Below are positions 1 through 11,977 of a DNA stretch of 11,977 nt, piece by piece. The first letter of the stretch is position 1; each line of letters begins with the position of its first letter. The DNA comes from Armatimonadota bacterium (GTDB taxonomy: Bacteria > Armatimonadota > Armatimonadia > Armatimonadales > Armatimonadaceae), in assembly GCA_043754515.1 (NCBI GenBank), contig JAYUUO010000140.1:1-11977 (forward strand), given 5' to 3'. The notes under the pieces were generated by a model. That model worked only from the letters and a program-made list of their open reading frames with translations. It was not told where the DNA came from and made no database searches. Made by a program: the position numbers and the translations under genes.

Positions 1-2
1 GA

Positions 3-173
3 GCCGCTGCTTCTCGCGATCTGGCGCGCAAGAGCCGCTGCTTCTCTCGCCGGATCGGGGCACTGTTGCGGGCGGTGGATCTGTTCGTGCTGGGCTGGAG
101 CCGTCGGCAGCGGTTCCGGCGAGCCTACCCCAATCTCCGGAGCAAACTCACCGATTTCATCACACAAATCTAG
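3..173 (+). pseudogene. IS1-family transposase C-terminal fragment (5'-partial, probably degenerate)
   Basis: Frame 3 reads ...DLARKSRCFSRRIGALLRAVDLFVLGWSRRQRFRRAYPNLRSKLTDFITQI* (TAG 171-173). This resembles the LARxSRCFSR...LFV..WNRRQ C-terminus of IS1/InsB-type transposases as I recall them. Similarity breaks down in the first ~20 nt, where GAGCCGCTGCTTCTC occurs twice (1-15, 32-46). Not in the ORF track. Confidence 0.65.
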
Positions 174-181
174 ACAATCTC

Positions 182-211
182 TAGCGTCCGGTACTGTCCG
201 GTAGCATCCGG
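182..211. repeat. Three tandem imperfect 10-bp repeats (TAGCGTCCGG TACTGTCCGG TAGCATCCGG)
   Basis: TCCGG at 187, 197 and 207, exactly 10 bp apart; consensus TAnnnTCCGG. Confidence 0.7.
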
Positions 212-304
212 CACCAATTAGAAGATATGAACGTGCCTTGATTACAAGAATACTAGCGGCTAAACGACTCCGGCAGACCCGACCTCAGCCGGTAGAATCT
301 CGCG

Positions 305-340
305 TCGCGGGTAATGCGGATTCGCCCGCATTACTCGCGA
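305..340. terminator. 15-bp stem-loop immediately downstream of the peptidase stop codon
   Basis: TCGCGGGTAATGCGG (305-319), loop ATTCGC, CCGCATTACTCGCGA (326-340); 14/15 Watson-Crick pairs. No clear U-tract, so a terminator role is inferred from position only. Confidence 0.5.
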
Positions 341-341
341 T

Positions 342-1187
342 TCACGCACCCAGGCCGAGCGGGCGTTCGTGGCGATTCCGGCGGCGCAGGTACGTGATCA
401 GACGCGCCGCCGGGTCCTGCCGGTAGTAGCCTCGCAGTACCGAATACAGGTCACGCCAGCGTCGGCGCAGGGCGCGGGGCCGTTCAAAGAACGCCTCGGT
501 CGCGACCGCGAAGAACTCGGCGGCGTTGGTCGCGCCGTACGGGTCGAGCACCAGATCGTCGTCCAGACCGCGATACCGCCAGTAGATCCGCCCGCGCAGG
601 CGGTCGTATGCCCGGTTCATCACACGGTGCCACTCGTCGTATTGCGCCTGCCCGTACAGCACCGGCGTTCCTTCCGCATTCCCATCCTCCATGTCAAGTT
701 TGTGCGCGAACTCATGTAGCACCACGTTCGACCCACGCGCGACGCCGCGTCCGCCCGCCCGCGCGTCCGCCCACGAGAGTATTACCGGCCCGCCGCGCCA
801 CGCCTCGCCGAGCCGCCACGAGTGCCCCGTTTCCACGACCCCCGCCGGCCCCGACGCCCGCGTTTCCGGCACCTTATATCCCGCCGGGTACACAATGATC
901 GTGCCGACCCCGTGGAAGTAGTCGTCGCGGTCCGGCAATCCGAGCGTCAGCAGGCACGCCAGCGCGGAGATCGTCACCGTGATCTCGTCGGTCAGCACGA
1001 GGCCGCCCGCGCCCTCCCATGTCTTCTCGGCGCGGAAGATGCGCAGGTCGTCGAGAAGTTGCGCCCGCTCCGCCTCCGACAGCACGGCGAAGTGGGAAAC
1101 GTTCCGCCGCACGTAGCCGAACCAGTCGCCGGGGAACGGTTCGCGGGTGATGCTTTCGCGGCGGCGTTTCTTGAAGAAATCGAACAT
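342..1187 (-). CDS. Zinc-dependent peptidase, M90 family (MtfA/YeeI-like), 281 aa
   Basis: HExxH motif NVVLHEFAHKLDMEDG; YGATNAAEFFAVATEAFFERP; LGEAWRGGPVILSW; YYRQDP near the C-terminus. Start set at MFDFFKKRRR (ATG 1187); the longer ORF to 1358 crosses the divergent promoter region. Confidence 0.9.
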   Translation of the reverse strand: MFDFFKKRRRESITREPFPGDWFGYVRRNVSHFAVLSEAERAQLLDDLRIFRAEKTWEGAGGLVLTDEITVTISALACLLTLGLPDRDDYFHGVGTIIVYPAGYKVPETRASGPAGVVETGHSWRLGEAWRGGPVILSWADARAGGRGVARGSNVVLHEFAHKLDMEDGNAEGTPVLYGQAQYDEWHRVMNRAYDRLRGRIYWRYRGLDDDLVLDPYGATNAAEFFAVATEAFFERPRALRRRWRDLYSVLRGYYRQDPAARLITYLRRRNRHERPLGLGA

Positions 1188-1270
1188 ATCGGGTGGCAGG
1201 GCGTGTGCGGCGTGGGTATCTTCTTCTACCAGTGCCGTGTCGGTTCGGTTCCCACGGCGGTTTGCCGTGG

Positions 1271-1289
1271 CGGGGAACGTTGTTCCCCG
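1271..1289. promoter_or_regulatory. Perfect inverted repeat CGGGGAAC-GTT-GTTCCCCG, candidate operator
   Basis: 8-bp perfect arms in the middle of the divergent peptidase/manB intergenic region. Confidence 0.4.
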
Positions 1290-1366
1290 TCCGCGCCCCA
1301 AGCGTAGCGAATCGGGTATCCTGTCGGGGAAGGACCGCCTCGCTCTACTTACACCCATTTACACCT

Positions 1367-3013
1367 ATGAACACCGACTCGCTACGCGCCCATCTTTCCT
1401 ACACCCCCCGCGAACTCCGCTTCGGCACGAGCGGGCGACGGGGCGAAGTGGTGGACCTCACCCAGCTCGAAATCACGATCAACGCCACGGCGGAACTGCG
1501 CTACCTGCTCTCGCTCCCCGCCGAGCAGGGCGGAATCCGCGCGGGTGACAATTTCTACTATGCGTACGACCTGCGCCCGTCGTCGAGCCGCTTCGTGCCG
1601 GAGCAGGGCGACAACGGCGAGATCGCGCAGGCTGTCGCGCGGGCGATTCGCGGTGCCGGACTGACGCCCGTTAATCTCGGGCAGGTGCCGACGCCCGCGC
1701 TGACCGGCTACGCGCTCGCGCATGGCTCCGGTAGCATGATGATCACTGGCAGCCATATCCCATTCGACCGCAACGGCTATAAGACCAACTCCGCGCGGGG
1801 CGAACTGCGTAAGACGGACGAGGAGCCTATCGGTCGCGCCGTCGCCGCCGTACGCGACGAGTACTACAATCAGAGTTTCGCCGAATCGCCGTTCGATGAG
1901 CGGGGCAAGTTCAAGACCGGCTCGGAGCCGCTTGCGCCCGTGACCGATGGCGCCAAAGTGGCATATCTGGCGCGATACCGCGACTTCTTCGCGGGCGACA
2001 CGCTGGCCGGTAAGCGCGTACTCGTCTACCAGCACTCGGCGGTCGGACGTGATTTGATCATCGAAATGCTCCAGATGCTCGGCGCGGAGGCGATTCCGGC
2101 GGGCCGTAGCGAGACGTTCGTGCCGATTGACACCGAAAACATCGGCGACGCGGAACTCGCCATTATTCAGACACTGGCGGATGACGTGACCGCGAAGCGC
2201 GGCGTGCAGGACGCGGTGGTATCGCTCGACGGGGACAGCGACCGCCCGCTCCTGCTCGGGGTTGACAATGGCCGCGTGCATTTTTTCGGCGGCGACCTGC
2301 TCGGAATAGTCGTCGCGCAGTTCCTCGGCGCGGGCGCGGTCGTGGTGCCGATTTCCTGCAACGACGCCATTGATCGCGGCGAACTGCGCGACAAACTCGA
2401 ACCCAAAACCAAGATCGGGTCGCCGTACGTGATCGCCGGGATGGATCGGGCGCGGGCGGGCGGCAAGGCGAACATCTGCGGCTGGGAGGCGAACGGCGGC
2501 TTTTTGACCGGCTCGGACATCACGAGAAACGGCAAGATGCTGACCGCGCTCCCGACCCGCGACGCGTTCCTGCCCCTACTCAGCGCGTTGTTCGCAGCGA
2601 AGGCTCAAGGCAAGAGCGTGGTGGAACTGTTCGCCGCGCTCCCGAAACGCTTCAGCAAAGCCGCGCTCCTGACGAATTTCCCGCGCGAGAACAGCGAGCG
2701 GATCGTCGCCTTTCTGACGCCCGGCGCGGACCGCGACGAAGCCGAAGTGAGGCGCGAACTCGAATCGGTGTTCACGCCCGCGCTCGGGTTCGCGCCCGTT
2801 TCACGCCTGGACTACACCGACGGAGTGCGCGTCTACTTCGCGAACGGCGACGTGGCGCATATACGGCCGTCCGGGAACGCGCCGGAGCTACGCATCTACG
2901 CCGTCGCGGATACCCAGGATCGCGCCGACGCCATCGCGCGAGATGGGGTCGCGGAGCCGGACGGCATTCTGCGCCAATTAGACAGGGCCAGCGGGCCGGG
3001 AGAAAGCAAGTGA
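1367..3013 (+). CDS. manB: Phosphomannomutase (alpha-D-phosphohexomutase family), 548 aa
   Basis: FGTSGRRG; catalytic-Ser loop ITGSHIPFDRNGYK; metal loop DGDSDR; sugar loop GWEANGG; phosphate loop HIRPSGNAPELRIY. Start at MNTDSL (ATG 1367). Stop overlaps the manA start (GTGA). Confidence 0.92.
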   Translation: MNTDSLRAHLSYTPRELRFGTSGRRGEVVDLTQLEITINATAELRYLLSLPAEQGGIRAGDNFYYAYDLRPSSSRFVPEQGDNGEIAQAVARAIRGAGLTPVNLGQVPTPALTGYALAHGSGSMMITGSHIPFDRNGYKTNSARGELRKTDEEPIGRAVAAVRDEYYNQSFAESPFDERGKFKTGSEPLAPVTDGAKVAYLARYRDFFAGDTLAGKRVLVYQHSAVGRDLIIEMLQMLGAEAIPAGRSETFVPIDTENIGDAELAIIQTLADDVTAKRGVQDAVVSLDGDSDRPLLLGVDNGRVHFFGGDLLGIVVAQFLGAGAVVVPISCNDAIDRGELRDKLEPKTKIGSPYVIAGMDRARAGGKANICGWEANGGFLTGSDITRNGKMLTALPTRDAFLPLLSALFAAKAQGKSVVELFAALPKRFSKAALLTNFPRENSERIVAFLTPGADRDEAEVRRELESVFTPALGFAPVSRLDYTDGVRVYFANGDVAHIRPSGNAPELRIYAVADTQDRADAIARDGVAEPDGILRQLDRASGPGESK

Positions 3014-4272
3014 ATAACGACAAACTACCCGCGCTGATCCCGATCACCGGCACCGTGCAACACTACGACTGGGGCGGCTACACGTTCCTGCCCGACCTGC
3101 TCGGCGAGCCGAACCCGGACCACCAGCCGTTCGCGGAACTCTGGCTCGGCGCGCACCCGAACGCGCCCGCTATCGCCCATATCGGCGGCGAGGCGATCCC
3201 GCTCGATCGTCTGTTCGCAGATCACGCGACCGAACTGCTCGGCGAGGCGGTGGCGGCGCGGTTCGCGGGGCGGCTTCCTTACCTGCTCAAAGTGCTGGAC
3301 GCGCGGCGGATGCTCTCGATTCAGGCCCACCCGACCAAAGCCGAAGCCGAAGCCGGGTTCGCCCGTGAGAACGCCGCCGGGGTGCCGCTCAAAGCCACCA
3401 ACCGCAACTACAAAGACGATAACCACAAGCCCGAAGTACATATTACGCTAACCGAATTCACCCTGCTCCACGGCTTCCGCCCGCTGGAGGAGATCGCGGC
3501 GGAACTGGCGCGGGTGCCGGAACTGTCCGCGCTCGCCCCCGATTTCGCCGCGCGGCTGAGCGGCGCGGGCACCGACGAGACGGCACGTCAGTCGCTCCTT
3601 CGCGCCCTGTACGAGCGGGCGATGACGCTCGCGCAACCGGACGTTGACGCGCTGTTAAACCCGCTCCTGGAACGGCTCGCCGCGCAAGCCGCGCCGGACA
3701 AAGCCAGCCCCGACTTCTGGGCACTCCGCGCCGCTAGCGAGTTCCCGCTCCCGGACAACCACCGCGACCGGGGCATCTTCAGCATCTATCTGCTGAATCT
3801 GGTTCATTTGCAGCCGGGGCAGGGCACATTCCAGCCAGCGGGTACGCTCCACGCCTATCTCGAAGGCGCGAACATGGAGCTGATGGCGAACTCGGATAAC
3901 GTGCTACGCGGCGGCCTCACCCCCAAGCACGTGGACGTCACCGAACTGCTCTCAGTCGTGAACTTTCAGAGCGGCAAGCCCGAGATTCTGAATGGCACGG
4001 CGGTTTCGCCGTCCGAAACGGCGTACCCGACGCTCGCCGCCGAGTTCGTACTCAGCCGGATCACGCTCGCGGATGGCGAGTCGCACGCCGCCCGCGCCGA
4101 CGCCGGGCCGGTCACGCTGTTCGTCCGGGAGGGCGTCGCGGAGGTTACATCAGGCGGGGAGACACAGACGCCGGGACGCGGGCAGGCGGTGCTGGTGCCG
4201 TTCGGGCGCGAGTACCGCGTCCGCGCGGCGGGCGGCGCGGGCGCGACGGTGTATAAGGCGTCGGTGCCATAG
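3010..4272 (+). CDS. manA: Mannose-6-phosphate isomerase, class I, 420 aa
   Basis: QHYDWG, AELWLGAHP, LPYLLKVL, LSIQAHPTK, RNYKDDNHKPE, LHAYLEG, ELMANSDNVLRGGLTPKHVDV motifs; translationally coupled to manB. Confidence 0.96.
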   Translation: MNNDKLPALIPITGTVQHYDWGGYTFLPDLLGEPNPDHQPFAELWLGAHPNAPAIAHIGGEAIPLDRLFADHATELLGEAVAARFAGRLPYLLKVLDARRMLSIQAHPTKAEAEAGFARENAAGVPLKATNRNYKDDNHKPEVHITLTEFTLLHGFRPLEEIAAELARVPELSALAPDFAARLSGAGTDETARQSLLRALYERAMTLAQPDVDALLNPLLERLAAQAAPDKASPDFWALRAASEFPLPDNHRDRGIFSIYLLNLVHLQPGQGTFQPAGTLHAYLEGANMELMANSDNVLRGGLTPKHVDVTELLSVVNFQSGKPEILNGTAVSPSETAYPTLAAEFVLSRITLADGESHAARADAGPVTLFVREGVAEVTSGGETQTPGRGQAVLVPFGREYRVRAAGGAGATVYKASVP

Positions 4273-4281
4273 GTCGGCGTA

Positions 4282-4324
4282 ACCTCACCCCCCGGGCACC
4301 CTCCGGGTGCCCGGAGGGTGAGGT
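4282..4324. terminator. 20-bp GC-rich hairpin between convergent genes (terminator or REP-like)
   Basis: ACCTCACCCCCCGGGCACCC (4282-4301), loop TCC, GGGTGCCCGGAGGGTGAGGT (4305-4324); 19/20 paired; no U-tract. Confidence 0.6.
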
Positions 4325-4331
4325 CGCCCGA

Positions 4332-4925
4332 TTATCGTAGAACCGTCCCCCTCTTAAAAGGTTGGTAAGGCTCGGGGGCACTGAACCGCTCGGTCATCTG
4401 CCCCATTGTGACGTCAAAATGGTCAAGCAGGTCTGCGTAGACGAAGCAATAGTATGAAACCCAAAGCAGGGCGACTTTGCCATCACGTCGCACGCGCCAG
4501 CCGACTACCCAGCAATACGAACCGGCGGGTTCATCGCTAATCTCCTTGACGCATCGCGCGAGAAAAAACGGGCTACGCGGCTGATCGTCCAGCAACTCTT
4601 GAAGCCGGTCGGAGAGCCGTGTTATGAAACCGGCGCGTGACAACGGTTCATCGCGCGGGCCTTCGACGACATTTCGAGCGAGAGCGAGAGCGGGCGGATA
4701 CCTCTCGCCCGACGACATCAGCGATGACAAAGGATCCGGTACTACCTCGGCCGGTAACGCGATCTTGCTCCGATCAATGTAACCTATGCCGCACAGGGCG
4801 AAGCCCGTTATAGCGTCACCGCAAGAAATTTGGGCGAAGTCGCCTCTGAACTCGCAACCAGGAGGCAACGCCACCTGATTGTAGACTCCGTCTTCGCATT
4901 TTTCGTAGTTCGTCAGGATATACAT
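4332..4925 (-). CDS. Hypothetical protein, 197 aa
   Basis: Uninterrupted ORF with globular-protein composition in a lower-GC stretch, no competing ORF, co-oriented with the upstream membrane gene; no motif recognised. Confidence 0.7.
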   Translation of the reverse strand: MYILTNYEKCEDGVYNQVALPPGCEFRGDFAQISCGDAITGFALCGIGYIDRSKIALPAEVVPDPLSSLMSSGERYPPALALARNVVEGPRDEPLSRAGFITRLSDRLQELLDDQPRSPFFLARCVKEISDEPAGSYCWVVGWRVRRDGKVALLWVSYYCFVYADLLDHFDVTMGQMTERFSAPEPYQPFKRGTVLR

Positions 4926-4960
4926 GATGAATTTTAGAAGTCAATATCTGACAACGTGAC

Positions 4961-5581
4961 TCAATACACGACGATATTTCTCTTGTAATCACTCGGGCTT
5001 AATGGATTGAGGGTAAGATCAAAGAAGCAGTCTATGCGGTGATCGTCAACAAAACGAGCCGCTTTCACGCCCTCCGCAGGGTCTTCCTGGTCCAACTGTC
5101 TCCTTAACAAAACGCCGGGAATGATGTGTATATCCTGAACGACAACGACATAACCACTGCTCAACATTCTCTCGTACAGACAAAAATTCACGACATAATT
5201 GTCCTTCTTGAGAGTCTTCACGATCTTCATGTCAGGTTTATCGCCGCCTGATCGGAGAACCGCAATTTCGAATCCAGCGCTCAAAGACAAAAGAACAGAT
5301 ACGACTACGATCGGGATGGTAAGGGAAATCGCGATCGTCTTCGACAGACCTGGCTTCAACATTCGGCTGTTTATGATCAGCATACACGTCAGCGGAATGG
5401 AAGTGAGGAAAATGATGATTATGGCAACCGCGTTTAATCTATCACTCATAAAACAGAATCCGCCGGACGGCAAAGAATTCAAAGACCATAGGTTAATCAG
5501 CAGTACGATGTAGGTGATCCCGAAAACCCACAGGGCTTTTTTGAAGCGACTGTAGCTGATGATAATGGGCGAGTTGTTCAT
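4961..5581 (-). CDS. Hypothetical membrane protein (about 3 TM helices plus soluble C-terminal domain), 206 aa
   Basis: Hydrophobic segments ALWVFGITYIVLLINLW, AVAIIIIFLTSIPLTCMLII, IAISLTIPIVVVSVLLSLSAGF. ATG 5581 preferred (purine-rich GGAAGGG upstream) over TTG 5701. Confidence 0.72.
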   Translation of the reverse strand: MNNSPIIISYSRFKKALWVFGITYIVLLINLWSLNSLPSGGFCFMSDRLNAVAIIIIFLTSIPLTCMLIINSRMLKPGLSKTIAISLTIPIVVVSVLLSLSAGFEIAVLRSGGDKPDMKIVKTLKKDNYVVNFCLYERMLSSGYVVVVQDIHIIPGVLLRRQLDQEDPAEGVKAARFVDDHRIDCFFDLTLNPLSPSDYKRNIVVY

Positions 5582-5785
5582 AATCCGCGCGTGTCCCTTC
5601 CGTGTATCCTCGTATCGGCGTTCGGAGCTCTCGAATAAGCCGCAACGCTTACCGATGGTAACACCCGATACAGTCACCGCCTCGAACGTGAGTATGCTCA
5701 ATCACTACCAATATTTCGGAGTTCTGTTGCTATTGATACTCCCTAATGGCAACCATTGCCGTTCAAGATATGAGGGGGAAATGAG

Positions 5786-5857
5786 GGCCTTTGGCGGGAA
5801 TCGGACCCGCGACCTCTTCTTTACCAAAGAAGTGCTCTACCACTGAGCTACAAAGGC
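5786..5857 (-). tRNA. tRNA-Thr(GGT), CCA not encoded
   Basis: Minus strand GCCTTTG-TA-GCTC-AGTGGTA-GAGC-A-CTTCT-TTGGTAA-AGAAG-AGGTC-GCGGG-TCCGATT-CCCGC-CAAAGGC-C: complete cloverleaf, anticodon GGT. Confidence 0.97.
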
Positions 5858-5886
5858 GCACGGCGATTCGGGAGAATCGCCGGATG

Positions 5887-5915
5887 AATGTATCACGCTA
5901 CCGGGGGGGTGTCAA
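5887..5915 (-). promoter_or_regulatory. Sigma70-type promoter of tRNA-Thr
   Basis: TTGACA (5915-5910), 17-nt spacer, extended -10 TG-A-TACATT (-10 at 5892-5887). The -35 box contains the TGA stop of the upstream gene. Confidence 0.85.
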
Positions 5916-6718
5916 GCGACTTTGACCGGGCGGGGCGGGTACGCCGAGAGCGTCAGGGCGGGGAGGTACAGCACCGAATGCGGCGCGCCCGCCTCCTCGA
6001 CCGACAACACCGCGAGTTCGCGCCACGGGGTGAGGCGCGCCGACACTAGTTTGACCAGCGTCGGGGTCGGGATGACGGCGGGGAACGCGATGGGCGCGCC
6101 CCCTACCCAGCCCTCGGCTCCGGCGGACGGCGTGAAGTAGATCGCCTCCCGGCGCAACAAGAACTGGCTCATGTCGTCCAGGGTCGCGAACGGCACGGGG
6201 ATCAGCGCGGGATTGTCAGACGGGCACAGGTCCCATTCCGTGGTCCCGCGGTCGGCGACCGTGCGCAGTTGGTAGCCGTTGAACGAGCCGCGCACCGGGT
6301 CGCCCGCGATATGCACGGTGGCGCGGGCAAAATCGGCGTCTTTTTGTAGCACGCGTTGCGCCAGATACATGCGGTCGGCGGTGTAGAACGAGCGCAAAAT
6401 AAACGCGCCCGGTCGCCCCCCGCTCACTCGCCCCAGGACGCGGTACGTGATCTCGCGGTACGTCTCGCCGCTCCCCTCGGGCGAGAGTGCCCAGCGGGCG
6501 TCCTCATAAAAAGCGCACGTCGTCTGGACGAAAGCGACCAATTCGCCGTTCTCGTTCGGGAGCCGGTCCGGCATAAATCCGTCGGGCAGGTGCGGCGTCA
6601 CACGCGCGGTCGGCACGGTGTACGTCAGCACCGCCATGTCGGAAAGGCGCAGGGTCGCGGTCGCCGCGCCTTTTTCGGGGGCTTCCAGCCCGGTTTTAAT
6701 CTTTTGCCAGAGGGTCAC
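5912..6718 (-). CDS. DUF2071/YqjF-like protein (acetoacetate decarboxylase-like fold), 268 aa
   Basis: Pattern DMAVLTYTVP..RVTPHLPDGF.PD...AFV...YREITYRV....GRPGAFILRS resembles DUF2071; GTG start overlaps the upstream TGA (GTGA). Confidence 0.65.
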   Translation of the reverse strand: MTLWQKIKTGLEAPEKGAATATLRLSDMAVLTYTVPTARVTPHLPDGFMPDRLPNENGELVAFVQTTCAFYEDARWALSPEGSGETYREITYRVLGRVSGGRPGAFILRSFYTADRMYLAQRVLQKDADFARATVHIAGDPVRGSFNGYQLRTVADRGTTEWDLCPSDNPALIPVPFATLDDMSQFLLRREAIYFTPSAGAEGWVGGAPIAFPAVIPTPTLVKLVSARLTPWRELAVLSVEEAGAPHSVLYLPALTLSAYPPRPVKVA

Positions 6719-7968
6719 GCTAATTCTTTACGGAGCCGCCGCCGGTTTTGTTGCCGCCCACGGCTGGCGAGGCAGAAAAGGGCGGCGGGCGCGGCGAGCA
6801 GCACCAACGCGGACGGTTCGGGAACCACCACCGCCGTGGACGCGATACGCCCGATGGTGCCGCTCGAACGGGACGCGTAGTAGAGCGCGCCATCGTCGCC
6901 GACCTGCACATCGCTGATGTTCCCCAGGTTGGACGCGAACAGCGACGTGCTACTGGTGCCCGCGCCCGCCATGCGAATCCAGCCGTTCACGTAGTCGCCG
7001 TAGAAGTAGTTGCCCGTGTATGCCACGCCGAACCGGTTATTGATGGGGTTGTAGAACGCACCGCCGGTGATAGCGTTGCCGAGATCCGTCCCGCCCCCGT
7101 GCCCGTAGGTGATCAGCGGTTCCGTGAAACTCGGGAAGGCGGTCTGGTCGAAAGCCCCCTCGGTGGTTGACCAGCCGTAATTCGCGCCCGCCTTCAGCAC
7201 GTTGATCTCCTCCCACGTGCTCTGCCCGACGTCGTTTATGTAGGTAAGCCCGGTGCCGGGCTGGATGCCGAATGTGAACGGGTTGCGCAGTCCCAGCGCG
7301 TAAATGGCCCGGTTATTGCCGGTGGTGCTACTAAAAAACGGGTTGTCAGTCGGGATGCTCCCGTCGGCGTTGATACGCAGGATCTTGCCGAGCGTCGTGT
7401 TCAGGGTCTGCGAGTTCGCCGGGTTCGCGTTCTCGCCGACGCCGATGTACAACTTGCCATCCGCGCCGAAGTGGATCGCGCCGCCGTTGTGGTTGGTCGC
7501 GCCGGACAGGTTATCCACATCGAACAGGTTGACGCCGCTCGCCGGCACCACGACATCGCCATTCGCCGTGAAGCGCGTTACCTGGTTATGCGCCGCGCCC
7601 CCCAAGGCACCGGGCACCGTATGATAGGTGTACACGTAGCCGTTGGTGGCGAAGTTGGGGTCGAAGGCGATCCCCAGCAAGCCCCGCTCGCCGTTAGAAT
7701 CCACCGGGAGCGTCACAAACGGGGTGGCTTGCGTCACGCCGTTTTTGATCACCCGCAGGTTGCCGCCCTGTTCGGCGACGAAAAGCCGCCCGTCGGGCGC
7801 GAACGCCATCGCGGTCGAGTTATTAATGCCGGTCGCGTAGGTCGTCTGCGCAAAGCCCGGCAACACGGTCGGGCGGGCGGACGCGGCACGGGGCGCGGAG
7901 AATGCACTGGCGACAAGGCCGCACGCGGCGATTACGCCGAGGGCCGATTTTAGAACACGGCTTCGCAT
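6715..7968 (-). CDS. Secreted PQQ-dependent sugar dehydrogenase (GSDH/YliI-type beta-propeller) with PEP-CTERM sorting signal, ~417 aa
   Basis: N-terminal signal peptide (..AASA/RP); MAFAPDGRLFVAEQGG, GERGLLGIAFDPNF, NHNGG, GKILRINADGSIP.DNPF, GLRNPF, DVGQSTWEEIN; C-terminal VPEPS + hydrophobic helix + basic tail. ATG 7968 has AAAGGA upstream; ATG 7998 is an alternative start. Confidence 0.9.
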   Translation of the reverse strand: MRSRVLKSALGVIAACGLVASAFSAPRAASARPTVLPGFAQTTYATGINNSTAMAFAPDGRLFVAEQGGNLRVIKNGVTQATPFVTLPVDSNGERGLLGIAFDPNFATNGYVYTYHTVPGALGGAAHNQVTRFTANGDVVVPASGVNLFDVDNLSGATNHNGGAIHFGADGKLYIGVGENANPANSQTLNTTLGKILRINADGSIPTDNPFFSSTTGNNRAIYALGLRNPFTFGIQPGTGLTYINDVGQSTWEEINVLKAGANYGWSTTEGAFDQTAFPSFTEPLITYGHGGGTDLGNAITGGAFYNPINNRFGVAYTGNYFYGDYVNGWIRMAGAGTSSTSLFASNLGNISDVQVGDDGALYYASRSSGTIGRIASTAVVVPEPSALVLLAAPAALFCLASRGRQQNRRRLRKELA

Positions 7969-8015
7969 CGAGAGATTTCCTTTCGGGTTCGTCGTCATCG
8001 GAACCCCCTACCGTC

Positions 8016-8021
8016 ATTATA
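8016..8021 (-). promoter_or_regulatory. Candidate -10 box (TATAAT) for the GSDH-DUF2071 operon
   Basis: Perfect TATAAT on the minus strand ~50 nt above ATG 7968; no recognisable -35. Confidence 0.5.
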
Positions 8022-8403
8022 GCGGCATCAGCGGCGTTTTGGGGGAGCGGGTGGGTCGTGGTTGTTAGGGCGGGTAGGTTTTTCGTGGCTAGGTCGTGTG
8101 GATCGTTCGTGGCGGGGGCGGTCGGGTGGATCGCGCCGTGAGGAGCGGACAATGAATTGTTCCCGTTTGCGGCTCGCAAACAGGAAGTACTGTTGCATAG
8201 GTTTTTTCGCGGCGAAAAAGACCAGGTAGACGCTTCGCGTCGGGCTTGTATATAGAAGACGGCTGGCCGCGTGGTCGGGAGGATTGGGAACATTGCGGCG
8301 ATCCCGCCCATTCGCAGACTCGTCGCTCCTCGTCGTCGTCACCCTTAGCGTCGCTGTCGTCACCCGTGGCGTCGCTTCGCTCTGGTACCGACACCCCGTC
8401 CCG

Positions 8404-8466
8404 TGTTACAATCCGCGCAGGCAAGCACCGCCCGGCTACCGGCGCGGGGAAATATCGGGGTATCAT
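8404..8466 (+). promoter_or_regulatory. Two candidate fabI promoters
   Basis: Extended -10 TG-T-TACAAT (8404-8412) and GGGG-TATCAT (-10 at 8461-8466), the latter 8 nt before the ATG, consistent with a (near-)leaderless transcript; no SD seen. Confidence 0.5.
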
Positions 8467-8474
8467 CGGGCATT

Positions 8475-9269
8475 ATGGGACTCTTAGACGGCAAGACCGG
8501 AATCATTTACGGCGTTCGCAACGAACGCTCCATCGGCTGGGGGTGCGCGAAGTCGCTCGCCCGCGAGGGCGCGAAGCTCGCCCTGTCCTTTTTAGGCGAG
8601 CGTGAGGAGAAAGACGTGCGCAAACTCGCCCCCGAACTCGGCGAGGGCGCGGTGCCGGTGATCGCGCCGTGCGACCTGACCATTCCGGAGCAGGTCGCGG
8701 CGTTTCACGAGCGCGTGTCGGAGGCGTTTGGCGGCAAGATTGACTTCGTGGTACACGCGGTCGCGTTCGCGAAGGGGCTGTCGGGGCGGTTTGTGGACGT
8801 GTCGGCGGCGGACTTCGATATCTCGCTGAACGTGTCGGCGTACACGCTCGTTACCGCGGCGAAAGCGGCGGAACCGCTAATGGCGGCGGGCGGCTCGATC
8901 GTCACGCTGACCTTTCTGGGCGGCGAACGCGTATTCCCGAACTATAACACGGCGGGGATCGGCAAGGCGGCACTGGAATCCTGTGTCCGCTACCTCGCGT
9001 ACGATTTAGGTTCGGGCAAGATCCGCGTCAACGCGATCTCGGCGGGGCCGGTCAAGACGCTGTCGGCGGTCGGCATCGCGGGATTCCGAGACATGCACAA
9101 GTTCGCCGCCGCGACCGCGCCGCTCGGCCACAACACCGAGATCGAGGAGGTCGGCGACACCTGCGCGTTCCTCGCGTCGGATTGGTCGCGCGGGATGACC
9201 GGCGGCGTCCTGTTCGTGGACAGCGGCTACCACCTGCTCGGGATGCCGCGCCCCGCGTCCGAGCCTTAG
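8475..9269 (+). CDS. fabI: Enoyl-[acyl-carrier-protein] reductase, 264 aa
   Basis: MGLLDGKTGIIYGVRNERSIGWG, IDFVVHAVAFA, GGSIVTLTFLG, catalytic Y-x6-K in YNTAGIGKAALE, IRVNAISAGPVKTL, TGGVLFVDSGYH. Confidence 0.94.
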   Translation: MGLLDGKTGIIYGVRNERSIGWGCAKSLAREGAKLALSFLGEREEKDVRKLAPELGEGAVPVIAPCDLTIPEQVAAFHERVSEAFGGKIDFVVHAVAFAKGLSGRFVDVSAADFDISLNVSAYTLVTAAKAAEPLMAAGGSIVTLTFLGGERVFPNYNTAGIGKAALESCVRYLAYDLGSGKIRVNAISAGPVKTLSAVGIAGFRDMHKFAAATAPLGHNTEIEEVGDTCAFLASDWSRGMTGGVLFVDSGYHLLGMPRPASEP

Positions 9270-9588
9270 AGACGGGGATGCGCTCCGTCGCGTCCGAATA
9301 CACTGGTTCATTAGCGTCTGAGCGGGTGGATTGTAGACGCCAGGGCGGGTGGTGAAACCCGGAGGCGGTCGGCTTCGCGGCGGCGGGCGGGGCGCATCCG
9401 CGACGGGGGGCCGTCCCTGCGACCGGGTACCCGCTCGCGGGTGGGAACAGTTCACCGTCCGTACCGATGCGACCCGCTGAACGCAGGGGACGCCCCGCCC
9501 GACGCCAGCCACAAACAAATCCGCGATACCAACTAACCGAAAATCTACGAAATCGCCCCACTTCCGTACCCGCACGCCCCCCACCGAT

Positions 9589-9598
9589 GGGGTATCCT
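9589..9598 (+). promoter_or_regulatory. Candidate -10 box for a leaderless crtI transcript
   Basis: GGGG-TATCCT (-10 at 9593-9598), 6 nt before ATG 9605; no SD. Confidence 0.5.
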
Positions 9599-9604
9599 AA
9601 AGCC

Positions 9605-11092
9605 ATGGCAAACGGCTTAGGGGCGCGGCGGGCGGTGGTGATCGGGTCGGGTTTCGCGGGAATGGCGGCGGCGTGTTGCCTCGCGCAACGCGGCTTCGCG
9701 GTTACGGTGCTGGAGAAGAACGGGCAGACCGGGGGGCGGGCGCGGACATGGACGAAGGACGGGTTCACGTTCGACTTAGGCCCGTCGTGGTACTGGATGC
9801 CGGACGTGTTCGAGCAGTTCTTCGCCCGCTTCGGCAAGAATCCGTCCGACTACTACGATCTAGTTCGGCTCGACCCGGCATACCGCGTCGTGTTCGGCGA
9901 GAACGATCACGTAGACATCGCCGCCGACCTGGGAACGCTCACCGAACGCTTCGAGGCGATTGAGCCGGGCAGTGCCGCTAAGTTGCGCGAGTTCCTGGCG
10001 CAGGCGGAGTATAAATACCGCGTCGGGATGAACGACTACGTGCGCCGCCCGTCGCTCTCGATCCTGGAGTTCATTGACGCACGGATCGTGAAGGAGTCGG
10101 TGCGCCTCCAGATGGTGCAGACGATGCGCGCTCACGTCGAGTTATTTTTTAAGGACGAGCGGTTGCGCCGCATTCTGGAGTTCCCCATTCTGTTTTTAGG
10201 CGGCACAGGGCGCGAGATTCCGGCGATGTACTCGCTGATGAACTATGCCGACCTGGTTCTGGGCACCTGGTATCCGATGGGCGGTATGCGCAAAATCGCC
10301 GACGCGATGGAAACGCTGGCACTCGAACTGGGCGTCCATATCGTCACCGACGCCGAGGTGGACGCCATCGAGATCGAGCGCGGCATCGCGAAAGCGGCGA
10401 CGACGAAGGGCGGGGCGCGCTACGACGCCGACGTGGTGATCGCGGGCGCCGACTACCATCACGTCGAGCAGCACCTGATCGCGCCGGAATACCGCACCTA
10501 CGATGAACGCTATTGGGACTCGCGCGTCCTCTCGCCGTCGTCACTCCTTTTTTACCTGGGCGTTGACAAACGGCTACAAAACCTGAAGCACCACAACCTG
10601 TACTTCGACGAGCCGCTGGACCCACACGCCGAGACGATCTTCGGGCAACCGTCCTACCCCGACAAGCCGCTGTTCTACGTCTGTTGCCCGTCGCAGACGG
10701 ACCCCACGGTCGCGCCCGAGGGCATGGAGAACATATTCATCCTGATCCCGCTCGCGCCCGGACTTTCGGACACGGACGCCGAACGCGAACGCCTCTACGA
10801 CATCGTGATGGAGCGGCTGGAGCATTTGACTAGGCAGACGATCCGCGACGCGGTAGTCGTGCGCCGCGACTACGCGCACCGCGACTTCATCGCCGACTAC
10901 CATTCGTACAAAGGGAACGCGTACGGGCTGGCGAACACGCTCGCGCAGACGGCGTTCTGGAAACCGACGATCAAGCCGCCGAAGGTGCGCAACCTGTACT
11001 ACTGCGGGCAACTCACGGTGCCGGGTCCGGGCGTTCCGCCGTCGTTGATCTCGGGGCAGATCGCCGCCGAACTTGTCATCGCCGGGAAGTAA
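9605..11092 (+). CDS. crtI: Phytoene desaturase family protein (CrtI-type), 495 aa
   Basis: FAD-binding VVIGSGFAG, GGRA, FTFDLGPSWYWMPDVF, LVRLDPAYRV, GTWYPMGGM, GNAYGLANTL.QTA, GQLTVPGPGVPPSLISG. Exact desaturase specificity is inferred. Confidence 0.88.
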   Translation: MANGLGARRAVVIGSGFAGMAAACCLAQRGFAVTVLEKNGQTGGRARTWTKDGFTFDLGPSWYWMPDVFEQFFARFGKNPSDYYDLVRLDPAYRVVFGENDHVDIAADLGTLTERFEAIEPGSAAKLREFLAQAEYKYRVGMNDYVRRPSLSILEFIDARIVKESVRLQMVQTMRAHVELFFKDERLRRILEFPILFLGGTGREIPAMYSLMNYADLVLGTWYPMGGMRKIADAMETLALELGVHIVTDAEVDAIEIERGIAKAATTKGGARYDADVVIAGADYHHVEQHLIAPEYRTYDERYWDSRVLSPSSLLFYLGVDKRLQNLKHHNLYFDEPLDPHAETIFGQPSYPDKPLFYVCCPSQTDPTVAPEGMENIFILIPLAPGLSDTDAERERLYDIVMERLEHLTRQTIRDAVVVRRDYAHRDFIADYHSYKGNAYGLANTLAQTAFWKPTIKPPKVRNLYYCGQLTVPGPGVPPSLISGQIAAELVIAGK

Positions 11093-11201
11093 CGATCCTT
11101 CCCGTCAATAAAGCACCAATACTGCCCGATTTAATCCACGATGCAGGAAGGGAGCGGTATTCCGTCGAAATAGAACTTCTTCGCTAAAGGAGAGGGGCTA
11201 T

Positions 11202-11798
11202 ATGGCACAGGCGGAACGGCTCTACTGGATGGACGGCATCATGCAGGGCAAGGCGTACCTGCACTGGCAGACGGTGGTGGATAAGTTCGAGGTGCAACGG
11301 CGCACGGTGTTCAACGACATGCGGTTCCTGCGGGATCGGCTCGGGGCACCCGTCGCGTTCAGCCGACGCTTCAAAGGCTGGCATTACACGTCGTCAAATT
11401 ACCAAATCCCGTTCCTGGCCCTGTCGGACGGGGAAGCCGCCACGTTGCGCCGGACGTTGCTCGCTGCGCTCCCGGATGATCTGCTCGCCGATGTCCGCCA
11501 TGCCATAGACGACCGCCACCGGCTACGCCTCACGTATTACTCCGCGCATCGCGACCAGCTGACGGAGCGGGTGATCCGACCGTACCGGCTCCTCAATCGC
11601 GGCGGGGAGCTATACCTGATCGGTCACTGCGAACTGCGCGACGCGACGCGGGACTTCGGGCTACACCGGATTAAAGAGAGAACGGTGCTGGACCCGCCAC
11701 GGGCGTTCGCGGTGCCCGAATCGTTCGACATTGAGGCGTACCTGGAGACCGCGTGCGGATTGAAACGCTACTCCAATTTTTCGGGGCGGAAACTCTAA
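11202..11798 (+). CDS. HTH-WYL domain transcriptional regulator, shortened and C-terminally truncated (possible pseudogene), 198 aa
   Basis: SD AAAGGAG; winged HTH (KFEVQRRTVFNDMRFLRDRLGAPV....KGWHY); WYL domain (LRLTYYS...TERVIRPYRL....GELYLIGHCELRDATRDFGLHRI); ends shortly after PESFDIEAYL without a WCX domain. Confidence 0.85.
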   Translation: MAQAERLYWMDGIMQGKAYLHWQTVVDKFEVQRRTVFNDMRFLRDRLGAPVAFSRRFKGWHYTSSNYQIPFLALSDGEAATLRRTLLAALPDDLLADVRHAIDDRHRLRLTYYSAHRDQLTERVIRPYRLLNRGGELYLIGHCELRDATRDFGLHRIKERTVLDPPRAFAVPESFDIEAYLETACGLKRYSNFSGRKL

Positions 11799-11832
11799 TC
11801 CGATTTTCATCCGGCTCGGGTGCGGATTCAAC
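11753..11832 (+). CRISPR. Putative CRISPR array remnant: 3' half repeat, 37-nt spacer, degenerate repeat
   Basis: GTGCGGATTGAAAC (11753-11766), then 11767-11803, then TTTTCATCCGGCTCGGGTGCGGATTCAAC (11804-11832) with a CATCCG/CGGGTG stem. GTGCGGATT recurs at a 67-nt period. Only 1.5 repeats are present. Confidence 0.5.
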
Positions 11833-11849
11833 GAGAAATGTAAACACGA

Positions 11850-11977
11850 TAGGAGTTAAGTGAGTGATCAGAAATATGCTACGATCATTGTCGTGAGTCG
11901 TATGACCAAGATTGTACTTTCTGATGAACAGAAATCCGCATTGGAAAAAGGGGTTAAGTTTGGCAAGGTTCATGGCT
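11850..11977 (+). mobile_element. Left end of an IS630-like insertion sequence with transposase N-terminus (3'-partial)
   Basis: AT-rich segment starting TA-GGAGTTAAGTGA. An open frame from GTG 11893 (or GTG 11860 / ATG 11902) to the window end reads MSRMTKIVLSDEQKSALEKGVKFGKVHG, resembling the L(S/T)xEQxxxLExG...H N-terminus of IS630 HTH transposases. TG-C-TACGAT (11877-11885) lies 7 nt before the GTG. Confidence 0.6.

Follow-up and report, generated by a model that had tools for sequence, protein, structure and literature searches.

A shortened WYL regulator gene joined to CRISPR repeat remnants in an Armatimonadota genome: probable scar of a type I-C CRISPR-Cas locus

The locus and its features

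The window, i.e. the whole stretch of 11,977 nt analysed here, equals contig G000:C140 of the assembly of an Armatimonadota bacterium (G000; 313 contigs, 92.7% complete, 5.13 Mb). Near its right end lies a short gene for a WYL-domain protein that runs into pieces of a CRISPR repeat, and the contig ends inside an insertion element. The features discussed below are:

9467..11092, + strand: FAD oxidoreductase gene (Pfam Amino_oxidase); upstream flank, outside the scar
11202..11798, + strand: doubly deleted wHTH-WYL gene, 198 aa (Pfam WYL, PADLOC cas-associated WYL models, alignment, AlphaFold model)
11466..11471, + strand: 6-nt direct-repeat junction GCGCTC of a linker deletion (X6, X5 and X9 contigs; alignment gap)
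11753..11754, + strand: main deletion junction, at which the last base in common with the intact gene (third base of codon 184) is joined to the repeat
11753..11766, + strand: 3' 14 nt of a type I-C-class CRISPR repeat, GTGCGGATTGAAAC, identical to the end of the 37-nt repeat on contig C112
11767..11803, + strand: unique 37-nt spacer (C112 spacers are 35-37 nt)
11804..11832, + strand: degenerate repeat of 29 nt, with the loop 7 nt shorter, the 3' end decayed and a 6-bp stem kept
11851..11855, + strand: AGGAG, Shine-Dalgarno-like, seen in the sequence directly before the insertion element
11856..11977, + strand: IS630-like element, cut off by the contig end; its left end and the first part of its transposase are present

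The oxidoreductase gene, presumably of the phytoene-desaturase type, is directly followed by a MATE gene, without a WYL gene, in two of three same-genus genomes, and a WYL match at the site beside it was found in none of the three. At this site, the WYL/CRISPR cassette thus seems to be specific to the lineage. The oxidoreductase gene is preceded by a short repeat of about 40 nt (window 9416-9464), further copies of which, in either orientation, are present on several contigs of G000 and G002. Further to the left, two ORFs of 197 and 246 aa on the - strand (window 4332-5701) have no Pfam match; the GC content around them is 0.46-0.48 (window 4801-5700), and the low-GC stretch that holds them is probably a separate acquired segment.

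The 198-aa protein carries a WYL domain (PF13280) at residues 94-161 (E=3.9e-21, 75.3 bits, cut-off 21.8). A Pfam HTH match was not obtained for it, whereas the full-length homologue P0002 has a weak one (HTH_11, E=0.0094). In an AlphaFold model, the N-terminal region consists of three helices and a two-strand wing. Both domains are folded in this model (mean pLDDT 80.1, pTM 0.50) and the tail, residues 186-198, is disordered (pLDDT<50). Nine of the ten homologues found are 325-342 aa long and possess a WCX domain, which was also seen in a profile scan of P0002; the tenth, P0003, has 232 aa and no WCX. When aligned with these homologues, the window protein lacks 52 linker residues (compared with P0002) as well as everything past approximately residue 184, and it forms a cluster of one member. 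P0003 ends at FDAAAY, within about 8 residues of the position of the main junction in the window; this end may be a contig end or an independent truncation. The C-terminal end of the 198-aa ORF reads CGLKRYSNFSGRKL, its last 14 codons being translated repeat and spacer.

In the remnant, the word GTGCGGATT occurs twice, 67 nt apart. The exact 14-mer GTGCGGATTGAAAC is present in six copies in the 5.13-Mb genome, five of them in the C112 array and one here, while 0.03 copies would be expected by chance under a third-order Markov model. Aligned with the C112 repeat, the second copy agrees at 25 of 29 positions and shows gaps of 7 nt and 1 nt (1 nt is missing from the 3' end); 1 of 200,000 random genomic 45-mers scored as well. 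With one partial and one degenerate repeat, no leader and no complete repeat, the remnant is not a working array. The GC content drops from 0.64 in the WYL gene to 0.46-0.55 in the remnant and 0.39-0.40 beyond it. An earlier note, made from the letters of the window, had placed and counted the repeat-like pieces correctly (14 nt, 37 nt and 29 nt, with the shared word 67 nt apart). It had also pointed to a stem in the second copy, which does fold with 6 bp although it is not significant on its own (z = -1.29), and to an AT-rich shift; GC content does drop, but the AT-rich tail is for the most part insertion element and not CRISPR.

The spacer has no match in its own genome, in viral contigs (0 exact) or in phages or plasmids (best E = 4-5). 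When it was compared with the upstream 700 nt and with three other CRISPR/cas regions, no promoter match was obtained (1916 of 2000 shuffles were as good), and a promoter scan gave 0 sites. The exact repeat was found in 0 of 31 other genomes of the family and, allowing up to 3 mismatches, in 0 of 400 of the phylum; the gapped repeat pattern had 0 matches in viral contigs. The 23 nt that follow the second repeat were considered as a promoter-targeting spacer and rejected, 1169 of 2000 shuffles being as good.

Two deletions and an insertion seen against near-identical strains

Contigs from 4 of 22 listed public runs (X4, X5, X6 and X9) were compared with window 10700-11977. A 937-nt contig of X4, another sample of what may be the source study, covers 11431-11977 with 0 differences at a depth of 12.5; as it crosses both junctions, both represent real DNA. 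A contig of X6, from another study, fits on either side of 11466-11471 with 150 extra letters in between. Counted with the shared 6-mer GCGCTC, they amount to 156 nt (52 codons) that were deleted in frame from the HTH-WYL linker, with the 6-mer as the direct repeat on either side. Loose ends at the same two positions, 11466 and 11471, are found in X5 and X9.

A second X6 contig (one record, depth 2.2) fits 11668-11753 with 2 differences and then departs from the window. Its continuation past 11753 translates by hand to LELRRGEPLV, which matches FELRRGEP of a homologue and is the normal path into WCX. Since this contig continues as WYL-WCX, the main junction is located at 11753/11754, where the exact overlap between WYL gene and repeat amounts to ~1 nt. 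The intact 3' continuation was seen in this one contig of one study and extends only 123 nt past the junction. The contigs of X5, X6 and X9 leave 11775-11855 uncovered, which at a depth of 2-5 proves nothing. Over the WYL gene, the intact strains differ from the window by 0-2 letters per contig, which indicates that the events at this site are recent.

As the earlier note had proposed, the WYL gene is a deletion derivative joined to a repeat end, with its last 14 codons from repeat and spacer; the join is at codon 184. The note had also named a result that would speak against a fusion, namely homologues that align through ETACGLKR. At the protein level they seem to do so, ETACGLKR aligning with ETAFELQR and ESAFELRR; the DNA does not follow, as it diverges right after 11753. 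Because the DNA of the intact allele differs from 11754 onward, the likeness of CGLKR to FELRR past ETA is a coincidence. The 156-nt linker deletion and the IS630-like insertion had both escaped the note.

The insertion begins 23 nt past the second repeat. It is 73% identical over 119 nt in DNA and 72% identical over 36 aa in protein to an element on contig C125, and this homologue has Pfam matches to HTH_23/32/29/28. The end of the element is flanked by TA, it is followed by the start of an HTH-type transposase, and it is found at other sites; from these features we take it to belong to the IS630 family. X6 and X9 carry the sequence from 11856 on with a different left flank, by which the left end of the mobile element is fixed at 11856. 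Judging from the sequence, a gene may once have begun just beyond the AGGAG motif. On the right side of the element, four of eight contig starts checked begin with an IS630-like right end; by eye, no cas gene or repeat was seen on these, and none could be assigned.

Type I-C loci of relatives and the CRISPR content of the genome

With full-length P0002 as the query (E<=1e-50), nine matches were obtained in 8 of 71 genomes of the order, and all nine have cas genes directly downstream. Four of the loci are of type I-C (G005 twice, G010 and G018), one is of type I-B and two are I-PGING; the remaining two are a cas6 and cas3 locus without subtype and an I-E-like cas3 at a contig end. The neighbourhoods compared are those of these nine loci of the order. 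In the I-C loci, Cas1c scored over the profile cut-off in three, and Cas5c and Cas7 scored under it in L106 and L113. A tree of 20 proteins, rooted at the midpoint and computed in one search without a clade test, places the window protein in one group (support 99/99) with its 7 closest database homologues and with the WYL proteins that head the I-C loci of G005:C204 and G010:C53.

The four I-C loci resemble the window in having an orthologous WYL gene at the head and 37-nt hairpin repeats ending GGATTGAAAC on the same strand, the last repeat that could be seen lying 7.5-10.5 kb past the WYL gene. Unlike the window, they still have WCX, the cas genes and arrays, the latter with 10-45 repeats and, in three of the four loci, running to a contig end. 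Repeats of the GGATTGAAAC type occur in none of the eight loci of weaker homologues (L115-L122). A wider locus search produced only distant WYL proteins, with two loci in genome contigs and, in metagenomes, the best 80 of 290 at 23-43% identity; 1 of these best 80 has a GGATTGAAAC array. Several expectations of the earlier note were borne out here: all nine closest full-length homologues lead cas operons, the nearest two of them type I-C, the repeat is of the I-C-like class carried by the four relative loci, and its family does exist in the same genome (14/14 and 25/29 positions shared with the C112 array).

This orphan array (G000:C112:26023-26350, L123) has five repeats of 37 nt of the I-C class with spacers of 35-37 nt. 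It is preceded by a leader-like region, and no recognisable cas gene is present within about 10 kb. Its last repeat is not degenerate, and neither is that of the G005:C149 array, so that trailer repeats in this clade are not as a rule decayed. The ends of C112 spacers 3 and 4 are alike: each reads TTTCAATT(A), a sequence similar to a reversed repeat end.

Orthologues of I-C cas5, cas7, cas8, cas4 and cas2 were not found in the 92.7% complete assembly by tblastn with 20 proteins of the relative loci; the 20 queries gave 5 matches, all weak and all to the unrelated C61 system. A search of G000 with TIGR02589 gave 0/1, and one with TIGR01876 (Cas5c) had no match in any control genome either and so carries no weight. 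Two other CRISPR-Cas systems with different repeats are retained in G000, one on C61 and one on C138 with C143. C61 holds a cas operon and a 71-repeat array, related repeats being present on C77 and C302; C138 has an I-E-like operon with the matching array on C143, and the end of C310 carries three copies of another repeat. Self-targeting was rejected as a cause of the loss as far as the surviving spacers go: outside their own positions, the 4 C112 spacers, the 36 nt after the C112 array and the window spacer match the genome at no more than 26 of 35 positions.

In three of the relatives' I-C regions, a unit consisting of a degenerate repeat, a spacer and a GC-rich hairpin lies upstream of a small unannotated ORF and cas5c: L106:1300-1450 (G005:C204), L107:4900-5130 (G010:C53) and L114:9650-9830 (G005:C149). 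In L106 and L107, the spacer of the unit has a match in the DNA a short distance upstream, which 0 of 2000 and 9 of 2000 shuffles, respectively, equalled (the L107 match has a TTC PAM); in L114 the match is not significant (226 of 2000). The units are probable crRNA-like regulators. The small ORFs (L106:1458-1880, L107:4475-4900 and L114:9182-9553) encode 123-141 aa with mutual identities of 35% and 21%. They had no Pfam or PADLOC match, nor an NCBIfam match for the two that were scanned, and two of them contain a PD...E-x-E pattern, which we take to recall restriction-fold nucleases. They are candidates for a Cascade-repressed defence or toxin gene. In the type I-C locus L114, cas7 and cas4 are separated by an array of 45 repeats, and another array, with a related repeat, lies on the opposite strand upstream of the WYL gene.

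Origin of the remnant and its meaning

The site is best explained as the scar of a decayed type I-C CRISPR-Cas locus, to which we assign a probability of roughly 0.7. The WYL gene would have headed a cas5-cas8c-cas7-cas3-cas4-cas1-cas2 operon, followed by the array on the same strand. Besides the deletion in the linker, a second one would have run from codon 184 through the cas operon into the penultimate repeat of the array. With a size of ~7-11 kb, it would have taken WCX, the cas genes, the leader and all of the array except its last spacer and degenerate terminal repeat. The likely route is a short-homology deletion by replication slippage or end joining. One large deletion would explain both the remnant and the missing I-C genes in a single step, and it probably reached the last repeats of the main array. 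The earlier note had already proposed a single deletion. Its claim that WCX was removed holds; the removal of the cas genes and most of the array is what we infer, because the contig breaks in the insertion element and a regulatory mini-array has the same shape. Several observations weigh against a lost type I-C locus. The DNA to the right of the element is not linked, and the intact contig, the one record of a 3' continuation, stops 123 nt past the junction, so that cas genes were never seen here. Moreover, five of the nine close homologues head loci of other type I subtypes, the last repeats of C112 and G005:C149 show no decay, and the completeness of the assembly is 92.7%.

The strongest alternative, which we regard as unlikely, is that a small deletion of about 0.5-1 kb joined the WYL gene to a two-repeat regulatory mini-array located between WYL and cas5c. 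Through a crRNA-like RNA made from this mini-array, Cascade would have been directed to a promoter within the DNA that was then deleted. The insertion element would later have separated the next gene's start codon from its ribosome-binding site, and a separate loss or a failure to assemble them would account for the missing cas genes. The shape fits: two repeats surround one spacer, the downstream repeat is degraded, and there is an 11-nt 5' handle sequence as well as a 3' stem, but the end of an array has the same shape. One report describes mini-arrays with a well-kept upstream and a degraded downstream repeat (10.1101/2023.03.03.530964), and another describes two-repeat units upstream of cas5c in type I-C (10.1101/2024.12.27.630466). 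In L106, the closest relative locus, a repeat-like 30-mer ends ~130 nt past the WYL stop codon and is accompanied by the upstream spacer match given above, L107 being a weaker case. In addition, AGGAG directly precedes the insertion element and may be the ribosome-binding site of a next gene, and the target of the spacer could lie within the deleted DNA. The L114 unit does not add to this, its match being not significant. The relatives' units have, by eye, a degenerate first repeat and an unrelated downstream hairpin, whereas in the window the end of the first repeat is perfect (14/14), i.e. cut rather than diverged, and the second element is a copy of the repeat at canonical spacing. The spacer matches no surviving promoter, I-C Cascade genes were not found in the assembly, and a second event is needed to account for the missing I-C genes.

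By analogy with solved relatives, the protein left at the site has probably lost its regulated function and is non-functional, since both dimerisation and the ssDNA-sensing cleft depend on the linker and WCX in those relatives and the operon that it controlled is seemingly gone. No cognate Cas5d or Cascade by which the remnant could be processed was found in the assembly. The protein shares a WYL domain and, putatively, an N-terminal winged-helix region with the wHTH-WYL-WCX regulators PafBC, DriD, CapW and BrxR, and full-length relatives carry WCX and head defence operons; without the 52-aa linker and WCX, it is no longer a member of this group. In CapW, the dimer and the ssDNA cleft are formed by the linker and WCX (PMC11662680), and PafBC pairs through WCX (PMC6789036). 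The latter source also names Sll7009 as a CRISPR repressor, and WYL genes at CRISPR loci were already known from it (PMC6789036) as well as from the PADLOC models.

There is a slim chance that the HTH-WYL protein with its CRISPR-derived tail is expressed and selected as a rewired (constitutive or dominant-negative) regulator, or that the remnant makes a crRNA-like RNA. If this were true, CRISPR loss would have made a new functional gene within one population. Highly improbable in our estimate is the related proposal that the shortened gene was retained as a working compact HTH-WYL regulator, or as a dominant-negative partner of WYL proteins, with a new CRISPR-derived tail. Both deletions do keep the frame open and the upstream region is intact, although an in-frame deletion arises by chance in one case out of three. 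Both domains fold in the model, but the tail is disordered there and the pTM is 0.50. HTH-WYL proteins without WCX are a natural class, making up 15% of hits in one survey (PMC6789036), and P0003 also ends near the position of the main junction; against this, the protein cluster of the window has one member, near-identical strains retain the linker, and the parts lost here are those that make the dimer and the ssDNA cleft in CapW.

Metagenome assemblies often break or misjoin at repeats. That the junction is such a misassembly, or that the repeat likeness arose by chance in a natural WYL C-terminus, as the alignment of ETACGLKR with its homologues might suggest, is scarcely credible given the chance tests (0.03 copies expected; 1/200,000), the independently assembled contig from another sample that runs across the junction (depth 12.5, 0 differences), and the different DNA of the intact allele from 11754 on; as far as contigs can refute it, this explanation is already refuted.

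CRISPR-Cas loss that leaves repeat remnants is a known kind of event, and no new mechanism is involved in reading the site as a lost type I-C locus. A type V-A remnant described in Francisella (10.1101/2023.03.03.530964) likewise has a degenerate terminal repeat where the CRISPR-Cas locus was lost, and no cognate cas genes were found in the assembly here either. In the present case, by contrast, the breakpoints fall within a regulator gene and within a repeat, so that repeat and spacer are translated, and intact alleles are seen in near-identical strains. A literature search, which was not designed to exclude such a report and had most subscription papers outside its scope, returned none of this locus or of a WYL-repeat fusion.

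In conclusion, the window would hold a recent natural loss of a CRISPR-Cas locus that is cleanly resolved, with both breakpoints known to the base. With the intact alleles in near-identical strains of other studies, it can be tested in which order the events occurred and how frequent the loss allele is. Annotators are cautioned by this gene that a short HTH-WYL protein need not belong to a compact class and can instead have arisen by deletion.
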